64,000 bases of DNA from Solirubrobacterales bacterium (GTDB lineage: Bacteria; Actinomycetota; Thermoleophilia; Solirubrobacterales; 70-9), in NCBI GenBank assembly GCA_036269775.1, contig DATBDU010000035.1, positions 41,961 through 105,960 on the forward strand. Reading direction: 5' to 3'. How positions within the stretch are numbered: the first letter of the stretch is position 1; each line of letters begins with the position of its first letter. This document shows, in pieces, positions 1 through 64,000 of this stretch. The notes below the pieces were generated by a model that saw nothing but the letters and a program-made list of their open reading frames with translations, was not told the DNA's origin and did no database searches. The translations under genes were made by a program, and so were the position numbers.

Positions 1-467
1 CGCCGCGGATCCTCGGCGCCGCCGAGGCGGGGTCGACTGTGCGCGTCTATGCGGGTACGGACTGCACGGGCATGCCAGTCGCCACTGGTAGCGCAGCCAA
101 TCTTGGCTCACCCGGTTTCGCTGTCGAAGTCGCAGAAGGCGTTACCGCTGCCTTCTCGGCGACCGCCACCGATGCGGCCGACAACACCTCGGCTTGCTCG
201 GCATCGATCTCATACACGCGTGTGAAAACGCCGCCCCCCGTATGCATCGTCCCGAAGCTGGCCGGTAAGACGCTGGCGCGGGCGAAGTCGGCGTTGAAAG
301 CTGCCAACTGTGCGGTCGGAAAGGTGACGAAACCGAAGGCGAGGAAGGGCAAGAAGCTCGGTCAGCTCGTCGTCAAGTCATCGAAGCCTTCCGCGGGGAA
401 GACCCTGGAGGTCGGCAGCAAGGTCAACCTCAAGCTCGGCCCGAAACCCCGAAAAGCGCGCCACTAG
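1..467 (+). CDS. 3' part of a secreted/surface protein: Ig-like repeat followed by a PASTA-like domain (5' end outside the window)
   Basis: The frame is open from the window edge (codons phased from nt 3) to the stop at 465-467. ATATDAADNTSACSASISY resembles Ig-like surface repeats. VPKLAGKTLARAKSALKAANCAVGKVT...GSKVNLKLG fits the PASTA pattern. Confidence 0.55.
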   Translation, partial: PRILGAAEAGSTVRVYAGTDCTGMPVATGSAANLGSPGFAVEVAEGVTAAFSATATDAADNTSACSASISYTRVKTPPPVCIVPKLAGKTLARAKSALKAANCAVGKVTKPKARKGKKLGQLVVKSSKPSAGKTLEVGSKVNLKLGPKPRKARH

Positions 468-583
468 GGCGAAGCCGCCGAGAGGCCGCGCGACGAGGGC
501 CAGGTGAGGCTGCGCGTCCGGGGACGCGGCGGGCCCAACGCCCCGTCCCTTTTACGCCCCTTGCGGGAAAGAGCCGATAGCCA

Positions 584-2479
584 ATGCGCCGGATTAGCAC
601 GGAGAGAACAGTCATGCTGGCCCTGCTCGTGGGGGCAGGTCTCGCCTGTGTCCTGGGGTTGGCCAAGCCGGCGACCGAAGCCACCCACACGACGGCGAAG
701 CAGGAAACGCTCGACCTCGTTCGCGTCGCCCTCACCACCTGCCTCGCGGTGACGCTGGTGATGGGGCCGGGGATCGCCGCGCGGACGTTTTTCGATCGCC
801 CGATCCGGCTTGCCTTCGTGCCGCTCTTCGGGATCGGCGTGATGACTTTCGCCGGCTGCCTGGCCTGGTGCCTGCACGGCGTTCTCGCAACCGACATGGC
901 CTGCTTGGTGGTCGTCGGCCCGGTGCTCGGGCTCATGTTCGGGGTCCTCCTCGCCGCCGGCCCGGAGGACTTCCTCACGCCGGAGGAGCGGCGCACGCTG
1001 ATGCTCGTGGGAATCCCGGTCGGGCTGGCAATCGCCCGCTCGCTTTGGTCGCTGGGACCGATCGGCGAGCTCGACGCGGGTCAGATCGGGCACAACCTGG
1101 TGACCGAGGGGCGGCCCGACAGCCACATCTCCTTCGTCGTCACCGAGATGGTCGCCCACGGCACGAAGCCCTACGGGCCGGAAGGCCACGACCTTTTCGC
1201 GCCCTACCTGTTCTCCTCGCGCGGCCCCGTGGCGGGGATCGCCAGCGCACCCGTCGTCCTCGTCACCGGCGGCCGCCCGGTGCTCGGCGTTCCAAACCAG
1301 CACTGGGAGCCGTTCGACGCCCAGGGCTTCATGGCATACCGGATCGCGATGATCACGATGAGCGCGACCGCGCTGCTGACGCTGTGGGAGCTGGTCCGGA
1401 AGCTGGCCGGCTCGCGGGCGGCGCGCCTCGCTCTCGTCCTCGGGATCAGCACCCCGTTCGTCTTCGCCGAGCTGATCTTCACCTGGCCGAAGCTCCTCGC
1501 CGCCTCCTTCATCCTCCTCGCGGCTCTCTGGCTGTTCGAGCGCAGGCCGCTGCGGGCGGGGCTTTCGGTCGGCTTCGGCTTTCTCTTTCACCCAGGAGCG
1601 CTGCTCGGCTACTTCGCGCTCGGGCCGCTGGCGCTCTGGCCGCTGCGGGGGGCGAAGCTGAAGCGGCCGCAGGTTCGGACCCTGCTGTTGATGGCGGCCG
1701 GCACGGCGGCGATCGTCGTTGCCTGGATGATCGCCAACCACGGCCACAACACTCAGAGTGGCTTTCTCGACTACGTCCAGGAGGCAGGGCCCAACTACCA
1801 CCCCTCGGTTTGGGAATGGATCTCCTTCCGCCTCACCTCGCTGGCGGACACGAGCGTGCCGCTCTACCTGCCGATCTTCCAGGACCAGAACGTCTCGATC
1901 AACACCCTCTTCGGGAGCTCGCCCGGCGTCTCCCACTTCTTCTTCCAGTACTGGACGGGGGTCCCGTTCGGCTTCTCGATCCTCTTCTTCCCGCTGCTGC
2001 TGGTCAGCCTCTGGCGCTTCGCCAAGCGCTGGACCTGGCCCTTCTTCGCGGTGGTCGTCATCCCCTTCGTCGCCTTCTGGATCTACTGGGGGAACGGCAG
2101 CTCCGGCTTCTTGCGCGAGGGGATGCAAGTCTGGGTACTCGCCGTCCTGGCCGTCGTCGCGGTCGAGCAGGCCGCCTCGCGCTTCTCCTGGATGCGCTCG
2201 GGGGCGATCCGCGCGATCCTGGTCCTCCGTGCCTTCGAGGTCTTCGCCCTTGCCGTCGGCGCCACCCTCGGCACCCGCGGCCCGAATCCAATCAGCGTCG
2301 ACTACTACTTCAGCTACGCGCTCAACGACGCCGTCGCCTGCGCCGCCATCGTGTTCTTCTCGGCGCTGATGATGTTCGCCGTCTGGCGCGAAACGGCGCC
2401 GGGCTCGATGCCTCGACCGGCCAGAGCCGCGGATGCGAGTCTGCAGAACTCCAGCCTCGGGCCCGACCGGCCGACATAG
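584..2479 (+). CDS. Polytopic integral membrane protein (possibly a GT-C-type glycosyltransferase; function uncertain)
   Basis: 631-aa ORF with more than 10 long hydrophobic segments and a plausible composition. The overlapping 691-aa antisense ORF is Arg/Gly/Asp/Glu-rich junk. The start could be 584 or the ATG at 614. Confidence 0.7.
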   Translation: MRRISTERTVMLALLVGAGLACVLGLAKPATEATHTTAKQETLDLVRVALTTCLAVTLVMGPGIAARTFFDRPIRLAFVPLFGIGVMTFAGCLAWCLHGVLATDMACLVVVGPVLGLMFGVLLAAGPEDFLTPEERRTLMLVGIPVGLAIARSLWSLGPIGELDAGQIGHNLVTEGRPDSHISFVVTEMVAHGTKPYGPEGHDLFAPYLFSSRGPVAGIASAPVVLVTGGRPVLGVPNQHWEPFDAQGFMAYRIAMITMSATALLTLWELVRKLAGSRAARLALVLGISTPFVFAELIFTWPKLLAASFILLAALWLFERRPLRAGLSVGFGFLFHPGALLGYFALGPLALWPLRGAKLKRPQVRTLLLMAAGTAAIVVAWMIANHGHNTQSGFLDYVQEAGPNYHPSVWEWISFRLTSLADTSVPLYLPIFQDQNVSINTLFGSSPGVSHFFFQYWTGVPFGFSILFFPLLLVSLWRFAKRWTWPFFAVVVIPFVAFWIYWGNGSSGFLREGMQVWVLAVLAVVAVEQAASRFSWMRSGAIRAILVLRAFEVFALAVGATLGTRGPNPISVDYYFSYALNDAVACAAIVFFSALMMFAVWRETAPGSMPRPARAADASLQNSSLGPDRPT

Positions 2480-2519
2480 GTGGCCTCGTCCACCAAAACG
2501 ACCGAATCGGGGAATCGAG

Positions 2520-3104
2520 ATGGAGAAGCTGCGGCCCAAATTGAGCTACGCGAACGTGATCGCGACGTTGGCGCTGTTCCTCGCCCTGGGCGGTGGCGCG
2601 GCTTACGCGGCCTCCAACATCGCCAAGAACAGCGTCGGTGCGAAGCAGCTGAAGAGGAACGCGGTTACGGGAGCGAAAGTCAAGGACGGCTCGCTGCTGG
2701 CCGGAGACTTCAAGGCCGGACAGCTGCCTGTCGGCGAGCGTGGGCCCCAGGGCCTGCAGGGAGCCGCCGGCTCACCCGGTGCGCCCGGCGCCACCGACGT
2801 GGTCGTCCGCTACGGCGAAGAAGGGAAGCCCAAGGAAGAAGACGAAATAGATCAATCCGACGCGCAGTGCCTTCCCGGCGAGGCGGTCACGGGCGGGGGC
2901 TTCGACATCGTCGAGGAAACCGAACCTCTCGAGTACACCCTCCTCGCCAACCGGCCGGACGCCGGTGAAGAAGAAGTCGAAGGCGAACTGATCCACCCGG
3001 CTCCCGCCGATGGGAACGCCGCCCGCGGCTGGGTCGTCATGCTGCGCAACGATTCGCCTGAGACGGTCTTCTTTCGCGCCTACGTGATGTGCGCCCGGCC
3101 CTGA
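2520..3104 (+). CDS. Membrane-anchored protein with a short collagen-like G-X-Y run
   Basis: ATG at 2520. N-terminal TM helix VIATLALFLALGGGAAYAA, then GERGPQGLQGAAGSPGAPG (six uninterrupted G-X-Y triplets), then a C-terminal domain with two Cys. Confidence 0.65.
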   Translation: MEKLRPKLSYANVIATLALFLALGGGAAYAASNIAKNSVGAKQLKRNAVTGAKVKDGSLLAGDFKAGQLPVGERGPQGLQGAAGSPGAPGATDVVVRYGEEGKPKEEDEIDQSDAQCLPGEAVTGGGFDIVEETEPLEYTLLANRPDAGEEEVEGELIHPAPADGNAARGWVVMLRNDSPETVFFRAYVMCARP

Positions 3105-3144
3105 GTCGCCCCGTGGTTCTGGCTGTACGGCCAGGACTGACAGA

Positions 3145-4365
3145 ATGCCGCCGGTGATGGCCGAGCGGCAATATGACCTGGCCCTGTTCGGGGCGACTGG
3201 ATTCACCGGCGGGCTGACCGCCGAGTACCTGGCGGCCAATGCGCCGGAGAGGCTGAACTGGGCGCTGGTCGGGCGCAACCGGGCAAAGCTCGAGGCGGTT
3301 CGCTCGCGCCTCGCCACGGCTTCCCCAGATGCCCCGGTGCCGGATCTGCTTGAGGCCGACGCCGCCGACGCGGGGGCGCTGAAAAAGGTGGCCGAGGCCG
3401 CCCGGGTCGTGATCAGCACCGTCGGTCCCTACGCCCTCTACGGTGAGCCCATCGTCGCCGCCTGCGCGGCGGCCGGGACCGACTACGTCGATCTCACCGG
3501 CGAGCCGGAGTTCGTCGACCGGATGTGGGTTCTGCACCATGTTGAGGCGCAGCGCAGCGGCGCCCGCCTGGTCCACTGCTGCGGCTTCGACTCGATCCCC
3601 CACGACCTCGGCGCCTACTTCACGGTCCAGCAGCTGCCGGAGGGAGTGCCGCTGAAGGTCGACGGCTACGTCCGCTCCGGCGCCAGCTTCTCGGGCGGGA
3701 CCTACCACTCGGCGATCAACGGCTTCGCTCGGGCACGGCAGACGATCGGGGCCGCCAGGGAGCGCCGCCGCGGCGAGCCGCGGCCCCCAGGCCGCGAGAT
3801 CCACTCGGCCTCGCCCCGCGTCCGCCGCGACGCCGAGCTGGGTGGCTGGGTGGTGCCGCTGCCGACGATCGACGGCGGCATCGTCCGCCGCTCCGCCGCC
3901 GCCCTCGATCGCTACGGGCCCGACTTCACCTACGGCCACCACATGGTGGCCAAGCGGCTCGCGACGATCGCGGCGCTGGGGGCCGGGGTGGGGACGGTCG
4001 CCGTGCTGGCGCCGCTGCCGCCGACCCGCAGGCTGCTGCTGAAGCTCAAATCCCCTGGCGAGGGGCCGGACGAGACCGAGCGGGCCAGAAGCTGGTTCAA
4101 GGTCAAGTTCGTTGGTGAGGGCGGCGGTCAGCGCGTCGTCACCGAGGTCTCCGGCGGCGACCCCGGCTACACCGAGACCTCGAAGATGCTGGCCGAGTCG
4201 GCGCTCTGCCTGGCCTTCGACGACCTGCCCGAGAGCGCCGGTCAGGTGACGACCGCGGTGGCGATGGGTGACGCCCTTCTCACCCGGCTGCGGCGAGCGG
4301 GGATAGCCTTCGACGTGGTCGAGCCCGCCCAAACCAGACCAGGAGAGCCAGAGAGTGTCGCTTGA
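3145..4365 (+). CDS. Saccharopine dehydrogenase-like NAD(P)-binding oxidoreductase
   Basis: N-terminal Rossmann motif LALFGATGFTGGL. Length (406 aa) and layout fit the saccharopine dehydrogenase NADP-binding family. Confidence 0.7.
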   Translation: MPPVMAERQYDLALFGATGFTGGLTAEYLAANAPERLNWALVGRNRAKLEAVRSRLATASPDAPVPDLLEADAADAGALKKVAEAARVVISTVGPYALYGEPIVAACAAAGTDYVDLTGEPEFVDRMWVLHHVEAQRSGARLVHCCGFDSIPHDLGAYFTVQQLPEGVPLKVDGYVRSGASFSGGTYHSAINGFARARQTIGAARERRRGEPRPPGREIHSASPRVRRDAELGGWVVPLPTIDGGIVRRSAAALDRYGPDFTYGHHMVAKRLATIAALGAGVGTVAVLAPLPPTRRLLLKLKSPGEGPDETERARSWFKVKFVGEGGGQRVVTEVSGGDPGYTETSKMLAESALCLAFDDLPESAGQVTTAVAMGDALLTRLRRAGIAFDVVEPAQTRPGEPESVA

Positions 4366-5860
4366 ACATGTCGACGTGCTGATTGTCGGTGCCGGCCTCT
4401 CGGGCATCGGCGCCGCCCATCATCTGCAGCAGCGCTGCCCCGGCAAGAGCTACGCGATCCTCGAGGCGCGCGAGGAGATCGGCGGCACCTGGGATCTCTT
4501 CCGCTACCCCGGCATCCGCTCCGACTCCGACATGCACACGCTCGGCTACCGCTTCCGGCCCTGGACCGAGGCGAAGTCGATCGCCGACGGGCCCTCGATC
4601 TTGCGCTACGTCCGCGACACCGCCCGCGAGGCCGGCATCGACCGCCACATCCGCCTGCGCCACCGCGTCGTCAACGCCGAGTGGTCGAGTGCCGAGGCGC
4701 GCTGGAGCGTGGAGGCGGAGCGCACCGACACGGGGGAGGCGGTCTCCCTCAGCTGCGGCTTCCTCTTCGTCAACAGCGGCTATTACCGCTACGACCAGGG
4801 CTACACGCCGGAGTTCCCCGGCCTCGACCGCTTCGCCGGCCAGGTCGTCCATCCCCAGCACTGGCCCGAGGACCTCGACTACGCCGGCAAACGCGTCATC
4901 GTGATCGGCAGCGGCGCCACCGCGGTGACGTTGGTGCCGGCGATGGCGAAGGACGCCGCCCATGTGACGATGCTGCAGCGCTCGCCCACCTACATCGTCT
5001 CGATGCCTGGCGAAGACGGACTCGCCAACCGGCTGCGCTCCGTCCTGCCAGCCCGAGTCGTCTATCCGATCGTGCGCTGGAAGAACGTCTTCCTGCAAGG
5101 GGTCAGCTACCGGTTCAGCCGCCGTCGCCCGGAGCTGATGAAAAAGCTGCTGCGCCGTGGCGTCATGAAGGCGCTGCCCCCTGGTTACGACGTCGACACC
5201 CACTTCAAGCCCCGCTACAACCCCTGGGATCAGCGGCTCTGCCTGGTTCCGGACGGCGACCTCTTCGAGGCCCTGCACAGCGACAGCGCCGAGATCGTCA
5301 CCGACCGGATCGAGACCTTCACCGAGCGCGGCATCAAGCTCGAGTCGGGAGCCGAGCTGGAGGCCGACGTCGTCGTCACCGCGACCGGCCTCAACCTGCT
5401 CTTCCTGGGCGGCATGCGGATCTCGATCGACGGCGAGGAGCCGGACCTGGCCCGGGCGCTCACCTACAAGGGCATGATGCTGAGCGACTTCCCCAACTTC
5501 GCCTACACGCTCGGCTACACCAACGCCTCCTGGACGTTGAAGGCCGACCTCACCTCCGAATACATCTGCCGGCTGCTCAACCACATGGACGCCAACGGCC
5601 ACCGGATCTGCATTCCCAGCGTCAGCGACCTCTCGATCACCGAGGAGCCACTGCTCGACTTCAACTCCGGCTACGTCCTGCGCTCGATCGACCATCTGCC
5701 GAAGCAGGGCTCCAAGGAGCCGTGGAAACTGCGCCAGAACTACCCGGTCGACCTGAGGATGCTGCGCCACGGCTCGATCGCCGACGGCACGATGCGGTTC
5801 TCCAACCCGGCGCCGCGCCCTCAGGCCGAGGCCCAGGCTCTGGCCTCTTCCTCCTCCTGA
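4355..5860 (+). CDS. Flavin-containing (Baeyer-Villiger/EthA-like) monooxygenase
   Basis: FAD motif VLIVGAGLSGIGAA, GGTWDLFRYPGIRSD and a second dinucleotide motif VIVIGSGATAV. GTG start overlaps the upstream stop by 11 nt. Confidence 0.8.
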   Translation: MSLEHVDVLIVGAGLSGIGAAHHLQQRCPGKSYAILEAREEIGGTWDLFRYPGIRSDSDMHTLGYRFRPWTEAKSIADGPSILRYVRDTAREAGIDRHIRLRHRVVNAEWSSAEARWSVEAERTDTGEAVSLSCGFLFVNSGYYRYDQGYTPEFPGLDRFAGQVVHPQHWPEDLDYAGKRVIVIGSGATAVTLVPAMAKDAAHVTMLQRSPTYIVSMPGEDGLANRLRSVLPARVVYPIVRWKNVFLQGVSYRFSRRRPELMKKLLRRGVMKALPPGYDVDTHFKPRYNPWDQRLCLVPDGDLFEALHSDSAEIVTDRIETFTERGIKLESGAELEADVVVTATGLNLLFLGGMRISIDGEEPDLARALTYKGMMLSDFPNFAYTLGYTNASWTLKADLTSEYICRLLNHMDANGHRICIPSVSDLSITEEPLLDFNSGYVLRSIDHLPKQGSKEPWKLRQNYPVDLRMLRHGSIADGTMRFSNPAPRPQAEAQALASSSS

Positions 5861-5866
5861 TCGAGG

Positions 5867-7123
5867 TCATGCTCCCGGCGAGGGGGGAGCGGGGCCGACG
5901 GCCGCCTTGGAGCCGGGTCTCATCAGCAGTCCCGAGCCGAGCAGGGCGAGCGCACCCATCGCCGGCAGCGGCAGCGCCGTCGAGATTGCCGCCAGGCCGC
6001 CGCCGGCCAGCCCGGAGAGGCCCTCGGCGCCGACCTGGAGCGACTGGTTGGAGCCGAGCGCGCTGCCCTGCTCGCCCGGTCCGACGGCCTGGGAGATCAT
6101 CGAGGCCATCGAGGGCAGGCAGACGGCGAGCGCCAGCGCGCAGGCACCGAGCGTGACCCAGAGCGCGCCTTGCGGATGCGGGACCACGACTGCGGCGAGG
6201 CAGACCGCCAGCGCCAGCCCGCAGCGGATCGTCAGCCGCCGCGGGTCCAGCCGCCGCGACAGGAACGCGACCAGGCCGAGGTTGGCGACGACGATCGGCA
6301 CCGCCACCCAGGCGATGAACTCCGACTCGCGCGAAATCCCCATCCCGAAGTGGTCGACCAGGTAGATCGGGTAGACGCGAAAGAAGCCGAAGATCGCAAG
6401 GTAGAGGGTGAAGTTGGCGAGGAACAGCGGCCGCAGCCACCCCGGCGCGAAGGCGGCGCCGACGCTGGCGAAGGCCCGTGCGACGCCGACCGGGGCGGCT
6501 GCGGAGGGGACGTGGGTCTCGCGGAACCGCGCCGCCGTCAGGGCCAGCGTGGCGAGCAGCAGCAGCGCCACGCCCCAGTACGGGGTCGGGAAGTCGAACC
6601 AGGAGACCAGCCCCGGGTCGGCGAGCTTGCCGCCGGCCAGTGGTCCGACCACGTAGGCGAGGCTGGAGCTGAGGTAGACGTAGCCGAACAGGCGGCTGCG
6701 CTGCGCCGCCGGGGTGACGTCGGCGATCGCGCTCTGGGCAATCGCGATGTTGGCCTCCGAGAGGCCGGCCAGCAGGCAGGCCGCCATCAGCAGCGGCAGG
6801 CTCTTGGCGTCGAGCGCCAGGGCGATCGCGGCGTAGCAAGCGGCGCTCGTCGCCAGCGAGGTCAGCAGCACCGGCCGCCGCCCGAAGCGGTCCGACAGCG
6901 CCCCGAGGATCGGCGAGCCGACGAACTGGGCGAGCGGGTAGAGGGCGAGCAGCGCGCCGAGCACCAGGGTCCGCTCGGAGATCGGGCTGGAGGGCGGCAG
7001 CAGGCCACCGTCATCGGCCAGGATCATCGGCGTGAAGACGGTGATCATCAGGCTGTAGCCGACGAAGCCGATGAAGACGACGAGGTACAGCGGCAGCACC
7101 CGTCCCAGCAGCCCCGGTTTCAC
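5867..7123 (-). CDS. MFS transporter (drug-efflux-like)
   Basis: 418 aa with about 12 hydrophobic helices and the MFS motif-A-like GALSDRFGRRPVLL. Confidence 0.8.
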   Translation of the reverse strand: MKPGLLGRVLPLYLVVFIGFVGYSLMITVFTPMILADDGGLLPPSSPISERTLVLGALLALYPLAQFVGSPILGALSDRFGRRPVLLTSLATSAACYAAIALALDAKSLPLLMAACLLAGLSEANIAIAQSAIADVTPAAQRSRLFGYVYLSSSLAYVVGPLAGGKLADPGLVSWFDFPTPYWGVALLLLATLALTAARFRETHVPSAAAPVGVARAFASVGAAFAPGWLRPLFLANFTLYLAIFGFFRVYPIYLVDHFGMGISRESEFIAWVAVPIVVANLGLVAFLSRRLDPRRLTIRCGLALAVCLAAVVVPHPQGALWVTLGACALALAVCLPSMASMISQAVGPGEQGSALGSNQSLQVGAEGLSGLAGGGLAAISTALPLPAMGALALLGSGLLMRPGSKAAVGPAPPSPGA

Positions 7124-7143
7124 GCGCGGTAGCCTACGTCGCC

Positions 7144-7425
7144 ATGGACGACCAGCAGGTACTCGGCCGCATCGACGAGCTCGTCAAAGAAGAGGAGGAG
7201 CTGCTCCACCGTCACGAGGGCGAGGGCCTCAGCTCAGAAGACCACGCTCGCATGGAGGAGCTGAAAGTCCAGCTCGACAAGCTGTGGGACTACCTGCGCC
7301 AGCGTCGCGCCCTGCGCCAGTACGGCGACAACCCCGACGACGCCAGCATCCGCGACGGCGGCACCGTCGAGGAGTACGGCGACGTCAGCACCTACGACGA
7401 CACCGAGCCCGACGCTCCCGCATAG
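7144..7425 (+). CDS. Small acidic helical protein, DUF2630-like
   Basis: 93-aa ORF MDDQQVLGRIDELVKEEEELLHRHEGEG... The pattern matches my recollection of the DUF2630 family. Confidence 0.55.
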   Translation: MDDQQVLGRIDELVKEEEELLHRHEGEGLSSEDHARMEELKVQLDKLWDYLRQRRALRQYGDNPDDASIRDGGTVEEYGDVSTYDDTEPDAPA

Positions 7426-7451
7426 AGCGTCGCTAGTCTTGGCCGGTCCTC

Positions 7452-7522
7452 GGCGCCTTGGCGGAGTGGCTACGCAGCGGCCTGCAAAGCCGTTTACACC
7501 AGTTCGATTCTGGTAGGCGCCT
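7452..7522 (+). tRNA. tRNA-Cys (GCA)
   Basis: Cloverleaf read by eye: acceptor GGCGCCT/AGGCGCC, anticodon arm GCGGC-CTGCAAA-GCCGT, T arm ACCAG-TTCGATT-CTGGT, discriminator U73 (typical for Cys). CCA is not encoded. Confidence 0.9.
7478..7522 (+). repeat. attL: 45-bp direct repeat (3' part of tRNA-Cys)
   Basis: CGGCCTGCAAAGCCGTTTACACCAGTTCGATTCTGGTAGGCGCCT is identical at 7478-7522 and 15159-15203. Confidence 0.9.
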
Positions 7523-7588
7523 CTAGCTTTGCGAGCGGTGTTTGGCTTGCTAGAGCGCTTTGAACGGCCTTCTCAGGCCGCTTGCTCA

Positions 7589-7650
7589 TCCGGCTGAGTC
7601 CGGTTGTTGCCGATTATCTGGATGTAAAACTGGCCCACGACTGGCCCACG
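7589..7650 (+). repeat. Left-arm motifs of element 1: 20-bp TCCGGCTGAGTCCGGTTGTT plus two tandem ACTGGCCCACG repeats
   Basis: The 20-mer at 7589-7608 is identical to 50250-50269. ACTGGCCCAC occurs at 7629-7638 and 7640-7649 (11-bp phasing). The same motif recurs near attR at 15092-15114. Confidence 0.75.
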
Positions 7651-7711
7651 GCTTCGTTCATCCGCTCGGATTTCAGATTGCGTAGAACCTGGGTGCAACA
7701 ATGTGTCGGCG

Positions 7712-7855
7712 ATGAAGCCCCAAGCTCCAGCTGCCCCGAAGACTGAGCGAGACAAGCTGCGCTTTGGCCTGCCCGGAAGCAGCACCGAGCGCAAGGGCCG
7801 GGTCAAGGCTGCGATCCAGGCCAATCGCGAGACGCTACGCCGCCTCGCCAAGTAG
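7712..7855 (+). CDS. Candidate antitoxin for Doc (47 aa; absent from the ORF track because it is under 60 aa)
   Basis: ATG 7712 (or in-frame GTG 7703) to TAG 7853-7855, ending 3 nt before the TTG start of doc. Product: MKPQAPAAPKTERDKLRFGLPGSSTERKGRVKAAIQANRETLRRLAK. No strong Shine-Dalgarno sequence and no recognisable family. Confidence 0.35.
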   Translation: MKPQAPAAPKTERDKLRFGLPGSSTERKGRVKAAIQANRETLRRLAK

Positions 7856-7858
7856 CCC

Positions 7859-8242
7859 TTGACGATCTACCTGGAGCTTGGCGATTACTGCGAGATCGCC
7901 GCTGAGTTGCTCGGTACGACTCCCGAGCAGATCGGGCGCTTGCCCAGGATCGCCCTTGCGGATTCGGCCCTTGCCACGCCTCAGGCGGGCTTCGGCGATC
8001 AGGACGCATATCCCACGCTCGTAGAGAAAGCGGCGGTTCTGGTCGAGCATCTGGCCCGCAACCACCCGCTGCCGGACGGCAACAAGCGAGCCGCTTTTCT
8101 CTCCGTGTGGCTGTTCCTTGAAGCCAACGGCCGACCGTTCGCTGGGGAAGATGCCGACACGGACGTTCCGATGGTGGAGAAGATCGCGGCTGGCGAAGCG
8201 ACTCCCAACGAAATCATCAGATGGCTGGAGAGTCGTACCTGA
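7859..8242 (+). CDS. doc: Doc (death-on-curing) / Fic-family toxin
   Basis: 127 aa with the degenerate Fic motif of Doc proteins, HPLPDGNKRAAF. TTG start at 7859. Confidence 0.8.
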   Translation: MTIYLELGDYCEIAAELLGTTPEQIGRLPRIALADSALATPQAGFGDQDAYPTLVEKAAVLVEHLARNHPLPDGNKRAAFLSVWLFLEANGRPFAGEDADTDVPMVEKIAAGEATPNEIIRWLESRT

Positions 8243-8258
8243 CGAATAGGCTCCTGGC

Positions 8259-8468
8259 GTGCCGAAGGACGCCAAGGAGAAGGCCCGCGCCGATGTGCAA
8301 CGCGCTCAGTCGAAGTTCGCGCGCGTTGACAGCGAGCGCGATCAAGTCCGCGTCGCTCGCCGGGACGCCTTTGAGCGTGCGCGAGAAGCGGGCCTGACGC
8401 TGCGCGAGATCGGCGAAGCAGCGGGGTTGCACCTGACGCGAGTCAGGGAAGTTCTCAACAGAGATTAG
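8259..8468 (+). CDS. Small helix-turn-helix protein
   Basis: 69 aa. The C-terminal GLTLREIGEAAGLHLTRVREVL looks like an HTH (sigma-70 region 4 / Xre-like). GTG start. Confidence 0.55.
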   Translation: MPKDAKEKARADVQRAQSKFARVDSERDQVRVARRDAFERAREAGLTLREIGEAAGLHLTRVREVLNRD

Positions 8469-8574
8469 GTACCCCCCTAAAACGGTGCTACGCTGCTAGC
8501 GCCCAATAAAAGCGGCCCCCGGCGGCGCGCTAACGCCAACCGGGAGCCTGACCACAAGGAGAACGAGCCTCCTC

Positions 8575-8928
8575 ATGGCTAACGAGAACCCTATGGGCGG
8601 GACGCGGCCGGTGCCGCTTGACCTCCCCGCCAAACACATCCCGATTCTGCGCTCCTGTTTGACCGGCTGGCTAGACGGCGCACGGGAAGACCTGGAAGCC
8701 CCCGAACGACTACGCCAACCCGACACAGCGCGGCGGGAAGCCCAGGCATTTGAGCGCCTGCTGGTCGCCTTGGCGACGAGGCAGATAGTCCTCCCCGACG
8801 AGGCAGCGCGGGAGGCGGTCGCGGTCGCGACTGCCGAGGGCGACGCGGCGAGCAACTACAAAGAGATTGCCGCCAACCACGACGCGCTCCACGCCCTGCT
8901 CGGCGTGCTTGAGGGCAGGAGGGCGTGA
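8575..8928 (+). CDS. Hypothetical protein (first of three translationally coupled genes)
   Basis: 117-aa ORF with AAGGAG about 16-21 nt upstream of the ATG. Its stop overlaps the next start (GTGA at 8925-8928). No motif recognised. Confidence 0.55.
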   Translation: MANENPMGGTRPVPLDLPAKHIPILRSCLTGWLDGAREDLEAPERLRQPDTARREAQAFERLLVALATRQIVLPDEAAREAVAVATAEGDAASNYKEIAANHDALHALLGVLEGRRA

Positions 8929-9176
8929 GTTCGATGGCCGACCTCCAAATGCAGCGCGCCGTGCTGGCGTTGGTGCTTCACGAACATCCGACCCTGCTGA
9001 CGCTCCCGGTGCTGGCGGGCCGGGTGCTTGCGAACCCCCGCACCCTCTCCGGAGGGGTCACACTCGCCCGCGCCCTTCGCGACCTAGACAACGAGGGCTT
9101 GGTGTTCGGCAATGGATTCCTGATCCAGCCGAGCCGACCGGCGCTCTACGTCAAGCGCCTGCTGGGGGGAAGCTGA
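8925..9176 (+). CDS. Hypothetical small protein, possibly winged-helix-like
   Basis: 83 aa. The start (GTG 8925, or ATG 8934) is coupled to the upstream stop, and its own stop overlaps the next ATG (TGATG at 9174-9178). Confidence 0.5.
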   Translation: MSSMADLQMQRAVLALVLHEHPTLLTLPVLAGRVLANPRTLSGGVTLARALRDLDNEGLVFGNGFLIQPSRPALYVKRLLGGS

Positions 9177-9664
9177 TGCTGGTCCCTGGTCGTTTCAGTA
9201 GCGCCGCAATCGGCATCGGCAATGGCGAGGTGGAGGTGCGCTTGAGCGACGGCGGCAACTGGCAGGTCAAGGTGAGGTTGACCGAGGGTGAGGACTGGCG
9301 TCTGCTCTGCCGAGGCCATATCGACGGCACCATCTTTGAGACCGCCACCCAGGACGCTGAGGAGCCGATCACGGTCGGCCCGCTGATGGTCGATCCGGCC
9401 GGTCGCCGGGTCGAGGTACGCGGGGGTGAGGTCCGCCTTACCGCGCAAGAGTTGGAAGTAGTGGCGCTGCTCGCCACCGACCCCGGCCGCGTCTTCACCA
9501 AGAAGGAGTTGCTGCGGGAGATTTGGGGGAGCAAAGATGGCGGCGCGATCCGCACTCTCGATTCACACGCGAGCCGCGCCCGCTGCAAGCTGCGCAAAGC
9601 CGGGGCCGAGGGCTTCGTCGTCAACTGCCATGGGATCGGCTACTCGCTCCGCGAGGGCCGCTGA
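9176..9664 (+). CDS. OmpR/PhoB-type winged-helix DNA-binding protein without a receiver domain
   Basis: The C-terminal LTAQELEVVALLATDPGRVFTKKELLREIWG...IRTLDSHASRARCKLRKAG...GIGYSL matches Trans_reg_C. The N-terminal 65 aa or so are unrecognised. The track ORF 8867-9664 has an implausible Pro/Arg-rich N-extension, so I start at ATG 9176. Confidence 0.7.
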   Translation: MLVPGRFSSAAIGIGNGEVEVRLSDGGNWQVKVRLTEGEDWRLLCRGHIDGTIFETATQDAEEPITVGPLMVDPAGRRVEVRGGEVRLTAQELEVVALLATDPGRVFTKKELLREIWGSKDGGAIRTLDSHASRARCKLRKAGAEGFVVNCHGIGYSLREGR

Positions 9665-9756
9665 CTGATAGCCGGGTGATTGGGGGCCGCCATCCTCAGC
9701 TGAGCGGAGGGCGGGGACCGTCGCGGTGCCGCTCCCGACGAAAGAAGTGGGACAAA

Positions 9757-10011
9757 TCGCCGCCTCATTCGACATAGGGGTGATGAGGCACGAAATCGGC
9801 TCTCACGACCAAGCGGCAGCAGTCGTCCTACCCCGTCCCCAAACGAACACTTGTCGAAAAACGGGGGCCACTTTCGAGGTTCGCCCCCCTGTAGAGCAGA
9901 TGGATATTTGCTCTCCCCTCTCGCTTCGTCGCCCGCCTCCGGGTAGGCCGACCAACCTTTTTGCCGGATTTCGCCGCCTCGTTCGACAGGGAGGTGTGAG
10001 GCTCGGAATCG
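9757..10011 (+). repeat. Two imperfect direct repeats of about 42 bp (9757-9798 and 9971-10011), each containing a hairpin
   Basis: TCGCCGCCTCATTCGACATAGGGGTGATGAGGCACGAAATCG versus TCGCCGCCTCGTTCGACAGGGAGGTGTGAGGCTCGGAATCG (about 34/42 identical). The inner stem GCCTCA/TGAGGC becomes GCCTCG/TGAGGC (A-T to G-T). Confidence 0.7.
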
Positions 10012-10094
10012 AACCGCAGGTTAAGGAGGGGGGACCACTTTCCCGGCTCGCTGCTCTGTGGGGTATCAGGGCAGATTTTTCACAGCCGCTTTTT

Positions 10095-10154
10095 CACCTT
10101 CGCCTAGCGCTTCGGGGATGGCTTCGCCTATCGCTTCCCCTGTCGCTTCGCGGG
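10095..10154 (+). repeat. Five tandem 12-bp iteron-like repeats (core GCTTCG)
   Basis: CACCTTCGCCTA GCGCTTCGGGGA TGGCTTCGCCTA TCGCTTCCCCTG TCGCTTCGCGGG. CTTC sits at positions 4-7 of every unit. The array lies about 300 bp upstream of the replication-relaxation gene. Confidence 0.7.
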
Positions 10155-10268
10155 CCGGTTGAGCCAAAGGGCCGCTACTGCGCACCCCAGCGCCGGTTGC
10201 GGGCCTGGCGTTTTGCCGACATTCCTACGCCACTTCCAATTCAAAACACCATCAAGGAGGTCTTCGTC

Positions 10269-10460
10269 ATGTTCTCTATCCGCTTCTCCTCTACGTCCCT
10301 TGCACTCGACGCCTGCGCTATCGCCTCCGCGCTGGCTCCACAACGCTCCACTACCGAGGCAACCGCCCCCGTAGTGCCAGCCCCACAGTCGGTTTCCGGC
10401 TCGGCGCTGGCTTCGCAGCACCTTGCCGTCAATCGACCGCTGCCCTGGGGGTCAGCGTGA
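10269..10460 (+). CDS. Small hypothetical protein (63 aa) coupled to the replication-relaxation gene
   Basis: Strong Shine-Dalgarno AAGGAGG at 10254-10260, 8 nt before ATG 10269. Stop TGA at 10458-10460 overlaps GTG 10457 of the next gene. Confidence 0.55.
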   Translation: MFSIRFSSTSLALDACAIASALAPQRSTTEATAPVVPAPQSVSGSALASQHLAVNRPLPWGSA

Positions 10461-11356
10461 ACTGGCAAGCAGGCTCGCGCCTGCGACTGCCAGAGGCAAC
10501 GGTGGAGATCATCGCCTCCGTCGGCGAGCATCGCATCCTCTCGACCGCCCAGGTGCGCGCGATCCGCTACCCGGATCGCAGCCTGCGCCGCACCCAGCAG
10601 GCGCTTGCTTACCTTGAGCGGGCGGGCTTGGTCGCTTATGTCGAGCGCCGCCGCACTCCCCGCCGCATGTGGTTCCTGACCGACGCCGGCGCTGACGCCG
10701 TGGTTGCCGGCGGCGAAATCAAGGAGCGGCCGAAAGTCCTCAGCCCGAAACAGGCAGCGGGTCCGCTGACCGCCCATACGCTCGGCGTCAACGAGGTCGG
10801 GGTCAGTTTCCTGCGGGCGGCGCGCGAGCGCGGCGACGATTTCGCTCCGCTCTCCTGGCGGCATGAGGTTGCCCATCCCCTCAACCATGGGCGCGGCCGC
10901 GCTCGCCGAACCCTGATCGCCGATGCGGTCTTCACCTACGTCCGCCCCGAGGACCGGCAGATCGCCGTCTACCAGCGCTTCGTTGAGGTGGATCGCGCCA
11001 CCCTCTCGGTTGAACGGCTGGTGGCCGAGCTTGCGCGCTACGGCCAGCTTTACCGGGCGCAGGACAAGCGCGACGGCGATCCGATTTGGAGCTACTACTA
11101 CCGGAGCTTCCCGCCTGTGATCTGCGCGTTGGCTGGCGCATCGCGCAAGGCGCTTGGTCGGCGGCTCGACGTCGCCGCCGCGCTGCTCGCCAGTCATCCC
11201 GCGCTCGACCGTGCCTATGACGTGGAGATCTACTTCTGCTTGCTGGACGACCTCAAGGATCGCGGCCCGTTCGCCCCGATCTTCTATGCGGTCGGCGAGC
11301 CGCAGCGCGCGGTGAACTGGATCGGTGAGGGCCGCGAGCTCGAGGACGGGCGGTGA
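10457..11356 (+). CDS. Replication-relaxation family protein (Replic_Relax-like)
   Basis: 299 aa. The N-terminal winged-helix-like HRILSTAQVRAIRYPDRSLRRTQQALAYLERAGLVAYVER...WFLTDAGADAV followed by AHTLGVNEVGVSFL fits my recollection of PF13814. Confidence 0.6.
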   Translation: MNWQAGSRLRLPEATVEIIASVGEHRILSTAQVRAIRYPDRSLRRTQQALAYLERAGLVAYVERRRTPRRMWFLTDAGADAVVAGGEIKERPKVLSPKQAAGPLTAHTLGVNEVGVSFLRAARERGDDFAPLSWRHEVAHPLNHGRGRARRTLIADAVFTYVRPEDRQIAVYQRFVEVDRATLSVERLVAELARYGQLYRAQDKRDGDPIWSYYYRSFPPVICALAGASRKALGRRLDVAAALLASHPALDRAYDVEIYFCLLDDLKDRGPFAPIFYAVGEPQRAVNWIGEGRELEDGR

Positions 11357-11367
11357 GGGGGAGAGGC

Positions 11368-11583
11368 ATGGCGAAGAAGCTCCCGGCATCCATCCCCCGC
11401 ATCGCCTTCACGCCTGCTGAGGCTGCGGCTGCAATCGGAGTTGGCCCTGACTTCTTCGACGCCAACGTAGCCCCGCAACTGCGCCTGATCCGGCGTGGCC
11501 GCAAGCGGCTCGTCCCGGTGCGCGAGCTTGAACGATGGGTGGCTGAAAACGCCGATGAGCCGATTGTCGAGCAACTCCGCTGA
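11368..11583 (+). CDS. xis: Excisionase-like HTH DNA-binding protein
   Basis: 71 aa. IAFTPAEAAAAIGVGPDFFDANVAP...LVPVRELERWV is typical of MerR-type excisionase (HTH_17) proteins. It lies directly upstream of int, with GGGGGAGAGG before ATG 11368. Confidence 0.7.
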   Translation: MAKKLPASIPRIAFTPAEAAAAIGVGPDFFDANVAPQLRLIRRGRKRLVPVRELERWVAENADEPIVEQLR

Positions 11584-11624
11584 TGGTCCTCTGCCTGAAA
11601 TCAAATGACAGGAGGTAGGTCGCG

Positions 11625-12803
11625 ATGGCTGTAGTCAAGAAGCGACATTCAAGGAACTGCCCGGCGAAGCGCGGAAAGCGGTGCAGCTGTAGTGGCGGCT
11701 ACCGCGCCGAGGTCTATTCGCCGAGAGACGAGAAGAAGATCCGCAAAACTTTCACCCACAGGGCAGACGCGCAGTCCTGGGCGGCCGAAGTGAAACGTGG
11801 AGTCGATCTCGGAACCCTTCGCGCCCCGACGAAACGCACCCTTGGCGAAGCCGCTGCCGCGTGGCTGGCGGGAGCCGACGCCGGGACGATCCGCAACCGC
11901 TCCGGTAATGGTTACAAGCCCGCGACCCTGCGCGGCTATCGGCAGGCACTTGAGGATCATGTCCTCCCGGCGCTCGGCGGCCGAAGGATGAACACGATCA
12001 CCACCTCCGATCTGCAAGCCCTCGTTGATCGTTGGAGCGCTGAGGATCAATCGCCCTCCACGATCCGCAACTCCATCAAGCCCTTGCAGGCGCTCTATCG
12101 CCGCGCCCGCGCCCGCGAAGGTCTTGCGGTCAATCCGACCCGCGACCTGGAACTGCCAGCACCGAACGCGAAGGAGGTTGAGATCGTCGCCCCCGATGTA
12201 GCCGCGCAGCTGCTCGACGTGCTGCCCGTCGAGGATCGCGCCTTGTGGGCCACTGCTCTCTACGCGGGCTTGCGTTACGGCGAGCTTCGCGCTCTCCGCT
12301 GGGCGGCGGTTGATCTGGCGGGTGGCTCGATCCGCGTAACGGAATCATGGGACCCGAAGGAGGGGGCGATCGCGCCGAAGACCAAGAACTCCCAGCGGAC
12401 GACGCCGCTCCCAGGTCTTCTTCGCGACTACCTGATGGAGTATCGGATCGCAGCTTGTGAACCTCCTGTCGAGGCTCTTGTTTTCGGCGACAAAATCGGC
12501 AAGCCGTTCCAGGCCGCGACGATCTACCGGCGAGCGGATCGGGTATGGAAGGCTCGGGCATTGGGTCGGCTGCGGCTGCACCAAGCCCGCCATACCTACG
12601 CCTCGTTCATGATCGCGGCGGGAGTCAACGCTAAGGCGTTGTCCTCCTTCATGGGCCATTCCTCGATCAAGGTTACGTTTGACCTGTACGGACACTTGAT
12701 GCCGGGCACCGAGGCTGAGGCAGCGGCGCTGTTGGATCGGTTTCTGCGGACCGATGTTCGGGAGGCCGAGGCTGCGGTCAGGCAGGCGGTTACCTCGCCC
12801 TAG
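11625..12803 (+). CDS. int: Tyrosine-type site-specific integrase
   Basis: 392 aa. The C-terminal catalytic region LRLHQARHTYASFMIAAGVNAKALSSFMGHSSIKVTFDLYGHL (R..H..R..Y signature) and the earlier GLRYGELRALRW box are present. Confidence 0.9.
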   Translation: MAVVKKRHSRNCPAKRGKRCSCSGGYRAEVYSPRDEKKIRKTFTHRADAQSWAAEVKRGVDLGTLRAPTKRTLGEAAAAWLAGADAGTIRNRSGNGYKPATLRGYRQALEDHVLPALGGRRMNTITTSDLQALVDRWSAEDQSPSTIRNSIKPLQALYRRARAREGLAVNPTRDLELPAPNAKEVEIVAPDVAAQLLDVLPVEDRALWATALYAGLRYGELRALRWAAVDLAGGSIRVTESWDPKEGAIAPKTKNSQRTTPLPGLLRDYLMEYRIAACEPPVEALVFGDKIGKPFQAATIYRRADRVWKARALGRLRLHQARHTYASFMIAAGVNAKALSSFMGHSSIKVTFDLYGHLMPGTEAEAAALLDRFLRTDVREAEAAVRQAVTSP

Positions 12804-14047
12804 CCCTGCTGGTGAAGGGCTTGGGCGATCTCGGTACCTAGCTGCGCCACGCTCCCCGCAGGTTCGTCAAAGTCGACAACGATGTAGCCCATCTCTTTGG
12901 GCTTGCCGTCTTTACCGGCGACCGAGATTGCGCTCGGCCAGCCTCGCCGAGCGTACTCCGAGGTCACCGATGGACTAAGAGCGTCGGGCGGGATGAGAAG
13001 TACCTGCTTGGGCGGCCTGGGTTTAACAACGTCTTTCGGATGGCTTCGGGCCTGCCGTCGAACTTTGCTGACAACCTCCTGCGACTTCCCGTAGATGAAG
13101 CGCTCCGCCCATCCATAGGTCATTAGGTTCAGGCGGCGGACTTGAAGGCGGTCCGAGGTAGCGACAGTGAGGCTGTGGTCTCCCGCCACCATGAACAGCC
13201 CTTTGGTCGGGCTTATCGGATAGAAGCTGATCGCCTCGGCAGAACTCTTCCATCCGTTCCCGCTCCACGGATGTTGAGGCGCGTGGTCGACCATTGAGAT
13301 CGGACGGTCCGACGTGACGAACTCGGCCCCTTCCGCGGTCAGGACGATCCAGTCAAGGGAAAAGATCTCCCCCGCGATCTCGGTGGCTACCTTCATGATT
13401 TGAGCCAAGGCCCCAGTGCGAGGGGACTCGTAGCCAACTCTTCCTTCTAGAAGCTGGTTCTGCATTCGCTTCCGCATGTCTTCCAGTTCGTCCAACGACA
13501 TGGACTGCGTGACGTCGCAATCGAACTCTTTGCGGAACGCCTCCAAACTCGACAGCCCCATGCTCGCCTTCAACTCGAAAGCTGCCTGGCGCATACGCTC
13601 GGTGCGGATAAGTCCTTCCGGCGTCCTGCTCTCTTGAAAAGCAAGGAAGAAAGCGATGGTGAGGCGATTCTGTGGCGATATCGAACCGGGGTCCTCGCAT
13701 AGGTTGTCCAAGGCGGGCGCGGCGTGCTTCTCGACGATTGAGAAGAACGACTCAACCGTCCGAGACAGCTCCCCTTGGTGATCCTCGTAGGTGTAGAGAT
13801 CTTTTACGAAGGCGACATCATCGGGCCGAGTTCGCTTTGGTGCCCCTGATCGAACATCGAGTTGGTGCATCCATCCCTTGCGCGATCCCGGAGGTTGAGC
13901 GAATCGAGCAAGCGCGAAGGCTGGAACAAAATGATGACGACGCGCAGACGAGGGCGGCAACTGTGCCTTACCCGCCGCGATTTCCCCCATCTCCGATAAG
14001 AGGGGCGGCTCCGCAAAGAAACTCGGGTCTAAGGACTGCGAGGGCAC
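12800..14047 (-). CDS. DUF4238-like protein (cargo gene)
   Basis: 415 aa. The N-terminal RRHHFVPAFALARF resembles the HY(V/I)PxFYLxxF signature I associate with DUF4238. Lower GC than the host. Its stop overlaps the int stop region (convergent). Confidence 0.6.
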   Translation of the reverse strand: MPSQSLDPSFFAEPPLLSEMGEIAAGKAQLPPSSARRHHFVPAFALARFAQPPGSRKGWMHQLDVRSGAPKRTRPDDVAFVKDLYTYEDHQGELSRTVESFFSIVEKHAAPALDNLCEDPGSISPQNRLTIAFFLAFQESRTPEGLIRTERMRQAAFELKASMGLSSLEAFRKEFDCDVTQSMSLDELEDMRKRMQNQLLEGRVGYESPRTGALAQIMKVATEIAGEIFSLDWIVLTAEGAEFVTSDRPISMVDHAPQHPWSGNGWKSSAEAISFYPISPTKGLFMVAGDHSLTVATSDRLQVRRLNLMTYGWAERFIYGKSQEVVSKVRRQARSHPKDVVKPRPPKQVLLIPPDALSPSVTSEYARRGWPSAISVAGKDGKPKEMGYIVVDFDEPAGSVAQLGTEIAQALHQQG

Positions 14048-14075
14048 AACTCAATGATGGAGCCATTCTCGGCGG

Positions 14076-14113
14076 ATGGCACCTCCTGACGCCTGGCACC
14101 GAGGCTGAGGCAG
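14076..14113 (+). pseudogene. Relic of an integrase 3' end between the two cargo genes
   Basis: GGCACCGAGGCTGAGGCAG (14095-14113) is identical to 12705-12723 inside int. The surrounding frame reads GWHLLTPGTEAEA, compared with YGHLMPGTEAEA at the int C-terminus. Confidence 0.45.
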
Positions 14114-14145
14114 TTCCGATGGAGCCTGACTTCCGTTATATCCGG

Positions 14146-15027
14146 CTAGGGCAATTCAGCAACCCCCACAAACCGACCATGGCCAAGGAAGCCGCATCGG
14201 TCGTCGCGGATGGCAGGCACCCAATAAATGAACGCACCGTTCGCGATCCGCTGGAGCCGATCTGCTCCTCGCTCTCTCCAGTCGCGTAGCTGCCACATGA
14301 GGTTCATGACTCGACGCGAGATCGTCATTGAGGTTCCGCCAAGCGTTTGGCCTCGGGGGCTGTAGACGTGACCGTCGATCATCATTGCTTGGGTAAGGCC
14401 CGCCTTCCTCAACGTCGCTCTCTCCGATTCGTCCCATTCTTGGGTGAGGCCAATGGCGTAGTTGGAGCGGAGAAAAAGTTCGGCTTTCGGCCAGTTGCGG
14501 ACTGCTCTCTCTGCAACAGACCTCTTCGTCCAGCTTCCATGGGGGAAGATCCCGATGAGGTAGGCGTCGTCTGGGCGGAGGACGACGAACAAAAGATCAC
14601 GAGTCCTCTTGGCGAATCCATCGCCCTGGATCAACATGGAGAGGTGGAGATGGTGGACTCCCCATTCCGCCAACAGCAGATCGAGATCCTTGCGTAGATG
14701 ATGGGGAGTTCCCCTGCGCCGGTCAAGCGCAACCTTCACGCTGCGGCTCAGGAATGGCTTCAAATCGTCGCCATCCTTGATCCGCTGGATCAGCGACTCT
14801 AGGGCTTTCGGTGCTTCTCCGGCTTCCATCTCCTTCTCTAGCTCTCGGGAGACGTGGACCTGGCGCGGCCGGGGCGATGGGCAGCGGTAGCGCCAGTTTC
14901 CGTAGACGGTTAGGAGGTCACGTAGCCCCAGGCTTTCTAGCTCGCGCTTCTGCCCATTCTCGCTGGGAAGCTCGGCTAGGGCGTGGCGGCGTAGGCGTTT
15001 CTCCAGACGCTCAACGAGATGCTCCAT
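14146..15027 (-). CDS. Hypothetical 293-aa protein (cargo gene next to attR)
   Basis: I start at ATG 15027 (MEHLVERLEKRL...). The track's 340-aa version extends to within 10 nt of the attR repeat, into the 131-bp spacer that holds the ACTGGCCCA arm repeats. Contains RRGTPHH and WGVHHLHLS motifs. No family recognised. Confidence 0.6.
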   Translation of the reverse strand: MEHLVERLEKRLRRHALAELPSENGQKRELESLGLRDLLTVYGNWRYRCPSPRPRQVHVSRELEKEMEAGEAPKALESLIQRIKDGDDLKPFLSRSVKVALDRRRGTPHHLRKDLDLLLAEWGVHHLHLSMLIQGDGFAKRTRDLLFVVLRPDDAYLIGIFPHGSWTKRSVAERAVRNWPKAELFLRSNYAIGLTQEWDESERATLRKAGLTQAMMIDGHVYSPRGQTLGGTSMTISRRVMNLMWQLRDWRERGADRLQRIANGAFIYWVPAIRDDRCGFLGHGRFVGVAELP

Positions 15028-15091
15028 GGTTCCCAGAGTAGGAACAGGGAAGGGCGGAACAGGAACCAAGCAGCTGCACTCGGCTGGACAA

Positions 15092-15114
15092 ACTGGCCCA
15101 TTGACTGGCCCACG
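15092..15114 (+). repeat. Right-arm tandem ACTGGCCCA repeats of element 1
   Basis: ACTGGCCCA at 15092-15100 and ACTGGCCCACG at 15104-15114, in the same orientation as the left-arm copies and about 45 bp from attR. Confidence 0.7.
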
Positions 15115-15158
15115 CTCGGGCAAAACCGCTCTACAAAGCGGATAATCGGCATATGTAC

Positions 15159-15203
15159 CGGCCTGCAAAGCCGTTTACACCAGTTCGATTCTGGTAGGCG
15201 CCT
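15159..15203 (+). repeat. attR: second copy of the 45-bp tRNA-Cys 3' segment
   Basis: Identical to 7478-7522. The sequences diverge immediately outside the repeat on both sides. Confidence 0.9.
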
Positions 15204-15214
15204 TTCGCTCCGCC

Positions 15215-16285
15215 TCAAAGTAGGGGGATGATGCCAAGCGTGCCGTCAGCCAGAGTGACTTTGAGACCCGAGGGCGCGGTTCCGCTCTGGTAGAGGGCAT
15301 CCAGTCGGCCCAGCGCGCTTTCCAGCACGATCGCGTTGACATGGCCGGCGAACGGTGAGACGTAGCCGGGAATGAGACCGAGGACGTCGCCGTCGAGGGT
15401 CAGCCCGGGTGGGGTTTCGGGGGCTTTGAAGACGGACGTGTAGTAGTCCGTGGGTATGCCCGCGAGAGCCAGGGTGGCGACCATCTGATCGCTCTGGTCG
15501 GAGGTGACCTCACCGTCGAGGACGCCGTGGGAGACGACCACGCCTTTCAGGCCCGACGATTTCATCTGGCTGGCGCGGAGGACGGGGCTGCGGTTGAGGT
15601 AGGTGGTGAGGTTGAGGATCGGCGAGCCCATCTCGGCTTCGATGTCGGCTTTGGCGTTGGCGCCGGTCGTCTGTATGCCACCCAGCGGGAGCAGCGAGAT
15701 CGCCGTGGCGTCGGTGTAGATCTCGGGCACATTGGTGACCCCGGCGACGTCGAACCAGTAGTCGAACAGGGGGCTGCCGTCGGTCCGGGTCGCGTGTTCG
15801 GAGACCGCCAGGCCGGTCATGTTGCCACCCATGCTGACGCCGAAGGCGGAGTTGACGAACCGCGTCGGGTTGAGGCTCTGGCAGGTGCTATTGAAGAGGC
15901 GGGTCGCGGCGATCGAGTCAGCGGCGCCCTCGCTTACTTTCCAGCCTCGCGAGCTGTTGCCGGTCGGCCCTTCGAGGTCGACGGTGCCGTGGTAGTCCAT
16001 CGCCACCACGATCACGCCGTCGCGCTGGGCGATACCGGGCATCAACGGGACCATCGACTGGGCGGTGGTGGGGTATCCGTGCCCGAGCACGACGATTCCC
16101 TTCGGGGTCGTTGCGGGCAGCGAGTAGTAGCCATAGGTGGGGACGCCGCCGACGGTGATGTTGAGGGTCTGGATCGAGGTCGGTTCACCCGTGCAGGCGG
16201 GGGGTTCGGCCTGGGCCGTCCCGCCGAGGGCGATCAGCGACGAAACCACCGATACCAGCAGTACTGCGACTCGCGACCTCCGCAT
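15215..16285 (-). CDS. Secreted alpha/beta hydrolase (esterase/lipase-like)
   Basis: Signal peptide MRRSRVAVLLVSVVSSLIALGGTAQA and nucleophile-elbow-like GVSMGGN. Confidence 0.7.
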   Translation of the reverse strand: MRRSRVAVLLVSVVSSLIALGGTAQAEPPACTGEPTSIQTLNITVGGVPTYGYYSLPATTPKGIVVLGHGYPTTAQSMVPLMPGIAQRDGVIVVAMDYHGTVDLEGPTGNSSRGWKVSEGAADSIAATRLFNSTCQSLNPTRFVNSAFGVSMGGNMTGLAVSEHATRTDGSPLFDYWFDVAGVTNVPEIYTDATAISLLPLGGIQTTGANAKADIEAEMGSPILNLTTYLNRSPVLRASQMKSSGLKGVVVSHGVLDGEVTSDQSDQMVATLALAGIPTDYYTSVFKAPETPPGLTLDGDVLGLIPGYVSPFAGHVNAIVLESALGRLDALYQSGTAPSGLKVTLADGTLGIIPLL

Positions 16286-16404
16286 GACTTCCTCCTCCAG
16301 CTGTAGTGACGCCGATTACTCAGACTCCTAATTGGCAAGGACCCTATCGCCTCGCCAGCTAGCGCACTTATTTTTTGGGCGCAGGGACTCGCCGGCAGGA
16401 GGTC

Positions 16405-17244
16405 TCATCCGATGCGCTTCCAGTTCGGCCGCAGGTATGCCTCCTTGAACCCCGCTCGGAGGATGTTGCGGTAGCTGGTCGACGGGCGACCGGGAACCCG
16501 CTCGCCGGTCTCCACGAAGAGCGTTTTGCAGCCGGCGGAGGCCGCGTCGAGGATGCGTTGGCGGAGGAGGGCGAGCTGGCAGCCGCGGCCGCGGGCGGGC
16601 TCGAGGGTGGCGGCGATGCCGAACTCGGCCAGCTCGCCTTGGACGAGCATGGCGGCGCAAGCCTGGGTCATGTCGTCGACGCGGGCGACGTAGCAGCGCC
16701 AGTCACGGTGCCCGGGCAGGTTGGCGAAGAAGGTCGATGCCCAGCCGGGGAGCCCGAAGCCCGTCGCGGCGATCATCCCGAACGGCTCCTGATCGGGGTC
16801 GGTCACCTCGACGACCTCGACGTCCTCGGGGGCGGCGAAGCGCGGGGGATGGGCGTCGCGGACGAACTTCATCCAGGCGTATCCCCTGGCGAAGCCGTTG
16901 TTGGCCAGCCAGCGCTCCGCCGCTTCGGCCTCTGGAAGGCCGGGCGTCACCGGGACGAAGCCGTCGACGCGGCGCGATCTCGTCCACTCGGTGGCGGCGG
17001 CGAGGTGTCCGTCGGCGACGGCGCCGGGCTCGGCCGCGCCGAGAACCAGGTTCATCACTCCCGCGCTCGGCAGCGCGGTCACGATCGAGGCTTGCACCGG
17101 CCCGAAGCTCCTGATCTCGATGCCTTTCTCGCCGGCGATGCCCGTCGGGGCCGACTCCCAGATGTCGCGCCAGAAGCGTCGCTCGACCTGGTCCAGCGTC
17201 CGCCGGTCTTGCTCGACTCCGCCCGCTGTTTCGCCGCTTGCCAT
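16405..17244 (-). CDS. GNAT-family N-acetyltransferase
   Basis: LEPARGRGCQLALLRQRILDAASAGCKTLFVET resembles the acetyl-CoA-binding motif A (R/Q-x-x-G-x-G/A). I start at ATG 17244 (MASGE...). Confidence 0.65.
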   Translation of the reverse strand: MASGETAGGVEQDRRTLDQVERRFWRDIWESAPTGIAGEKGIEIRSFGPVQASIVTALPSAGVMNLVLGAAEPGAVADGHLAAATEWTRSRRVDGFVPVTPGLPEAEAAERWLANNGFARGYAWMKFVRDAHPPRFAAPEDVEVVEVTDPDQEPFGMIAATGFGLPGWASTFFANLPGHRDWRCYVARVDDMTQACAAMLVQGELAEFGIAATLEPARGRGCQLALLRQRILDAASAGCKTLFVETGERVPGRPSTSYRNILRAGFKEAYLRPNWKRIG

Positions 17245-17311
17245 AGCCGATCGCCAGCATAGGTCGCGACCGCGGCGCTGACCAGCCGCGCACATCTGTC
17301 AGCCTGGGCGT

Positions 17312-18781
17312 ATGAGCGTCGCCACCGCAAGCGCAAGCGCCCAGAAAACGGCCCCCCAGATCCCCGAGAACCAGGTGATCGTCTTGTTCGGAGCGACCGG
17401 AGACCTGGCGAAGCGGAAGCTGCTGCCGGGGATGTTCCACCTCTCCCAGGTGGGTTTGATGCCGCGCCGGTTCCGCATCATCGGCGCGGCACGACACGCG
17501 GTCGAGGTTGAGGAGTTCCGTGAGGTTGCCCGCCAGGCCATCGAGGCATCCGGCCGCGAGGATCTCTCTCCGGCGACCTGGGATCCCTTCGCCGAGTCGC
17601 TGCGCTTCATCGGGGTGGGGGACGGATTCGGGGAGCTCGGCGAGGCGGTCGCCGACGCGCGCGAGGAGCTGGGCGAGGAGGCGGGCCTCCTCTACTACCT
17701 CTCGTTGCCACCGAAGGCGGCGGCCGGCACGGTCGAGCAGCTCGGCGCCGCCGGCCTCGGAGCCGGCGCTCGGGTGATCACCGAGAAGCCGTTCGGCACC
17801 GACCTCGTCTCGGCCCGCGAGCTGAACGAGCTGCTGCACTCGGTCTTCGACGAGCGCTGCATCTACCGGATCGATCACTACCTTGGCCGCGAGGCGGTGC
17901 AGAACCTGCTGGCATTGCGCTTCGCCAACGGGATGTTCGAGCCGGTCTGGAACCGCAACCACATCGATCACGTCCAGATCGACATCCCCGAGACGCTCTC
18001 GATCGAGATGCGCGGCAGCTTCTACGAGCAAACGGGTGCCTTCCGCGACATGATCGTCACCCACCTCTTCCAGGTGCTCGGCTTCGTTGCGATGGAGCCG
18101 CCGACCTCGTTCGAGCCCAAAGCGCTGGGCCTGGAGCGGGAGAAGGTCTTCGACTCGATGCCACTGCTGACGCCGGAGAACGTGGTCCGCGGCCAGTACG
18201 CCGGCTACCGCGACGAGGACGGCGTCGCCGCCGACTCCGACACCGAGACCTTCGTCGCGATCAAGGCCTTCATCGACAACTGGCGCTGGGAGGGGGTGCC
18301 GTTCTACCTGCGCTCCGGCAAGCGCCTGGCCGAGAGCCGGCACCTGCTGACGATTGCCTTCGCGCAGCCGCCGCGGCGCATGTTCCCGCTCGACTGCGAC
18401 CAGATCGCCGAGTCCTTCGGCCACGACCACCTGACCTTCGAGCTCGGTGACCCGGGCAGCATCTCGGCCTCCTTCCTCGCCAAGGTCCCCGGCCCGACCG
18501 TCCAGCTCGGCGAGGCGCACATGCGCTTCAGCTACGCCGACACCTTCGGCGGCGCCGAGCAGGCGCTGGACGCCTACGAGCGCCTGATCCATGACGTGAT
18601 GGTCGGCGATCGCACCCTCTTCACCAGCTCCGACGCGATCGAGCGGCTCTGGGAGATCTCCGAGCCGGTCCTGGAGCGCCCGCCCCCGACCCAGACCTAC
18701 GAACCGGGCTCCTGGGGCCCGGCCGCGATCGACGAGCTGATCGCACCGCGCCGCTGGCACCTGCCCAACGATCACGTCTGA
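17312..18781 (+). CDS. zwf: Glucose-6-phosphate 1-dehydrogenase
   Basis: LFGATGDLAKRKLLP (NADP site), the active-site peptide RIDHYLGRE and EKPFG. Confidence 0.92.
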   Translation: MSVATASASAQKTAPQIPENQVIVLFGATGDLAKRKLLPGMFHLSQVGLMPRRFRIIGAARHAVEVEEFREVARQAIEASGREDLSPATWDPFAESLRFIGVGDGFGELGEAVADAREELGEEAGLLYYLSLPPKAAAGTVEQLGAAGLGAGARVITEKPFGTDLVSARELNELLHSVFDERCIYRIDHYLGREAVQNLLALRFANGMFEPVWNRNHIDHVQIDIPETLSIEMRGSFYEQTGAFRDMIVTHLFQVLGFVAMEPPTSFEPKALGLEREKVFDSMPLLTPENVVRGQYAGYRDEDGVAADSDTETFVAIKAFIDNWRWEGVPFYLRSGKRLAESRHLLTIAFAQPPRRMFPLDCDQIAESFGHDHLTFELGDPGSISASFLAKVPGPTVQLGEAHMRFSYADTFGGAEQALDAYERLIHDVMVGDRTLFTSSDAIERLWEISEPVLERPPPTQTYEPGSWGPAAIDELIAPRRWHLPNDHV

Positions 18782-18791
18782 ACCGGGGAAG

Positions 18792-18864
18792 TGGGCGTTA
18801 CTGGGCTCGAACCAGTGACCTCTACCTTGTCGAGGTAGCGCTCTCCCAACTGAGCTAAACGCCC
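18792..18864 (-). tRNA. tRNA-Val (GAC), with an atypical anticodon loop
   Basis: Reverse complement: GGGCGTT TA GCTC AGTTGGGA GAGC G CTACC TCGACAA GGTAG AGGTC ACTGG TTCGAGC CCAGT AACGCCC A. The anticodon is GAC, but position 33 reads C. Confidence 0.75.
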
Positions 18865-19080
18865 GGGAGATCTGAATCTAGCAGCGTGGAAACCGAGGCC
18901 GGGCGACGGTTGCCGCCCGGCTAAAGGTCACCGTCGCATCGGCCGATGCAAGCAGTGCAACTTTTCAGTCCCGCCCGTGTTTATGGGTACGTCGCACGAG
19001 CAGCGACGACTACAACTTCCAAGCTCGAGGACCGACGAGCCAGCGACTTCAACTTCTCTGGTGGCACGTCCTTCGGAAAC

Positions 19081-19104
19081 AAAGGGCCCCTTACGGGGCC
19101 CTTT
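19081..19104. terminator. Bidirectional stem-loop terminator (10-bp stem AAAGGGCCCC/GGGGCCCTTT)
   Basis: Perfect 10-bp stem with loop TTAC and T-rich sequence on both strands. It lies 25 nt downstream of the minus-strand VOC gene stop. Confidence 0.7.
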
Positions 19105-19128
19105 TCCGTTCTGCTCGGGTTGCCCCGG

Positions 19129-19554
19129 CTAGGCGTTCGCCGGCAGCCTCACCTGGGTCAGGCGCAGGCTGTTGCCCGACGGGTCGTGGAGGCCGGCGTC
19201 GATGCCGTACGGGCGCTCTTCGGGGGTCTCGGTGAACTCGACGCCGCGGGCCTTCAACTCCTCGTAGGAGGCCTGGCAGTCGTCGGTGGTCAGGAACAAA
19301 GTTCCGGCAAATCCCTTCGCCATTAGGCCTTCCACTTGCTTAGTGGTCTCGCCGTCCATCAGCGGCGGCCCTGGGATCGCCATCAGCACGATCGCGAAGT
19401 CCTCCTGACCGGGAGGCGCGACGGCGAGCCAGCGGAAGTCACCCATCTCGGGCAGGGTGACGTCGGTGCGGACCTCCATGCCGAGCTTCTCGGTGTAGAA
19501 GGTGAGCGCCTCATCCTGGTCGTGGACCCACAGCTGCGTGTTGGCGATCTTCAT
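19129..19554 (-). CDS. VOC/glyoxalase-bleomycin resistance family protein
   Basis: 141 aa. MKIANTQLWVHDQDEALTFYTEKLGMEV... is typical of the VOC fold. Confidence 0.75.
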   Translation of the reverse strand: MKIANTQLWVHDQDEALTFYTEKLGMEVRTDVTLPEMGDFRWLAVAPPGQEDFAIVLMAIPGPPLMDGETTKQVEGLMAKGFAGTLFLTTDDCQASYEELKARGVEFTETPEERPYGIDAGLHDPSGNSLRLTQVRLPANA

Positions 19555-19591
19555 CGATTTCTCCTTGGTTCGATTTGACTTGGCGCCGATG

Positions 19592-20026
19592 CTAGGCCGC
19601 GGCCGGCGGGCTGTCTTCTCGAAACGTGCGGTGTCGGGGGCGGGCGTTGGCGCGGACGATGCAGGCCGGCACCCGGGCCAGGTCGGAGGCGGGTGGGAAG
19701 GAGGCGCGGTACTCGGTGGGGGTCTTGCCGAAAGCGCGTTTGAAGCTGGTCGTGAAGGAGCCGATCCCCTGCAGGCCGACCGCCAGGCAGACCTCCGCGA
19801 CCGAGTTGTCGGTCGTCCGCAGCAACGCCGCGGCCCGCTCCAGACGCCGGGTCAGCAGGTAGGCGTGCGGCGACTCGCCGAAGGCGCGCCGGAACTCGCG
19901 GCTGAAGTGGGCGCGAGAAAGGCCCGCGGCCCGCGCCAAGTCCTCGACCCCGAGCGGCTCGAAATAGCGCGCATCCGCCAGGTCCTTGGCGCGCAGCAGA
20001 TGGCGGGCGGGAGGGACAAACGCCAT
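19592..20026 (-). CDS. AraC-family HTH transcriptional regulator
   Basis: LARAAGLSRAHFSREFRRAFGESPHAYLLTRRLERAAALL...EVCLAVGLQGIGSFTTSFKRAFGKTPTEYR is the double-HTH AraC signature. Confidence 0.85.
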   Translation of the reverse strand: MAFVPPARHLLRAKDLADARYFEPLGVEDLARAAGLSRAHFSREFRRAFGESPHAYLLTRRLERAAALLRTTDNSVAEVCLAVGLQGIGSFTTSFKRAFGKTPTEYRASFPPASDLARVPACIVRANARPRHRTFREDSPPAAA

Positions 20027-20052
20027 GCCCGCAGTCTAGGCTCGCGGGCCTT

Positions 20053-21918
20053 GTGATCGGGACCTATGCAGCGGTGCTGGCGGTGTGTGTCGCCTCGCTG
20101 GCGATCGGGCAGGCGGCGATCGGGCTCTGCGGCGCCCGGCGCTGGTCGTGGCTCGCGCCGGCGATCGGGCTGGCGTTGCTCTGCGCGGTTTGCTGGGGGA
20201 CGGTGCGGATCGGCGGCGACGGGATCGTCTCGGCGATCGTCGTCGTGGCGCTCACGGTTGCCTCGGTCGCCTATCTCCGGGGGCGGCTGGAGGGTGGGGC
20301 GGAGGCGCTGCGCGCCGGCTGGCCGGTCGCCCTGGTCGCGCTGCTCGCCGCCTCGCTCCCCTTTGCGGTCGAAGGCCACTTCGGGATCCTCGGCACCAGC
20401 TTCAACCCCGACATGTCCCAGCACCTGCTGGCGGCGAACCGCCTGGCCCACGGCCAGGGCTCCCAGCTCCTTCACCAGGGCTACCCCCTCGGTCCCCACG
20501 CCGTGGTCGTCGCCCTCGACAAGGGTCTCGGCATCGGCCTGGTCCAGGGCTTCAGCGGCCTGACCGTCGCCGTCGCGGTGCTGGCGCCGCTCACGGCGCT
20601 CGCCGCCTTCTCGAACCTTCGCCCGATCCCCCGCACGGCCGGAGCCCTCGTGGTCGGCCTCGCCTACGTCGTCGCCTCCTACTTCGCCCAGGGCGCCTTC
20701 AAGGAGACGATCGAGGCACTCATAGTCCTCGCCTTCGCCCTCGCCCTCAGAGAGTCCACCCGCACCTGGCGCGACCTCCCCCTCCGCTTCGTCCCCGCCG
20801 CCCTCCTCGCCGCAGGCGCCGTCTACGTCTACAGCTTCCCCGGCCTGATCTGGCTAATCGGCACCGCCGCCATCTGGGCTCTCCTGGAACTCGCCATCAG
20901 CCGGATGCGCCTGGAGGCGGGAGCCGTGGGGAGGGGGTCCGAGAACGGAGCCAGTTTGCCCCGCCCGCAGGACCCCCTCCCCACGGCTCCCCTCGCCTGG
21001 CCTCCCGTCCTTCTGGCGTCCCTCACCTTCGCCGTCCTGATCGCCCCCGAGATCGGCCGCATGCTGGACTTCCACAGCTTCGAGACCTTCGACCCCAACG
21101 GCCCCGGCCTCGGCAACCTCTTCGGCCAGGTCTCGCCCTTCGAGGCCCTGGGGATCTGGCCCTCCGGCGACTTCCGCCTGGCCCCGGGCGACGGTGCGGT
21201 GCCCGCGGCCGGCTATTACCTCGGTGCCGCCTTCGCCCTCGTCCTGCTGCTCTACGGCGTCGGCCGCAGCTGGCGCCGCCGCGAGTCGGCGGTCCTCGCC
21301 GGCCTGGCCGCCGCGGTGGTGGCTTACGCCGCGGCCCGCGTGGGGGGCACGCCCTACACCGCCGCCAAGGCAATCGAGGTGGGTGCTCCCCTGGTAAGCC
21401 TCGCCATCCTGCTGCCGCTGCTCGACCGGCCGTGCTGGCGGCTTGACCAGCATGCGGCCGAGAGGAGCGCCAACGAACCGCTCCCCGCCCTGGCCGCCGC
21501 GGCCTTCGTCCTCGCCGCCGGCGTCTGCGCGCTGCTGGCGCTCGCCAACGCCCCGGTCGGTCCCCCGTCGTACTCACCCGCCCTGACCGGCCTGCGCCCG
21601 CTGGTGGCCTCCGGGTCGACGCTTGTGATCGCCTCCGACGAGCTGCTCGCCGACCAGCACGGCGTCCCTTACATCTCCTGGGAGCTGCGCGGCGGCCGTG
21701 TTTGCATCTCCTCCGAAAGCGAAGTAGGGGACAGGCCACCTGATGGGGTGCGCTTCGCGATTACCCGCGGCGCGGCCGACCAGCCTCCGTTCCCTGGACT
21801 GCGGGTACGTCGCGTGGCTGTGCCCTATGTCCTCTGGGAATCGACCCGCCCCGTCCACGGTCAGAGCCCATGCCCCCTGATCGCCGTGCGCCAGGCACGC
21901 CAGGGGACCGCCCATTGA
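20053..21918 (+). CDS. Polytopic integral membrane protein with a C-terminal soluble domain
   Basis: 621 aa with many hydrophobic helices. It diverges from the AraC gene with only 26 bp between the starts. Function not recognised. Confidence 0.65.
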   Translation: MIGTYAAVLAVCVASLAIGQAAIGLCGARRWSWLAPAIGLALLCAVCWGTVRIGGDGIVSAIVVVALTVASVAYLRGRLEGGAEALRAGWPVALVALLAASLPFAVEGHFGILGTSFNPDMSQHLLAANRLAHGQGSQLLHQGYPLGPHAVVVALDKGLGIGLVQGFSGLTVAVAVLAPLTALAAFSNLRPIPRTAGALVVGLAYVVASYFAQGAFKETIEALIVLAFALALRESTRTWRDLPLRFVPAALLAAGAVYVYSFPGLIWLIGTAAIWALLELAISRMRLEAGAVGRGSENGASLPRPQDPLPTAPLAWPPVLLASLTFAVLIAPEIGRMLDFHSFETFDPNGPGLGNLFGQVSPFEALGIWPSGDFRLAPGDGAVPAAGYYLGAAFALVLLLYGVGRSWRRRESAVLAGLAAAVVAYAAARVGGTPYTAAKAIEVGAPLVSLAILLPLLDRPCWRLDQHAAERSANEPLPALAAAAFVLAAGVCALLALANAPVGPPSYSPALTGLRPLVASGSTLVIASDELLADQHGVPYISWELRGGRVCISSESEVGDRPPDGVRFAITRGAADQPPFPGLRVRRVAVPYVLWESTRPVHGQSPCPLIAVRQARQGTAH

Positions 21919-21929
21919 GGTGTTGACGG

Positions 21930-21976
21930 ACGAACGATGCCTTTGTCATGCCTGAGATGACAAAGGCATCGTTCGT
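21930..21976 (+). other. Perfect 20-bp inverted repeat (7-nt loop) between the membrane-protein gene and thrS
   Basis: ACGAACGATGCCTTTGTCAT gcctgag ATGACAAAGGCATCGTTCGT. No T-tract follows. Its composition is AT-richer than the surroundings. Confidence 0.8.
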
Positions 21977-22045
21977 GGTCCCGCGTCTTCGGAGACCGAA
22001 GCGCTGGGGACACGCGACTTATCTTGCACGTATCTTGCATGCAGG

Positions 22046-23986
22046 ATGGAGGCCGCAACGGAGAAACTGATCGTCACCCTGCCCGACGGCAAGCCGCTGG
22101 AGCTGCCGGCTGGCGCGACCGGTGCGGACGCCGCTGCGGCGATTGGGCCGGGGCTTGCGAAGGCCGCCCTCGCGATCCGCGTGAACGGCGAGCTGCGCGA
22201 CCTCGCGGCGCCGCTGCCGGAGGCGGGCGCGGAGATCGGGATCGTCACCGACCGCGACCCCGAGGCGCTGGAGCTGATTCGCCACGACGCCGCTCACGTG
22301 CTGGCCGAGGCGGTGGTGGAGCTGTACCCGGGGACGAAGGTGACGATCGGCCCGCCGATCGATTCCGGCTTCTACTACGACTTCGAGTTCCCGGCCGATA
22401 CAAAGATCAGCGAAGAGGAGCTCGGCGAGATCGAGGCGGCGATGCTGGAGCACATCGGCGCCGACGAGGAATTCGGCCGCCGCGACGTGCCGGTCGCCGA
22501 GGCGATCGAGATCTTCAAGGCACAGGACCAGAGCTTCAAGGTTGAGCTGATCGAAGATTTGGTCCGCGACGAAGGCGTCGAGACCGTCTCGCTCTATCGC
22601 AACGGCCTCTTCGAGGACCTTTGCCGCGGTCCGCACGCGCCCTCGACCGGGCGGATCAAGGCGATCAAGCTCAACTCGGTCGCCGGCGCCTACTGGCGTG
22701 GCGACGAGAACCGCGAGCGGCTGACCCGGATCTACGGCACCGCCTTCTTCTCCAAGAAGGATCTCGAGCTGCACCTGGAGCGGATCGAGGAGGCCAAGGC
22801 CCGCGATCACCGCCGCCTCGGCCCGCAGCTGGGCATCTTCATGCTGCGCGACGAGGCGCCGGGGATGCCGTTCTGGCTGCCCAACGGCACCACCCTCCTG
22901 CACCTGATCGAGGATGAGGTCCAGGAGCAGCTGCGCAAGCGCGGCTACCAGGAGATCGCCACCCCGCAGGTGCTCGACGAGCAGCTCTGGCACCGCTCCG
23001 GGCACTGGGACAACTACCGCGACGAGATGTACTTCATGGACGACGGCGAGCGCCGCTTCGCGCTGCGGCCAATGAACTGCCCCGGCGCCTGCCTCGTCTA
23101 TTCCTCCGACCGCCACTCCTATCGCGAGCTGCCGCTGCGGTTGGCCGAGTTCGGCCGCGTCTCCCGCAACGAGCGCGAGGGGGTGCTGCACGGCCTGCTG
23201 CGGGTACGCGCCTTCACCCAGGACGACGCCCACGTCTACTGCACCGAGGATCAGATCACCGACGAGGTGGCGAGCATCTGCGAGGCGATCGACGAGCTCT
23301 ACGCGCGCTTCGGCTTCGACGACGTCCACGTCGAGCTCTCGACCAAGCCGGAGAAGTCGATGGGCAGCGAGGAGCAGTGGGCGAAAGCCGAGGCGGCGCT
23401 GACCGAGGCGCTCGACCGCCAGGGGCGCGAATACGAGTTGAACCCCGGCGACGGTGCCTTCTACGGGCCGAAGATCGACTTCCACGTCACTGACGCGCTC
23501 GGCCGCTCCTGGCAGTGCGGCACCTGCCAGCTCGACTTCCAGATGCCGGAGCGCTTCGACCTCTATTACACCGGTCCCGACGACGCCCCCTACCGGCCGG
23601 TGATGATCCACCGCGCCCTGCTCGGCTCGATGGAGCGCTTCGCCGGGATCCTGATCGAGCACTATGCCGGCCGCTTCCCGGTTTGGCTGGCGCCGGTGCA
23701 AGCGATCGTCCTGCCGATCTCCGACCGCCACAACGAGTACGCGACCAGGGCGATGACGGAGCTGCGCGAACTCGGCGTGCGGGTCGCCCTCGACGACCGT
23801 TCCGAGTCGGTCGGCAAGAAGATCCGCGATGCCGCGATCGGCCGCTACCCGTACATGCTGGTGGTCGGCGACCGCGAGCAGGAGGCCGGCGCCGTTGCCG
23901 TCCGCTCCCACGCCGATGGCGAGCTGGGGCCAATGCCGCTGGCGGAGTTCGCCGGCCGCGTCAAGTCCGAAACGGGCACAGCCTGA
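22046..23986 (+). CDS. thrS: Threonine--tRNA ligase
   Basis: 646 aa with an N-terminal TGS-like region, class II motifs (FRLRPMNCPGA-like RFALRPMNCPGACLVY, GFDDVHVELST) and the anticodon-binding end. Confidence 0.93.
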   Translation: MEAATEKLIVTLPDGKPLELPAGATGADAAAAIGPGLAKAALAIRVNGELRDLAAPLPEAGAEIGIVTDRDPEALELIRHDAAHVLAEAVVELYPGTKVTIGPPIDSGFYYDFEFPADTKISEEELGEIEAAMLEHIGADEEFGRRDVPVAEAIEIFKAQDQSFKVELIEDLVRDEGVETVSLYRNGLFEDLCRGPHAPSTGRIKAIKLNSVAGAYWRGDENRERLTRIYGTAFFSKKDLELHLERIEEAKARDHRRLGPQLGIFMLRDEAPGMPFWLPNGTTLLHLIEDEVQEQLRKRGYQEIATPQVLDEQLWHRSGHWDNYRDEMYFMDDGERRFALRPMNCPGACLVYSSDRHSYRELPLRLAEFGRVSRNEREGVLHGLLRVRAFTQDDAHVYCTEDQITDEVASICEAIDELYARFGFDDVHVELSTKPEKSMGSEEQWAKAEAALTEALDRQGREYELNPGDGAFYGPKIDFHVTDALGRSWQCGTCQLDFQMPERFDLYYTGPDDAPYRPVMIHRALLGSMERFAGILIEHYAGRFPVWLAPVQAIVLPISDRHNEYATRAMTELRELGVRVALDDRSESVGKKIRDAAIGRYPYMLVVGDREQEAGAVAVRSHADGELGPMPLAEFAGRVKSETGTA

Positions 23987-24130
23987 GCGCCGCCGGGTTG
24001 CCAAGCGCGCTTCTGCCTCTATACTCCGGCCGACTTGACTGCAGGCACCTCAAATCACCGCTGCCGCTGAGCACCCCGTGCCTGCGCCCCGACCTCTCGT
24101 CCTCTTGAAGCTCCACCGCTCTACTCGATA

Positions 24131-24763
24131 GTGCCGGTCCCGCGTAGGTTCGATCGGCGCCCACCAGAGCGCGACACCACTCGGATCAACGAGCGCATCC
24201 GCGTACCGCAGGTGCGCCTGATCGGCGCCGACGGCGAGCAGCTCGGCATCGTCGAGATCAACGACGCCCTCAAACGCGCCCAGGACGCCGACCTTGACCT
24301 GGTCGAGGTCGCCGCCGGCTCGAAACCGCCGGTGACCCGCCTGCTCGACTACTCGAAGTACAAGTACGAGCAGGAGCAGAAGCTCAAGCAGGCGCGCAAG
24401 CACCAGCAGCAGGTCAACATCCGCGAAATCAAGCTGCGGCCGAAGATCGCGACGCATGACTACGAGACCAAGAAGGGCCACGTCGAGCGCTTTCTCAAGC
24501 ACCACGACAAGGTCAAGGTCACGATCATGTTCCGCGGCCGCGAGCAGGCCCACCCGGAGCGGGGCAGGGCGCTGCTGCAGAAACTCTTCGAGGACCTCGG
24601 CGGCATCGCCGTGATCGAGTCCGCGCCGCTGCAGGAAGGCCGCAACATGAGCATGCTGCTGGCGCCGAGCAAAGAGGTCGACAAGCTGGACGGGGCGGCG
24701 CCGGAGGGCGAGGCTCCGGCCGAGGCCGCGCCGGCCGACGACTCACCTGCCACTGAGTCCTGA
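24131..24763 (+). CDS. infC: Translation initiation factor IF-3
   Basis: [23 protein letters not shown]...[27 protein letters not shown]. The start is assigned to GTG 24131, but infC genes often use atypical starts, so the 5' end is uncertain. Confidence 0.88.
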
Positions 24764-24878
24764 GCGTCTATCCCGGTAGGGGTTTCGCTTAACTTTTTCG
24801 AGGGTCGTCTGCCTGCTGTCGCGCGCAACCGCAGTGGCGAAAAAGTGCAAGACGCTTCACCCCTACCGGGATAGACGC
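24764..24878 (+). repeat. Copy 1 of a nested-palindromic intergenic repeat of about 115 bp
   Basis: It fills the whole infC/wecB convergent spacer. The outer 19-bp arms GCGTCTATCCCGGTAGGGG / CCCCTACCGGGATAGACGC are perfectly complementary. The inner modules are shared with 39643-39759 and 39925-40041. Confidence 0.85.
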
Positions 24879-25954
24879 TAAGCGCGGGCGGCGATGATGT
24901 CGGCGATTCGCTCCGACGCCTTGCCGTCCCAGAGGCGCGGCGGCGCGGAGGGTGCGTCACTGCGAGCGGCGAGGGCGGCTGGGATGGTTGCGATCGCGGC
25001 TGGGTCGAGGCCGAGGAGGGTGTTGGTGCCGGCGCTGACCGTGACCGGCCGCTCGGTGTTGTCGCGCAGGGTGAAACAGGGGATGCCGAGGTAGGTCGTC
25101 TCCTCCTGGATGCCGCCGGAGTCGGTCAGCACGGCGCCGGCGTCGGCCAGCAGCGAGAGGAAATTGAGATAGCCAAGGGGCATGGTCAACAGCAGCCCTT
25201 TATGTATGACGTTGAAGCTCTCCATCATCTTCTCGGTGCGCGGGTGGACGGGGAAGACCACCGGCATCTCTTCGGCCAGCGCCGCCAGTTGTCGCACCGT
25301 CTGCTCGAGAAGCGGGCCGTCGACCAGGGCCGGCCGGTGCAGGGTTACGAGCGCGTAAGAGCCGGGCTCGACCCCTAGTTTGGCGGCCATGCCGGCCGCC
25401 CGGAAGCGATCCTCGAGCGCGACCAGGGTGTCGATCATCGTGTTGCCGACCATCTGCATGCGCTCGTCCGGGATGCCTTCGGCGCGCAGGTTGTCGATGG
25501 CCTCGTCGCTGTGCAGGAAGAGCAGCTCCGAGAAGCGGTCGGCGACGATCCGGTTGACCTCCTCCGGCATCGTCAGGTCGAAGCTGCGCAGTCCGGACTC
25601 GATGTGGGCGACGGGAATCCCCATCTTGACCGCGGTGAGAACCGCCGCCAGGGTCGAGTTGACGTCGCCGGGGACGACCATCAGGTCGGGGGACTCCTCG
25701 ATCAGGACCGGCTCCAGGCGCTCCATCGTGCGGGCGGTCATCGTCGCGTGGCTGCCGGAGCCGACCTCGAGCATGTGGTCGGGCGCGGGTACGCCCAGCT
25801 CCTCGAGGAAGACCTCCGACATCAGCCGGTCGTAGTGCTGGCCGGTGTGGACGATCGCGTGCCTGGCCTCGGGCAGCCGTGCCCGCAGCGCCCCGATTAC
25901 AGGCGCCGTCTTGACGAAGTTCGGCCGGGTCCCGACCACGTAGACAATCCGCAT
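24878..25954 (-). CDS. wecB: UDP-N-acetylglucosamine 2-epimerase (non-hydrolysing)
   Basis: [19 protein letters not shown]...HTGQHYD...[27 protein letters not shown] start at ATG 25954; the track's 469-aa version has an Arg/Ser-rich extension. Confidence 0.88.
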
Positions 25955-26028
25955 CGCGGCGCCAGCGTACCCACGGCGGAGGCCGCCACTCCGCTCAGGC
26001 GTGGCGGTCTGCTTCAATACCGAGCCCG

Positions 26029-26235
26029 ATGCCGAAGATGAAAAGCCATTCCGGCGCCAAGAAGCGCTTCCGCAAGACCGCCACCGGCAAACTCCGGGGC
26101 CGTCGCGCCTACTCCAGCCACATCCTCGAGAAGAAGTCGCCGAAGCGGAAGCGGAAGATGGCGCGGCCGGTGGAGATTTCCCCGCACGACGCGCCGACCG
26201 TCCGGGCCCTGCTCGGAGGGGGCAAGAAGAGATGA
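26029..26235 (+). CDS. rpmI: 50S ribosomal protein L35
   Basis: [33 protein letters not shown]. Confidence 0.92.
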
Positions 26236-26591
26236 GCCGCGTCAAGCGCTCCGTCCACGCCCGCAAGAAGCGGCGCAAGGTCCTCAAGGAAGCAAAGGGC
26301 TACTTCGGCCGCAAGCATTCCTCCTACCGCTTCGCCAAAGAGCAGGTGCAGCGGTCGGGCATGTACGCCTACCGCGACCGGCGCAACAAGAAGCGCGTCT
26401 TCCGCCGGCTCTGGATCACTCGCATCAACGCTGCCGCCCGGCTGGAGGGCATGAGCTACTCCGAACTCATCCACGGCCTCGGCAAAGCCGAAGTCGAGGT
26501 CAACCGCAAGATGCTCGCCGAGATCGCCGTCAGCGATCGCGACGCCTTCCGCCGATTTGTGGAGCTGGCCCGGGAGGGTGCGGCCGCCTAG
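26232..26591 (+). CDS. rplT: 50S ribosomal protein L20
   Basis: [28 protein letters not shown]...[16 protein letters not shown] 26232 overlaps the rpmI stop (ATGA). Confidence 0.92.
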
Positions 26592-26616
26592 CGGCTGGCC
26601 GACACTCCACTTTCCC

Positions 26617-26646
26617 GGGCGGGCCGTGAGAACGGCCCGCTTTTTC
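26617..26646 (+). terminator. Rho-independent terminator after rplT
   Basis: GCGGGCCG tgagaa CGGCCCGC followed by TTTTTCG. Confidence 0.8.
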
Positions 26647-26697
26647 GTTCCAGGAGAAGAAACAGGAGAAAAGAAACACCCGAACAGGATCCCGCCG

Positions 26698-27423
26698 ATG
26701 ATCGCCAGCCCACAAAACGAGAAGCTGAAGCTGGTCCGCAAGCTGCGCGACCGCAAGCACCGCGAGCGCGAGGGGCTGTTCGCGACCGAGGGCGAGGATC
26801 TGGTCGAGGCCGGGCTGGCCGCCGGCGCCGAGCCGCGCTTGCTGCTGACCGCGGCCGGCTCTGGGTTGTCGCTTGACTGGGGCGGCGACGAGGTCGAGCC
26901 GGAGCTGCTGGCGGCGACCTCCTCGCTCGGCTCCGGCAGCCGGGCGATCGCGGTCTGGCCGCTGCGCTGGTCCGAGGCGCCCGAGGCGCCCTGCGTCTAC
27001 CTGCACGGCGTCGCCGACCCGGGCAACGTCGGCGCGATCGTCCGCAGCGTCCACGCGCTGCTCGACGGCCCGGTCGCGCTCGGCCCCGGTTGCGCCGATC
27101 CGTACTCGCCGAAGGCGATCCGGGCCAGCATGGGCTCGCTCTTCGCGCAACCTCCGTCCCGGGCTCAGTTGGGGGAGACGCCGGCGCCGCGGGCAGCGCT
27201 GGTCGCCCACGGCGGCGCCGGTCTGGATGCGCTGGCGGGCGCGGCGACGCTCTGCCTCGGTGCCGAGCGCGAGGGGTTGCCGGCCGAGGTGCTCGCCGAG
27301 TGCGAGGTCGAGGCGACGATCCCGCTGCGGGCCGGCGCCGAGTCGCTCAACGTCGCCGCCGCGGCGGCCATAGCCTGCGAGCGGATATCGTCGCCCGCCA
27401 TGTCGGAGCAGCCCGATGCTTGA
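26698..27423 (+). CDS. TrmH/SpoU-family RNA 2'-O-methyltransferase
   Basis: GVADPGNVGAIVRS...GAEREGLPAEVL...IPLRAGAESLNVAAAAAIA are SpoU motifs. ATG at 26698. Confidence 0.8.
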   Translation: MIASPQNEKLKLVRKLRDRKHREREGLFATEGEDLVEAGLAAGAEPRLLLTAAGSGLSLDWGGDEVEPELLAATSSLGSGSRAIAVWPLRWSEAPEAPCVYLHGVADPGNVGAIVRSVHALLDGPVALGPGCADPYSPKAIRASMGSLFAQPPSRAQLGETPAPRAALVAHGGAGLDALAGAATLCLGAEREGLPAEVLAECEVEATIPLRAGAESLNVAAAAAIACERISSPAMSEQPDA

Positions 27424-28474
27424 GCGGATCGAGGAGATCAGGGGCGAGGCCGCGGCGGCGATCGGGGCGGCGACCTCGAGCGCCGCGCTGGAGGAGCTGC
27501 GGATCCGCTACCTCGGCCGCAAAGCCGAGCTGACGACGATCCTGCGCGGCATCGCCGAGCTTCCAGCGGAGGAACGGGGCAAGGTCGGCGGCGCCGCCAA
27601 CAGGACCCGCAAGGAGTTGGAGGCGCTGCTGGAGACGAGCGCCGGGCGGCTCGACGCCAGCGAGCTGGAGAGCCGTCTGGTCGGCGACCGCGTCGACGTC
27701 ACCCTGCCGGGCGCGCCGCCGCGGCCGCTCGGCCACGCCCACCTGATCGCCCGCACCACGCGGCTGATCGAGGACACGATGGTCGGGCTCGGCTACCGGG
27801 TGGCGGAGGGGCCGGAGATCGAGCACGACTACTACAACTTCACCGCCCTCAACCACCCGCCCGGGCACCCGGCGCGGATGCTCCAGGACACCTTCTACAT
27901 TCAGTCGCACCCCGAGCTGCTGCTGCGGACCCATACCTCGCCGGTCCAGGTGCGCTCGATGGAGGCCCAGCCGCCGCCGATCTTCATCATCGTCCCCGGC
28001 AAGGTCTACCGGCGCGACTCCGACGCCACCCACAGTCCGATGTTCCACCAGATGGAGGGACTGGCGATCGCCGAGGGACTGACCCTCGCCGACCTCAAGG
28101 GCACGCTCCTGGCGCTGGTCACGGCGATCTTCGGCGGCCGCCGTGAGGTGCGGCTGCGGCCCCACTTCTTCCCCTTCACCGAGCCCAGTGTGGAGGTCGA
28201 CGTCTCCTGCTTCCAGTGCGAGGGCACCGGCACACTGCCGTCGGGGGAGCGCTGCAACCTCTGCAAGGGCCAGGGCTGGATCGAGATCCTCGGCGCCGGC
28301 ATGGTGGACCCCAATGTGCTCGGCTTCGTCGAGGAGCACGGCTACGACCCCGAGCGGGTGCAGGGCTTCGCCTTCGGGCTCGGCGTCGAGCGGGTGGCGA
28401 TGCTGCGCCACGCGGTGCCGGACCTGCGGCGCTTCTTCGACAACGACGTGCGGATGCTGGAGCAGTTCGGATGA
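27416..28474 (+). CDS. pheS: Phenylalanine--tRNA ligase alpha subunit
   Basis: HPARMLQDTFY...LRTHTSPVQVR...FRPHFFPFTEPS...GAGMVDPNVL. Confidence 0.93.
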   Translation: MLERIEEIRGEAAAAIGAATSSAALEELRIRYLGRKAELTTILRGIAELPAEERGKVGGAANRTRKELEALLETSAGRLDASELESRLVGDRVDVTLPGAPPRPLGHAHLIARTTRLIEDTMVGLGYRVAEGPEIEHDYYNFTALNHPPGHPARMLQDTFYIQSHPELLLRTHTSPVQVRSMEAQPPPIFIIVPGKVYRRDSDATHSPMFHQMEGLAIAEGLTLADLKGTLLALVTAIFGGRREVRLRPHFFPFTEPSVEVDVSCFQCEGTGTLPSGERCNLCKGQGWIEILGAGMVDPNVLGFVEEHGYDPERVQGFAFGLGVERVAMLRHAVPDLRRFFDNDVRMLEQFG

Positions 28475-28484
28475 GGGGCAACTG

Positions 28485-30944
28485 ATGAGAATTCCGTACT
28501 CATGGCTGCGCGAGTACTGCAACCCTGGCGTCGAGGTCGCGGAGATCGCCGAGCGGCTGGTGATGACCGGGACCGAGGTCGAGCGGATCGGCGCCGTCGG
28601 GCCGCCCTCGCCGGACGGCTTCGTCGTCGGCCGCGTGCTGAGCGCCGAGCCGCACCCCGACGCCGACCGGCTGCGGGTCTGCACGGTCGACACGGGTGAC
28701 GGCGACGGCGAGCGCACGATCGTCTGCGGCGCTCCCAACGTCGCCGCCGGTCAGAGCGTCGCGGTGGCTCTGCCCGGGGCGCGGATGCCGGGCGGCGAGA
28801 AGCTGCGCAAGGCGAAGCTGCGGGGCGTCGCCTCGGAAGGGATGATCCTCTCGGTCTCCGAGCTGGAGATCGGCGGCGATGCCGACGGCATCCTCGTTCT
28901 CGACGACGAGGTCGCGGCGGGGACGCCGTTGGCCGAGGTCCTGCCGCTGGCGGAGCCGGTGTTGGAGCTGGAGGTGACGCCGAACCGGGTCGACTGCTTC
29001 GGGATCTGGGGCGTCGCCCGCGAGGTCCACGCGATCTCCGCGGCGCCGCTCGCCGCCGAGCCCTGGAGCGAGGACGCCGCCGCCGAGGGTGGGGGAGACG
29101 TCGCCGACTTCGCCTCGGTCGCGGTCGAGGTGCCTGAGCTCTGCCCGCGCTTCACCGCCCGCGTCTTCACCGAGGTCACGATCGGCCCCTCGCCGCTCTG
29201 GCTGCAGGCCCGCCTGACCGCCGCCGGGCAGCGGCCGATCAACAACGTCGTCGACATCACCAACTACGTGATGCTGCTGACCGCGCAGCCACTCCATGCC
29301 TTCGACCTCGACAAGGTCCCGGGCGGGGCGCTGACCGTGCGGACCGGCGAGGGGGAGAGGATGACGACCCTGGACGGGGTCGAGCGCAGCCTCGACGCCG
29401 AGACGGTGCTGGTCTGCGACAGCGACGGGCCGACCGGGATCGCCGGGATCATGGGCGGCCAGGTCTCGGAGGTCTCCGCCGCGACGACGCGGGTCCTGCT
29501 CGAGGTCGCCAACTGGAACGGCACCAACATCCTCCGCACCTCGCGGCTGCTGGGGCTGCGCTCGGAGGCCTCCTCGCGCTTCGAGAAGCAGCTGCACTCG
29601 GAGCTGTGCATGCGGGCCCAGAGGATCGCCTCGCGGCTGCTGGTCGAGCTCTGCGGCGCCAAGCTGGTGCCGGGCACGATCGACGTCGCCGCCGAGATTC
29701 CCGCCGCGCCGCGGATCCTGCTGCGGGCGGCGCGGGTCGAGGGGCTGCTGGGGATGCGGATCGAGCAGGCCGACCAGGTCGCCTATCTGGAGCGGCTGGG
29801 CTTCGGCGCCGAGGTCGACGGCGAGGACCTGCGGGTCGCGGTGCCGCCCGATCGCCACTATGACGTAACCCGCGAGGTCGACCTGATCGAGGAGGTCGGT
29901 CGCATCCACGGCTTCGACGAGCACCTGCCGACGACGCTGCCGGCGGTGGCCGAGAAGGTCGGCGGCCTCAGCCGCGAGCAGCGGCTGCGGCGGCGCGCCG
30001 AGGACGTCCTGCGCGACCTCGGCTTCGACCAGATCGTCGGCTGGAGCTTCACCGACCCGGGCGAGACCGAGCGGCTGCGGATCCCCGCCGGCGACCCGCG
30101 CTCCGACACGATCCTGCTCGCCAACCCGCTCTCCGAGGACCAGTCGGCGATGCGGACGACGCTGCTCGGCTCGCTGCTCGACGTCGCCTCCCGCAACCTC
30201 GCCCGCGACGCGGAGTCCGTCGCCCTCTTCGAGTCCGGCCAGGTCTACCTGCGGCTGGACGCGGTCGGCGACGGTCCCTTGGCGGGCGTCTTCTCGGGGG
30301 AGCAGCCAGCGCCCTTCGCCGAGCCGCATCGGCTGGCCTGCCTCGCGGTGGGGCCGCTGGTCGAGAAGTCCTGGCGCGGCGGGGGCGAACCGGCCGACTT
30401 CTTCGCGCTCAAGGCGGCGCTGGAGGCCCTCGCCGCTCAGCTCGGGGTCACGCTCAGCTTCGCGGCGGCGCCGGAGCCGTTCCTGCACCCGGGCCGCTCG
30501 GCCGCGGTCGAGATCGCCGGCGCCCCGGTCGGCTGGATCGGCGAGATCCACCCGCTGGTCTCTCGCGAGTGGGACGTCGAGGCGGCGGTCGGCTTCGAAA
30601 TCGCCAGCGCGGCGCTGTTTGCCGCCGCGACCGTCGGCGAGGAGGTCTACGAAGACGTCACCACCTTCCCCGCCGCCCACCAGGACCTCGCCGTGGTCGT
30701 CCCGGTCGAGGTGACCGCGGCCGCCGTTCGCGACGCGGTCCTGGCCGGGGGCGGCGAGCTGCTGCGCTCGGCCAGGGTCTTCGACCTCTACGAGGGCGAC
30801 CAAATTGGTGAGGGTCGCGTGAGCCTGGCGCTGCGGCTCGAGTTCCGCGCCGCCGACCGCACCCTCACCGACGACGAGGTCGCCTCCCTGCGGGACGCGA
30901 TCAAGGCGAAGCTGGAGCAGATCGGAGGCAGCCTGCGTGAATGA
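28485..30944 (+). CDS. pheT: Phenylalanine--tRNA ligase beta subunit
   Basis: MRIPYSWLREYCNP..., tRNA-binding domain (VGRVLSAEPHPDADRLRVCTVD), B3/4, B5 and FDX-ACB regions. ATG at 28485. Confidence 0.93.
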   Translation: MRIPYSWLREYCNPGVEVAEIAERLVMTGTEVERIGAVGPPSPDGFVVGRVLSAEPHPDADRLRVCTVDTGDGDGERTIVCGAPNVAAGQSVAVALPGARMPGGEKLRKAKLRGVASEGMILSVSELEIGGDADGILVLDDEVAAGTPLAEVLPLAEPVLELEVTPNRVDCFGIWGVAREVHAISAAPLAAEPWSEDAAAEGGGDVADFASVAVEVPELCPRFTARVFTEVTIGPSPLWLQARLTAAGQRPINNVVDITNYVMLLTAQPLHAFDLDKVPGGALTVRTGEGERMTTLDGVERSLDAETVLVCDSDGPTGIAGIMGGQVSEVSAATTRVLLEVANWNGTNILRTSRLLGLRSEASSRFEKQLHSELCMRAQRIASRLLVELCGAKLVPGTIDVAAEIPAAPRILLRAARVEGLLGMRIEQADQVAYLERLGFGAEVDGEDLRVAVPPDRHYDVTREVDLIEEVGRIHGFDEHLPTTLPAVAEKVGGLSREQRLRRRAEDVLRDLGFDQIVGWSFTDPGETERLRIPAGDPRSDTILLANPLSEDQSAMRTTLLGSLLDVASRNLARDAESVALFESGQVYLRLDAVGDGPLAGVFSGEQPAPFAEPHRLACLAVGPLVEKSWRGGGEPADFFALKAALEALAAQLGVTLSFAAAPEPFLHPGRSAAVEIAGAPVGWIGEIHPLVSREWDVEAAVGFEIASAALFAAATVGEEVYEDVTTFPAAHQDLAVVVPVEVTAAAVRDAVLAGGGELLRSARVFDLYEGDQIGEGRVSLALRLEFRAADRTLTDDEVASLRDAIKAKLEQIGGSLRE

Positions 30945-31397
30945 GCTCAGCCTGCACCGATGTTTGAGCCAAGTACCAAAATTGAACTCATCGGGTTCCC
31001 CGACCCGAGTCGTTATCGCTGCGACCGGGGTATCAGCTTTGACTTCCGCCAAATATCGCTTTACGACCGGACTGGGAAGGAGTGATTAGCGCGAGGAGGG
31101 CGCAAAACCCGCCCGTGACGACTAGTCTTCCGCAACAGATGATTGAAGCGCCACGCACGAAGGTGTCTGCCCAGGGTGCCATCGATCACCGTGGCCTTAA
31201 CGGTCAAAGGGGGGCGAGTTTCGGACTCACGCCCCTTGACTTCCTTGTAGATATCGGGATCATCGAGGCTTCGATAGCCTGCCGGCGGCAGGCTATCGGC
31301 GGGTCTTGCCGAATCTAGCTGGCTAGAAATCACCAGCCCGTGTATGGCGCTGCGTTTACAAACCTGACGAACCGGTAAGGACAAGACGAGAGAATCG

Positions 31398-32546
31398 ATG
31401 AGCATTGCGCGGGGACAACACGAGACTTCTCATGACTGCAACGGGAATGGACGCTTGCCGCATCCACGAGTTCTAGTTGCGGGTGCGCTAGGCGCGGTGG
31501 GATCGTTAGTAGCAGAACTATTGGACTCCCATCCTCACGTTGAACTTGCTGCTCTAACGGCTCGTGAGACTGGCGATGGGAAATCGCCTATTGGAAAACC
31601 GCTCTCCGCTATCTACCCAGAGCATCGCGTGAATGTCTCATTGCGAACGATTGAGGATCTCGATTTCGCAGACTTCGATGCGGCGGTGGTGGCCTATCCG
31701 GCAGGACCCGCGGCGTCCCTCGTGAGGCAACTTCGAATGGCCGGACTTACGGTCGTGGACTCTTGTGGCGACTTCCGCTTCACGAACGTCGATACCTACG
31801 AGCAATGGTATGGCGTGCATGGAGCTCCGGAGCTCAACGGAGAAGCTGTCTACGGACTTCCTGAGTTGAATCGTGACCGGATTTCGGAGGCTAAGCTCGT
31901 CGGAAATCCAGGGTGCTATCCAACCGCATCGATCTTGGCGCTAGCCCCCCTTGCCAGGAATGAACTCGTTGACGACGTGGTCATCGATGCTAAGTCTGGA
32001 GTCTCTGGCGCCGGCAAGAGAGAGGGTGGAGACGCCCCAGGTTTCATTGGGACCCACGAGAACATGCGCGCCTATGGCGTTCCTGGGCATCGTCACGAGC
32101 CGGAGATAGAGGAGAAGCTCAGCGAACTGGGATACCTGGGTGATCTTAGTTTTGTTCCGCATCTCATTCCCATTGACCAAGGCGAGCTTGTTAGCTGCTA
32201 TGTGAAGCCCACTCGCAGGATTGACCAAGCGGAGTTGGATGCGCTCTATCAAGAGACGTATAGCTCCGAGCTGTTTGTAGAGATGGCCTCAGGGCTACCC
32301 GAAGCACGCGACGTGCAGAGAACGAATATCTGTCGGATTCACCCCGTGGTCGATCACGACGGGACGCGAATCTTTGTCTTCGCGACTATTGACAACCTGT
32401 GGAAGGGTGGCGCTTCTCAGGCCGTCCAGAATCTCAATCTCGCGCTAGGCCTCGACGAGAAAGATGGGATTCCCGGCGGAGTCGCAGTTTCAGGAGTGGA
32501 GACAACGCGTAATCCGACGTTGGACCGATCACCGGTCTCAGCCTAG
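31398..32546 (+). CDS. argC: N-acetyl-gamma-glutamyl-phosphate reductase (low-GC copy)
   Basis: Catalytic-Cys motif LVGNPGCYPTA, SGVSGAG and NLWKGGASQAVQN. About 24 extra N-terminal residues and a C-terminal tail, so the exact start is uncertain (a TTG near 31456 is possible). G+C is 53-60% versus about 78% in argJ. Confidence 0.85.
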   Translation: MSIARGQHETSHDCNGNGRLPHPRVLVAGALGAVGSLVAELLDSHPHVELAALTARETGDGKSPIGKPLSAIYPEHRVNVSLRTIEDLDFADFDAAVVAYPAGPAASLVRQLRMAGLTVVDSCGDFRFTNVDTYEQWYGVHGAPELNGEAVYGLPELNRDRISEAKLVGNPGCYPTASILALAPLARNELVDDVVIDAKSGVSGAGKREGGDAPGFIGTHENMRAYGVPGHRHEPEIEEKLSELGYLGDLSFVPHLIPIDQGELVSCYVKPTRRIDQAELDALYQETYSSELFVEMASGLPEARDVQRTNICRIHPVVDHDGTRIFVFATIDNLWKGGASQAVQNLNLALGLDEKDGIPGGVAVSGVETTRNPTLDRSPVSA

Positions 32547-32613
32547 AGCGCAATGGGCTGAGGCCGTTTCGACGGACATCGGAGCCTAAGATCTCAATTA
32601 AGAGGGGGCTCTG

Positions 32614-33765
32614 ATGGCCTTCTTCAGGTCGCGCTGGGTCGAGGCTCCGGACGGGGTGGAGGAGCTCGACCCCGTCCAGCTGGCGCCGGGCTTCCGGGCC
32701 GGCGGCGCCCACTGCGGCCTCAAGGGCGGTGGCAAGACCGACATCGGCCTGATCGTCTGCGATGAGGAGAGCGTCGGCTCGGCGCTGCTGCTGACCCGCA
32801 ACGCTTCCGCCGCGGCGCCGATCCGGGTCTGCCGCGAGGTGACCGAGCGCGGCCGGGTCCGTGCCGCTGTGGTCAACAGCGGCAACGCCAATGCCGAGAC
32901 CGGCGAGAAGGGGTATGCCGACGCGCTGGGGATGTGCGAGCGGGCCGCCGGGGCGCTCGGCGTCGAGACGGCGAGCGTCGCGGTCGCCGAGACCGGCACG
33001 ATCGGCGTGCCGCTGCCGATCGAGGCCGTGCTGCCCGGCATCGACGAGGCGGCCGCGGGCCTCTCGGCCCAGGGGGGCGGCGTCTTCTCGGACGCGATCA
33101 CGACCACCGACCGCTGGCCGAAGCGCTGCACGCTGCGGGCCGGCGGCGTCACCCTCTCCGCCCAGGCCAAGGGGGCGGGGATGATCGAGCCGAAGATGGC
33201 GACGATGCTCTGCTTCGTCCAGACCGACGCCGTCGTCGCCGACGCCGACGCGGCGCTGCGCAGCGCCGTCGACGCCTCCTTCAACCGGATCACCGTCGAC
33301 GGCCAGATGAGCACCAACGACTGCGTCCTCCTCCAGGCGACTGGCGCCAGCGGCAGGCCGCTGCCCGAGGGGCTGCTGGAGGCGGTCCTGAAGCAGCTGG
33401 CGATCGAGATCGTCCGCGACGGCGAGGGCGCGGTCCGGGTGGCCCGGGTCGAGGTCAGCGAGGCCGCCTCGGCCGCCGAGGCCGAGTGCGTCGCCCGCGC
33501 GATCGCCAACTCGCCGCTGGTCAAGACCGCCCTCTTCGGCCGCGACCCCAACTGGGGCCGGATCGCCCAGGCCGCCGGCGCGGCGCTGGCCGGCGAGGAC
33601 CTCGAGGAGATCGGCGCCGCCGCGATCGACGCCGCCGAGCTGGGCGCCGAGACCGCCGAGGCCGAGATCGGCCTGCGGCTGGGCCGCGGCGAGCAGCGCG
33701 CCCACGTCTGGTTCTCCGACCTCGGCTACGAGTACATCCGGATCAACGCGGAGTACACGAGTTGA
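32614..33765 (+). CDS. argJ: Bifunctional glutamate N-acetyltransferase / amino-acid acetyltransferase
   Basis: VVNSGNANA, ITTTD and the autoproteolysis/active-site region KGAGMIEPKMATMLCFVQTDA. Confidence 0.92.
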   Translation: MAFFRSRWVEAPDGVEELDPVQLAPGFRAGGAHCGLKGGGKTDIGLIVCDEESVGSALLLTRNASAAAPIRVCREVTERGRVRAAVVNSGNANAETGEKGYADALGMCERAAGALGVETASVAVAETGTIGVPLPIEAVLPGIDEAAAGLSAQGGGVFSDAITTTDRWPKRCTLRAGGVTLSAQAKGAGMIEPKMATMLCFVQTDAVVADADAALRSAVDASFNRITVDGQMSTNDCVLLQATGASGRPLPEGLLEAVLKQLAIEIVRDGEGAVRVARVEVSEAASAAEAECVARAIANSPLVKTALFGRDPNWGRIAQAAGAALAGEDLEEIGAAAIDAAELGAETAEAEIGLRLGRGEQRAHVWFSDLGYEYIRINAEYTS

Positions 33766-33820
33766 GCTCCACAGGCGACAACTCATCGGGCGGCAGCCCG
33801 TCAATCGAGAGGAGCGGCCG

Positions 33821-34690
33821 ATGACCGAGCAGGCACCGCAGTCGCGGGCGGCGGGGGCGAGCGTCGAGACGCTGCTCGAGGCGCTGCCCTACATCCGCGA
33901 GTTCCACGGCCGCACGGTGGTGATCAAGTACGGCGGCGCGGCGATGCTCGACGAGGATCTGCGCCAGGCCTTCGCCGCCGACGTCGTCCTGCTCAAGTAC
34001 GTCGGCCTCAACCCGGTGATCGTCCACGGCGGCGGTCCCGAGATCACCCGCTACATGGACCGCCTCGGCCTCGAGGTCAAGTTCCACGAGGGCCTGCGCG
34101 TCTCCGACGCCGAGACCGTCGAGGTGGCGAAGATGGTCCTGGTCGGCAAGCTCAACTCGGAAATCGTCCAGCGGCTCAACCGGGCCGGCCAGCCCGCCGT
34201 CGGCCTGGCCGGCGAGGACGGCACCCTGTTCGAGGTGACGCCGGCCGCCAACGCCGACAAGGTCGGCTTCGTCGGCTCGGTCGAGCGGGTCGACGTCGAC
34301 GTCCTCAACCACATCGCCGCCGACTACATCCCGGTGATCGCCTCCTCGGCCTCCGACCGCGAGGGTCAGTCCTACAACGTCAACGCCGACGAGGCGGCCG
34401 GCAAGGTCGCCGCCGCGCTCGGCGCCCACAAGGCGATCTTCCTCACCGACGTCGAGGGCTGGCGGGCCGACGCCGGCGACGAGGCCTCGCTGATCTCGCG
34501 GGCGTCGGTGGGCGAGGTCGAAGAGCGCCTGGGAGACGTCGACGGCGGCATGCGGCCGAAGCTGCAGGCCTGCGTCGACGCGATCCGCGGCGGTGCCCAG
34601 TCAGCCCACATCATCGACGGCCGCAAGCCGCACAGTCTGCTGTTGGAGCTCTTCACTGACGCCGGCATCGGCACGATGGTGACCCCATGA
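33821..34690 (+). CDS. argB: Acetylglutamate kinase
   Basis: VVIKYGGAAM...VIVHGGGPEI...NVNADEAAGKVAAAL. Confidence 0.92.
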   Translation: MTEQAPQSRAAGASVETLLEALPYIREFHGRTVVIKYGGAAMLDEDLRQAFAADVVLLKYVGLNPVIVHGGGPEITRYMDRLGLEVKFHEGLRVSDAETVEVAKMVLVGKLNSEIVQRLNRAGQPAVGLAGEDGTLFEVTPAANADKVGFVGSVERVDVDVLNHIAADYIPVIASSASDREGQSYNVNADEAAGKVAAALGAHKAIFLTDVEGWRADAGDEASLISRASVGEVEERLGDVDGGMRPKLQACVDAIRGGAQSAHIIDGRKPHSLLLELFTDAGIGTMVTP

Positions 34691-34802
34691 GCCCGGCGCC
34701 TGCAAACCGGCGCCTGGCGGCGTCCTCGGTCGGCCAAATAGCGCTGCTATTCGGCCTCCCTGCGTCCTTGCCAGGCTTGGTTTTCGGCGCCGGGGGCCAT
34801 GG

Positions 34803-35999
34803 ATGACCTTGGGCCTCAAAGGCACCCAGTCGCTGGAGGAGCGCTACCTGATGCGGACCTACCGGCGCGGGCAGGTCGACTTCGTCCGCGGCGAGGGGCC
34901 GCTGCTCTGGGACGCCGACGGTAAGGAGTACCTCGACTTCCTGACCGGGATCTCGGTCTGCTCGCTGGGCCATTGCCACCCGGCCGTGGTGGCGGCGGTC
35001 CAGGAGCAAACGGGGCGGCTGATGCACGTCTCCAACCTCTTCTACACCGAGCCGATGGCGCGCCTGGCGGAGCGGCTCTCGGAGTCGAGCCTGGGCGGCC
35101 GTGTCTTCTTCGCCAACTCCGGCACCGAGGCGATCGAGTGCGCGATCAAGGTCGCCCGCAAGCATGCCCACGGGCGCGGGATCGAGGCGCCGGAGATCGT
35201 CAGCTTTGAGGGCGACTTCCACGGCCGCAGCTACGGCGCCCTCTCCGCCACCCCCGGCCTGGCCCGCAACGCGGCGCTGGGGCCGATGCTGCCGGGCTTC
35301 CGCGCCGTGCCCCGCAACGACGCCGCGGCGCTGCGCGAGGCGGTCGGCGAGCGCACGGCGGCCGTTCTGCTGGAGCCGATCCAGGGCGAGGCCGGCATCC
35401 GGCCGATCTCCGACGAGGCCCTGCTCGCCGCCCGCCAGGCCTGCGACGAGACCGGCGCTCTGCTGATTTTCGACGAGATCCAGACCGGGATGGGCAGGAC
35501 CGGGTCGCTCTGGGCCTACGAGCAGACCCCGGTGCGGCCCGACGTCCTGACCAGCGCCAAGGCGCTCGGCGGCGGCGTCCCGATCGGCGCCTGCATCACC
35601 GGCCGGGCCGCCGCCGACGTGCTCGAGCCCGGCGACCACGGCTCGACCTTCGCCGGTGGTCCCGTCGCCACCGCGGCGGCGCTGGCGGTGCTGGACGTGA
35701 TCGACGACCCGGCCCTGCTGCGGCGGGTGCGGGAGCTGGGCGCCGAACTGCGCGACGGCCTCGCGGCCCTCGACGGGGTCGCCGAGCTGCGCGGACGCGG
35801 CCTGATGGTCGGCGTCGGCCTCGCGGAGGGGATCGACGCTCAGGCGGTCGGCGCCGACCTGCTGGGACGCGGGCTGGTCGTCAACGTCCCGGCGCCGGCG
35901 ACGCTGCGCCTGCTGCCGCCGCTGCTCATCGATGGCTCGCACGTCGAACGCGCCGTCGGCTTGATCGGCGACGCCCTGGCGGCCACGCGTCTGCAATAA
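34803..35999 (+). CDS. argD: Acetylornithine aminotransferase
   Basis: Class-III aminotransferase: FFANSGTEAIECAIKVAR, LIFDEIQTGMGRTG and the PLP-Lys region DVLTSAKALGGG. Confidence 0.9.
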   Translation: MTLGLKGTQSLEERYLMRTYRRGQVDFVRGEGPLLWDADGKEYLDFLTGISVCSLGHCHPAVVAAVQEQTGRLMHVSNLFYTEPMARLAERLSESSLGGRVFFANSGTEAIECAIKVARKHAHGRGIEAPEIVSFEGDFHGRSYGALSATPGLARNAALGPMLPGFRAVPRNDAAALREAVGERTAAVLLEPIQGEAGIRPISDEALLAARQACDETGALLIFDEIQTGMGRTGSLWAYEQTPVRPDVLTSAKALGGGVPIGACITGRAAADVLEPGDHGSTFAGGPVATAAALAVLDVIDDPALLRRVRELGAELRDGLAALDGVAELRGRGLMVGVGLAEGIDAQAVGADLLGRGLVVNVPAPATLRLLPPLLIDGSHVERAVGLIGDALAATRLQ

Positions 36000-36061
36000 C
36001 CGGCGCATAGCGCCGGTAAATGCAGACGCGTCGTTGGATCGGCATCTAGGCTTGTCAACTT

Positions 36062-36640
36062 GTGAAGCGCAAAAACCGTCAACCAGACCCGAGCCCACCC
36101 ATCGGCGGCACCGCCGAGCGGCTGGAGGCGATCGTCGAGGCGGCCGAGCGGGCCGCCGTGACCGTCATTGACGACGCCGAAGGAGAGGCCCGCCGCCGGC
36201 TCGAGGAGGCTGAGACCGAGGCGGCGCGACTCGTCTCCGATCGGCTCGCCTCGCTGGCGGGCCTGATCGACTCCCTGATTGCCCAGGCCGACGCCACCAG
36301 GAACCAGTCCGAAAGCTTGATCGCATCGCTGGAGGAGGCGAAGCGCCGTCTCGAGGCCGGCGAAGCACCGGGCGGGATCGGCCGGCAGGGGAGCGAGGAG
36401 CAAACGCGTCCCTCGCACCTGACCGCGGTCGACTCGGTCGAGGAGCCGGCGACCGCGCAGCCGACCGAGCTCAGATCGGTCGCGGAGGCGGCTGGCACGC
36501 CCGCCGGGGCCCGCCTGCTGGCGACCCAGATGGCGGTCTCCGGCAGCAGCCGAGAGGAGATCGAGGCAAAGCTGCGAAACGGGTTCGAGATCGAGGACAC
36601 CGCCTCGATCCTGGACGCGATACTCGGACCGGAGGACTGA
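36062..36640 (+). CDS. Hypothetical coiled-coil protein
   Basis: 192 aa with a GTG start. Ala/Glu/Arg-rich helices (AERLEAIVEAAERAA...RRRLEEAETEAARL) and a C-terminal ARLLATQMAVSGSSREEIEAKLRNGFEIEDTASILDAILG. Confidence 0.55.
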   Translation: MKRKNRQPDPSPPIGGTAERLEAIVEAAERAAVTVIDDAEGEARRRLEEAETEAARLVSDRLASLAGLIDSLIAQADATRNQSESLIASLEEAKRRLEAGEAPGGIGRQGSEEQTRPSHLTAVDSVEEPATAQPTELRSVAEAAGTPAGARLLATQMAVSGSSREEIEAKLRNGFEIEDTASILDAILGPED

Positions 36641-36647
36641 AGATCTA

Positions 36648-37025
36648 ATGCACGAGGACCCGACTCGCCTGATGGGTCCCGAAGACCGGGGACCGGACGG
36701 ACAGAAGCCGCACGGCAACATGCGCCTGCTGGTCGCCTGCCTGGTCGCCGTGATCGTCGGCCTGGTCGTGGCGGTGATTGTGATCGCCGGCAACGACGGC
36801 AGCGGCAGCTCGACCGCCTCGAGCCCCGAATCGGTGACGACCCTGCCCAGCACGACCGAAAGCACCGAGTCGACCGCAACGACCACCCAGCCGACGACCA
36901 CGGAATCGACGCCGACGGAAACGACCGAACCGACGACGACCACGGAACCGACGACCGCGACCGAAACGACGCCGACCACGGCGCCTGAAGAAGAAAACGA
37001 CAGCGGCGGCATCCCAGCCCCCTGA
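36648..37025 (+). CDS. Membrane-anchored Thr/Glu/Pro/Ser-rich low-complexity protein
   Basis: 125 aa. TM helix LLVACLVAVIVGLVVAVIVIA followed by TTESTESTATTTQPTTTESTPTETTEPTTTTEPTTATETTPTT. The underlying DNA is a degenerate ACGACC/GAA repeat. Confidence 0.55.
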   Translation: MHEDPTRLMGPEDRGPDGQKPHGNMRLLVACLVAVIVGLVVAVIVIAGNDGSGSSTASSPESVTTLPSTTESTESTATTTQPTTTESTPTETTEPTTTTEPTTATETTPTTAPEEENDSGGIPAP

Positions 37026-37081
37026 GCAGGTCCGACCGGTGCAGACGGCCTCAGCCTCGTCATGCGAGACTTGCGCCTCTT

Positions 37082-38356
37082 GTGAGCGCCCAGCCACCAC
37101 AGGCGACCCCCACCGCCAGTTATGAGGCCGACCCGGCGCAGGTCGACCGGGTCCTGCTGCTCTACTCGGGCGGTCTCGATACCAGCGTGATGCTGAAGTG
37201 GATCCGGGACTCCTATGAGGCCGAGGTCGTCTGCCTGACCGTCAACCTCGGCCAGCCCGGCGAGGACTACGGGGTGATCGAAGAGAAGGCGCGCCAGCTC
37301 GGCGCCGTCGAGTGCCACGTGGTCGACGCCCGCGAGCGCTTCGCGGCCGAGTTCCTGGCCCCGGCGATCAAGGCCAACGCCGTCTACGGCAACGGCTACC
37401 CGCTCTTCACCGCGCTGAGCCGGCCGCTGATCGCCCAGCTCGCGGTCGAGTATGCCCGCAGGGCCGACTGCGACACGATCGCCCACGGCTGCACCGGCAA
37501 GGGCAACGACCAGGTGCGGATCGAGGCCACGGTCGCAACCCTGGCGCCGGAGCTGCGCACGATCGCCCCGGTGCGCTCCTGGCAGATGGGCCGCGAGGAG
37601 GAGATCGCCTACGCCCGCGAGCACGGCATCCCGGTCAAGGGCGGCACCGAGGTCGCCCCCTACTCGATCGACGACAACCTCTGGGGCCGCTCCTCCGAGG
37701 GCCGCTGGATCGAGGATCTCTCCCACGCCCCCGAGGACGACGTCTTCCAGCTGGTGACCCGGCCCGAGGAGGCCCCCGACGAGGCGGAGACGGTTACGGT
37801 CGGCTTCGAGGCCGGGCTGCCGGTCTCGCTCGACGGCGAGCGCCTGGGCCTGGTCGAGCTGCTCGAAAGGGCGGCGGAGATCGGTGCCCGCCACGGGGTC
37901 GGCATCGTCGACCACATCGAGGACCGCATCGTCGGCCTCAAGGTGCGCGACATCTACGAGGTGCCCGCCGCGGCGATCGTCCTCACCGCCCACGAGGAGC
38001 TGGAGCGGCTGGTCGGGACGATCCACCAGAACCAGTTCAAGCCGGATCTCGACCGCAAGTGGGGCTACCTCGTCTACGCCGGACTCTGGTGGGAGCCGCT
38101 GCGCGGCGACCTCGACGCCTACATGGACGCCGTCAACGCCCAGGTGAGCGGCGAGATCGGCCTGCGGCTCTACAAAGGCAGCGTCCGCGTCGTCACCCGT
38201 TCCTCGCCCAACGCCGTCTACGACTCCGAGCTGGCCAGCTTCGACCAGTCCGGCGGCCTCTTCTCGCAGGCGGCCTCGCCTGGCTTCATCGAGCTCTGGT
38301 CGCTGCAGTCGCGGATGGCGCACCGGATCCGCGAGCGCGGGGCGGGGGAGGGTTGA
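37082..38356 (+). CDS. argG: Argininosuccinate synthase
   Basis: LLYSGGLDTSV...AHGCTGKGNDQVR...DDNLWGRS. GTG start. Confidence 0.92.
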   Translation: MSAQPPQATPTASYEADPAQVDRVLLLYSGGLDTSVMLKWIRDSYEAEVVCLTVNLGQPGEDYGVIEEKARQLGAVECHVVDARERFAAEFLAPAIKANAVYGNGYPLFTALSRPLIAQLAVEYARRADCDTIAHGCTGKGNDQVRIEATVATLAPELRTIAPVRSWQMGREEEIAYAREHGIPVKGGTEVAPYSIDDNLWGRSSEGRWIEDLSHAPEDDVFQLVTRPEEAPDEAETVTVGFEAGLPVSLDGERLGLVELLERAAEIGARHGVGIVDHIEDRIVGLKVRDIYEVPAAAIVLTAHEELERLVGTIHQNQFKPDLDRKWGYLVYAGLWWEPLRGDLDAYMDAVNAQVSGEIGLRLYKGSVRVVTRSSPNAVYDSELASFDQSGGLFSQAASPGFIELWSLQSRMAHRIRERGAGEG

Positions 38357-38508
38357 TGCACGACAAGCTCGGAAAGGCCGCGGTCGGCTTCGCGCTCCGC
38401 TACCTGCGCCGCCGCTACAGGCGGGAGCTGCGGATCGGGATCGGCGTTACGGTCGTCGTCGTGGGCATCGGCGCCTACCTGGCCAGCCGCAACGTCCCCG
38501 AGGGCTGA
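38356..38508 (+). CDS. Small membrane protein (50 aa) coupled to argG
   Basis: ATG 38356 overlaps the argG stop (TGATG). Product: MHDKLGKAAVGFALRYLRRRYRRELRIGIGVTVVVVGIGAYLASRNVPEG, with one TM helix. It appears in the track only as the tail of a shadow ORF. Confidence 0.45.
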   Translation: MHDKLGKAAVGFALRYLRRRYRRELRIGIGVTVVVVGIGAYLASRNVPEG

Positions 38509-38605
38509 CCCGGGCCCACGTCGTTCCCTGGTCCTAGCAACATTCGTTGCGGGTTATCGGCAACTCGTGAGGATTCGCTCACACCCCCGCTAGCCTCGGC
38601 CGTCG

Positions 38606-39643
38606 GTGGTGCCGGCTCGCGCCAGAAAGGATCTCCTTGCCCTCGGCGCCGCCGCGGCGCTGCTCTGCGCCCTGATCACGGTCGTTCTGGGGGTCGCTCC
38701 GCGCGCCCTGGCTGCCGACGCGGGCTCGCTCGAAGCGAAGCTGGTGAGTGCCCGCGACGAAGCCGGCTCGATCGCCTCCGGCCTGCGCGCCAGCCACGAA
38801 CGGCTCGCCGTCGCCGAAGGCGAAGCGGCCGCCGCCGCGGCCCGCGAGGAACGCCTCTCCGGCCTGCTCGCTGAAGGCCAGGAGCGGGCCGCGGCGCTGA
38901 GCCGCAAGTTGAGCCTGACCCGCAAGCGGCTGGCGGCCGAGAAGGCCCGCCTGCGCCGTTCCCGCCAGGCCCTCGCCGCCCGCCTGGTGGCGATCTACGA
39001 GAGCGGCACTCCGAGCAGCGCCAGCCTCATCTTCGGCTCCGGCGACTACCAGGAGCTGGTCACCCGGGCCGACTACCTGCGGGCGATCGAGGAATCCGAC
39101 AGCGCCCTGGCCGACCGTGTCGAACAGGTCCGCGACGACGTCCGCCGGGAGGCCAAGCTGGTCGCCGCGCTGCAGGCCCGCGCCGTCGCCTACAACGAGC
39201 GTCTCGCCGCCGCCCGCTCCCAGATCGCCGCGGTGCGCGAAGCGGCTCAGGCCGCCGCCGCCCACCAGCAGGCGATCAGCGCTGAACGCGAAGCCTCCCT
39301 GGCCGACCTGAAAACGAGCATCGGCACCTGGGTCAAGGAGATCCAGGCCGCCCGCGCCGCCGAAGCGCGGGCGGCGAGCCGGGCCGAAGCCGAAGAAGAA
39401 GTCGGCCGCTGGCTCGGCGGCCCCTACTCGATCCCCACCTACATCGTGATGTGCGAGTCCGGCGGCGACTACGGCGCCGTCAATCCCTCCAGCGGCGCCG
39501 GCGGCGCCTACCAGGTGCTGCCCTCGACCTGGGAACTCTACGGCGGTTCCGGGGAGCCCCAAAACGCCCCCAAGGCCGAACAGGACCGCATCGCCGGTGA
39601 AATCTGGGCGGACTCGGGTGGCAGTGCCTGGGTCTGTGCGTAG
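38606..39643 (+). CDS. Secreted coiled-coil protein with a C-terminal Rpf-like transglycosylase domain
   Basis: Signal/TM segment LALGAAAALLCALITVVLGVAPRALA, a long Ala/Arg/Glu coiled coil, then YIVMCESGGDYGAVNPSSGAGGAYQVLPSTWELYGG...AEQDRIAGEIWADSGGSAWVCA (transglycosylase-like fold). Confidence 0.75.
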   Translation: MVPARARKDLLALGAAAALLCALITVVLGVAPRALAADAGSLEAKLVSARDEAGSIASGLRASHERLAVAEGEAAAAAAREERLSGLLAEGQERAAALSRKLSLTRKRLAAEKARLRRSRQALAARLVAIYESGTPSSASLIFGSGDYQELVTRADYLRAIEESDSALADRVEQVRDDVRREAKLVAALQARAVAYNERLAAARSQIAAVREAAQAAAAHQQAISAEREASLADLKTSIGTWVKEIQAARAAEARAASRAEAEEEVGRWLGGPYSIPTYIVMCESGGDYGAVNPSSGAGGAYQVLPSTWELYGGSGEPQNAPKAEQDRIAGEIWADSGGSAWVCA

Positions 39644-39759
39644 GCCGGGGCTCCGGGTAGGGGTTCCGCTTAACTTTTTTGAGAATCGGCAAGTGCCACT
39701 CGAGATTGCCAGCCGGCAAAAAAGTGCAAGACGCTCCACCCCTACCCGGAGCCCCGGCC
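39643..39759 (+). repeat. Copy 2 of the nested-palindromic repeat
   Basis: Outer arms GGCCGGGGCTCCGGGTAGGGG / CCCCTACCCGGAGCCCCGGCC (21 bp, perfect). Inner modules GGTAGGGGTTCCGCTTAACTTTTTTGAG ... GCAAAAAAGTGCAAGACGCTCCACCCCTACC. It starts at the last base of the upstream stop codon. Confidence 0.85.
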
Positions 39760-39924
39760 TAGGTCCGAGCCCGGCGATTTTCACAGAGCTGCGAGCTTGG
39801 TCGTCAGCCTTGGGTAGAGCAGCTTCCGAGCGAAGTCGTCGCGAAGATCCCGCGCCTCGAATCGCTGGCAGCGCGCTCTCTTGCTGGGCACGTCCCTCGA
39901 CCTCGGAGCAGATCCCGCGCCTGA

Positions 39925-40041
39925 GCCGAAGGACCTGGGTAGGGGTGAAGCGTCTTGCACTTTTTTGCCGGCGAGGTCTCTCGAGCGGCCGCTGGCGCTT
40001 CTCAAAAAAGTTAAGCGAAACCCCTACCCAGGTCCTTCGGC
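39925..40041 (-). repeat. Copy 3 of the nested-palindromic repeat (inverted orientation)
   Basis: Outer arms GCCGAAGGACCTGGGTAGGGG / CCCCTACCCAGGTCCTTCGGC (21 bp, perfect). The reverse complement carries the same inner modules as copies 1 and 2. Confidence 0.85.
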
Positions 40042-40133
40042 CCTAGCCGCCGGAGATACCACGGAAGTAGCGCGAAAGACCCACGAAACACGCCGGTGCC
40101 ATCTGCCCCAGTTGGCATGATCGCCCGACCTCG

Positions 40134-43100
40134 ATGAGCACTCCCTCCGCCGTCCATCTGCACGCCCACAGCGAGTACTCGCTGCTCGATGGCGCCTGCA
40201 AGATCGACGCGATGGCGGCGCGGGCGGCGGAGCTGGGGCAGCCGGCGCTGGGGCTGACCGACCACGGCGTCATGAACGGCGCCGTCGACCTCTATAAGGC
40301 CTGCGCCAAGCATGGGATCAAGCCGATCGTCGGCCTGGAGGCCTATTTCGTCGAGGATCGCAAGACGATCAAGGAACAGCCCCGCTACGAGCGCAACCAC
40401 ATCACCCTGCTGGCCGAAAGCGACCGTGGTTACGCCAACCTGGTCCAGCTGACCTCCGCCGGTTTCCTCGAGGGCTTCTCGCGCGGCAAGGCGAACGTCG
40501 ACATGGAGCTGCTGGAGCGCCACTCCGAGGGCGTCATCGTCCTCACCGGCTGCCTGCAGTCGCGCTTTTGCCGGCGCCTGGTCGAAGAGCGCGCCGACGA
40601 CGCTCGCGCCCACCTCGACGACCTGATCCAGGCCTTCGGCCCCGACCAGGTCTACTTCGAGGTGCAGAAGAACGGGATCGACGATCAGGACAAGGCGAAC
40701 GCGGGGATCGTCCGCTTCGCCCGCGAGCTGAAGCGGCCGCTGGTCGCCACCGCCGACGTCCACTACCTGCGGCGCGAGGACTTCGACAACCACGCGGCGC
40801 TGCTCTGCGTGCAGACGAAGTCGACGCTGGAAGCGCCGAAGATGAGCTTCGACACCAACGAGTTCTACATAAAAAGCTCCGAGGAAATGAGCGAGTCCTT
40901 CGCCGAGTGGCCGGAAGCGGTTCCGAACTCGCTGGAGATCGCCGAGCGCTGCTCGCTGAACATCGAGCTGGGCAGCCTGCTGCTGCCGCGCTACCCGACC
41001 GAGGACGGTTCCGAGCCGGAGCAGATGCTGCGCCGAATCGCCGGCGAGGGGCTGCGGGCCCGCTACGGCGACCCGCCGCCCGCCGAGGCGGTCGAGCGGA
41101 TGGAGTTCGAGCTCGGCGTAATCGAGGAGATGGGTTTCTCCTCCTACTTCCTGATCGTCTGGGATTTCGTCCGCTACGCCAAGGAAAACGGCGTTGCCGT
41201 CGGCCCGGGCCGTGGCTCCGCCGCAGGCTCGATCGTCTCCTACGTGCTCAGGATCACCGATCTCGATCCCCTCTCGGAGGGGTTGATCTTCGAGCGCTTC
41301 CTCAATCCCGGCCGCAAATCGATGCCGGATATCGACATCGACTTCTCGGTCCGCGGCCGCGAGCGGATGATCCGCTACGTCGGCGAGAAATACGGCCGCG
41401 AATCGGTCGCCCAGATCATCACCTTCGGCAAGATGGCGCCGCGCGCCGCGACCCGCGACGCCGCCCGTGTGCTCGGCTTCGACTACGCCACCGGCGACCG
41501 CCTCGCCAAGCAGATCCCGGAGCCGATCATGGGCCGCAGCCCGTCCTTCGCGGAATGCCTGAAGTCGGGTCAGGAACTGAAACAGACCTACGACTCCGAG
41601 CCGGACGCGAAGAAAATCATCGACGTCGCCCAGGGGCTCGAGGGGATCGTCCGCAACAACTCGATCCACGCCGCCGCGGTCGTGATCGCCGACCGGCCGC
41701 TGCAGGAGGTGGTGCCGCTGCAGCTCGCCGAGGATCGCAGCGCTCCCGCCACTCCTAACGGCAACGGCTCGGGCAAAGCCGAGCGCCAATACAAGATCGT
41801 CACCCAGTACTCGATGGGGCCGATCGAGGAGATCGGCCTGCTGAAGATGGACTTCCTCGGCCTCCGCAACCTCGACGTGATTGAGGACGCGATCGACATC
41901 ATCCGCCGCTCGCGCGGCGAGGAGATCGAGATGGAGCAGATCCCGATCGACGATGCCAAGACCTACGCGATGCTGGCCAAGGGCGACTCGACCGGGGTCT
42001 TCCAGTTCGAGTCGGAGGGCATGCGCGACGCGCTGCGCAAGGTCAAGCCGACCGAGTTCGCCGACCTGGTCGCGCTCGGCGCCCTCTACCGGCCCGGCGC
42101 GATGGCCTACATCCCCGCCTACGCGAAGGGCAAGAAGGACCCGACCACGGTTCGCTACCCCGATCCGCGGCTGCGCGCGATCACTGAGGAGACCCACGGC
42201 TGCGTCATCTACCAGGAGCAGTTGATGGAGATCTCGCGCTCGATGGCCGGCTTCAGCGGTGCCGAGGCGGACGACCTGCGCAAGGCGATCGGCAAGAAGA
42301 AGCGCGAGCTGATGGCGACGATGAAGGACAAATTCATGCAGGGGCTAGCGGAATCGAATACCGCTCCCAACGTCGCCAAGGACCTCTGGAAGCTCAACGA
42401 AGCGGCCGCCGATTACTCCTTTAACAAGTCCCACGCCGCCTGCTACGGGCTGATCTCCTACCGCACTGCCTACCTCAAGGCCAACTACCCGGCCGAGTAC
42501 ATGGCGGCGGTGATCTCCTCGGTGATGAGCACCAAAGACAAGGTGCCTTTCTTCGTCAACCGCTGCGAGGAGATGGGGATCGAGGTGTTGCCGCCCGACG
42601 TCAACTCCTCCGACCACAGCTTCGTCGTCAACGAGAAGGCGATCCGCTTCGGCCTCGACGCCGTCAAGAACGTCGGCCACTCCGCCGTGGAGGCGATCCT
42701 GCGCGCCCGCGAGGACGCTGAGATCGCCTCGATCTGGGACTTCTGCGAGCGGGTCGACTCCCGCGCCGTCAACAAACGGGCGATCGAATGCCTGATCAAG
42801 TGCGGCGCCCTCGATTCGACCAGGGCCACCCGCAAGGGCATGCTGGAAACCCTACCGGCGGCCCAGTCGGCCGGCCAAAAGGCACAGGAGGACGCGCAGA
42901 TGGGCCAGGGTTCGATCTTCGACTTCGGCGACGACGCCGGCGCGAGCGGCTCCTCCGCGGCTCAAGCGCACCACCGGCCGCCGATCTCCGCCGTCGAGTT
43001 CGACCGCGCCGAGCTGCTCTCGCTGGAGAAGGAGACGCTGGGGACCTATCTGTCCTCGCACCCGCTGGCAGAGGTGCGAGGGGCGCTGCGCGCCCGGGTC

Positions 43101-43664
43101 GACTGCAGTCTGGCCCAGCTGGGCGGCAAGGCCGATGGCTCCTGGGTGACCGTCGGCGGCATCGTTGTCGAGTGCAAGAAGATCCGCACCAAGAGCGGCA
43201 GCCAGATGATGTTTGCCACCCTCGACGACGTCGAGGGCCAGGTCGAGATGCTGGTCTTCAAGGCCGACGAGTCCGAGAACGCCCAGGTGATCGCCCCCGA
43301 CGCGATCGTCGTCGTCCGCGGCCGGCTCGACCACAAGGACCGCGGCGAGACCAAGCTGGTCGTGCAGGAGGCGCAGCGCTTCGAACCCGACAACGAGGAG
43401 ATCGCCCGCGGCAATAAGAGCGCGATGGCCCCGTCGGGACCGTTCAAGGTCGAGGTCGACCCGAGCCGGCTCGACGCCGGGCTCGTCGACGAACTGAAGG
43501 CAGTGCTCGAACACCACAAGGGCGACGCCGAGGTGCATCTGATTCTGGAGACCAGCGGGGGGTCGAAGAGCCTCCGGCTCGGCGAGGGCTACCGGGTCCG
43601 CCCCTCGAGCGGCCTGCTGGCGGAGATCGACCACGTCTTAGGCCAAGCTGCCCTGGCCGCCTGA
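40134..43664 (+). CDS. dnaE: DNA polymerase III alpha subunit
   Basis: 1176 aa with an N-terminal PHP domain (VHLHAHSEYSLLDGA), the polymerase core (DIDIDF...), HhH and OB regions. Confidence 0.95.
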   Translation: MSTPSAVHLHAHSEYSLLDGACKIDAMAARAAELGQPALGLTDHGVMNGAVDLYKACAKHGIKPIVGLEAYFVEDRKTIKEQPRYERNHITLLAESDRGYANLVQLTSAGFLEGFSRGKANVDMELLERHSEGVIVLTGCLQSRFCRRLVEERADDARAHLDDLIQAFGPDQVYFEVQKNGIDDQDKANAGIVRFARELKRPLVATADVHYLRREDFDNHAALLCVQTKSTLEAPKMSFDTNEFYIKSSEEMSESFAEWPEAVPNSLEIAERCSLNIELGSLLLPRYPTEDGSEPEQMLRRIAGEGLRARYGDPPPAEAVERMEFELGVIEEMGFSSYFLIVWDFVRYAKENGVAVGPGRGSAAGSIVSYVLRITDLDPLSEGLIFERFLNPGRKSMPDIDIDFSVRGRERMIRYVGEKYGRESVAQIITFGKMAPRAATRDAARVLGFDYATGDRLAKQIPEPIMGRSPSFAECLKSGQELKQTYDSEPDAKKIIDVAQGLEGIVRNNSIHAAAVVIADRPLQEVVPLQLAEDRSAPATPNGNGSGKAERQYKIVTQYSMGPIEEIGLLKMDFLGLRNLDVIEDAIDIIRRSRGEEIEMEQIPIDDAKTYAMLAKGDSTGVFQFESEGMRDALRKVKPTEFADLVALGALYRPGAMAYIPAYAKGKKDPTTVRYPDPRLRAITEETHGCVIYQEQLMEISRSMAGFSGAEADDLRKAIGKKKRELMATMKDKFMQGLAESNTAPNVAKDLWKLNEAAADYSFNKSHAACYGLISYRTAYLKANYPAEYMAAVISSVMSTKDKVPFFVNRCEEMGIEVLPPDVNSSDHSFVVNEKAIRFGLDAVKNVGHSAVEAILRAREDAEIASIWDFCERVDSRAVNKRAIECLIKCGALDSTRATRKGMLETLPAAQSAGQKAQEDAQMGQGSIFDFGDDAGASGSSAAQAHHRPPISAVEFDRAELLSLEKETLGTYLSSHPLAEVRGALRARVDCSLAQLGGKADGSWVTVGGIVVECKKIRTKSGSQMMFATLDDVEGQVEMLVFKADESENAQVIAPDAIVVVRGRLDHKDRGETKLVVQEAQRFEPDNEEIARGNKSAMAPSGPFKVEVDPSRLDAGLVDELKAVLEHHKGDAEVHLILETSGGSKSLRLGEGYRVRPSSGLLAEIDHVLGQAALAA

Positions 43665-43772
43665 AACCAAGCAGGTCGGCGGACGCAGGAAGCGTGGCGT
43701 GCTTTGCACGCGAGCGACTGAGGACGCCGAGATGCGCCGGTTGCGGGCGGCCAGGCTCCCTAGACTTTCTGC

Positions 43773-44147
43773 ATGACCGCAACGCGCACCCAGGTTGGCG
43801 AGTGCCGCCAGTGCCGATCCTTCTGCGACAAGATGGTCGAGCCGCGTGGCTGCATCGAGCTCGGCTGCCACTACCTCTACAGCTACGTCGACCGCTTCAG
43901 CGGCGAGCAGTACGTCGGCTGCATGCAGGAGGTCTTCGCCGCCGAGGTCGAGCTCTCGGCGGTCCTTGAACCCGGTGGCTTCGGCGGCGTCAAGATGACC
44001 GGCGAGCCGCTGCCCCACTGCCAGTTCTCGGTCGAGCGCGCCTACGAGGGCTCCGGCGAGTCCTACGGCTGCGTCAACCGCCGCTTCTTCGATTGCACCG
44101 ACACCGGCGCCGAGGGCCTGCGCGCCTTCGATCTGCGCGACATCTGA
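43773..44147 (+). CDS. Cys-rich hypothetical protein
   Basis: 124 aa with nine Cys, including CRQCRSFC (C-x2-C-x3-C). No family recognised. Confidence 0.55.
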   Translation: MTATRTQVGECRQCRSFCDKMVEPRGCIELGCHYLYSYVDRFSGEQYVGCMQEVFAAEVELSAVLEPGGFGGVKMTGEPLPHCQFSVERAYEGSGESYGCVNRRFFDCTDTGAEGLRAFDLRDI

Positions 44148-44151
44148 TCGG

Positions 44152-44186
44152 ACACGTTTCCGTGTAATTGCGACACGGTTTCATGT
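44152..44186. promoter_or_regulatory. Two operator-like sites upstream of the acyl-CoA dehydrogenase gene
   Basis: ACACGTTTCCGTGT (44152-44165, a 5-4-5 palindrome) and the related ACACGGTTTCATGT (44173-44186), in an AT-rich 52-bp spacer. Confidence 0.45.
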
Positions 44187-44199
44187 AGAATCCGCCGTC

Positions 44200-45501
44200 A
44201 TGTCTGAGACGGCCGGAGTAGCGGAGATGGACCCGAACGAGGCGCTGGCGGAGATCGCCGGCGGCGATGGGGCCCCGGAGCAGAGCGGGCCGAGGTTCAC
44301 GCTCGAGCTCAACCAGGATCAGAAGGACATCCGCGAGTGGGTCCACGGCTTTGCGGAGGGCGTCGTCCGGCCCGCCGCCGAGGAGTGGGACGAGCGCGAG
44401 GAGACCCCCTGGCCGGTGATCCAGGAGGCCGCCAACATCGGCCTCTACAGCTTCGAAGCGCTGGGCCAGTTCTGGGCCGACGAGACCGGCCTGACGCTGC
44501 CGATCGCCAACGAGGAGCTGTTCTGGGGCGACGCCGGCATCGGCATGGCAATCATGGGTACCTCGCTCGCCGTCGCCGCGATCTTCGGGCAGGGCACCCC
44601 GGAGCAGATGGGAGAGTGGATCCCCCAGTGCTTCGGTACGCCGGACGACGTCAAGCTGGGCGCCTTTTGCGCCTCCGAGCCCGATGCCGGCTCCGACGTC
44701 TCGGCGATTCGCACCACCGCCAAGTACGACGAGGCCAAGGACGAGTGGGTAATCAACGGCCAGAAGGCCTGGGCGACCAACGGCGGCATCGCCAACATCC
44801 ATGTCGTCATCGCCTCGGTCGACCGCGAGCTCGGCTCGCGCGGTCACGCCGCCTTCGTGATCCCGCCCGGCACCAAGGGCTGCGAGCAGGGCGCCAAGGT
44901 CAAGAAGCACGGCCTGCGTGCCTCGCACACCGCCGACGTCCACCTCGACGATTGCCGCGTCCCCGGCGCCTGCCTGCTGGGCGGTAAAGAGAAGCTCGAC
45001 GAACGCCTGGCACGAGTTCGCGAAGGCAAGAAATCGAAGTCGCAAGCGGCGATGCAGACCTTCGAGGCAAGCCGTCCCACGGTCGGTGCCCAGGCGCTGG
45101 GAATCGCCCGCGCCGCCTACGAGTACGCGCTCGACTACGCCAAAGAGCGGCGTCAGTTCGGCAAGGCGATCGTCGAGAACCAGTCGATCGCCTTCGACCT
45201 GGCCAACATGAAGCTGGAGATCGACGCCGCCCGCCTGCTGGTCTGGCGCGCCGCCTGGATGGGCCGCACCGGCCAGACCTTCGAGAACGCCGAGGGCTCG
45301 ATGTCGAAGCTGAAGGCCGGGGAGGTCGCCGTCTGGGCGACCGAGCGGGCGATCCAGATCCTCGGCGGCAACGGTTACACCCGCGAGTACCCGGTCGAGC
45401 GGATGCACCGCGATTCGAAGATCTACACGATCTTCGAGGGCACCTCAGAGATCCAGCGCCTGGTCATCTCCCGGGCGATCTCCGGCGTCCACGTCAAATA
45501 G
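44200..45501 (+). CDS. Acyl-CoA dehydrogenase
   Basis: 433 aa. GAFCASEPDAGSD, WATNGG and the C-terminal QILGGNGYTREYPVERMHRDSKIYTIFEGTSEIQ. Confidence 0.9.
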   Translation: MSETAGVAEMDPNEALAEIAGGDGAPEQSGPRFTLELNQDQKDIREWVHGFAEGVVRPAAEEWDEREETPWPVIQEAANIGLYSFEALGQFWADETGLTLPIANEELFWGDAGIGMAIMGTSLAVAAIFGQGTPEQMGEWIPQCFGTPDDVKLGAFCASEPDAGSDVSAIRTTAKYDEAKDEWVINGQKAWATNGGIANIHVVIASVDRELGSRGHAAFVIPPGTKGCEQGAKVKKHGLRASHTADVHLDDCRVPGACLLGGKEKLDERLARVREGKKSKSQAAMQTFEASRPTVGAQALGIARAAYEYALDYAKERRQFGKAIVENQSIAFDLANMKLEIDAARLLVWRAAWMGRTGQTFENAEGSMSKLKAGEVAVWATERAIQILGGNGYTREYPVERMHRDSKIYTIFEGTSEIQRLVISRAISGVHVK

Positions 45502-45566
45502 AGAACTTACGGCGGGAGAGCAAGGGCCGGCTAGTCCGGTCCTTGTCGCCTGCTCTGATCTGGGGT

Positions 45567-45611
45567 TGCGGCAGTCCTTTGTACCCCTATGCGTCACAAA
45601 GGACTGCCGCA
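45567..45611. terminator. 16-bp perfect stem-loop between convergent genes (probable bidirectional terminator)
   Basis: TGCGGCAGTCCTTTGT acccctatgcgtc ACAAAGGACTGCCGCA, lying between the acyl-CoA dehydrogenase stop (45501) and the nfo stop (45617). Confidence 0.6.
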
Positions 45612-45616
45612 AGCGC

Positions 45617-46480
45617 TCAGCTGCTGCGGCGTTTTAGGCCCTCGCGGCGGAGTTTCTTGGCCAGGGTGACTTCTTTTTTGTCGGGGCCTTTCTTCTCCGG
45701 GCCTGGCGTCTCCAGGGTTGCCGGGAGGCCGTCGAAGCGGGGGTCGGAGAGGAAGGCGGAGAGGCCTCGTTTGCCCATCTCGCCTTTGCCGATGTTGGCG
45801 TGGCGGTCGCGGCAGGAGCCGAGCGGGGCGGCGGCGTCGTTGACGTGGACGCACTGCAGCCGCTCTAGGCCGACCTTAGCGTCGGCTTCGTCGAGGACCT
45901 TGCCGAGGTGGGCCTCGTCGGTGATGTCGTAGCCCTGCACGAAGAGGTGGCAGGAGTCGAGACAGAGGCCGAGGCGCTTGCCGGCGCCGGCACCCTCGAT
46001 CAGCTCGGCGGTCTGGTCGAAGTCGAGACCCAGCAGCCCTTTGTGGCCGGCGGTCTGCTCGAGCAGAAGCGGGCAGCTGTCGCTGTCCTTCAGCGCCGCG
46101 GCGATCGTCTTCGAGGCGCGTTTCATCGATGGTCCCAGCGGCTCGCCTTTCTGTGCTCCTGGGTGGAGGACGACGCCGGCGGCGCCGATCGCGTCGCCGA
46201 TACGCAGCGCGTGGGTCAGCGAGGCAAGCGACTTTTTGCGCAGCTCTTTGTCTTTACTGGCGCAGTTGATCAGGTAGACGGCGTGGATCACCACCGCTTC
46301 GACCCCGGAGGCGCCCATCGCCTCGCGAAAAGCGGCGAAGTCCTCCTCGCCGTATTTCGTCGGCCGCCACATGCGCGGGCTCTGGTGGAAGATCTGGATA
46401 GATTCGCAACCGCGCTGCTCGCCGCGCTCGATCGCGTTGGCGAGCCCGCCTGCAGTGGAAACATGCGCCCCGATCAACAT
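45617..46480 (-). CDS. nfo: Deoxyribonuclease IV (endonuclease IV)
   Basis: MLIGAHVSTAGGL...IQIFHQSPRMW...HAVYLINCAS...LDSCHLF...HVND. It has a Lys/Gly-rich C-terminal tail. Start at 46480. Confidence 0.88.
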   Translation of the reverse strand: MLIGAHVSTAGGLANAIERGEQRGCESIQIFHQSPRMWRPTKYGEEDFAAFREAMGASGVEAVVIHAVYLINCASKDKELRKKSLASLTHALRIGDAIGAAGVVLHPGAQKGEPLGPSMKRASKTIAAALKDSDSCPLLLEQTAGHKGLLGLDFDQTAELIEGAGAGKRLGLCLDSCHLFVQGYDITDEAHLGKVLDEADAKVGLERLQCVHVNDAAAPLGSCRDRHANIGKGEMGKRGLSAFLSDPRFDGLPATLETPGPEKKGPDKKEVTLAKKLRREGLKRRSS

Positions 46481-47858
46481 GACCAGCGATAACCCCCGTT
46501 TGAGATTTGCCCCTTCGCCAACCGGTGCGCTGCACATCGGCGGAGCGAGGACGGCACTCTACAACTGGCTCGCGGCGCGCCACGAGGGCGGCGAGCTGGT
46601 GCTGCGGATCGAGGACACCGACCGCGAGCGCTCGACCCCCGAGAACGTCGAGCAGATCCTCGACGCGATGCGCTGGCTGGAGCTGGACTGGGACGAGGGG
46701 CCGATCTCGCAGGCAGAGCGAGCCGCGAGCCACGCAGCGGCGCTGAGGCGGCTGCTGGAGTCCGGCGCCGCCTACCGCGACTCCGCGACGGGCAAGGATG
46801 TCGAGGCGTGGAAGGCCGAGCACGGCGCCGGCCGCGGCTACCGCGGCGCCCCCACCGAGGTGGCCGGGGCGGCGATCCGCCTGCGGGTGCCGGAAGCGGG
46901 GGACACCGTGGTCGAGGACCTGATCCGCGGCCCCGTCGCCTTCCCCAACGCCAGCTACGACGACTTCGTGATCGCCCGCGGCGACGGCTCGGTCCTCTAC
47001 AACTTCGCGGTCGCCGTCGACGACGCCGAGATGGGGATCAGCGACGTCGTCCGCGGCGACGACCACCTCTCCAACACGCCGAAGCAGCTGCTCGTCCTCG
47101 CCGCCCTCGGCCACGAGCCGCCCCGCTACGCCCACCTGCCGCTGCTGCACGGCCCCGACGGCAAGAAGCTCTCCAAGCGCCACGGCGCCGCCTCGGTGCA
47201 GGAGCTCCGCGAGGCTGGCTACCTGCCCGCGGCCGTGCGCAACTATCTGGCCCTGCTCGGCTGGGGGACCGGCGACGACACGACGCTGATGTCGACCGAG
47301 GAGCTGGTCCGCCGCTTCCGGGTCAGCGACGTCGGCAAATCGGCGGCGATCTTCGACGAGAAGAAGCTGCGCTGGCTGAACGGCCGCTTCATGCGCGAGA
47401 TGCCGCTCGACGAGTACACGGCGGCCATCGCCCGCCACCTCAGGCGCCAGCCCGACGAGCGCTTACGCGCCGCCGCCGCGATCGTCCAGGAGAAAGCGCA
47501 GACCCTGGCCGAGGTCTGGCCGCTCGTCCGCTTCCTCTTCGAGCCGCCGGTCGAGGATCCGAAGGCCTGGGCGAAGGTGATGAAGGAGGACTCCGGCGTC
47601 CTGCTGGGGGCTGCCGCGGAGGTTCTGCGCGAGGTTGAGCCCTTTGAAGCCAAGTCGATCGAGGCGGCCCTGGCACCGCTGCTGGACCGCTTCGACGTCA
47701 AGCCCGGCAAGCTCTACCAGCCGATCCGCGTCGCGATCACCGGCAGCTCTGTCTCTCCGGGCATTTTCGAGTCACTGGCGGCGCTGGGGCGCGAACTGAG
47801 CCTGAGCCGGTTGCAAACCGCCGTGGAGCGGCTCTCGGTCGCGAAAGTGGACGAATAA
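46479..47858 (+). CDS. gltX: Glutamate--tRNA ligase
   Basis: RLRFAPSPTGALHIGGARTALYNW (HIGH motif) and KLSKRHG (KMSKS motif). ATG at 46479; an alternative TTG at 46500. Confidence 0.9.
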   Translation: MTSDNPRLRFAPSPTGALHIGGARTALYNWLAARHEGGELVLRIEDTDRERSTPENVEQILDAMRWLELDWDEGPISQAERAASHAAALRRLLESGAAYRDSATGKDVEAWKAEHGAGRGYRGAPTEVAGAAIRLRVPEAGDTVVEDLIRGPVAFPNASYDDFVIARGDGSVLYNFAVAVDDAEMGISDVVRGDDHLSNTPKQLLVLAALGHEPPRYAHLPLLHGPDGKKLSKRHGAASVQELREAGYLPAAVRNYLALLGWGTGDDTTLMSTEELVRRFRVSDVGKSAAIFDEKKLRWLNGRFMREMPLDEYTAAIARHLRRQPDERLRAAAAIVQEKAQTLAEVWPLVRFLFEPPVEDPKAWAKVMKEDSGVLLGAAAEVLREVEPFEAKSIEAALAPLLDRFDVKPGKLYQPIRVAITGSSVSPGIFESLAALGRELSLSRLQTAVERLSVAKVDE

Positions 47859-47912
47859 CTGAGTGCAAGCGAGGCTTGCGTAGGTACTTTCGGCTAAACC
47901 AAACGTCTTCAC

Positions 47913-49043
47913 TTGCCGATGTGGAGGCCAATGGCCGTCACGACCACTCAGACCAACGGCAAGGTCTCCGGGCCCCAGCTCCCAGCCAGGGCAAATGGCG
48001 GCAACGGATCCAATGGTGCCGCGCGCAACGCCGCCGCTCCCGGCAGTCGCCTCGCCGAAGCCTTTGAGGCGGTGGAGCGCTTTCCGGTCCTGATCGAGTC
48101 CCGCGAGCGGGTGATTGCCGCGGCGACCGCCGAGACCACGCGGATCGGTGACCTGGTCGAAGCAGTCGAGTCCGACGTTGCCCTCTCAATCTCGGTGCTT
48201 CGCTTCGCCAATCGCAGCGGCGTCAGCTCTGGTGGCGTCGGCGGCATCCCCGAGGCCGTCGAGGTGCTCAAACCCTCCGGCGTGCTGGCGATCGCCGGCA
48301 CCGCGCCCAGCTTCGACTTCTTCGAGTCCAACGGCGGCTGGGAGCTGAAGCCCGAGCGCTTCCGCGTCCACGCGCTGGCGGCCCAGCGCGCCGCCGACCA
48401 AATCGGCCGCGTGGTCGGTTGGGTTGAACGCGACGAGCTCGCCGTGGCGGCGCTGCTGCATGACGTCGGCCGTCTCGTCATCTCCCGCCTGCACCCCGGC
48501 TACAAGGTCTACTTCGACGCTGGTTCCCGCACTCCCGAGCAGCGCCTGCGCGACGAACGCGAGCAGCTTGGCATCGATCACACGCTGGTCGGTGGCGTGC
48601 TCGCCCGGCGTTGGAACCTGCCACAGCGGATCGCGATCGCGATCGAGCGCCACCACGCCGAAGACTCCGACGGCCTGGCGGCGATGGTCGCCACCGCCGA
48701 CATGGTCGCCCACTACTCACAGGGCGAGGCGATCTCCCCTGAAAGGCTGCGAGCCAGCGCCGAGCGCTGCGGGCTCGGCCCCGACGGCCTGCGCGACCTC
48801 CTCTACGAAATGCCACTGGCGCGCCAGGACTCCCGCCGGGTCAGCGAGCCATGCCCGCTCTCGGCCCGCGAGCTCGACGTCCTCCGCCATCTCTCCGAGG
48901 GAATGGTCTACAAGCAGATCGCCGGCGAAATGCAGCTTTCGGTCTCGACCATCCGCACCCACCTGCACAACGTCTACGGCAAGATCGGCGCCGTCGACCG
49001 GGCCCAGGCTGTGCTCACCGCCCGCGACTGCGGCTGGATCTAG
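47913..49043 (+). CDS. HDOD domain protein fused to a LuxR/GerE-type HTH
   Basis: HDOD signatures (VESDVALSISVLRFANRS, LLHDVGRLV, GIDHTLVGGVLARRWNLP, IERHH) followed by LSARELDVLRHLSEGMVYKQIAGEMQLSVSTIRTHLHNVYGKIG. Start at TTG 47913, ATG 47919 or ATG 47931. Confidence 0.75.
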   Translation: MPMWRPMAVTTTQTNGKVSGPQLPARANGGNGSNGAARNAAAPGSRLAEAFEAVERFPVLIESRERVIAAATAETTRIGDLVEAVESDVALSISVLRFANRSGVSSGGVGGIPEAVEVLKPSGVLAIAGTAPSFDFFESNGGWELKPERFRVHALAAQRAADQIGRVVGWVERDELAVAALLHDVGRLVISRLHPGYKVYFDAGSRTPEQRLRDEREQLGIDHTLVGGVLARRWNLPQRIAIAIERHHAEDSDGLAAMVATADMVAHYSQGEAISPERLRASAERCGLGPDGLRDLLYEMPLARQDSRRVSEPCPLSARELDVLRHLSEGMVYKQIAGEMQLSVSTIRTHLHNVYGKIGAVDRAQAVLTARDCGWI

Positions 49044-49078
49044 CCTGCTCGCGCCGGGCGCCGCGTCCCGGCGGCGCG

Positions 49079-49675
49079 CTAGTCGATCAGGGACTCGCGT
49101 AGGGCGATTGACACGGCGTGGGTGCGATTGCGGGCGCCGAGGCGCGCCAGCGCGGTCTTGATGTGGGTCTTCACGGTCTCTTCGCTGAGGTCTAGTTCGC
49201 GCGCCGCCACGGTCGTCGATTCGCCGTTGGCGAGCAGCTGCAGGATCTCGCGCTGGCGGTGGGTCAACTTGCCGCGGCTGCCTTTGGGCGGCACCGCCGG
49301 GTCGACGAAGCTCTCCTGCGCGGCGGCGGCGTCGACGGCCCGGCGCAGCTCGGCGGTGCCGGCGGTACGCGACACGTAGGCGCTGGCGCCGGCCTGGATG
49401 GCGACGTTGGCGATGTGCCGCTCGGGTCGCTCGCCGTGGGCGACGATGCCGATTCCCGGCGAGGAGCGCCGCAGCATCTGAATTGCCTCCTGGCCGCTGA
49501 TCGAGGCGACGGCGCCGTTCTGGCGCCAGCGCATGTCGACGATCGTGACGTCGAAGTCGCCGATGTCGCGGACGAGGTCGAGCGCCTCCTCACGACTGCT
49601 GGTCTCGTGCACCTCGAAGCTGTCTTCGAGCACGCCCCGGACTCCGAGCCGGACCAGTGGGTGATCGTCGATCAC
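49079..49675 (-). CDS. NarL/FixJ-type response regulator (short N-terminus)
   Basis: Receiver domain (IDDHPLVR, phospho-acceptor region DVTIVDM) plus LuxR HTH (LTHRQREILQLLANGESTTVAARELDLSEETVKTHI). With the GTG start, only one residue precedes the DD pair. Confidence 0.75.
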   Translation of the reverse strand: MIDDHPLVRLGVRGVLEDSFEVHETSSREEALDLVRDIGDFDVTIVDMRWRQNGAVASISGQEAIQMLRRSSPGIGIVAHGERPERHIANVAIQAGASAYVSRTAGTAELRRAVDAAAAQESFVDPAVPPKGSRGKLTHRQREILQLLANGESTTVAARELDLSEETVKTHIKTALARLGARNRTHAVSIALRESLID

Positions 49676-49802
49676 AAGGCAATTAGGCCGCTCGCTCAGG
49701 ACTGCTTCCGATCACTCGTTTGCGGGTTGGGCTCGTTTGCCGGCAACGACCCCGTCGATTCCGATCCTAGCCCAGCCAGGAATGGTGCGGTAGAAAGGGT
49801 CC

Positions 49803-50201
49803 TTGATCTCGATCACCTCCAAGTCGCGCTATGCGGTCGTTGCTCTCGCCGAGCTGGCCCGCTCCGGCGATCGCCCGGTGCCGATCAAGGAGCTCGCCGA
49901 GCGTCGTGAGATCCCCGAGCAGTTCCTCGAGCAGCTGTTCTCGACCCTGCGCCGAGCCGGCCTACTGACCAGCCACCGCGGCATGCGTGGCGGCTACACG
50001 CTCTCCAAACCGGCTGAAGAGATCACCGTGCTCGAGGTCGTCCAGGCGCTCGACGGCAAGATCGGCCAGGAGGCCGATGAGGCCGGCGGCATCTGGTCCG
50101 AGGGGGTGACGGCGCTGCGCAAGGTCTTCGGACAGACGACGATCGCCGAAGTGGCGCGGCGCGAGGCCGAAGAGTCGGGCAGCGGTATGTACTTCATCTA
50201 G
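49803..50201 (+). CDS. Rrf2-family transcriptional regulator (CymR/IscR-like)
   Basis: SKSRYAVVALAELARSGDRPVPIKELAERREIPEQFLEQLFSTLRRAGLLTSHRGMRGGYTL. TTG start. The last 5 codons plus the stop lie in the 18-bp repeat. Confidence 0.85.
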   Translation: MISITSKSRYAVVALAELARSGDRPVPIKELAERREIPEQFLEQLFSTLRRAGLLTSHRGMRGGYTLSKPAEEITVLEVVQALDGKIGQEADEAGGIWSEGVTALRKVFGQTTIAEVARREAEESGSGMYFI

Positions 50202-50249
50202 ATCGGGTCGCATGGGCACTGACATTCCGCTTGTTTAAGCGGATTTCAG

Positions 50250-50299
50250 TCCGGCTGAGTCCGGTTGTTTCCCGTCGTACTGGCGCACAACTGGCGCAT
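50250..50299 (+). repeat. Left-arm motifs of the mini-element
   Basis: TCCGGCTGAGTCCGGTTGTT (50250-50269) is identical to 7589-7608. Tandem ACTGGCGCAC (50279-50288) and ACTGGCGCAT (50290-50299) show 11-bp phasing, as in element 1. Confidence 0.75.
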
Positions 50300-50361
50300 G
50301 AGGCACCGCCGAAACGTTTCCGCCCACCGAGGACTACCGTCGCTCGGCCGATGAAGGCACG

Positions 50362-50544
50362 CTGAATCAGAAGAAGGCGATCAAGCTGTTGAAGGAAAAC
50401 GGCTGGACGCAGGCTCGCGGTGGCAAGCATCAGGTCAAGATGACCAAGCCCGGCTGTCGCCCAATCACGCTTCCGCAGCACAAGGGGCGCGACTACCCAA
50501 CCGGCCTGGCCCAGGCGATTCTCAAACAGGCAGAGCTAGGATGA
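50362..50544 (+). CDS. hicA: HicA-family toxin (no canonical start codon; possibly frameshifted)
   Basis: The translation LNQKKAIKLLKENGWTQARGGKHQVKMTKPGCRPITLPQHKGRDYPTGLAQAILKQAELG fits HicA (..LL.KNGW....GSH.......P.H...D...G....ILKQAGL). The only in-frame candidates are CTG 50362, ATC 50380 and TTG 50389. Confidence 0.55.
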   Translation: MNQKKAIKLLKENGWTQARGGKHQVKMTKPGCRPITLPQHKGRDYPTGLAQAILKQAELG

Positions 50545-50557
50545 AGGAACTTCACCT

Positions 50558-50773
50558 ATGGAGCTAACCGCGCGTATCCATATTGAGGACGACAGTTACT
50601 GGGCGGACGTTCCAGAGTTGCCCGGCTGCTTTGCCTCCGGCGACACCCTTGACGAGCTTTTTGAATCGCTGCAAGAGGGAGTCGCCCTCTATCTCGCCGA
50701 TGAGGGCGGGGAGAGCGGCCCGCTGCACGTTGCCACGGCGACGCTGACGGATCGACCGCTGACGCCCGCCTAA
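50558..50773 (+). CDS. hicB: HicB-family antitoxin (N-terminal domain type)
   Basis: MELTARIHIEDDSYWADVPELPGCFASGDTLDELFESLQEGVALYL is the typical HicB_lk_antitox fold sequence. Confidence 0.8.
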   Translation: MELTARIHIEDDSYWADVPELPGCFASGDTLDELFESLQEGVALYLADEGGESGPLHVATATLTDRPLTPA

Positions 50774-50829
50774 GCCGAAGTTCAAGAGAGCGGGACGAAG
50801 AAGCCGCCCGCGCGACTGGCTCGGTGCTT

Positions 50830-50862
50830 ACTGGCGCACCAACTGGCGCATAACTGGCGCAC
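50830..50862 (+). repeat. Right-arm triple ACTGGCGCA repeats of the mini-element
   Basis: ACTGGCGCAC at 50830-50839, ACTGGCGCA at 50842-50850 and ACTGGCGCAC at 50853-50862, ending 49 bp before the right copy of the 18-bp repeat. Confidence 0.75.
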
Positions 50863-50980
50863 GGAACGGCAAATCGCTTGCTCATGCGGGATTGCGCGCC
50901 CCGACTCGGCATGTACTTCATCTAGATCTAGCCTCAAATCTGTGCTTCCGATCCTCCCGCTTCATGTCACCTATCCGGTG

Positions 50981-51382
50981 CTACTCAGCCCACCAGTCGC
51001 GCTGGCCATCGACGTCTTCGCGCGGAGCCTCGCCGAGATTGGGCGCGCCGATGACGAGAATCTCAAGGCCCTCCGGCCCGGCCTCGTAGCCTCGCCACGT
51101 ACCGGGCGGGACGCGCACCGCGTCCCATTCCTTGAGCTCGACGATCTCGTCGTCGAGCTTCATCCGGCCGCTGCCGCGCAGGACCACGTACACCTCCTCT
51201 TGCTTCTCGTGCGTGTGGCCGTACGGAAAGCGATAGCCGGGCGGAACGCGCTGGTAGCTCAGGCCGGATTTCTCGAGCTCGAGTGCCTCGGTCGCCAAGC
51301 GGAACTCCAGGTCCGGCGAGCCATCGAAGTTGGACCCGACATCCTCCAAGTCCTCCTTGAGGTTCCTGAGAGTGAACGGCAC
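50981..51382 (-). CDS. Cupin-domain protein
   Basis: 133 aa. GHTHEKQEEVYVVLRGSG...VRVPPG is the cupin two-motif pattern. Confidence 0.75.
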   Translation of the reverse strand: MPFTLRNLKEDLEDVGSNFDGSPDLEFRLATEALELEKSGLSYQRVPPGYRFPYGHTHEKQEEVYVVLRGSGRMKLDDEIVELKEWDAVRVPPGTWRGYEAGPEGLEILVIGAPNLGEAPREDVDGQRDWWAE

Positions 51383-51408
51383 GGCGCAATTCTATGGCGC
51401 AGTGCTGG

Positions 51409-52254
51409 CTATTGGCCCATAGCCCTTTGCTGAGTCTGGACTGAGAACTGGTCCCCCGGTCTAAGCACCCGCGCCTCGATACCCAGTTCGGCGGCAGCGG
51501 CACTGAAGCTGCCGGGAGGATCATCGGATTGAACGTAGTTGGATGCCTCATGGAGCCGTCCATAGTGGATCGGGACGGCGGTTCGTGCGCCGAGCAGCTT
51601 GGCAGCTACCGCCGCCTGCTTAGGGTTCATCCCGGCAGGTAGGGGACTGGAGGGTTGGCGTTGAGGAAGATCGACCACCGCACCGCCGACCGGTAGAAAA
51701 GCCACGTCGAAGGGGCCGTGGCGAAGAGCTGACAGCCACCACCACCCGTGAAAGAGCGTGTCGCCCGCATGAAGGATGCGACACCCGTCCGCCGCGATGC
51801 ACCACGAGACCTGTGGGTCGCCAAACCCATCTGCGGCGGGGAGGGCCGTGAAGCTGAATGGGCCGATCTCGACGGTCTCCCATGGCTTGACAACGCGGGT
51901 AGCGAGTCCGCTCATTTCAAGCGCCGATTCGGCTTTCTCGATCAAGGCAACCTCGGCTTTGCTGCCGTAGCCCTTTTCCGGCCTCAAGACAACAGCTGTA
52001 GGGGCAAGTACGCGGCCAAGGGCATCAATATCCGCGTGGTCACTGTGCAGGTGGGTGAGCAGTCCCGCAACTGCGGTCACTGGTTTGGGGGAGGATGGTG
52101 TCTCCTCGGCTGGAGGATTGTCGCCGTGGAGGCCTGAGAAATCCTCGACCAAGTCGATCACCGCGGTCTGTCCAGCGGCGTTGATTTCAAGCCCCGCCCA
52201 AGCCAAGCGTCGGACCTCCATTGCTCGGTGAATATCACAGGGCGTCTTGCGCAT
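51409..52254 (-). CDS. MBL-fold metallo-hydrolase
   Basis: LLTHLHSDHAD (HxHxDH) and a later HAGDT. The start could be the internal MEVRRL. Confidence 0.75.
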   Translation of the reverse strand: MRKTPCDIHRAMEVRRLAWAGLEINAAGQTAVIDLVEDFSGLHGDNPPAEETPSSPKPVTAVAGLLTHLHSDHADIDALGRVLAPTAVVLRPEKGYGSKAEVALIEKAESALEMSGLATRVVKPWETVEIGPFSFTALPAADGFGDPQVSWCIAADGCRILHAGDTLFHGWWWLSALRHGPFDVAFLPVGGAVVDLPQRQPSSPLPAGMNPKQAAVAAKLLGARTAVPIHYGRLHEASNYVQSDDPPGSFSAAAAELGIEARVLRPGDQFSVQTQQRAMGQ

Positions 52255-52321
52255 CGGCGCCCCCGGCGCACTACGCTGCCCGAGTGCGTGACCGCCTTTC
52301 TCTGAGGACGTACTTCACCTG

Positions 52322-53245
52322 ATGCGGATCGGGGCTGAGACTTCCGCGGTTGTCGGCGGCACGCCGCTGGTGCTGCTCGACCGGCTCGCCGACGGATTGG
52401 CCGGACAGGTCTGCGCCAAGCTCGAGTACTTCAATCCCGGCGGTTCGGTCAAGGACCGGATCGGGGTGGCGATGATCGACGCGGCCGAGGAGACGGGACT
52501 GGTCAAACCGGGCCGCTCGGTGGTGGTCGAGCCGACCAGCGGCAACACCGGGATCGCCCTGGCGATGGTCTGCGCCGCCCGTGGCTACGAGCTGATCCTG
52601 ACCCTGCCGGAGGGGATGAGCCGGGAGCGGGCGAAGCTGCTGCGCGCCTATGGGGCCGAGGTGCGGGAGACGCCCTCGCTGGGCGGGATGAACGAGGCGG
52701 TTGCTCTGGCCGAAGAGATCCGCGAGCAGCGCAAAGCCTTCATGCCGATGCAGTTTTCCAACCCCGCCAACGCCGAGGCCCACCGCCGCACCACGGCGGA
52801 GGAGATTTGGAATGACACCGACGGGCAGATCGGCGCCTTCGTCGCCGGGGTCGGCACCGGCGGGACGATCACCGGGGTCGGTCGGATGCTGAGGGAGCGG
52901 GCGCCCGAGGCGCTGGTCGTCGCGGTCGAGCCGGCCAGCTCGCCGGTCCTCTCCGGCGGCGCCCCCGGCCCGCACAAGATCCAGGGAATCGGCGCCGGCT
53001 TCGTGCCGGAGGTGCTGGACCGCTCGGTGATCGACGAGATCCTCTCCGTGACCGACGAGGACGCGCTGGAGACGGCGCGGCTGGTCGCCCGGGAGGAGGG
53101 GGTCCTGGCCGGGATCTCGGCCGGCGCCAACATCAGCGCCGCGCTGGAGATCGCGGCGCGGCCGGCGATGGCCGGCAAGCGGGTGGTGACGGTCGTCTGC
53201 GATTCGGGCGAGCGCTACATGTCCCTACCCTTCTTCTCACCATGA
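52322..53245 (+). CDS. cysK: Cysteine synthase A (O-acetylserine sulfhydrylase)
   Basis: [16 protein letters not shown] (PLP Lys), [12 protein letters not shown] and [10 protein letters not shown]. Confidence 0.92.
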
Positions 53246-53970
53246 GCAGGTGGAAGAGGGTGGTCTCCGAGGTGCGCGCGGACGTCTCGGCGGCGCGCGA
53301 CCGCGACCCCGCCGCCCAGGGCGTCTCCAGCTTCGAGATCCTCAGCAGCTGGGCCGGCGTGCAGGCACTGTTGGCGCACCGGGCCGCGCACGCGCTGATG
53401 GAGGCGGGCGTGCCGGTCCTGCCCCGCGCGATCGCCTACATGACTCGCGCCGTGACCGGGGTCGAGATTCATCCCGCCGCCGTGATCGGCAGGGAGTTTT
53501 TTATCGACCACGGTGCTGGTGTAGTGATCGGCGAGACGGCGGTGATCGGCGACCGGGTGACGCTCTACCAGGGGGTGACGCTGGGTGGCACCGGCTTCCA
53601 GCGCGGCAAGCGCCACCCGACACTCGGGGACAACGTCACCGTTGGCTCCGGCGCCAAGCTGCTGGGACCGATCGACGTCGGCGACGGCGCCAAGGTGGGC
53701 GCCAACACGGTCGTGGTCGAGGACGTGCCGCCGGGAGCGACCGTGGTCGGCAATCCCGGCCACCCGGTTCGGGTCGAGGGCAAGCGGGTCGAGGGCCCGG
53801 ATGCCGACTGGATCCACCTGCCCGACCCGATCGCGGAGGCCCTGAAGGCGCTCTCGGAGCGGCTGGCTGACCTCGAGCGCCGCATCTCCGACCTCGACGG
53901 CGGCAACGGCCCGGGCACGGATCGGGCGGACATCCGCCCTCGCACCGGCCGCTCCTCGGCCGGCGGCTAA
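53242..53970 (+). CDS. cysE: Serine O-acetyltransferase
   Basis: RDPAA...HRAAHAL...[44 protein letters not shown], followed by hexapeptide repeats and a C-terminal extension. The ATG overlaps the cysK stop. Confidence 0.9.
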
Positions 53971-53998
53971 GTTCGCGCGGTCTTTCCGCACGAATAGC

Positions 53999-56326
<2,328 letters not shown>

Positions 56327-56330
56327 GCCG

Positions 56331-57194
56331 GTGGCGGCGCGGACGATCGACGGCAAGGCGGTCGCGGTCGCGGTGCGCGAGCGCGTGCGCGGCGAAGTCG
56401 CGGCCTACGAGGCCGAGGCGGGCCGCGTGCCGACCCTGGCCACGGTGATCGTCGGCGACGATCCGGCCTCGGAGATCTACGTCCGCAACAAGCACCGCGC
56501 CTGCGCGGAGGTGGGGATGGGGTCGGTCCACCACGGGCTCGCCGGCTCGACCAGCGAGGGCGAGCTGCTCGAGCTGGTCGCCAGCCTCGGGCGTGATGAC
56601 GAGGTCGACGGCATCCTCGTGCAGCTGCCGGTCCCGGATCAGATCGACCCCGACGCGCTGGTCGCCGCGATCGATCCGGGCAAGGACGTCGACGGGCTGA
56701 CGCCGCTCAACGCCGGCCTGCTCGCCCACGGCACGCCGCGCCTGGTCCCCTGCACGCCGGCGGGGGTGATGGAGCTGCTGCGCCACGAGGGCGTCGAGTT
56801 GGAGGGGGTGGAGGCGGTGGTCGTTGGCCGCTCGAAGCTGGTCGGGGTGCCGGTCGCGCGCCTGCTGCTCGCCGCCAACGCGACCGTCACCGTCTGTCAC
56901 TCGCGCACCCGCGATCTCGCTGGGACCTGCGCCCGCGCCGACGTCCTCGTCGCCGCGGTCGGGGTGCCGGAGCTGCTCGGCGCCGATGCCATCAAGCCCG
57001 GCGCCGTGGTGATTGACGTCGGCATGAATCGCACCGAGGACGGCCTCCGCGGTGACGTCGATTTTGACGCGGCCGCCGAGGTGGCGGCGGCGATCACGCC
57101 GGTCCCGGGTGGGGTGGGGCCGATGACGATCGCGATGCTGCTGGTAAACACGTTGCAGGCGGCGCGTGCACGCACGTTGTCCGGCCTGGCCTAG
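56331..57194 (+). CDS. folD: Bifunctional methylenetetrahydrofolate dehydrogenase / methenyl-THF cyclohydrolase
   Basis: DGKAVA..., ASEIYVRNKHRAC, GILVQLPVP, VVGRSKLVGVP and PVPGGVGPMTIAML. Confidence 0.92.
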   Translation: MAARTIDGKAVAVAVRERVRGEVAAYEAEAGRVPTLATVIVGDDPASEIYVRNKHRACAEVGMGSVHHGLAGSTSEGELLELVASLGRDDEVDGILVQLPVPDQIDPDALVAAIDPGKDVDGLTPLNAGLLAHGTPRLVPCTPAGVMELLRHEGVELEGVEAVVVGRSKLVGVPVARLLLAANATVTVCHSRTRDLAGTCARADVLVAAVGVPELLGADAIKPGAVVIDVGMNRTEDGLRGDVDFDAAAEVAAAITPVPGGVGPMTIAMLLVNTLQAARARTLSGLA

Positions 57195-57280
57195 GAGGGT
57201 CGGCCAACTCCCTCTCGAATAGGGCCTGAGGGGATATAGGGTCGGATCCACCGGCCAAAGCCTCGACGGAGGGATATGCG

Positions 57281-57841
57281 ATGAACGTAGACAAGCTCAA
57301 CACCGGAGAGAAGATCGCCGGGGTTTCGGCCGTCCTGCTCTTCATAGTCATGTTCTTCGATTGGTTCGGGGTGGAAGTCTCCGGCTCCAACGGCTTCTCC
57401 GGGACGGTGCCGGGTGCCGGTGGCAGCGCCTGGGACGCACTCGAATTCATCCCGATCGTCCTTGTAATCACGATCGTCGTCGCCCTCGTCAACGTCTTCC
57501 TGCGCCTTAGCGACTCCGACTACGAGCCGCCGGTGTCGATGAACGTCGTCGTGGCGGTGCTCGGCGGCCTCTCGACGCTGCTGGTCCTGTTCCGGATCAT
57601 CGACCCGCCGGGCTTTGGAACCTTCGGCGGCGTCTCGATCGACGCCACCCTCGAATTCGGCATCTTCCTCGGCCTGATCACGGCCGCTGGCATTGCTTAC
57701 GGCGGCTACCGCGGCATGCAGGAAGAGGGCTCGACCTTCAGCGGCACCGCGGACAAGCTCTCCAGTAGTGGCCCGAGCGACCCACCCCCGCCACCTCCTT
57801 CCTCGACCCCGCCACCGCCACCGCCGCCCCCGACTCAGTAG
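57281..57841 (+). CDS. Membrane protein with a Pro-rich C-terminus
   Basis: 186 aa with four hydrophobic helices and the tail SDPPPPPPSSTPPPPPPPPTQ. It overlaps the convergent GMC gene by 7 nt. Confidence 0.6.
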   Translation: MNVDKLNTGEKIAGVSAVLLFIVMFFDWFGVEVSGSNGFSGTVPGAGGSAWDALEFIPIVLVITIVVALVNVFLRLSDSDYEPPVSMNVVVAVLGGLSTLLVLFRIIDPPGFGTFGGVSIDATLEFGIFLGLITAAGIAYGGYRGMQEEGSTFSGTADKLSSSGPSDPPPPPPSSTPPPPPPPPTQ

Positions 57842-59670
57842 TCGGCCACTCCTCGCGCGATCTGCTTCGCGAAAGCAATCACGGTCATCATCGGGTTGAC
57901 GCCGACCGACGTGGGGAAGAGGGAGGCATCGGCGACGTAGAGGTCGTCGGTGCCGTGGACTGAGCCGTCGACGGCGCAGGCGCCGGTGCGTTCGTCTGCC
58001 GCGATGCGGGCGGTCCCCATCGGGTGAAAGGCCTCCAGGCGCAGCTCGGAGGGCTTGAAGGTGGTGGCCTCGAAGGCGACGAGGTCGGCGGGCTTGAGCA
58101 CGCCGACGCGGGCGATGTTGGGGTAGACCTCGGTCGCGCCGGCGGCGAAGTGGACCTCGGCGGCGCGGGCGATCCCGAAGGCGAGGCGGTTCGCGTCGTC
58201 CTTGGTCAGCTTGTAGCTGGCGCGCAGCGAGCCCTCGGCGCCGAGCCCGACCCGGCCGGAGGAGCGGTCACAGAGGTGGACGCCGATTGAGCCGACGTGG
58301 CCGAAGTCGAGCATTGCCCGCTGGTGGGACTCGCCGGCGCCGAGCAGCCAGGCGCCGCCGAAGGCAAGCGGGGTGAAGGTCGCCTCCAGCAGGATCCCGG
58401 TTGGCTCCCACTCGTCGACGTAGTAGCTCTGCATGACGCCGTCCCAGCCGCGCACCTCCTCGCCGTAGCGGGCGCCGACCCAGCAGGCTGGGTGGATGTG
58501 GAAGTTGCGGCCGACCTGGCGGCCGCCGAGCCCGGAGCGCAGCAGCAGCTCCGGCGTGCCGAAGGCGCCGCCGGCGGCGATCACGGCGCGGCGGGCGCGG
58601 ACCGTGAAGGGGCGGCGCTTGGCGCCGCCGCCGGCCCGGGTCGAGCCGCTGACGCCGACCGCGCGTCCGTCCTCGACCAGGATCCGGTCCACCTCGACGC
58701 CGGCGCGGATCCGCGCCCCGGCGGCGACGGCGCGAGGCAGGTAGCTGACGTGCATGCCGCGCTTGGCGTCGATCTCGCAGCCGAAGGGGCAAGAGCTGCA
58801 CTGGGTGCAGTTGCCGGCGTTGCGGTGGATCGCGGCGCCGCTGGCGCCGATCGCGGCGGCTCCCTCCATCGCCAGTTGGCCGTTGCGGCCCATCCGCTCG
58901 GGATCGAGCTGGGTGACCCGGAGGAAATCCTCAGCCTCGGCGTAGTCGGCCTCCATCTCGCCCGCCCAGGGGATGCCAAAGCGCCGCTGCCAGTCGTCGA
59001 GCACCGTCTCCGGGGCGCGGAAGCAGGTGCCCGAGTTGATCACCGTGGTGCCGCCGACGACTTTGGCGACCGGGACGGGGATCGGCGGCCGGCCTTCGGC
59101 GATGGTCAGGCCGCCGTCGCGGTAGAGCTCGGCGATCGCCTCGAGGTGGTCGCTTGGGTAGTTGTCGCGGTTGTAGTGCTGGCCGGCCTCGAGCACGATC
59201 ACGTCCAGCCCCGCCTCGGCCAGCGTCGCCGCCGCGACGGCGCCGCCGGCGCCGGAGCCGACGATGACGACGTCGCATTCCTCGCCCTCGCCGGGCGGCT
59301 CGGTGTCGCCAAGCGTGCCGGCCGGCTCCGGCAGCGTTCCGTCGGCGAGTTCGCAGCGGATCTCGAAGCCGATCCGCTCCTGCACCTCGGGGGTCACGGC
59401 GTAGCCGAGCGTCGAGAAGAGCTTGGCCATCAGCAGCAGGTCGTGGTGGAGGGAGAGCTTCGAGCCCTCCAGCTTGGCGAGGAAATCCTCCTGCGCCGCC
59501 GGGTCGAGGCGGCTGAAGCGCCATGGGAACGGCAGCCACTCGAAGGCGCGCAGGCCGAGTCTGAGGCGGATCAGAACCCGCGGCGAGACGGAGCCGAGGA
59601 AGTTCGCCACCGGCCCGGAGACGTCGACGTCGCGCTCGGCCACCGGCAGGCCGTCGATGCCCGGCGCCAT
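57835..59670 (-). CDS. GMC-family FAD-dependent oxidoreductase
   Basis: FAD motif DVVIVGSGAGGAVAAATLAEAG, and the C-terminal HPMGTARI...DASLFPTSVGVNP is typical of the GMC family. Confidence 0.85.
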   Translation of the reverse strand: MAPGIDGLPVAERDVDVSGPVANFLGSVSPRVLIRLRLGLRAFEWLPFPWRFSRLDPAAQEDFLAKLEGSKLSLHHDLLLMAKLFSTLGYAVTPEVQERIGFEIRCELADGTLPEPAGTLGDTEPPGEGEECDVVIVGSGAGGAVAAATLAEAGLDVIVLEAGQHYNRDNYPSDHLEAIAELYRDGGLTIAEGRPPIPVPVAKVVGGTTVINSGTCFRAPETVLDDWQRRFGIPWAGEMEADYAEAEDFLRVTQLDPERMGRNGQLAMEGAAAIGASGAAIHRNAGNCTQCSSCPFGCEIDAKRGMHVSYLPRAVAAGARIRAGVEVDRILVEDGRAVGVSGSTRAGGGAKRRPFTVRARRAVIAAGGAFGTPELLLRSGLGGRQVGRNFHIHPACWVGARYGEEVRGWDGVMQSYYVDEWEPTGILLEATFTPLAFGGAWLLGAGESHQRAMLDFGHVGSIGVHLCDRSSGRVGLGAEGSLRASYKLTKDDANRLAFGIARAAEVHFAAGATEVYPNIARVGVLKPADLVAFEATTFKPSELRLEAFHPMGTARIAADERTGACAVDGSVHGTDDLYVADASLFPTSVGVNPMMTVIAFAKQIARGVADY

Positions 59671-59730
59671 CGCCGCGCAGATCGCGCTGAGGGTGCGTTG
59701 CTCAGTGGCTGAAAGCCCCGGCGCCCGCTG

Positions 59731-60174
59731 TCAACCGGGGTCGACGGGCCGCCCGATGCGGCCGGCCAGTGCCCAGAGCCAGAGCGAAAACAGGGCCAGG
59801 AAGCCGTCGACGAGGAAGTTGAGCAGGTAAATGAAAACGTGCTCGTCGATCAGGTAGAAGGCCAGCGAGCCAAGCGAGGAGGCGGTCTTGCCGGCGACCA
59901 GAACGAGCAGCAACGGCCGGTAGCGGACGAGGTCGGCCTGGGCGACCAGGCAGATGCCGGTGATGACGACCATGTAGGCGAAGGCCAGCGCCAGCCAGAG
60001 GTCCTCCTGGGTGTGCGGGGCGCGGGGGAAGCTGCCGATCCAGTTGTCGAGGTCGGAGATGACGTCGAGAACCCCGCTGGGGACGGCGATGAAGAGGAGG
60101 CCGACGACCGCGAAGGTGAGGGCGAGCAGGCGCAGGTTGAGGACGACGAAACGCTCTGCGGCGGGCCCCTGCAT
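59731..60174 (-). CDS. Small integral membrane protein
   Basis: 147 aa with four hydrophobic helices, on the same strand and immediately upstream of the GMC oxidoreductase gene. Confidence 0.55.
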   Translation of the reverse strand: MQGPAAERFVVLNLRLLALTFAVVGLLFIAVPSGVLDVISDLDNWIGSFPRAPHTQEDLWLALAFAYMVVITGICLVAQADLVRYRPLLLVLVAGKTASSLGSLAFYLIDEHVFIYLLNFLVDGFLALFSLWLWALAGRIGRPVDPG

Positions 60175-60229
60175 CGCCGGGACAATAACTGGCTGGGCAG
60201 CCAGTTGCCCGCCGCCTAGAATCCTGCCG

Positions 60230-60520
60230 GTGATCGACCGGGAGCAGGTACTTCATGTGGCGCGACTCGCCCGCCTCAGGCTCTCCGAGGAGGAAGTGGA
60301 GACGATGACCGGGGAGCTGTCTGGGATCCTCGAGCACGTCGATCGGATCGGCAAGCTGGACCTCGAGGGGGTCGAGCCGACTTCGCACGTGGTCGCGCTG
60401 GAGAACGTCCTGCGGCCGGATCGGCCGCGGCCCAGCCTGGCGCCCGAGGTCGCGCTGGAACAGGCCCCGGAACCAGTGGATGGCGCCTTCAGGGTGCCGT
60501 CGCCGCAGGCTGACGCTTGA
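60230..60520 (+). CDS. gatC: Asp/Glu-tRNA amidotransferase subunit C
   Basis: (V)IDREQVLHVARLARLRLSEEEVETMTGELSGILEHVDRI. GTG 60230. The stop overlaps the gatA start. Confidence 0.88.
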   Translation: MIDREQVLHVARLARLRLSEEEVETMTGELSGILEHVDRIGKLDLEGVEPTSHVVALENVLRPDRPRPSLAPEVALEQAPEPVDGAFRVPSPQADA

Positions 60521-61962
60521 TGGCCGACCTACTCGACCTGACCGTCGCCGAGGCGGCGGCGAAGATCGCATCCGGGGAGATCTCGGCCGACGAGTACTTC
60601 CACGCCTGGCGCGGAGCGGCGGCCGGCGACGAGCTGAACGCCTACCTCTGGCAGGTCGAGGACCCCTCCAACTACGCGGTCGAGGACGGCCCCCTCGGCG
60701 GCATCCCGGTCGCGGTTAAGGACATCTTCTGCACCGAGGGCTCGCCGACCACGGCCGGCTCGCGGATCCTCGAGGGCTATTGGCCGCCCTACACGGCCAC
60801 CGCCGTCCGCCAGCTCGACGCGGCCGGCGCCCGGGTGCTCGGCAAGACCAACATGGACGAGTTCGCGATGGGCTCCTCGAACGAGAACTCGGCCTACGGG
60901 CCGGTGTTGAACCCGTGGGATCGCGGCCGCGTGCCGGGTGGCTCCTCCGGCGGCTCGGCCGCCGCGGTCGCCGGCGGCTTGGCGCCCTGTGCGATCGGCA
61001 CCGACACCGGCGGCTCGATCCGCCAGCCCGCCTCGCTTTGCGGGATCGTCGGCTTCAAGCCCACCTATGGGGCGATCTCGCGCTACGGGATGATCGCCTT
61101 CGCCTCCTCGCTCGACCAGTGCGGACCGCTGACCCGGGACGTCACCGATGCGGCGCTGATGCTGGCGGCGCTCGAGGGCCGCGACCCCTGCGACTCGACC
61201 TCGGTCGGGATCGAGGGCGGGATCGTCGCTCCCAGCCGTGAAGACCTCAGAGGCCTGCGCTTCGGCGTGCCCAGCGAGCTGGCCCGCGACAGCTTCGACC
61301 CCGGCGTGCGCGAGGTCTTCGAGGCGACGCTGGCGCGGATCGAGAGCCTCGGCGGCGAGATCGCAGAGGTATCCCTGCCCAGCGCCGAGCATGGGATCTC
61401 CGCCTATTACGTGCTGGCGCCGGCCGAGGCGTCCTCGAACCTGGCCCGCTACGACGGCGTTCGATACGGGCTGCGCTCGGATAGCGCCGACGACCTCCTG
61501 GAGATGTACGAGACGACGCGGGCGCAGGGGTTCGGCACGGAGGTCAAGCGGCGGATCATGCTCGGTACCTACGCGCTCTCCTCTGGCTACTACGAGGCCT
61601 ACTACGGCCAGGCGCAGAAAGTCCGCACGCGGATCGCCGAGGACTTCTCCAACGCTTTCGCGAAGATCGACTTCGTGGTCACGCCGACCTCGCCCTCGGT
61701 TGCCTTCGGGCTTGGCGAGAAGACCGACGACCCGCTCTCGATGTACCTCAACGACTTCTTCACGGTGCCGATGAGCCTGGCCGGCATCCCGGCGATCTCG
61801 ATCCCGACCGGGCTGGCTGAGCCCGAGGGCGGCGGCCCGCGGCTGCCGGTCGGCTTCCAGATCGCCGCCCCGGCCTTCGCCGAGCAGAAGCTGCTGGAGG
61901 CGGCGTACGCGCTCGAGCAGGCGATCGGCTTCGAGGCACGCCCTGGAGGCGGGGATGGCTGA
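60517..61962 (+). CDS. gatA: Asp/Glu-tRNA amidotransferase subunit A
   Basis: Amidase signature GGSSGGSAAAVA and DTGGSIRQPA. Confidence 0.93.
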   Translation: MMADLLDLTVAEAAAKIASGEISADEYFHAWRGAAAGDELNAYLWQVEDPSNYAVEDGPLGGIPVAVKDIFCTEGSPTTAGSRILEGYWPPYTATAVRQLDAAGARVLGKTNMDEFAMGSSNENSAYGPVLNPWDRGRVPGGSSGGSAAAVAGGLAPCAIGTDTGGSIRQPASLCGIVGFKPTYGAISRYGMIAFASSLDQCGPLTRDVTDAALMLAALEGRDPCDSTSVGIEGGIVAPSREDLRGLRFGVPSELARDSFDPGVREVFEATLARIESLGGEIAEVSLPSAEHGISAYYVLAPAEASSNLARYDGVRYGLRSDSADDLLEMYETTRAQGFGTEVKRRIMLGTYALSSGYYEAYYGQAQKVRTRIAEDFSNAFAKIDFVVTPTSPSVAFGLGEKTDDPLSMYLNDFFTVPMSLAGIPAISIPTGLAEPEGGGPRLPVGFQIAAPAFAEQKLLEAAYALEQAIGFEARPGGGDG

Positions 61963-63421
61963 GCTGGAGGCGGTGATCGGGCTGGAGATCCACGTCCAGC
62001 TGGCGACCAAGACGAAGATGTTCTGCGGCTGCGAACTGTCCTTCGGCGACGAGCCCAACGTGCACACCTGCCCGATCTGCCTGGCCCACCCGGGCGTGCT
62101 GCCGGTGCCCAACGAACAGGCGATCCTCTACGCGCTGCAGATCGCCGCGGCGCTCGAGTGCGAGGTGGCGCCGCGCTCGATCTTCCATCGCAAGAACTAC
62201 TTCTATCCGGACAGTCCGAAGGCGTACCAGATCAGCCAGTTCGACATTCCGCTGGCCAGCGACGGGCGCCTCGGCGACATCCGCATCCATCGCGCCCATC
62301 TCGAGGAGGACGCGGCGAAGATGATCCACGTCGGCGAGTCGGGCCGTATCCACGGCTCCGGCGCCTCGCTGGTCGACTTCAACCGCGGCGGTACGCCGCT
62401 GGTCGAGATCGTCACCGAGCCCGACCTGCGCGGCGCCGCCGAAGCGGCCGAGTGGGCGCGGCTGCTGCGTGAGACGGTGCGCCAGCTCGGCGTCTCCGAC
62501 GTCAACATGGAGGAGGGGAGCCTGCGCGTCGACGCCAATGTTTCGGTGCGCCCGGCGGGCTCCGAGCAACTTGGCACCAAGACCGAGCTGAAGAACATGA
62601 ACAGCTTCCGCTTCCTCCAGCGCGGCGTCGAAGCCGAGCTGGAGCGCCAGCGCGAGCTGATCGGCGCGGGGGGGACGGTGACCCAGGAGACCCTCCACTT
62701 CGACCCGGTCAGCGGCAGCCTCACCTCGCTGCGCTCGAAGGAGGAATCACACGACTACCGCTACTTCCCCGAGCCCGACCTGGTGCCGCTGGCGCCGACC
62801 GAGCGGATGCTGCGCGAAGCGCGGCAGGCGCTGCCGGAGCTGCCGGCGGCGCGGATGCTCCGCTACGAAGACGAGCTGGGCCTGGAAGCGGAGCCGGCCG
62901 CTCTGCTCGCCCGCGAACCCGAGCTGGCGGCGTACTTCGAGGCGGTCTGCGCGGCGGCCGGGGCGGCGAAGCAGGCGGGGGAGGGCGGGGTCGAGCCGCG
63001 TGTCGTCGCCAACTGGATCACCGGGGACCTGACGGCGCTGCTGCGCCAGCGGGGCGAGGTCGAGGAGGACTTCGCCGACCCGACGATCCCGGTCCAGAGC
63101 CTCGCCAGCCTGGTGGAGATGGTCGCCGCGCACAAGATCTCCCACGGCAGCGGCAGGACCGTGCTGGCGACGCTGGTCGTCGAAGGCGGCGACCCGGCGG
63201 CGATCGTCGAGCGCGAGGGCCTCGCCCAGATCTCCGACAGCGGCGAATTGGAGTCGATCGTCGCCGCCGCGGTCGAGGCCAACCCCGAGGCCGCCGAGCA
63301 GATCCGCGGCGGCAACCCCAAGGCGATCGGCGCGATCGTCGGCACCGTTATGCGCGAAACCAAGGGCCGCGCCGACGGCGGCGAGGTTAACCGTCTGATT
63401 CGGGAGAAGCTGGGCCTCTAG
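61955..63421 (+). CDS. gatB: Asp/Glu-tRNA amidotransferase subunit B
   Basis: IGLEIHVQL...KMFCGC...CPICLAHPGVLP...NYFYPD and the C-terminal YqeY-like domain. Confidence 0.93.
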   Translation: MAELEAVIGLEIHVQLATKTKMFCGCELSFGDEPNVHTCPICLAHPGVLPVPNEQAILYALQIAAALECEVAPRSIFHRKNYFYPDSPKAYQISQFDIPLASDGRLGDIRIHRAHLEEDAAKMIHVGESGRIHGSGASLVDFNRGGTPLVEIVTEPDLRGAAEAAEWARLLRETVRQLGVSDVNMEEGSLRVDANVSVRPAGSEQLGTKTELKNMNSFRFLQRGVEAELERQRELIGAGGTVTQETLHFDPVSGSLTSLRSKEESHDYRYFPEPDLVPLAPTERMLREARQALPELPAARMLRYEDELGLEAEPAALLAREPELAAYFEAVCAAAGAAKQAGEGGVEPRVVANWITGDLTALLRQRGEVEEDFADPTIPVQSLASLVEMVAAHKISHGSGRTVLATLVVEGGDPAAIVEREGLAQISDSGELESIVAAAVEANPEAAEQIRGGNPKAIGAIVGTVMRETKGRADGGEVNRLIREKLGL

Positions 63422-63570
63422 CGAGCAAGGGGGCGAGATGTGGGCGCCTCGGCCTTGGTTTGACGTGCGATCCACAGAAGCGGTGGTCCTGCTGGCCTAC
63501 GCGGGGGTGATGCGCGCGTTGATAGCGCTCGCATCGAAGCTCGCGGATCGCCGATAGGAACACGCCGCAA

Positions 63571-63605
63571 TAAAAACCGCCCCGGGTAGCTAACACCCGG
63601 GGCGG
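63571..63605 (-). terminator. Rho-independent terminator oriented for minus-strand transcription
   Basis: The minus strand reads CCGCCCCGGGT gttagct ACCCGGGGCGG followed by TTTTTA. The plus strand has no T-tract after the stem. Confidence 0.65.
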
Positions 63606-63690
63606 TCTGTGGTCACCACAGAATGACCGCAACTTTAGCGCTGCATTGGCCGAAGCGCATTGCGATGGCCAAATAGAGGCATTCGACACT

Positions 63691-63709
63691 TTGTAACAAC
63701 GTGTTACAA
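63691..63709. promoter_or_regulatory. Perfect 8-3-8 palindrome TTGTAACA-ACG-TGTTACAA immediately upstream of ndh
   Basis: Read directly from the sequence. It ends 8 nt before ATG 63717 (20 nt before ATG 63729) and sits in an AT-rich patch. Confidence 0.55.
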
Positions 63710-63716
63710 GGTTGCT

Positions 63717-64000
63717 ATGGTCAAATGTATGGCCTGGAACGTCGTCATCGCCGGGGGTGGATTTGGAGGGGCGGCGGCTGCGCGGGAGCTGGAGAAGGCG
63801 ATGCCGCGGCAGTCGGCCCGATTGGTGCTGGTCAACGAGACCAACTTCATGCTCTACACGCCGTTCCTGCCGGAGGCGGCTGCCGGGACCCTGGAGCCGC
63901 GGCACGTGGTGACGCCGCTGCGGGACATCCTCAAGCGCACCTACCTGCGGCTCGGCTCGATCGTTGGCCACGACCCGGCGGCGAAGACCGTCGAGTTGCG
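63717..64000 (+). CDS. ndh: Type II NADH dehydrogenase (NDH-2), 5' part; continues beyond the window
   Basis: MVKCMAWNVVIAGGGFGGAAAARELEK...LVLVNETNFMLYTPFLPEAAAGTLEPRHV. It is absent from the track because no stop lies inside the window. The start may be ATG 63729. Confidence 0.85.
   Translation, partial: MVKCMAWNVVIAGGGFGGAAAARELEKAMPRQSARLVLVNETNFMLYTPFLPEAAAGTLEPRHVVTPLRDILKRTYLRLGSIVGHDPAAKTVEL

Follow-up and report, generated by a model that had tools for sequence, protein, structure and literature searches.

The window, a stretch of 64,000 nucleotides, carries a 7.7-kb integrative element at a tRNA-Cys gene of a Solirubrobacterales-like actinobacterium. Its cargo slot, which runs from the integrase gene to attR, is filled by two reverse-strand genes, both of them open reading frames as described in the first-pass annotation. 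The features on which our argument draws are the following:

7452 to 7523, forward strand: tRNA-Cys (GCA) gene, the integration target, whose 3' 45 nt form the attL core at 7478-7522 (ARAGORN; exact repeat)
7859 to 8242, forward strand: Doc/Fic-family toxin gene at the attL end (Pfam Fic, E = 4e-13)
10457 to 11356, forward strand: replication-relaxation (Replic_Relax) gene of the element backbone (Pfam PF13814, E = 1.9e-26)
11353 to 11583, forward strand: gene for a small HTH_17 protein (Pfam HTH_17, E = 0.0018, under the cut-off)
11625 to 12803, forward strand: tyrosine integrase gene, 392 aa (Pfam Phage_integrase, E = 4.1e-19)
12697 to 12723, forward strand: conserved end of the integrase core, the reference copy of a 27-nt repeat
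12800 to 14047, reverse strand: long-form DUF4238 gene, 415 aa from a GTG start (Pfam; hhalign; AF2)
12807 to 14078, no strand assigned: DUF4238 cassette (blastn; junction sequences)
14079 to 14113, forward strand: integrase 3'-end relic with its 27-nt core at 14087-14113 (junction sequences; tail alignment)
14142 to 15060, no strand assigned: PD-T4-7 cassette (blastn)
14146 to 15027, reverse strand: PD-T4-7-family gene, 293 aa from an ATG start (PADLOC; AF2; Foldseek; conservation)
15092 to 15113, forward strand: two direct ACTGGCCCA repeats just inside attR (sequence comparison)
15159 to 15203, forward strand: attR core, in which 45 nt of the tRNA-Cys 3' part recur without a mismatch

The two att cores are identical direct repeats for which no chance matches are expected, and the element thus combines the two hallmarks of tRNA-integrating tyrosine-recombinase elements, an integrase gene and direct repeats of the tRNA 3' end. 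Judging from its weak Pfam match and its position just upstream of the integrase gene, the HTH_17 gene probably encodes an excisionase or regulator, and the ACTGGCCCA repeats, of which locus L083 has three copies, are possibly arm-type integrase-binding sites. The Doc/Fic gene, matched in part by PADLOC PDC-S23 and kept in L083, where it adjoins the DUF4238 gene, is a third conflict-type module of the element. Both cargo genes are foreign to the host in base composition (59-60% G+C vs 68-69% in the flanks; GC3 of 69% vs 86-93% in host genes), and the AT-rich patch that had been pointed out at 13441-13500 has G+C at 30 of 60 positions.

The public gene call starts the DUF4238 gene at an ATG at 13990, giving 396 aa; the 415-aa form is supported by L083, whose gene, a relative with 88% identity, begins with an ATG at the corresponding position and keeps the N-terminus, MPSMPLNPDLFAEP. 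The 415-aa translation, which contains HHFVPAFALARF, matches Pfam PF14022 over profile positions 1-280 of 281 (E = 3.4e-34; 119 bits, cut-off 27), which confirms the initial assignment and makes the protein a true member of DUF4238. The DUF4238 domain spans residues 37-323; behind it, at the C-terminus, lies an additional alpha/beta domain of some 90 aa. The family includes Rst_DUF4238 of E. coli TA007 (P2 hotspot, pFR101), a single gene that gives resistance to T7 (Rousset et al., 2022; PMC9122126); its product has 309 aa, and the estimate that the present copy is some 100 aa too long was correct, with the excess lying in the folded C-terminal domain alongside a longer N-terminus. Aligned with hhalign, the two proteins match at a probability of 98.1% (E = 1.2e-13; 269 columns; 21% identity) and have the motifs ARxHHF, RTP and F(V/I)TSD(R/N)P in common. 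Both genes are single-gene cargo of integrase-bearing mobile elements, although the one described here lies outside any P2-like prophage. PADLOC's defence-specific DUF4238-Pers model (PDLC03000) detects the validated E. coli protein at 718 bits but gave no match to the 415-aa protein at E ≤ 1, and this miss, together with the 21% identity, makes the transfer of function from Rst_DUF4238 uncertain. Of the structural comparison suggested at first pass, the modelling part succeeded (AF2 pLDDT 92.3), whereas the fold search returned a protein of P2-like phage Smp131 as its sole match (E = 2.8e-8) and no relative in the PDB. Because the fold lacks a PDB relative, any chemistry assigned to the protein is a guess; with such a fold and the extra domain, it might be an enzyme that defends by a new kind of chemistry.

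The second cargo gene had been called unrecognisable, a view that PADLOC overturns: the 293-aa protein matches the PD-T4-7 profiles PDLC04066 (E = 2.7e-37; residues 44-250 on profile positions 45-250 of 337) and PDLC04065 (E = 6.2e-24), and is on this homology a member of the PD-T4-7 family. Searches of Pfam and of PDB sequences with the protein gave no match. The prototype, PD-T4-7 of E. coli UMB0103 (RRN43039.1), came from the E. coli pangenome as a validated single-gene, abortive-infection system described as "RelE toxin-like" (Vassallo et al., 2022; PMC9519451); the mechanism has never been demonstrated, in E. coli or elsewhere. Like the prototype, the present gene stands on mobile DNA as a single gene without a partner, but it encodes 293 aa rather than 352, belongs to an actinobacterium rather than an enterobacterium, and occupies the slot between int and attR of a tRNA-Cys element. 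Since the profile aligns to residues 44-250 only, the C-terminal domain differs from that of the E. coli prototype. A longer, 340-aa form starting at a TTG and running into attR is unsupported because homologues begin at the same M-x-x-L-V-E-R-L-E.

The family is spread over many phyla and falls into 3615 clusters at 50% identity. Among 238 relatives with identities of 30-96%, five residues never vary: S94, D116, H126, H128 and H163. The motifs RRGTPHH, WGVHHLHLS and DDAYLIGIFPHGSW picked out earlier are all present in the translation; the loose R-x4-H pattern seen in the first of them does not stand as a HEPN (R-x4-6-H) nuclease signature, the region being gapped and variable among the 238 relatives, with R104/R105 and H109/H110 below 85% conservation. 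Both cargo genes are under purifying selection, with dN/dS of 0.15-0.19 for the 293-aa gene and 0.14 for the DUF4238 gene compared with L083.

The AF2 model of the 293-aa protein is confident (pLDDT 92.8; pTM 0.89). An N-terminal helical region leads into a putative RelE/YafQ/YafO-like core at about residues 54-180, and a C-terminal domain occupies residues 185-293. The core agrees with RelE topology in the order of its elements, beta(56-59)-alpha-alpha-...-beta(125-128)-beta(144-150)-beta(154-162)-alpha(169-178). The top Foldseek match in the PDB is YafQ (probability 0.99; E = 0.03; target TM 0.60), and the list is enriched for YafQ, HP0894, RelE, YoeB, ParE and the RelE-like effector Cami1, with phage tail-sheath chains among the matches too. 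The RelE-like matches have E-values of 0.03 or higher and a query TM of about 0.2, a low value due to the matches spanning just a third of the protein. RelE-superfamily toxins such as YafQ, YafO, YoeB, RelE and HP0894 cleave mRNA in a ribosome-dependent manner and thereby arrest growth. These interferases and Cami1 are the best structural matches to the central domain, which has His-rich strands resembling YafO motifs: h-H-l-H-L, LLFVVL and AYLIGIFPH line up, in the same order, with VAHIHLA, HLVYCQ and WLLIAILKPEPH of YafO. The superfamily toxins differ in being small proteins of about 90-130 aa with a separate antitoxin (or, in Cami1, control by a CARF domain), whereas the present core sits inside a single protein with no antitoxin gene. 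The original HHpred analysis of PD-T4-7 ranked YafO first and reported a RelE-like match at 51% probability (PMC9519451). Our Foldseek result, obtained by structure and from a model, is an independent reproduction of that paper's remark on a RelE-like centre with weak similarity to tail sheath.

The 293-aa protein might instead be a PD-T4-7 defence protein whose core has another chemistry (DNase, or hydrolysis of nucleotides or small molecules) or is non-catalytic in the manner of ParE: the Foldseek E-values are weak, ParE toxins appear in the list, sequence comparison with YafO and YafQ is non-significant (hhalign against the YafO family profile, E = 0.01 over 26 columns), and the invariant Ser/Asp/His set is open to interpretation as a hydrolase-type triad. 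Against this, the best structural matches, YafQ and HP0894, are His-dependent mRNases, the motifs are colinear with those of YafO, and YafO headed the original HHpred ranking as well; we therefore regard a non-RNase core as unlikely.

Close relatives with an element at this tRNA-Cys locus differ in what the slot contains. Three different contents occur in the space that separates the 293-aa gene from the integrase 3' end, which confirms its early designation as a cargo slot: the DUF4238 gene in the window, a gene for a 230-aa protein of unknown type in L082, and a pair of 220 and 102 aa in L002 and L001. The DUF4238 cassette is 85% identical at the DNA level to L083, where it lies alone between Doc and attR with neither the 293-aa gene nor an integrase; the PD-T4-7 cassette has 80-85% identity with L081, L082, L002 and L001, all of which have the 293-aa gene and lack DUF4238. 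In L081 that cassette occupies a different island, adjoining tRNA-Met (tRNA scan), a hotspot at which L087-L089 carry a DUF4238 gene instead. L083, L001 and L088 are att-flanked mini-islands without an integrase, and DUF4238 is the sole cargo of L083 and L088, consistent with single-gene action of the Rst_DUF4238 type. The two cargo genes are independent, swappable single-gene cassettes, as had been proposed from the window.

Being adjacent, co-directional and only 98 bp apart, the genes might instead form one two-component operon, and in an unrelated locus, L075 of Eremiobacteraceae, a PD-T4-7-like gene likewise adjoins a DUF4238 gene. However, the L075 genes are convergent, and that locus is the only one of 80 others in which the two families are adjacent; the other 79, as far as retrieved, showed no DUF4238 gene at any position. 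In close relatives, either gene can occupy this chromosomal site while its neighbour is absent; in the window the relic of an integrase lies between the two, and both prototypes function as single genes in E. coli. A joint system is thus largely refuted, and we give it almost no weight. A conventional type II RelE/ParE toxin-antitoxin pair was also rejected for the 293-aa gene, a multi-domain protein without a conserved neighbour: no conserved partner ORF was found in 80 loci, where the largest cluster of neighbouring ORFs (<900 bp) comprised three syntenic loci, and in the window the gene has only the 98 bp with the relic downstream and attR upstream.

The relic noticed in the first reading bears scrutiny: 14087-14113 and 12697-12723 agree in 25 of their 27 positions, and 100 shuffles yielded no such match. 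With a length of 27-35 nt, it separates the two cassettes, beginning exactly where DUF4238 cassette homology ends and ending at integrase position 12723, the same point at which homology to the L082 and L002 integrases breaks. Because that homology stops at about 12723-12730 (blastn, tail alignment), the last ~27 integrase codons belong to the variable part. As two independent breakpoints (14113 and ~12723-12730) share one integrase position, the end of the integrase core (~12697-12723) might be a defined cassette-exchange site, and as a copy of about 35 nt of the integrase end precedes each of the two cassettes, the slot might be a small integron-like array; this picture, taken together with a DUF4238 enzyme of new chemistry, strikes us as quite improbable. 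In having conserved flanks (integrase 3' end and att) around interchangeable cargo, the slot resembles P2/P4-type integrase-adjacent hotspots and CIMEs, the integrase-less cis-mobilisable mini-islands whose counterparts here are L083, L001 and L088. It differs from P2/P4 hotspots in its element family, with a Replic_Relax backbone at actinobacterial tRNA-Cys and tRNA-Met sites, and in a breakpoint that falls inside the integrase 3' end and leaves a relic.

Near these genes, the examined loci contain integrases, transposases, SIR2/pAgo, a retron reverse transcriptase, Mrr, SLFN-AlbA_2 and tRNA genes, the last within 2.5 kb in 13 of 60 loci. Most genes directly beside the 293-aa family, however, have housekeeping roles or no relation to it (140 neighbours, with 109 Pfam families). 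The two genes might instead be maintenance or competition modules of the element, in which a toxin-like protein would penalise loss of the element or exclude rival elements rather than phages. The Doc/Fic toxin at the other end of the element, the toxin-like core of the 293-aa protein and the presence of DUF4238 relatives on 647 plasmid records (598 of them conjugative), where stabilisation and exclusion genes are common, all agree with this. Addiction, however, requires a labile antidote, and both proteins are single polypeptides without a conserved partner gene; L083 and L088 carry genes with no mobility backbone to stabilise, and the homologous E. coli proteins confer phage-resistance phenotypes directly. 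We consider maintenance or inter-element competition a rather unlikely role for the two genes.

We favour the reading, at a probability of roughly 60%, that the slot holds two independent single-gene anti-phage cassettes, an autoinhibited RelE-like PD-T4-7 toxin and a distant relative of Rst_DUF4238. Homology to two validated E. coli systems, together with genomic context, supports the early suspicion of defence-type cargo and suggests that both proteins may act against phages in this host. For the 293-aa protein we propose a self-contained toxin in which the N-terminal helical region and the C-terminal domain would flank a ribonuclease core and hold it silent, with a catalytic site formed by H126, H128 and H163 together with D116, S94 and R55. 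A phage product would release the core, which would then cleave mRNA on the ribosome, shut down translation and abort the infection. CapRel(SJ46), a fused toxin-antitoxin that combines toxin and autoinhibitory/sensor domain in one polypeptide and acts by abortive infection, serves as a working analogy only, its toxin fold being unrelated. The 415-aa protein would most likely be an enzyme acting alone, its site built from the family-wide motifs R-H-H-F, E, R-T-P and S-D-R/N-P, with the lineage-specific C-terminal domain as a putative regulator or sensor.

Both genes add members to known defence families, and their setting, a cargo hotspot beside an integrase gene, is typical; the find is fairly ordinary because these families have already been shown to block phages in E. 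coli, though their mechanisms are unsolved. It overturns no current view but illustrates a familiar pattern cleanly. For the annotation of defence systems, the narrowness of the defence-specific DUF4238 HMM matters, since long-form relatives like the 415-aa protein escape it. Cumulatively, these results extend two validated, mechanistically unsolved E. coli defence families into Solirubrobacterales-type Actinomycetota, present the PD-T4-7 and DUF4238 families as interchangeable cargo at tRNA-linked hotspots and, through a confident model and five invariant residues, offer a concrete hypothesis for where the catalytic site of PD-T4-7 may lie.

The two cargo genes lie in a 7.7-kb integrative element, which is delimited by a tRNA-Cys gene and by attR, a perfect 45-nt duplicate of that gene's 3' portion (none is expected by chance); both fill the interval from the integrase stop codon to attR. 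The features are as follows:

7452-7523, tRNA-Cys gene
7859-8242, forward strand, Doc/Fic toxin gene (element backbone, attL end)
10457-11356, Replic_Relax gene (element backbone)
11625-12803, tyrosine integrase gene (element backbone)
also in the element backbone, regulators and a small HTH gene
12800-14047, reverse strand, DUF4238 gene (415 aa)
14146-15027, reverse strand, PD-T4-7-like gene (293 aa)
15159-15203, attR

The cargo genes have 59-60% G+C and a GC3 of 69%, against 68-69% G+C in the flanks and a GC3 of 86-93% in host genes; the previously reported 30 G+C in 60 nucleotides at 13441-13500 is exact on recount, and all motifs quoted for the two ORFs are present. A scan of 12600-15300 for promoter and terminator consensus sequences yielded nothing informative. 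Just inside attR are ACTGGCCCA direct repeats, two copies in the window (15092-15113) and three in a relative at the same chromosomal site (L083, reverse complement, ~9860-9895), which may be arm-type integrase-binding sites and lie in a region that must also contain the promoter of the PD-T4-7-like gene. In L083 (11313-11708) the Doc/Fic-family toxin gene is preceded by a 47-aa ORF, and in another comparison locus, L086 (2474-3145), by a MazE-type antitoxin.

The 293-aa protein, which the first-pass annotation had called unrecognisable, matches two PADLOC PD-T4-7 models (E 2.7e-37 and 6.2e-24), and we regard its membership of this family as nearly certain. Searches of the whole protein against Pfam, NCBIfam and PHROGs gave no matches, nor did Pfam searches with its isolated N-terminal, core and C-terminal parts or tblastn against a phage collection, and a PDB sequence search with the family profile returned nothing meaningful. 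A 340-aa reading from a TTG start was rejected: it overlaps attR, and homologues begin at the ATG. The prototype is a single 352-aa gene from E. coli UMB0103 recovered by functional selection, which its authors placed among toxin-antitoxin-like abortive-infection systems as "RelE toxin-like" on the basis of a YafO_toxin HHpred hit (51% probability) and weak phage-sheath hits (Vassallo et al., 2022; PMC9519451).

The AlphaFold2 model (46 homologues) is a confident single body (pLDDT 92.8, pTM 0.89), for which Foldseek ranks YafQ first among PDB entries (probability 0.99, E 0.03, target-normalised TM 0.60), followed by HP0894, other YafQ entries, Cami1, RelE, YoeB and ParE-type toxins, with several phage tail-sheath chains also listed; the predicted structure thus appears to reproduce, independently, both hints of the prototype's authors. 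The order of modelled elements (strand 56-59, two helices, strands 125-128, 144-150 and 154-162, helix 169-178) fits a RelE topology with an insertion. Across 238 relatives (30-96% identity), S94, D116, H126, H128 and H163 are invariant, and W45, R48, R55, H125, R141, W166 and W179 are conserved in at least 95%. The invariant histidines sit in HHLHL, on core strand one, and in FPH-GSW, where the final core strand ends, at positions colinear with VAHIHLA, HLVYCQ and WLLIAILKPEPH of YafO. RRGTPHH, put forward earlier as a loose R-x4-H pattern, is present, but its residues are not conserved in these relatives, and a HEPN-like reading was rejected.

Profile comparison by hhalign was marginal against the YafO family alignment (E 0.01 over 26 columns) and not significant against the single YafO and YafQ sequences, whose identity was confirmed by Pfam (135 and 109 bits) and by database clusters (97% identity). 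Because the YafO profile score is only marginal, the RNase assignment is well motivated rather than proven: we give putative RNase chemistry even odds, with a chemistry other than RNase as the alternative considered. In the most probable mechanism, the protein would be a single-chain, autoinhibited RelE/YafO-like mRNA endonuclease that senses phage and arrests translation, so that infection is aborted. For a putative defence role as such we estimate a probability of about 0.65.

The earlier assignment of the 415-aa protein to DUF4238 is borne out by Pfam PF14022, which it matches over the whole profile length (E 3.4e-34); its GTG start finds support in L083, whose 88%-identical relative carries an ATG at this position and shares a conserved N-terminus. 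NCBIfam and PHROGs searches and tblastn against the phage collection gave no matches. For comparison we took the validated 309-aa DUF4238 protein of E. coli TA007 from Table S2 of Rousset et al. (2022), where it confers strong T7 resistance by a molecular function that is not known (PMC9122126); according to a 2024 survey, Rst_DUF4238 is still among the systems not assignable to any known domain family. Profile-profile alignment of the window's subfamily with this protein (probability 98.1%, E 1.2e-13, 21% identity) pairs residues 14-293 of the 396-aa form with residues 2-280, confirming that the window copy is about 100 aa longer, the excess being mainly a C-terminal extension that is modelled as a folded alpha/beta unit (AlphaFold2, overall pLDDT 92.3) and has no Pfam match when searched in isolation. 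The E. coli protein scores 718 bits against the PADLOC DUF4238-Pers model, to which the window protein has no match at E <= 1; the latter is thus a Pfam member, yet lies beyond what current defence-annotation tools call Rst_DUF4238. Foldseek found no credible PDB neighbour of the DUF4238 model, a PDB sequence search with the family profile gave nothing meaningful, and among viral proteins the DUF4238 model matches one, the uncharacterised 298-aa product of a gene in Smp131, a P2-like Stenotrophomonas phage (E 2.8e-8). The protein could be a stand-alone defence enzyme with a lineage-specific C-terminal regulatory domain; for a defence role, we consider the chances evenly balanced.

Whether the two genes form one system was settled decisively by DNA comparison of close relatives at the same tRNA-Cys site, which is bordered by G6PD and acetyltransferase genes at one end and by DUF2630 at the other. 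L083 reads attL-Doc-DUF4238-attR, without integrase or PD-T4-7 gene, and shares with the window the block 12807-14077. Conversely, L082 has the integrase, a 230-aa cargo gene, the PD-T4-7 gene and attR; L002 has the integrase, 220-aa and 102-aa cargo genes, the PD-T4-7 gene and attR; and L001 is a small derivative without integrase that carries the PD-T4-7 gene. Elsewhere, L081 holds the PD-T4-7 block alone (window 14142-15060) adjoining a tRNA-Met gene, with no attR within 12 kb, and at that tRNA-Met site L087-L089 carry an att-flanked mini-island of 2.9 kb with a DUF4238 gene. A DUF4238 gene stands beside a PD-T4-7-like gene in only one of 80 other loci (L075), and no conserved partner ORF adjoins the latter family. 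A two-gene operon was therefore rejected, and the proposal of two separate single-gene modules holds. In L075 (5401-7446, Candidatus Eremiobacteraceae), the two neighbouring genes are convergent, and the DUF4238 gene encodes 322 aa. The tRNA-Met hotspot (L081 8625-10882, L087-L089 6563-9338) lies downstream of AspRS/HisRS/NicX genes, with flanks 80% identical.

The integrase relic reported between the two genes is real: 14087-14113 and 12697-12723 are identical at 25 of 27 positions, a match absent from 100 shuffles. Integrase homology to L082 and L002 falls sharply at ~12723-12730. The left edge of the relic coincides exactly with the end of the DUF4238 block (14078/14079), and its right edge corresponds to integrase position 12723; the slot has therefore been reshaped by recombination where the integrase core ends. 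The other occupants between the integrase and the PD-T4-7 gene, which have no Pfam, PADLOC or PHROGs matches, are candidate defence genes by position:

L082 10906-11598, reverse strand, 230-aa gene
L002 11259-11921 and 10908-11216, reverse strand, 220-aa and ~100-aa genes
L001 3027-3689 and 2669-2962, reverse strand, 220-aa and ~100-aa genes

Both window cargo genes are under purifying selection at an integrase-like level (dN/dS 0.14-0.19, against 0.13 for the integrase). Three att-flanked mini-islands without integrase, L083 9770-11991 (DUF4238 and Doc), L088 6541-9518 (DUF4238) and L001 1580-4174 (PD-T4-7-like), have these defence-type genes as sole cargo and resemble larger elements reduced by deletion to cis-mobilisable derivatives. 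Immediately beyond attR, a DUF4160/DUF2442 gene pair in L082 (9218-9768, reverse strand) takes the place of the window's alpha/beta-hydrolase-like gene, so the chromosomal flank of the att site is also variable.

The PD-T4-7-like family comprises 3615 clusters at 50% identity (E <= 1e-3) from Actinomycetota, Alpha- and Betaproteobacteria, Bacillota, Myxococcota and other phyla. Among the nearest proteins on each side of its genes (n=140), the commonest Pfam families are Phage_integrase (6) and DDE transposases, and resolvases, SIR2_2 and RmuC also occur; PADLOC matches nearby include SIR2-pAgo partners, ThsA-like proteins, PDC candidate families and a retron-type reverse transcriptase, and the majority of neighbours are unrelated to one another. 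Of 60 loci, 13 have a tRNA gene no more than 2.5 kb away, against ~4 expected from a rough estimate of tRNA density. The DUF4238 subfamily adjoins integrases, tRNA genes, Mrr, SLFN-AlbA_2 and Fic-MazE genes, and its distant relatives (~24-27% identity) occur in 647 plasmid records, 598 of them predicted conjugative. Both genes are thus associated with mobile and defence neighbourhoods, and their contexts are not mainly housekeeping; a role in maintenance of the element itself was also weighed. The plasmid relatives are mostly from Escherichia, Salmonella and Klebsiella (e.g., NZ_CP091655.1 35360-36031). Crude ORF calls of 923, 429 and 409 aa that include a PD-T4-7-like region (L058 8042-10813, L020 9959-11248, L044 7143-8372) could be fusions or ORF-calling artefacts in high-G+C DNA.

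The observation on the int-attR slot is thus borne out, and its reading as a site of candidate defence-type modules is supported, with corrections. The two genes are new members of known defence families validated in E. coli, and the slot is a typical integrase-adjacent cargo hotspot. For PD-T4-7, the analysis adds structural support and a set of invariant residues; for DUF4238, it recognises a long-form lineage that current defence HMMs miss; and for the int-attR slot, it sets out clearly, from related loci, how cassettes are exchanged.

Follow-up and report, generated by a model that had tools for sequence, protein, structure and literature searches.

The window analyzed here, a stretch of 64,000 nucleotides from a Solirubrobacterales bacterium, contains three copies of a long hairpin element, located next to infC, behind an Rpf-like gene, and upstream of dnaE. 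They lie at 24763-24879 and 39641-39761 on the plus strand and, inverted, at 39925-40041 on the minus strand, in agreement with the places given by an earlier note on this DNA. Scoring a covariance model along every position of the window yields no copies besides these three (118.6, 106.3, and 105.3 bits for copies 1, 2, and 3, respectively). Folding and arm pairing support each of them, with folding z-scores of -7.1 to -9.5 relative to shuffles and 0 of 200 shuffles equally stable. The complementary outer arms described earlier are perfect over 21, 24, and 22 bp in copies 1, 2, and 3, and are slightly longer than previously stated because the bases of the stop codons are included.

Copy 1 (24763-24879) starts at the infC (IF3) stop (24761-24763) and completely fills the spacer up to the stop codon at which the convergent UDP-GlcNAc 2-epimerase gene ends (24878-24880), as had been noticed before. 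Its 5' arm (AGCGTCTATCCCGGTAGGGGT, 24763-24783) forms 21 Watson-Crick pairs with the 3' arm (24859-24879), whose last two bases, 24878-24879, are shared with the epimerase stop (CTA on the plus strand). Core module A (TTCGCTTAACTTTTTCG, 24784-24800), defined by conservation among copies, and core module B (CGAAAAAGTGCAAGACGCTTC, 24838-24858), defined by conservation and covariation among copies, enclose a variable apical region (24801-24837) which, judged by folding and tip motif comparison, carries a class II-like GCTGTCGCG motif.

In copy 2 (39641-39761), the first three bases are the TAG stop codon of the Rpf-like transglycosylase gene (39641-39643), which sits within the 24-bp outer stem; this copy too begins at a stop codon, as the earlier note had stated. 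It is followed by 163 non-coding bases (39762-39924), in which neither a called gene nor a conserved reading frame was seen; a small ORF at this position was rejected on these grounds. We also rejected homology of this spacer to a repeated cargo beside copies of another genome, since only a 13-nt string is shared and BLAST is not significant. Copy 3 (39925-40041, minus strand), with an outer stem of 22 bp, stops 92 bases short of the dnaE start (40134) and points away from any incoming gene.

Family distribution and hairpin architecture

Combining a pattern scan with a covariance model, we sought further copies beyond the window, as the earlier note had suggested, and found more than 115 in at least 37 Solirubrobacterales/Thermoleophilia genomes. 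At least 116 stretches match the pattern, nearly all of them in Solirubrobacterales, Conexibacteraceae, or Thermoleophilia MAGs, and a single MAG carries at least 18 family loci. The hosts are uncultured soil Solirubrobacterales with small genomes (2.6-3.1 Mb). A scan of viral contigs and a BLAST search of plasmids gave no matches and hence no such carrier. At the elements in the whole window and at six related loci, no Rfam 15 family reaches its gathering threshold, a permissive E-value bringing up only spurious long-hairpin models (miRNA precursors, telomerase RNA) far below threshold; a literature search returned nothing relevant to the family. With neither an Rfam nor a literature match, the claim of an undescribed structured repeat family holds: the hairpin family is previously undescribed and specific to the Solirubrobacterales lineage. 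It represents a new, well-defined structured repeat from a poorly studied, uncultured actinobacterial lineage, and the alignment of 115 sequences together with the working covariance model could serve Rfam or the annotation of MAGs, where gene callers lacking such a model may extend ORFs into the elements.

Folded as single-stranded RNA or DNA, each copy forms one long hairpin of ~120 nt, which is composed of a sequence-free outer stem of 19-23 bp, an asymmetric, near-invariant core (YYCRCTTAACTTTTTYG ... CRAAAAAGTGCAAGACGYTYC), and a tip of 30-40 nt. The outer stem (21 ± 2 bp) is followed by a 3x3 internal loop (UYC/UYC) and, inside it, by two pairs, one of which is a covarying R:Y pair. Above the R:Y pair lie a 3-nt bulge, two A-U pairs, a 1x2 loop, and an A/U-rich 9-bp helix. 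A K-turn was considered for the bulge and rejected by inspection, as no G-A/A-G pairs follow it. Within core module A, CTTAACTTTTT is invariant across 115 copies, and the exact 22-nt core pattern is kept by ~106 of the ~111 strong covariance model matches in 746 kb. The core is probably under purifying selection as a recognition site for some putative factor.

Extension from three copies to the family refines the anatomy drawn up earlier. While the conserved inner modules are confirmed for the core, their GGTAGGGG/CCCCTACC part is a variable, covarying stem family-wide, and GGTAGGGG is replaced by unrelated paired sequence in other subfamilies. Likewise, the outer arms vary in sequence as stated but are not wholly copy-specific, as a residual consensus of about (A)GAGGCCATCCCGGTAGGGGT fades outward; at the outermost 8-10 positions it amounts to only 41-65%, and whole subfamilies have unrelated arms. 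The center is indeed variable but not featureless, each tip carrying a short motif that resembles either GCCGTCCGAG or GCTGNCGCC. For the tip region, RNAalifold yielded no consensus structure from our alignments. In 104 of 119 copies the stem measures 19-23 bp, with convergent, tandem, and divergent spacers alike, and on account of this independence of context we rejected arms that grow outward until coding sequence stops them. The layout inverts that of the usual interspersed repeat: an invariant interior is enclosed by termini that pair perfectly and have a fixed length but no set sequence.

Pairing of the arms is almost strictly Watson-Crick. Across 115 copies, the 2402 outer stem pairs comprise 2369 Watson-Crick pairs (98.6%), 8 G-T pairs, and 25 mismatches, and two-sided changes occur at 21 of 21 outer pairs. 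Wobble is no commoner than C-A, with ~34 G-U pairs versus 33 C-A mismatches. Paired cells make up 97.5% as compared to 73.6% in shuffles, slid registers are just 41-57% paired, and the covariation score of 0.602 (0.147 in shuffles) is reached by 0 of 500 shuffles. Covariation is present in 24 of the 34 pairs. The R28:Y103 pair is G-C in 74 copies, A-T in 35, and G-T in none, and the C-G versus U-A change in the inner helix, first noticed within the window, recurs family-wide (C-G 72, U-A 25, G-C 15).

The same behavior is seen between orthologues. In those of the Rpf-dnaE copies, left and right arms differ at equal numbers of positions (e.g., 14/21 and 14/21) and stay perfect. Moreover, for an unrelated single-locus hairpin of the window (20917-20993), orthologues exist in L104 and L089; their interior is conserved and their ~20-bp arms are different, with full complementarity in L089 and nearly full complementarity in L104. 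Arm co-evolution is general in the lineage and not limited to the core-bearing family. The covariation is genuine and looks DNA-level or two-stranded rather than wobble-tolerant, and the lack of wobble pairs could reflect either a correction process or, alternatively, function as DNA.

Position at gene ends and orthologous sites

The elements abut or overlap stop codons, and most stops are found no more than a few bases away from the foot of the stem. Some ORFs terminate at a TAG or TAA internal to the elements. To count contexts, orthologues were collapsed into 75 independent loci and genes were called by a simple GC3-based ORF picker, which makes the following counts approximate. Convergent spacers account for 22 loci and divergent spacers for 6, while in tandem spacers 19 elements are co-oriented and 5 anti-oriented (p = 0.007). 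A gene end abuts the A side only at 29 loci and the B side only at 10 (p = 0.003); most elements thus face the incoming gene. Replication direction was rejected as the cause of this orientation, since GC skew, a weak proxy, is positive in 16 of 33 cases in convergent spacers. The gene-linked bias, together with the missing link to GC skew, points to a strand that is read by transcription. The 6 of 75 divergent loci and copy 3, which faces away, are unexplained by a simple 3'-end role.

Flanking-gene homologues are found on the same side in another genome for 75 of 124 copies. Orthologues of copy 1, flanked by the same gene pair, are present in L089, L090, L101, and L104, where IF3 is 90-96% and the epimerase 74-85% identical. 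Copy 2 is matched in L073, L120, and L124, and copy 3 by inverted orthologues upstream of dnaE in L009, L032, L034, L120, and L124, with none in L073. The Rpf-dnaE copies were located via a protein and thus independently of the core pattern. Between genomes, their core modules are 88-100% identical (most 93-100%) as compared to 53-72% for the tip. The spacer between them is 63-75% identical to that of L124 and L120, approximately the rate of unconstrained DNA, and relatives have preserved the spacer length (145-171 nt, as against 167 nt in the window, measured between 21-nt arm windows).

Presence and absence of the element differ between related genomes. In the case that is resolved best, the Rpf-dnaE-empty genomes form one clade nested among filled lineages, and their state is best explained by a single deletion, in which the inverted pair and its spacer behave as one unit. 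The earlier note envisaged empty sites with intact hairpins, which are not seen: L014, L040, L118, L119, and the site at ~60.2 kb of the window have no arm-matching hairpin, and the L014 site consists of overlapping stops. Element-free L121 (GCCGGAG/CTCCGGC) and L020 have short stems that partly match arm ends.

Copies within a genome are not uniform. Both copies of L120 carry the same core variant, GTACAAG, one genome holds both GTGCAAG and GTACAAG, and in one genome near-identical copies lie downstream of different genes. Genome-wide concerted evolution or a co-evolving factor was rejected, as both tip classes occur within the same genomes; the tip identity of same-genome copies is barely separable from that of orthologues (0.671 versus 0.684).

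Comparison with known palindromic repeats

The closest precedent is the TRIT (Tuberculosis Rho-independent terminator) motif of Mycobacterium, with 147 palindromic copies that are conserved in sequence and structure, overlap stops, are largely bidirectional, and keep to a narrow position range at gene termini (Gardner et al. 2011, PMC3152330). Its authors proposed a factor that binds the conserved double-stranded motif (PMC3152330). Compared by description rather than with a TRIT model, both families are lineage-restricted, multi-copy, palindromic, largely bidirectional, and positioned within a narrow range at stop codons. In contrast to TRIT, the family described here has another host lineage and sequence, conserves an asymmetric interior core while leaving the long outer stem free, and additionally shows an orientation bias and a tip of 30-40 nt. 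We treat TRIT as an analogue of the Solirubrobacterales family and not as the same family; the latter may be the second case of a lineage that marks gene ends by a sequence-specific hairpin and a putative factor.

ERIC/IRU elements of Enterobacteria are imperfect palindromes of ~126 bp whose central inverted repeat is conserved; they are extragenic, co-transcribed, and form a long hairpin. They are conserved along most of their length including the termini, are not tied to stop codons, and their mobile origin is unproven. Our elements resemble them in size, extragenic location, long hairpin, conserved center, unproven mobile origin, and, presumably, co-transcription, whereas the fixed-length, sequence-free, and perfectly paired arms and the tie to stop codons set them apart.

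REP/BIME and REPIN sequences (20-40 nt) have a conserved GTAG head and a stem conserved within a genome, and are associated with RAYT, an IS200/IS605-like Y1 enzyme. They reside at gene 3' ends and between convergent genes, inverted doublets form longer hairpins, and bulged hairpins are read by the protein. The Solirubrobacterales elements are likewise palindromic, located at gene 3' ends and between convergent genes, largely vertical at fixed sites, found as inverted doublets, and folded into bulged, imperfect hairpins. However, their unit is ~120 nt with variable termini and an internal conserved part, GTAG is found within the stem in no more than about half of the family (T 51%, A 70% in the respective columns), and stems vary within a genome.

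Correia elements of Neisseria (CREE/NEMIS, 100-155 bp) end in conserved terminal repeats, are flanked by a TA target duplication, and are clearly polymorphic for insertion, and transcripts of Correia elements and other MITEs form hairpins. Long terminal inverted repeats, a variable center, closeness to genes, and comparable size are shared with our family. In contrast, its inverted ends are perfect in each copy but vary in sequence, its sites are mostly orthologous, and duplication does not exceed chance: direct repeats of at least 2 bases at the stem boundaries were found in 4 of 118 copies, compared to ~10.5 expected from shuffled partners.

Like intrinsic terminators, the elements place a stable, G+C-rich hairpin directly past stops, often between convergent genes. 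They are, however, far larger (a stem of ~21 bp plus a 75-nt structured interior) and lack the U-tract of 7-9 nt that immediately follows a canonical terminator hairpin. T and A runs are located inside the hairpin, where they pair with each other. The sequence 3' of the arms is not T-rich in the window copies, and a terminator scan found no main hairpin with a U-tract, its lone match being due to the left arm of copy 2 in another fold. For want of a U-tract, the hairpin does not qualify as a canonical intrinsic terminator. Integron attC sites are delimited by conserved R''/R' core sites (RYYYAAC ... GTTRRRY) and stand in cassette arrays next to intI, whereas here the ends are variable and the conserved part is internal, and GCTTAAC occurs without a GTTAAGC partner in the same copy. 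Unlike attC cassettes, the copies are scattered among housekeeping genes and not in arrays.

Possible origin and maintenance of the elements

The explanation that we favor, and to which we give an even chance, is an old, dispersed palindrome of the type represented by ERIC, REP, and TRIT that is now largely fixed at gene 3' ends and combines a selected core, a 3'-end hairpin, and templated correction of the arms. The repeat would have spread in the past, with its copies now passed on mostly vertically at fixed places and occasionally lost by deletion. A putative trans-acting factor, most likely a protein that reads bulged hairpins, may recognize the core and hold it near-invariant. The orientation bias is consistent with an element that is co-transcribed, mostly in the sense direction, with the gene running into it; in the transcript, the 3'-end hairpin would end, insulate, or stabilize the RNA. 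The arms, in turn, may be kept perfect chiefly at the DNA level by intrastrand template switching or within-hairpin mismatch correction, through which a change in one arm would be copied onto the other. We favor correction at the DNA level because wobble-tolerant selection at the RNA level would not give strictly Watson-Crick arms. The family is a natural system in which to ask whether templated correction or selection preserves the perfection of long bacterial palindromes, and it bears on transcript ending in high-G+C Actinobacteria that lack U-tract terminators.

Considerably less probable is that the elements act as DNA, their folded hairpin or cruciform core being the binding or cleavage site of an enzyme or architectural protein. 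Candidates would be a RAYT-like HUH/Y1 enzyme as for REP/REPIN, a recombinase that recognizes extrahelical bases in the manner of attC recombination, or gyrase/IHF as in the case of BIMEs, and the position at gene ends would merely reflect where insertions are tolerated. The strictness of pairing fits such a role well, with G-T as rare as C-A and confined to 8 of 2402 outer pairs, and so does the switch of R28:Y103 from G-C to A-T with zero G-T. Moreover, the asymmetry of the core is preserved within an otherwise perfect palindrome, the arms have a constant length of about two helical turns, the inverted pair is lost together with its spacer as one unit, and the GTACAAG variant is common to both L120 copies. 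On the other hand, a DNA site accounts poorly for the orientation toward the incoming gene (19 versus 5; 29 versus 10) and for its independence of the GC-skew proxy (16 of 33 positive in convergent spacers). Further, no HUH, transposase, or recombinase gene was seen beside the copies in the few flanks inspected, and the elements have neither the conserved GTAG head nor the conserved termini of REP.

We regard as rather improbable a family maintained purely at the RNA level, in which a cis-regulatory 3' UTR element or small RNA is subject to ordinary compensatory selection and no DNA-level process takes part. The structured 3' UTR or terminator RNA put forward in the earlier note is partly supported, by the covariation at 24 of 34 pairs and by the orientation bias, and conservation of nucleotides in the unpaired part of the core and of the motifs in the tip hints at specific recognition. 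A constraint on RNA alone is, however, at odds with wobble that does not exceed C-A on the sense strand and with 98.6% Watson-Crick pairs, which is unusual for RNA-selected helices, and the terminator part of the proposal suffers from the missing U-tract. In addition, perfect co-evolving arms also occur in unrelated hairpins of the lineage, both orientations and divergent spacers are occupied, and no Rfam family resembles the elements.

More speculatively still, and with little expectation on our part, the putative core-recognizing enzyme might itself write or maintain the ~21-bp arm by copying one flank inverted onto the other. Such an activity would account for the fixed arm length, the lack of wobble, the lock-step change of the arms, and the homology between the L106 left arm and the single-copy spacer at the element-free L040 site. 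If true, it would constitute an undescribed route by which perfect palindromes of arbitrary sequence are created and renewed at gene ends.

Least probable of all is the other reading of the earlier note, an active MITE bounded by GGTAGGGG...CCCCTACC that inserts into terminator loops, the copy-specific arms being the old stems. A multi-copy family must have spread sometime, related genomes differ in presence and absence, near-identical copies lie behind different genes in one genome, and possible targets exist in the plain long-stem hairpins of the window as well as in the short stems of L121 and L020. This reading is not supported, however, since insertion into varied hairpins predicts varied lengths whereas the total stem is 19-23 bp in all contexts, the arm consensus decays gradually with no sharp boundary between element and target, termini are not conserved, there is no target-site duplication beyond chance, a hairpin is wholly lacking at element-free L014, L040, L118, and L119, GGTAGGGG gives way to unrelated paired sequence in other subfamilies, and no transposase was seen in the few flanks inspected. 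The nested clade of Rpf-dnaE-empty genomes fits a single deletion, and many copies stand at orthologous positions across genomes. Orthologous copies carry different arms, which indicates that the arms evolve in place.

Architecture, extent and novelty of the family

The three hairpin repeats proposed by the earlier note are all present where it placed them, namely copy 1 (24763-24879) and copy 2 (39641-39761) on the plus strand and copy 3 (39925-40041) in inverted orientation. Their outer arms, described there as perfectly complementary, are indeed so over 21, 24, and 22 bp, respectively. All three fold with z values of -7.1 to -9.5 against dinucleotide-preserving shuffles, and none of 200 shuffles was equally stable. 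Scoring a covariance model along the whole window, position by position, recovers these copies and no fourth, the remaining matches being plain hairpins.

A search of relatives for further copies, scanning one genome per species for the core strings TTAACTTTTT and AAAAAGTGCAAG separated by a gap of 25-55, matched at least 116 stretches. All G+C-rich matches listed come from Solirubrobacterales, Conexibacteraceae, or Thermoleophilia MAGs, while a few A+T-rich ones were judged to be chance matches. Complete chromosomes among the hosts measure 2.6-3.1 Mb, and a single MAG holds at least 18 family loci; viral contigs and plasmids gave no match. On 746 kb of related loci, the covariance model yields about 111 strong matches, five of which lack the exact 22-nt pattern by one to a few substitutions each. 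Copies sampled independently, via homologues of the Rpf-like protein, agree in core conservation with these matches. In comparisons among the window and two related loci, L120 and L124, identity is 88-100% (mostly 93-100%) in the core modules, 53-72% in the tip, and 63-75% in the spacer between copies. Core conservation is not produced by the search pattern.

Each of the 115 aligned copies forms one long hairpin. The outer stem measures 19-23 bp in 104 of 119 copies regardless of gene context, and it is variable in sequence: most positions show all four kinds of Watson-Crick pair, and a residual consensus of about (A)GAGGCCATCCCGGTAGGGGT fades outward. Some subfamilies carry wholly different arms, e.g. 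CGGGAGGGGTTGGGGTGCCCCT; thus, the GGTAGGGG and CCCCTACC blocks, previously taken for conserved modules, belong to the variable stem. The core itself consists of YYCRCTTAACTTTTTYG on one side and CRAAAAAGTGCAAGACGYTYC on the opposite side. An R:Y covariation between positions 28 and 103 (G-C 74, A-T 35, G-T 0) corrects the RNAalifold register, giving in order a 3x3 loop, two pairs and a 3-nt bulge, then two A-U pairs and a 1x2 loop, and last a 9-bp A/U helix. The covariation claimed for the inner helix holds for the final two pairs of this helix. The 30-40-nt tip has little structure and bears one of two motifs, GCCGTCCGAG-like or GCTGNCGCC-like, and both types are found within the same genomes. 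In the refined structure 97.5% of cells are paired (73.6% in shuffles; 41-57% in slid registers), and its covariation score of 0.602 compares with 0.147 in shuffles and was reached by none of 500.

No Rfam family matched at curated thresholds, and permissive thresholds returned spurious long-hairpin models only; literature searches by taxon, topic, and literal core sequence retrieved nothing relevant to the family. The family is real, reproducible, and, as the earlier note held, undescribed in the resources searched.

Gene context, inheritance and loss

By Pfam, the neighboring genes in the window encode IF3 (infC), a convergent UDP-GlcNAc 2-epimerase, an Rpf-type transglycosylase, and DnaE. 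Copy 1 does fill the convergent infC/epimerase gap from one stop to the other, and the stop codon of the Rpf-like gene, at which copy 2 had been placed, falls within the copy 2 stem. Across the family, stop codons mostly lie a few bases from the stem base; some ORFs continue into the element and terminate at its internal TAG (within GGTAGGGG) or TAA (within CTTAAC), as in window 24131-24763 and at several related loci. Automatic annotation may for this reason misplace gene 3' ends near elements; alternatively, the elements may provide the stop codons. With genes called by a simple GC3-based ORF picker, so that context counts are approximate, and orthologues collapsed to 75 independent loci, 22 elements lie in convergent spacers, 19 in tandem spacers and co-oriented with transcription, 5 in tandem spacers and anti-oriented (p = 0.007), and 6 in divergent spacers. 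A gene ends only at the flank next to core module A in 29 of these loci and only at the module B flank in 10 (p = 0.003). We detected no replication-strand association by a GC-skew proxy and no U-tract 3' of the hairpin. Four plain hairpins in the window (21926-21980, 35983-36033, 45564-45614, and 63576-63606), with perfect stems of 11-20 bp and short loops, likewise have no clear U-tract and look like the ordinary gene-end hairpin form in this genome.

Many elements are inherited with their neighbors: for 75 of 124 copies, a homologue of a flanking gene lies on the corresponding side of a copy in another genome, and many pairs share both flanks. Four other genomes retain copy 1 in the infC/epimerase interval (IF3 90-96%, epimerase 74-85% identical), and five related loci (L009, L032, L034, L120, L124) retain copy 3 upstream of dnaE. 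Empty sites also occur. At a site occupied by a copy in L061 and L109, L014 shows overlapping stop codons without a hairpin, the L020 site holds only a 5-6-bp stem, and the L040 spacer is homologous to the left arm of L106. Within the window, the orthologous site at ~60194-60208 shows just a short AACTGGCTGG...CCAGCCAGTT hairpin that directly abuts the upstream region of the next gene, where L045 carries a full copy and ~70 extra bases.

The best-resolved locus, Rpf-dnaE, carries two inverted copies and a spacer measured at 166-171 nt in the window, L120, and L124. It carries one copy in L073 and is empty, with a total spacer of 110-122 nt, in L118, L119, L121, L122/123, and L127. A neighbor-joining tree places the empty genomes together in a single clade nested among filled lineages. 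The sequence left at their sites (GCCGGAGCTCC-TG-CCCGAGACCTCCGGC in L121) equals the outer end of the copy 2 left arm fused to the outer end of the copy 3 right arm. The simplest account is a single deletion that removed the entire inverted block. Where both copies persist, the non-coding spacer (39762-39924) keeps its length in relatives (145-171 nt) while its sequence drifts. It contains two AGATCCCGCGCCT boxes, and its string CTTGGTCGTCAGC recurs in repeated cargo of other genomes, a match not significant by BLAST. The inverted pair of L120 (3539-3660 and 3815-3935) shares the rare core variant AAAAAAGTACAAGACG in place of ...GTGCAAG..., and window copies 2 and 3 have CTCGAG in common instead of the prevailing TCCGAG, which suggests sequence exchange between members of an inverted pair.

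Concerted change of the outer arms

In 115 copies, the outer stem contains 2369 Watson-Crick pairs, 8 G-T pairs, and 25 mismatches. Tallied from the pair table, G-U/U-G (~34) and A-C/C-A (~33) are equally rare in the stem columns; thus, wobble is no better tolerated on the sense than on the antisense strand. When orthologous copies are compared, the two arms always show equal numbers of differences (left 19/21 and right 19/21, 17/21 and 17/21, 14/21 and 14/21), and both copies remain perfectly paired. An unrelated hairpin at 20917-20993, whose 22-bp stem (GGGAGCCGTGGGGAGGGGGTCC) is perfect, seems to be a structured element confined to one locus and shows the same arm behavior. Its interior, GAGAACGGA...CCCGCCCGCAG (also written GAGAACGGAGCC...CCCGCCCGCAG), is common to the L104 and L089 orthologues, while the ~20-bp arms are not alike, pairing completely in L089 and almost completely in L104. 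Consequently, perfect, fast-evolving arms are a lineage-wide hairpin property that extends beyond this family. We infer a DNA-level cause, either intrastrand template switching or correction of mismatches while the hairpin is folded, as known for quasipalindromes; selection on both strands could contribute. That the core stays asymmetric despite such a correction process argues that the asymmetry itself is selected.

Proposed role, mobility and related repeats

Most likely, the family dispersed long ago as a palindromic repeat and has since become largely fixed at gene 3' ends. Purifying selection would act on the bulged asymmetric core, which would most simply serve as the site recognized by a putative trans-acting factor. 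The long hairpin would be transcribed with the incoming gene and may end, insulate, or stabilize that transcript, and arm-to-arm templated correction would keep the arms perfect. The main rival is a DNA-level role, in which an HUH/Y1-type or recombinase-type enzyme, or an architectural protein, would act on the folded DNA; the strict Watson-Crick pairing and the fixed two-turn arm speak for it, and the orientation bias relative to transcription speaks against it. The earlier suggestion of a MITE inserting into the loops of pre-existing terminator hairpins is unsupported, since arm length is fixed, the arm consensus decays gradually, target-site duplications are lacking (direct repeats at element boundaries are no commoner than chance), and empty sites have no matching hairpins.

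A canonical intrinsic terminator is ruled out by the missing U-tract. ERIC, REP/REPIN, and Correia elements resemble the family in size, hairpin form, or position. However, these elements have conserved termini, and Correia and other MITEs have target duplications; neither was found here. The closest analogue is TRIT of Mycobacterium, a palindromic repeat of 147 copies conserved in sequence and structure, largely bidirectional, placed in a narrow window overlapping the stop codon, and confined to one genus, for which an unknown binding factor was proposed (PMC3152330). We file the family as an interspersed palindromic intergenic repeat outside any named family. Its invariant asymmetric interior, its sequence-free, fixed-length, strictly Watson-Crick arms changing in lock-step, and its stop-codon placement with orientation bias are unusual.

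The family must have spread at some time, and in one MAG near-identical copies with an adjoining repeated segment lie downstream of different genes; together, these points make some mobility, past or rare, likely. The element, or a relative of it, is joined to a repeated segment in two other genomes (L057, reverse strand, ~1100-2030; L001, L031, L072, L108, L111; L095, 200-800). The segment is non-coding, 300-450 nt long, and built of ~37-nt tandem units (…CCGGACCCTTGGTCGTC…TCTCTAGAGAT…) with a strong internal hairpin. No Rfam family matches the composite, of which one MAG carries multiple copies. Where its far end is visible (L057 and L095), the segment is closed by a second hairpin family, GCGTTAATTTTTCG ... 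CGAAAAATCCAGCGAG, within G-rich arms of ~20-22 bp.

Follow-up and report, generated by a model that had tools for sequence, protein, structure and literature searches.

A probable integrase-less, hicAB-bearing remnant of a small integrative-element family at the Rrf2-cysK locus of an uncultured Solirubrobacterales bacterium

Introduction

How does a 0.7-kb segment without an integrase gene come to lie between two copies of a core repeat at the 3' end of a regulator gene, with a toxin-antitoxin pair as its cargo, and can it still move? Such a segment (the mini-element) stands between an Rrf2-family regulator gene and cysK in a stretch of 64,000 nucleotides (the window) from an uncultured Solirubrobacterales bacterium. 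An initial annotation, made from the sequence alone, described it as an att-flanked, integrase-less element related to a larger element at a tRNA-Cys gene (element 1), and offered two readings of it: a decayed relative that kept only a toxin-antitoxin module, or a non-autonomous element mobilised in trans by a site-specific integrase.

Integrase-less remnants are already a well-known type, the cis-mobilizable element (CIME; definition from PMC5704250). Here we compare the locus with some 100 related loci of uncultured Solirubrobacterales from soil, and conclude that positions 50187-50928 are very probably a decayed, integrase-less derivative of this kind, belonging to a family of small integrative elements in uncultured Solirubrobacterales. 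Its cores, arms and gene content, the loci that resemble intermediates in its decay, and the mixed ancestry of its segments all bear on this reading.

Results

The features of the locus and of element 1 are collected in Table 1. A metagenome contig (Ga0376673_0000052, JGI 3300036799) has the same sequence as the window throughout the ~10 kb compared. The 18-nt sequence ATGTACTTCATCTAGATC has exactly two copies in the window, separated by 706 bp, as the initial annotation had described; because zero matches are expected in shuffled sequence, even with up to two mismatches, a chance origin of the repeats is ruled out. The left copy had been taken for the last five codons and stop of Rrf2, and actually comprises four codons (M-Y-F-I), the stop and 3 further bases. 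Since these last codons and the stop lie inside the attL core, Rrf2 is the target gene of the element family. The proposed site-specific integration at the Rrf2 3' end is supported by an uninterrupted site, sought in relatives and found in a close one (L003/L013), whose Rrf2 protein is identical to that of the window and in which the Rrf2 stop overlaps the cysK start (Rrf2 ends, and the PALP-family gene begins, at 6399). The empty site of L003 reads ATGTACTTCATCTAATGAAG, the portion in common with attB being ATGTACTTCATCTA. Identical Rrf2 proteins are encoded on 16 contigs with varied downstream content.

Table 1. Positions of features in the window
Feature	Start	End	Strand	Details
Element 1	7452	15209	+	related 7.7-kb element at tRNA-Cys; att repeats 7471-7528 and 15152-15209
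Element 1 motifs				20-mer 7589-7608; ACTGGCCCA pairs 7629/7640 and 15092/15104
Element 1 Fic/Doc gene	7859	8242		Pfam
Element 1 Replic_Relax gene	10457	11356		Pfam
Element 1 integrase gene	11625	12803		Pfam
Rrf2-family regulator gene	49803	50201	+	Pfam PF02082, E = 2.6e-29
attL core	50187	50204	+	left 18-nt copy of ATGTACTTCATCTAGATC, direct repeat
Left arm	50205	50298	+	palindrome CCGCTTGTTTAAGCGG (50227-50242); 20-mer TCCGGCTGAGTCCGGTTGTT (50250-50269); two ACTGGCGCA (50279-50287, 50290-50298)
Conserved leader 5' of hicA	50299	50350	+	CCGCCGAAACGTTTCCGCC...; recurs among family loci
hicA toxin gene, frameshifted	50351	50544	+	Pfam PF07927, E = 5.9e-12
hicB antitoxin gene	50558	50773	+	Pfam PF15919, E = 6.3e-8, profile positions 5-53 of 123
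Remnant of cognate integrase gene	50785	50853	+	last 22 codons and stop, from translation and DNA alignment; overlaps first two right-arm repeats
Right arm	50830	50910	+	three ACTGGCGCA (50830, 50842, 50853); imperfect palindrome CGCTTGCTCATGCG; conserved block CATGCGGGATTGCGCGCCCCGACTCGGC (50883-50910)
attR core of mini-element	50911	50928	+	right 18-nt copy, followed by ...TAGCC, not cysK
Second island	50929	52307	-	cupin gene 50981-51382 and metallo-beta-lactamase-fold gene 51409-52254 (Pfam), both minus strand
Third, degenerate core copy	52308	52321	+	ACGTACTTCACCTG, immediately 5' of the cysK ATG (52322)
cysK (PLP-dependent cysteine synthase)	52322	53245	+	Pfam PF00291, E = 4e-77

The gap between Rrf2 and cysK proves to be a 2.1-kb tandem array, in which the mini-element is followed by a cupin/metallo-beta-lactamase island and then by the degenerate third core. 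Compared with the attR of L012 (ATGTACTTCATCTGATGCGG) and the empty site of L003, this third core is the original boundary between the array and cysK. The island is older than the mini-element and has no recognisable arms; a cupin block beside a core copy is found again, with 93-95% identity, in L021, L022 and L063. In the attR core of the mini-element, AGATC is kept after the 13-nt shared core, which suggests recombination with the attL of a resident element.

Between each core and the cargo lies an arm with phased arm-type repeats that are distinct from the core and conserved family-wide. The two left and three right copies of ACTGGCGCA are where the initial annotation had placed them, with a phase of 11 nt on the left and of 12 and 11 nt on the right; the pattern ACTGGCSCA has 12 matches against 0.93 expected. 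The left arm (about 95 nt) is conserved in the window, L002, L004, L006, L007, L010, L012, L014, L016-L018 and others, and the cargo 3' of it diverges completely among loci. A third, degenerate left-arm repeat (AGTGGCGCA), present in full-size relatives and in the mini-element of L016, is missing from the window copy. Relative to integrase-bearing elements, identity is 84-94% in the left arm and 91-98% in the right, the highest right-arm value being that to L012. One base of the arm repeat seems to track the type of integrase, ACTGGCGCA occurring with the Rrf2-site integrase and ACTGGCCCA with that of tRNA-Cys.

The 20-mer TCCGGCTGAGTCCGGTTGTT is indeed shared with element 1, as had been noticed: there are exactly two copies in the window and no chance match is expected. 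Across the family it is a conserved left-arm motif with 1-3 variable positions, and no exact copy was found in L001-L010. An identical pair of so conserved and slightly variable a motif in one genome can therefore be a coincidence, and the exact match as a sign of recent exchange with element 1 is unsupported.

Between the two cores the initial annotation had seen only HicA and HicB. Both genes are confirmed by Pfam, in the toxin-then-antitoxin order of type II HicAB systems, and together with them lies a remnant of 22 integrase codons, and nothing else. The leader of hicA is always found immediately 3' of an arm-type repeat, either in a left arm or where an integrase gene ends. The window hicA cannot be translated as a complete toxin: one nucleotide is deleted after ATGAA, so that translation from the ATG gives MKAR*, and the HicA frame has no ATG, GTG or TTG until the TTG at 50389, which would give a product of 51 aa instead of 64. 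The deletion is absent from 6 other copies, the other copies encoding a 64-aa HicA, and may be an artefact of sequencing through a homopolymer. HicB (71 aa) consists of an N-terminal HicB-like domain only, without a DNA-binding domain; an identical HicB is encoded on at least 21 contigs, with all 10 of the 10 places among the matches listed being the Rrf2-cysK site.

The remnant carries most of the argument about origin. It translates to RERDEEAARATGSVLTGAPTGA, which agrees with the C-terminus of the L012 integrase (...RERDEEAARAAGSVLTGAPTGA) at 21 of 22 residues, so the mini-element is a deletion derivative rather than a purpose-built miniature. These 22 codons are all that is left of a PF00589 tyrosine integrase in the mini-element, its own genes for integration, excision and transfer are absent, and tblastn revealed no second integrase in the 64-kb window. 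The frameshift, the remnant and the array had all been missed by the initial annotation.

Full-size elements occupy the same point in L012 and also in L017/L020; they measure about 7 kb, and their left and right arms are those of the mini-element. Their genes include Replic_Relax, HTH regulators and a lambda-Int-type tyrosine integrase of 400 aa (PF00589, E = 2.1e-22 in L012). Element 1 likewise encodes a PF00589-type integrase, shares its Replic_Relax and integrase gene content with these elements, and shares its arm layout and 20-mer with the mini-element, all of which upholds the relationship proposed at the outset. The integrases of L012 and L017 are 47% identical to that of element 1, in keeping with the earlier suggestion that the cognate enzyme is a cousin of the integrase at 11625. 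The element-1 integrase itself was rejected as the cognate enzyme: its core differs (tRNA-Cys versus Rrf2 3' end), its arm repeat is one base off, and the Rrf2 site has a dedicated integrase at the 47% identity just given. In element 1, a match of only about 33 nt (14081-14113) hints at a possible duplication of the integrase 3' end.

Other loci show partial forms of the same elements. Independent deletion variants include L094, which retains the C-terminal third of the integrase, L021 with KwaAB, L011, where the two arms are fused with no cargo between them, and L038, a remnant at tRNA-Cys that has hicAB only; L094 and L011, among others, are intermediates that keep a larger piece of the integrase. 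Tandem or fused arrays with an integrase-bearing element are found in L017, L020, L022, L026, L029, L035 and L102. The same hicAB and leader stand directly 3' of arm repeats in tRNA-Cys elements (L038, L049, L053), and also occur near tRNA-Leu. Among 78 species-representative loci, 52 have hicAB at the Rrf2-cysK locus. The initial annotation had named hicAB blocks without flanking repeats in relatives as evidence against it, and these do occur in part: in 21 species an armless hicAB lies between Rrf2 and cysK, about 0-100 nt from cysK and in many cases only 5-36 nt. These 21 copies are more diverged, and are best read as the end stage of the same decay rather than as a refutation.

The hicAB pair has a history different from that of its surroundings. 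It is 91-98% identical to other copies over the part aligned by blastn, and 99% identical to that of L017 over 470 nt, but the flanking genes reach only 73-88%; none of the ten contigs with an identical Rrf2 protein has it, and the closest genomes either lack hicAB or have a copy of only 85%. Given this excess of identity over the flanks and the absence of hicAB from the closest relatives, the window pair was acquired horizontally. Vertical inheritance of the window copy was rejected, since the genomes with the closest HicB proteins reach only 81-88% protein identity in CysK. By identity matrices, the nearest relative of the left arm is L032 (94%), that of hicAB is L017 and that of the right arm is L012 (98%); since the three segments differ in this way, the mini-element is a mosaic. 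A metagenome scan for the right arm-core-left arm junction of an attP or excised circle returned three short contigs (L102-L104), with no mini-circle and no terminal overlaps: L102 is a fused composite, the junction in L104 continues into a left arm, and that in L103 does so on a contig that ends before any right arm.

Discussion

The mini-element is bounded by the attL and attR of a known family of integrative elements, with cores identical over 18 nt, and its descent from an autonomous element is marked by the integrase residues that it retains and by the intermediates in L094 and L011. The first of the two earlier readings, in which a relative decayed down to its toxin-antitoxin module, thus has direct support in the last 22 integrase codons. 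Horizontal acquisition, arrays with integrase-bearing elements and mosaicism fit the model of accretion and cis-mobilisation by which CIMEs are understood.

The second of those readings, in which the mini-element would be an active non-autonomous analogue of a MITE that a site-specific integrase, supplied in trans, would excise, transfer and insert anew as one piece of 0.7 kb, has points in its favour: the cores are identical, family motifs are present in both arms, the flanking genes are much less conserved than hicAB, and the same architecture, with the same junction between hicB and the integrase remnant, occurs in at least 5 other divergent genomes (L016, L018, L028 and L033 among them). 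We nevertheless consider it improbable, since the segments trace to different nearest relatives rather than being inherited as a unit, and since there is one copy in the window and every copy of the Rrf2 type sits at the same att site, with no spread to multiple dispersed positions. The 64-kb window contains no cognate integrase, the left arm is short of one of its three arm-type repeats, and the metagenome scan yielded no mini-circle junction. Moreover, an autonomous vehicle with the same block exists in L017, L020 and L026, so that mobilisation in trans is unnecessary. A broader version of the idea holds that the arm-hicAB-arm unit is a self-perpetuating minimal passenger, re-seeded by integrase-bearing elements in trans or by accretion at up to three att sites (the Rrf2 3' end, tRNA-Cys and possibly tRNA-Leu), and persisting by virtue of hicAB as a tyrosine-recombinase analogue of a MITE; this we regard as unlikely, though a little less so. 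Far less probable than either is that the two hic genes belonged ancestrally to the chromosomal Rrf2-cysK operon and that the arms and repeats are leftovers of unrelated elements. The frequency of hicAB at this locus, and the armless copies next to cysK in 21 species, leave some room for long chromosomal residence and later capture; however, the window pair lies inside the att boundaries, between attL-type and attR-type arms, where a native gene would lie outside, and the same pair with its leader follows arm repeats at tRNA-Cys and occurs near tRNA-Leu. The incongruence between hicAB and genome already described argues in the same direction: a match of 99% to the window copy comes from a distant genome, and in the closest relatives the pair is missing or the site is empty.

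Returning to decay from a family of integrative elements, the following course is very probable. Full-size elements integrate between the last Rrf2 codons and the overlapping cysK start. By analogy with lambda-type integrases, their integrase would bind the ACTGGCGCA arm-type sites in both arms and exchange strands inside ATGTACTTCATCT; Rrf2 stays intact because the element brings its own copy of the Rrf2 end. In this copy an internal deletion then took the cargo and all of the integrase gene except its last 22 codons, leaving attL, left arm, hicAB, integrase remnant, right arm and attR. This derivative was acquired horizontally and lies upstream of the older island and the degenerate third core. 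The direction of some steps is ambiguous: an integrase-hicAB composite could have become the mini-element through deletion between arm repeats, or a tandem array could have become the composite. The survival of hicAB may reflect the resistance of toxin-antitoxin modules to loss. In the window copy the toxin gene itself carries a frameshift. The mini-element cannot move by itself. If it is still mobile, the likely route would be that an incoming integrase-bearing relative integrates into one of its att sites and both excise together; other genomes do contain composites of this kind.

The closest known counterparts are the CIMEs of the ICESt1/ICESt3 family in Streptococcus thermophilus (Pavlovic et al. 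2004 and Bellanger et al. 2011, as summarised in PMC5704250). These too are flanked by the attL and attR of an integrative-element family with the integration and transfer genes deleted, lie at the 3' end of a protein-coding gene, and occur in tandem with relatives, accretion permitting their mobilisation in cis. In contrast, the present host is an uncultured member of the Actinomycetota, the cargo is hicAB only, and the parent elements are small (about 7 kb, with Replic_Relax and integrase genes) instead of being ICEs with type IV secretion.

Comparable arrangements are found in staphylococci, where ccr-less SCC elements and SCC cassettes in tandem occupy the rlmH (orfX) 3' end (PMC3637587, PMC5964201). 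There, too, a conserved gene 3' end serves as a hot spot with its frame preserved, cassette arrays are separated by repeated att cores, and recombinase-less cassettes rely on the recombinase of a neighbouring element. SCC elements use large serine recombinases and are not known to have arm-type sites, whereas the Solirubrobacterales family has a tyrosine integrase and phased arm repeats. Within the actinobacteria, accretion and cis-mobilisation of pathogenicity islands in Streptomyces, including PAISt of Streptomyces turgidiscabies, have been described (PMC4057263; also Zhang and Loria 2017, as cited in PMC5704250). PAISt resembles the present case in targeting a protein gene (bacA) at its 3' end and in the modular excision of sub-elements through internal att copies, but it is very large and has an 8-bp palindromic core, compared with the 0.7 kb, the 18-nt core and the lambda-like arms of the present remnant. 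MITEs and integron gene cassettes likewise lack a recombinase of their own and keep cis-acting sites; MITEs, however, are multi-copy and moved by transposase to many sites, unlike this single copy at one fixed att site, and integron cassettes depend on attC and IntI.

The element itself is thus an ordinary type of remnant, and the wider value lies in the Rrf2-cysK locus, where over 50 Solirubrobacterales species share one att hot spot. It offers a clean natural series for the decay of integrative elements, in which one finds the unoccupied site, complete elements, tandem arrays, intermediates with a truncated integrase, shells that are arms only, and hicAB without arms. The locus could serve to ask whether toxin-antitoxin modules outlast every other part of such elements, and to define attP, arm sites and integrase specificity in a poorly studied order of soil actinobacteria. 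For the host, Rrf2 and cysK are coupled in translation where the site is empty; the insertions split the two genes and may thereby alter cysteine regulation.

The mini-element and its relative at tRNA-Cys

The mini-element (50187-50928), in which two 18-nt cores (attL and attR) enclose a left arm, hicAB and a right arm, is related to element 1, a 7.7-kb integrase-bearing element at tRNA-Cys (7452-15209). The 18-mer pair, the shared 20-mer and the arm-type repeats described in the initial annotation were all recovered where it had placed them. Within the window, the 18-mer and 20-mer each occur only at the two positions listed below, shuffled sequence contained no match to the 18-mer, and the arm-type repeats of the Rrf2-site family and of element 1 together give 12 matches against 0.93 expected. 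The 18-mer does contain the Rrf2 stop codon, as claimed, preceded by four codons rather than five and followed by three further bases. Pfam confirmed both HicA and HicB, the latter short (71 aa) with an N-terminal domain only. Element 1 is real as well; no cognate integrase of the mini-element was found in the 64-kb window.

Features of the mini-element, element 1 and their surroundings (window positions)
Feature	Position	Basis or remark
tRNA-Cys (element 1)	7452-7523	
20-mer TCCGGCTGAGTCCGGTTGTT	7589-7608; 50250-50269	
ACTGGCCCA repeats	7629/7640; 15092/15104	element 1
50-aa ORF, then Fic/Doc-family gene	7703-8242	directly after element-1 left-arm repeats
Element-1 integrase	11625-12803	PF00589
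Match to integrase 3' region	14081-14113 (to 12691-12723)	~33 nt, near-identical
58-nt repeat of tRNA-Cys 3' part	15152-15209	element 1
Rrf2 gene	49803-50201	Pfam
18-mer core ATGTACTTCATCTAGATC	50187-50204; 50911-50928	
Rrf2 3' end to cysK start	50187-52324	spans the 2.1-kb Rrf2-cysK gap
ACTGGCGCA repeats	50279/50290; 50830/50842/50853	
hicA frameshift	50351-50365	1-nt deletion
Integrase remnant	50785-50853	translation RERDEEAARATGSVLTGAPTGA, then stop
Cupin/metallo-beta-lactamase-fold island	50929-52321	armless, ends in core
cysK start	52322	

The hicA deletion follows ATGAA and leaves an ATG frame reading MKAR before a stop. It is absent from six other copies compared. Either the toxin gene has truly decayed and been inactivated here, or the deletion is a homopolymer-run sequencing error.

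The Rrf2-cysK attachment site

Sixteen contigs from metagenomes or MAGs encode the same 132-aa Rrf2 protein as the window, with variable content downstream. In two related loci (L003 and L013) the stop codon of Rrf2 and the start of cysK overlap (ATGTACTTCATCTAATGAAG; ATCTAATGA at L003 6385-6405), giving the uninterrupted site that the proposed integration called for and implying translational coupling of the two genes. Every insertion at this hot spot parts the regulator from cysK, and in the window two antisense genes lie in the gap. A UvrD-family helicase gene 3' of cysK/cysE (L003 8738-11323, L018 11241-14585) contains an intein (PF14890) in some genomes and lacks it in others, including 753-755-aa versions.

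In five further contigs (L002, L004, L006, L007 and L010), some 95 nt 3' of the Rrf2 stop can be aligned to the window, comprising the palindrome CCGCTTGTTnAAGCGG, the 20-mer with one to three mismatches and then ACTGGCGCA repeats, beyond which the sequences diverge completely; L009 has a more degenerate form of this left arm. Retrieved with longer flanks (as L012), the L004 contig contains a full element of about 7 kb ahead of cysK: it opens with the left arm, continues with a Replic_Relax gene, three HTH genes and a gene for a 400-aa integrase, and closes with the right arm and core. The Rrf2 3' end is thus an attachment site of an element family. Because the L012 and element-1 integrases share 47% identity over 386 residues, and a Replic_Relax gene lies upstream of the integrase in both, the prediction that the cognate enzyme would be a cousin of the element-1 integrase was correct.

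Origin by deletion

The L012 integrase ends in RERDEEAARAAGSVLTGAPTGA, its last codons overlapping three right-arm repeats. The corresponding integrase end in the window, together with 98% identity of the right arms, indicates that the mini-element formerly had an L012-type integrase gene, of which only 22 codons are left. It is therefore a deletion derivative of an integrase-bearing element, which bears out the 'decayed relative' form of the original interpretation. The left arm of the window copy has two arm-type repeats, versus three in full elements and L016. The junction of hicB with the integrase remnant is identical in the window and nine other loci (L016, L017, L018, L020, L023, L026, L028, L032 and L033), and this points to one origin of the junction.

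Other integrase-less derivatives are independent: L094 retains the integrase's C-terminal third, L021 has KwaA/KwaB between hicB and the integrase remnant, L070 has 3 kb of cargo, L011 joins the left arm to the integrase 3' end without cargo, and in L038, at tRNA-Cys, hicAB is all that remains as cargo, accompanied by ACTGGCCCA repeats and, 3' of hicB, a degenerate repeat of the tRNA end. The L021 element (8506-9915), likewise at the Rrf2 site, pairs hicAB with what is the Kiwa anti-phage system; farther along, upstream of cysK, comes an island of LMWPc, MIP and HTH_20 genes that resembles an arsenic-resistance island.

The mini-element is part of a tandem array. Between it and cysK lie cupin and metallo-beta-lactamase-fold genes, both on the minus strand, and a third, degenerate core, ACGTACTTCACCTG, immediately precedes the cysK ATG. 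The right core of the mini-element is followed by AGATC, characteristic of an attL-type junction, which fits integration into the attL of a pre-existing island. The cupin block also adjoins a core copy in L021, L022 and L063 at 93-95% identity, against only about 82% for cysK, so this island too looks horizontally spread.

Distribution and horizontal spread of hicAB

An identical HicB protein occurs on at least 21 contigs, and lay at the Rrf2-cysK locus in 10 of 10 among the matches listed; look-up by exact protein sequence yielded further complete mini-elements in L016 and L018. Scanning species-representative genomes gave 119 relatives, of which 78 loci, nearly all from uncultured Solirubrobacterales MAGs, were kept. 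The Rrf2/cysK locus accounts for 52 of the 78: complete window-like mini-elements (2), hicAB fused to an integrase gene (1), in tandem with a full element (2), with the left arm only (11), armless and abutting cysK (21), and other arrangements (15).

The remaining 26 loci, elsewhere in the genome, include tRNA-Cys elements with hicAB directly 3' of the tRNA and an integrase 69-71% identical to that of element 1, as well as elements adjoining tRNA-Leu, making hicAB a recurrent left-arm-adjacent module of the family. In L050, L059 and L081, relatives of hicAB with ACTGGCGCA repeats adjoin tRNA-Leu(gag), the tRNA gene lying ~240-1950 nt beyond the start of HicB, which suggests a third attachment site of the family. 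The post-left-arm position of hicAB is the same in the mini-element and the tRNA-Cys elements L038, L049 and L053, and in element 1 a small ORF and, behind it, a Fic/Doc gene take the equivalent place; a toxin-antitoxin-like pair beside attL seems typical of the family.

Segment-by-segment DNA identity of eight loci (L016-L023) to the window was 91-98% for hicAB, against 85-88% for Rrf2, 81-84% for cysK and 73-76% for the flanking response-regulator gene; a separate 470-nt comparison of hicAB with L017 gave 99%. Conversely, hicAB is missing from those contigs whose flanks resemble the window most (87-94%, with an identical Rrf2 protein), and L080, the closest species representative by flanks, has 92% identity in CysK and only 85% in HicB. 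The window copy was therefore acquired horizontally. No two of its three segments share a nearest relative (left arm L032, 94%; hicAB L017, 99%; right arm L012, 98%), a mosaic that argues for recombination among elements and against transfer as a fixed 0.7-kb unit.

In L017, L020, L022, L026 and L102, the hicAB, integrase remnant and right arm lie directly 3' of a complete integrase gene, joined at an arm repeat (TGGCGCA|TGAG), and L029 and L035 have a full element with a core, left arm and hicAB after it. These loci are accretion arrays and their deletion products, and such arrays are an autonomous vehicle for the hicAB block. L026 (+422 to +850 relative to the first HicB) has two hicAB pairs, one element-borne (97-99% identical to the window in protein) and one armless (83-89% identical) that abuts cysK, showing that element-borne and resident copies coexist. 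Beyond the DUF4238 gene of element 1, the match to the integrase 3' region (PGTEAEA motif) may be what is left of another integrase gene, in which case element 1 would be composite too.

Comparison with known systems

A scan for excised-circle junctions matched three short contigs and no mini-circle. The mini-element differs from MITEs in copy number and in inheritance as a unit. Analogues include SCC cassettes without ccr genes at the 3' end of rlmH (PMC3637587, PMC5964201) and the modular islands of Streptomyces at the bacA 3' end (PMC4057263). The observations of the initial annotation were confirmed.
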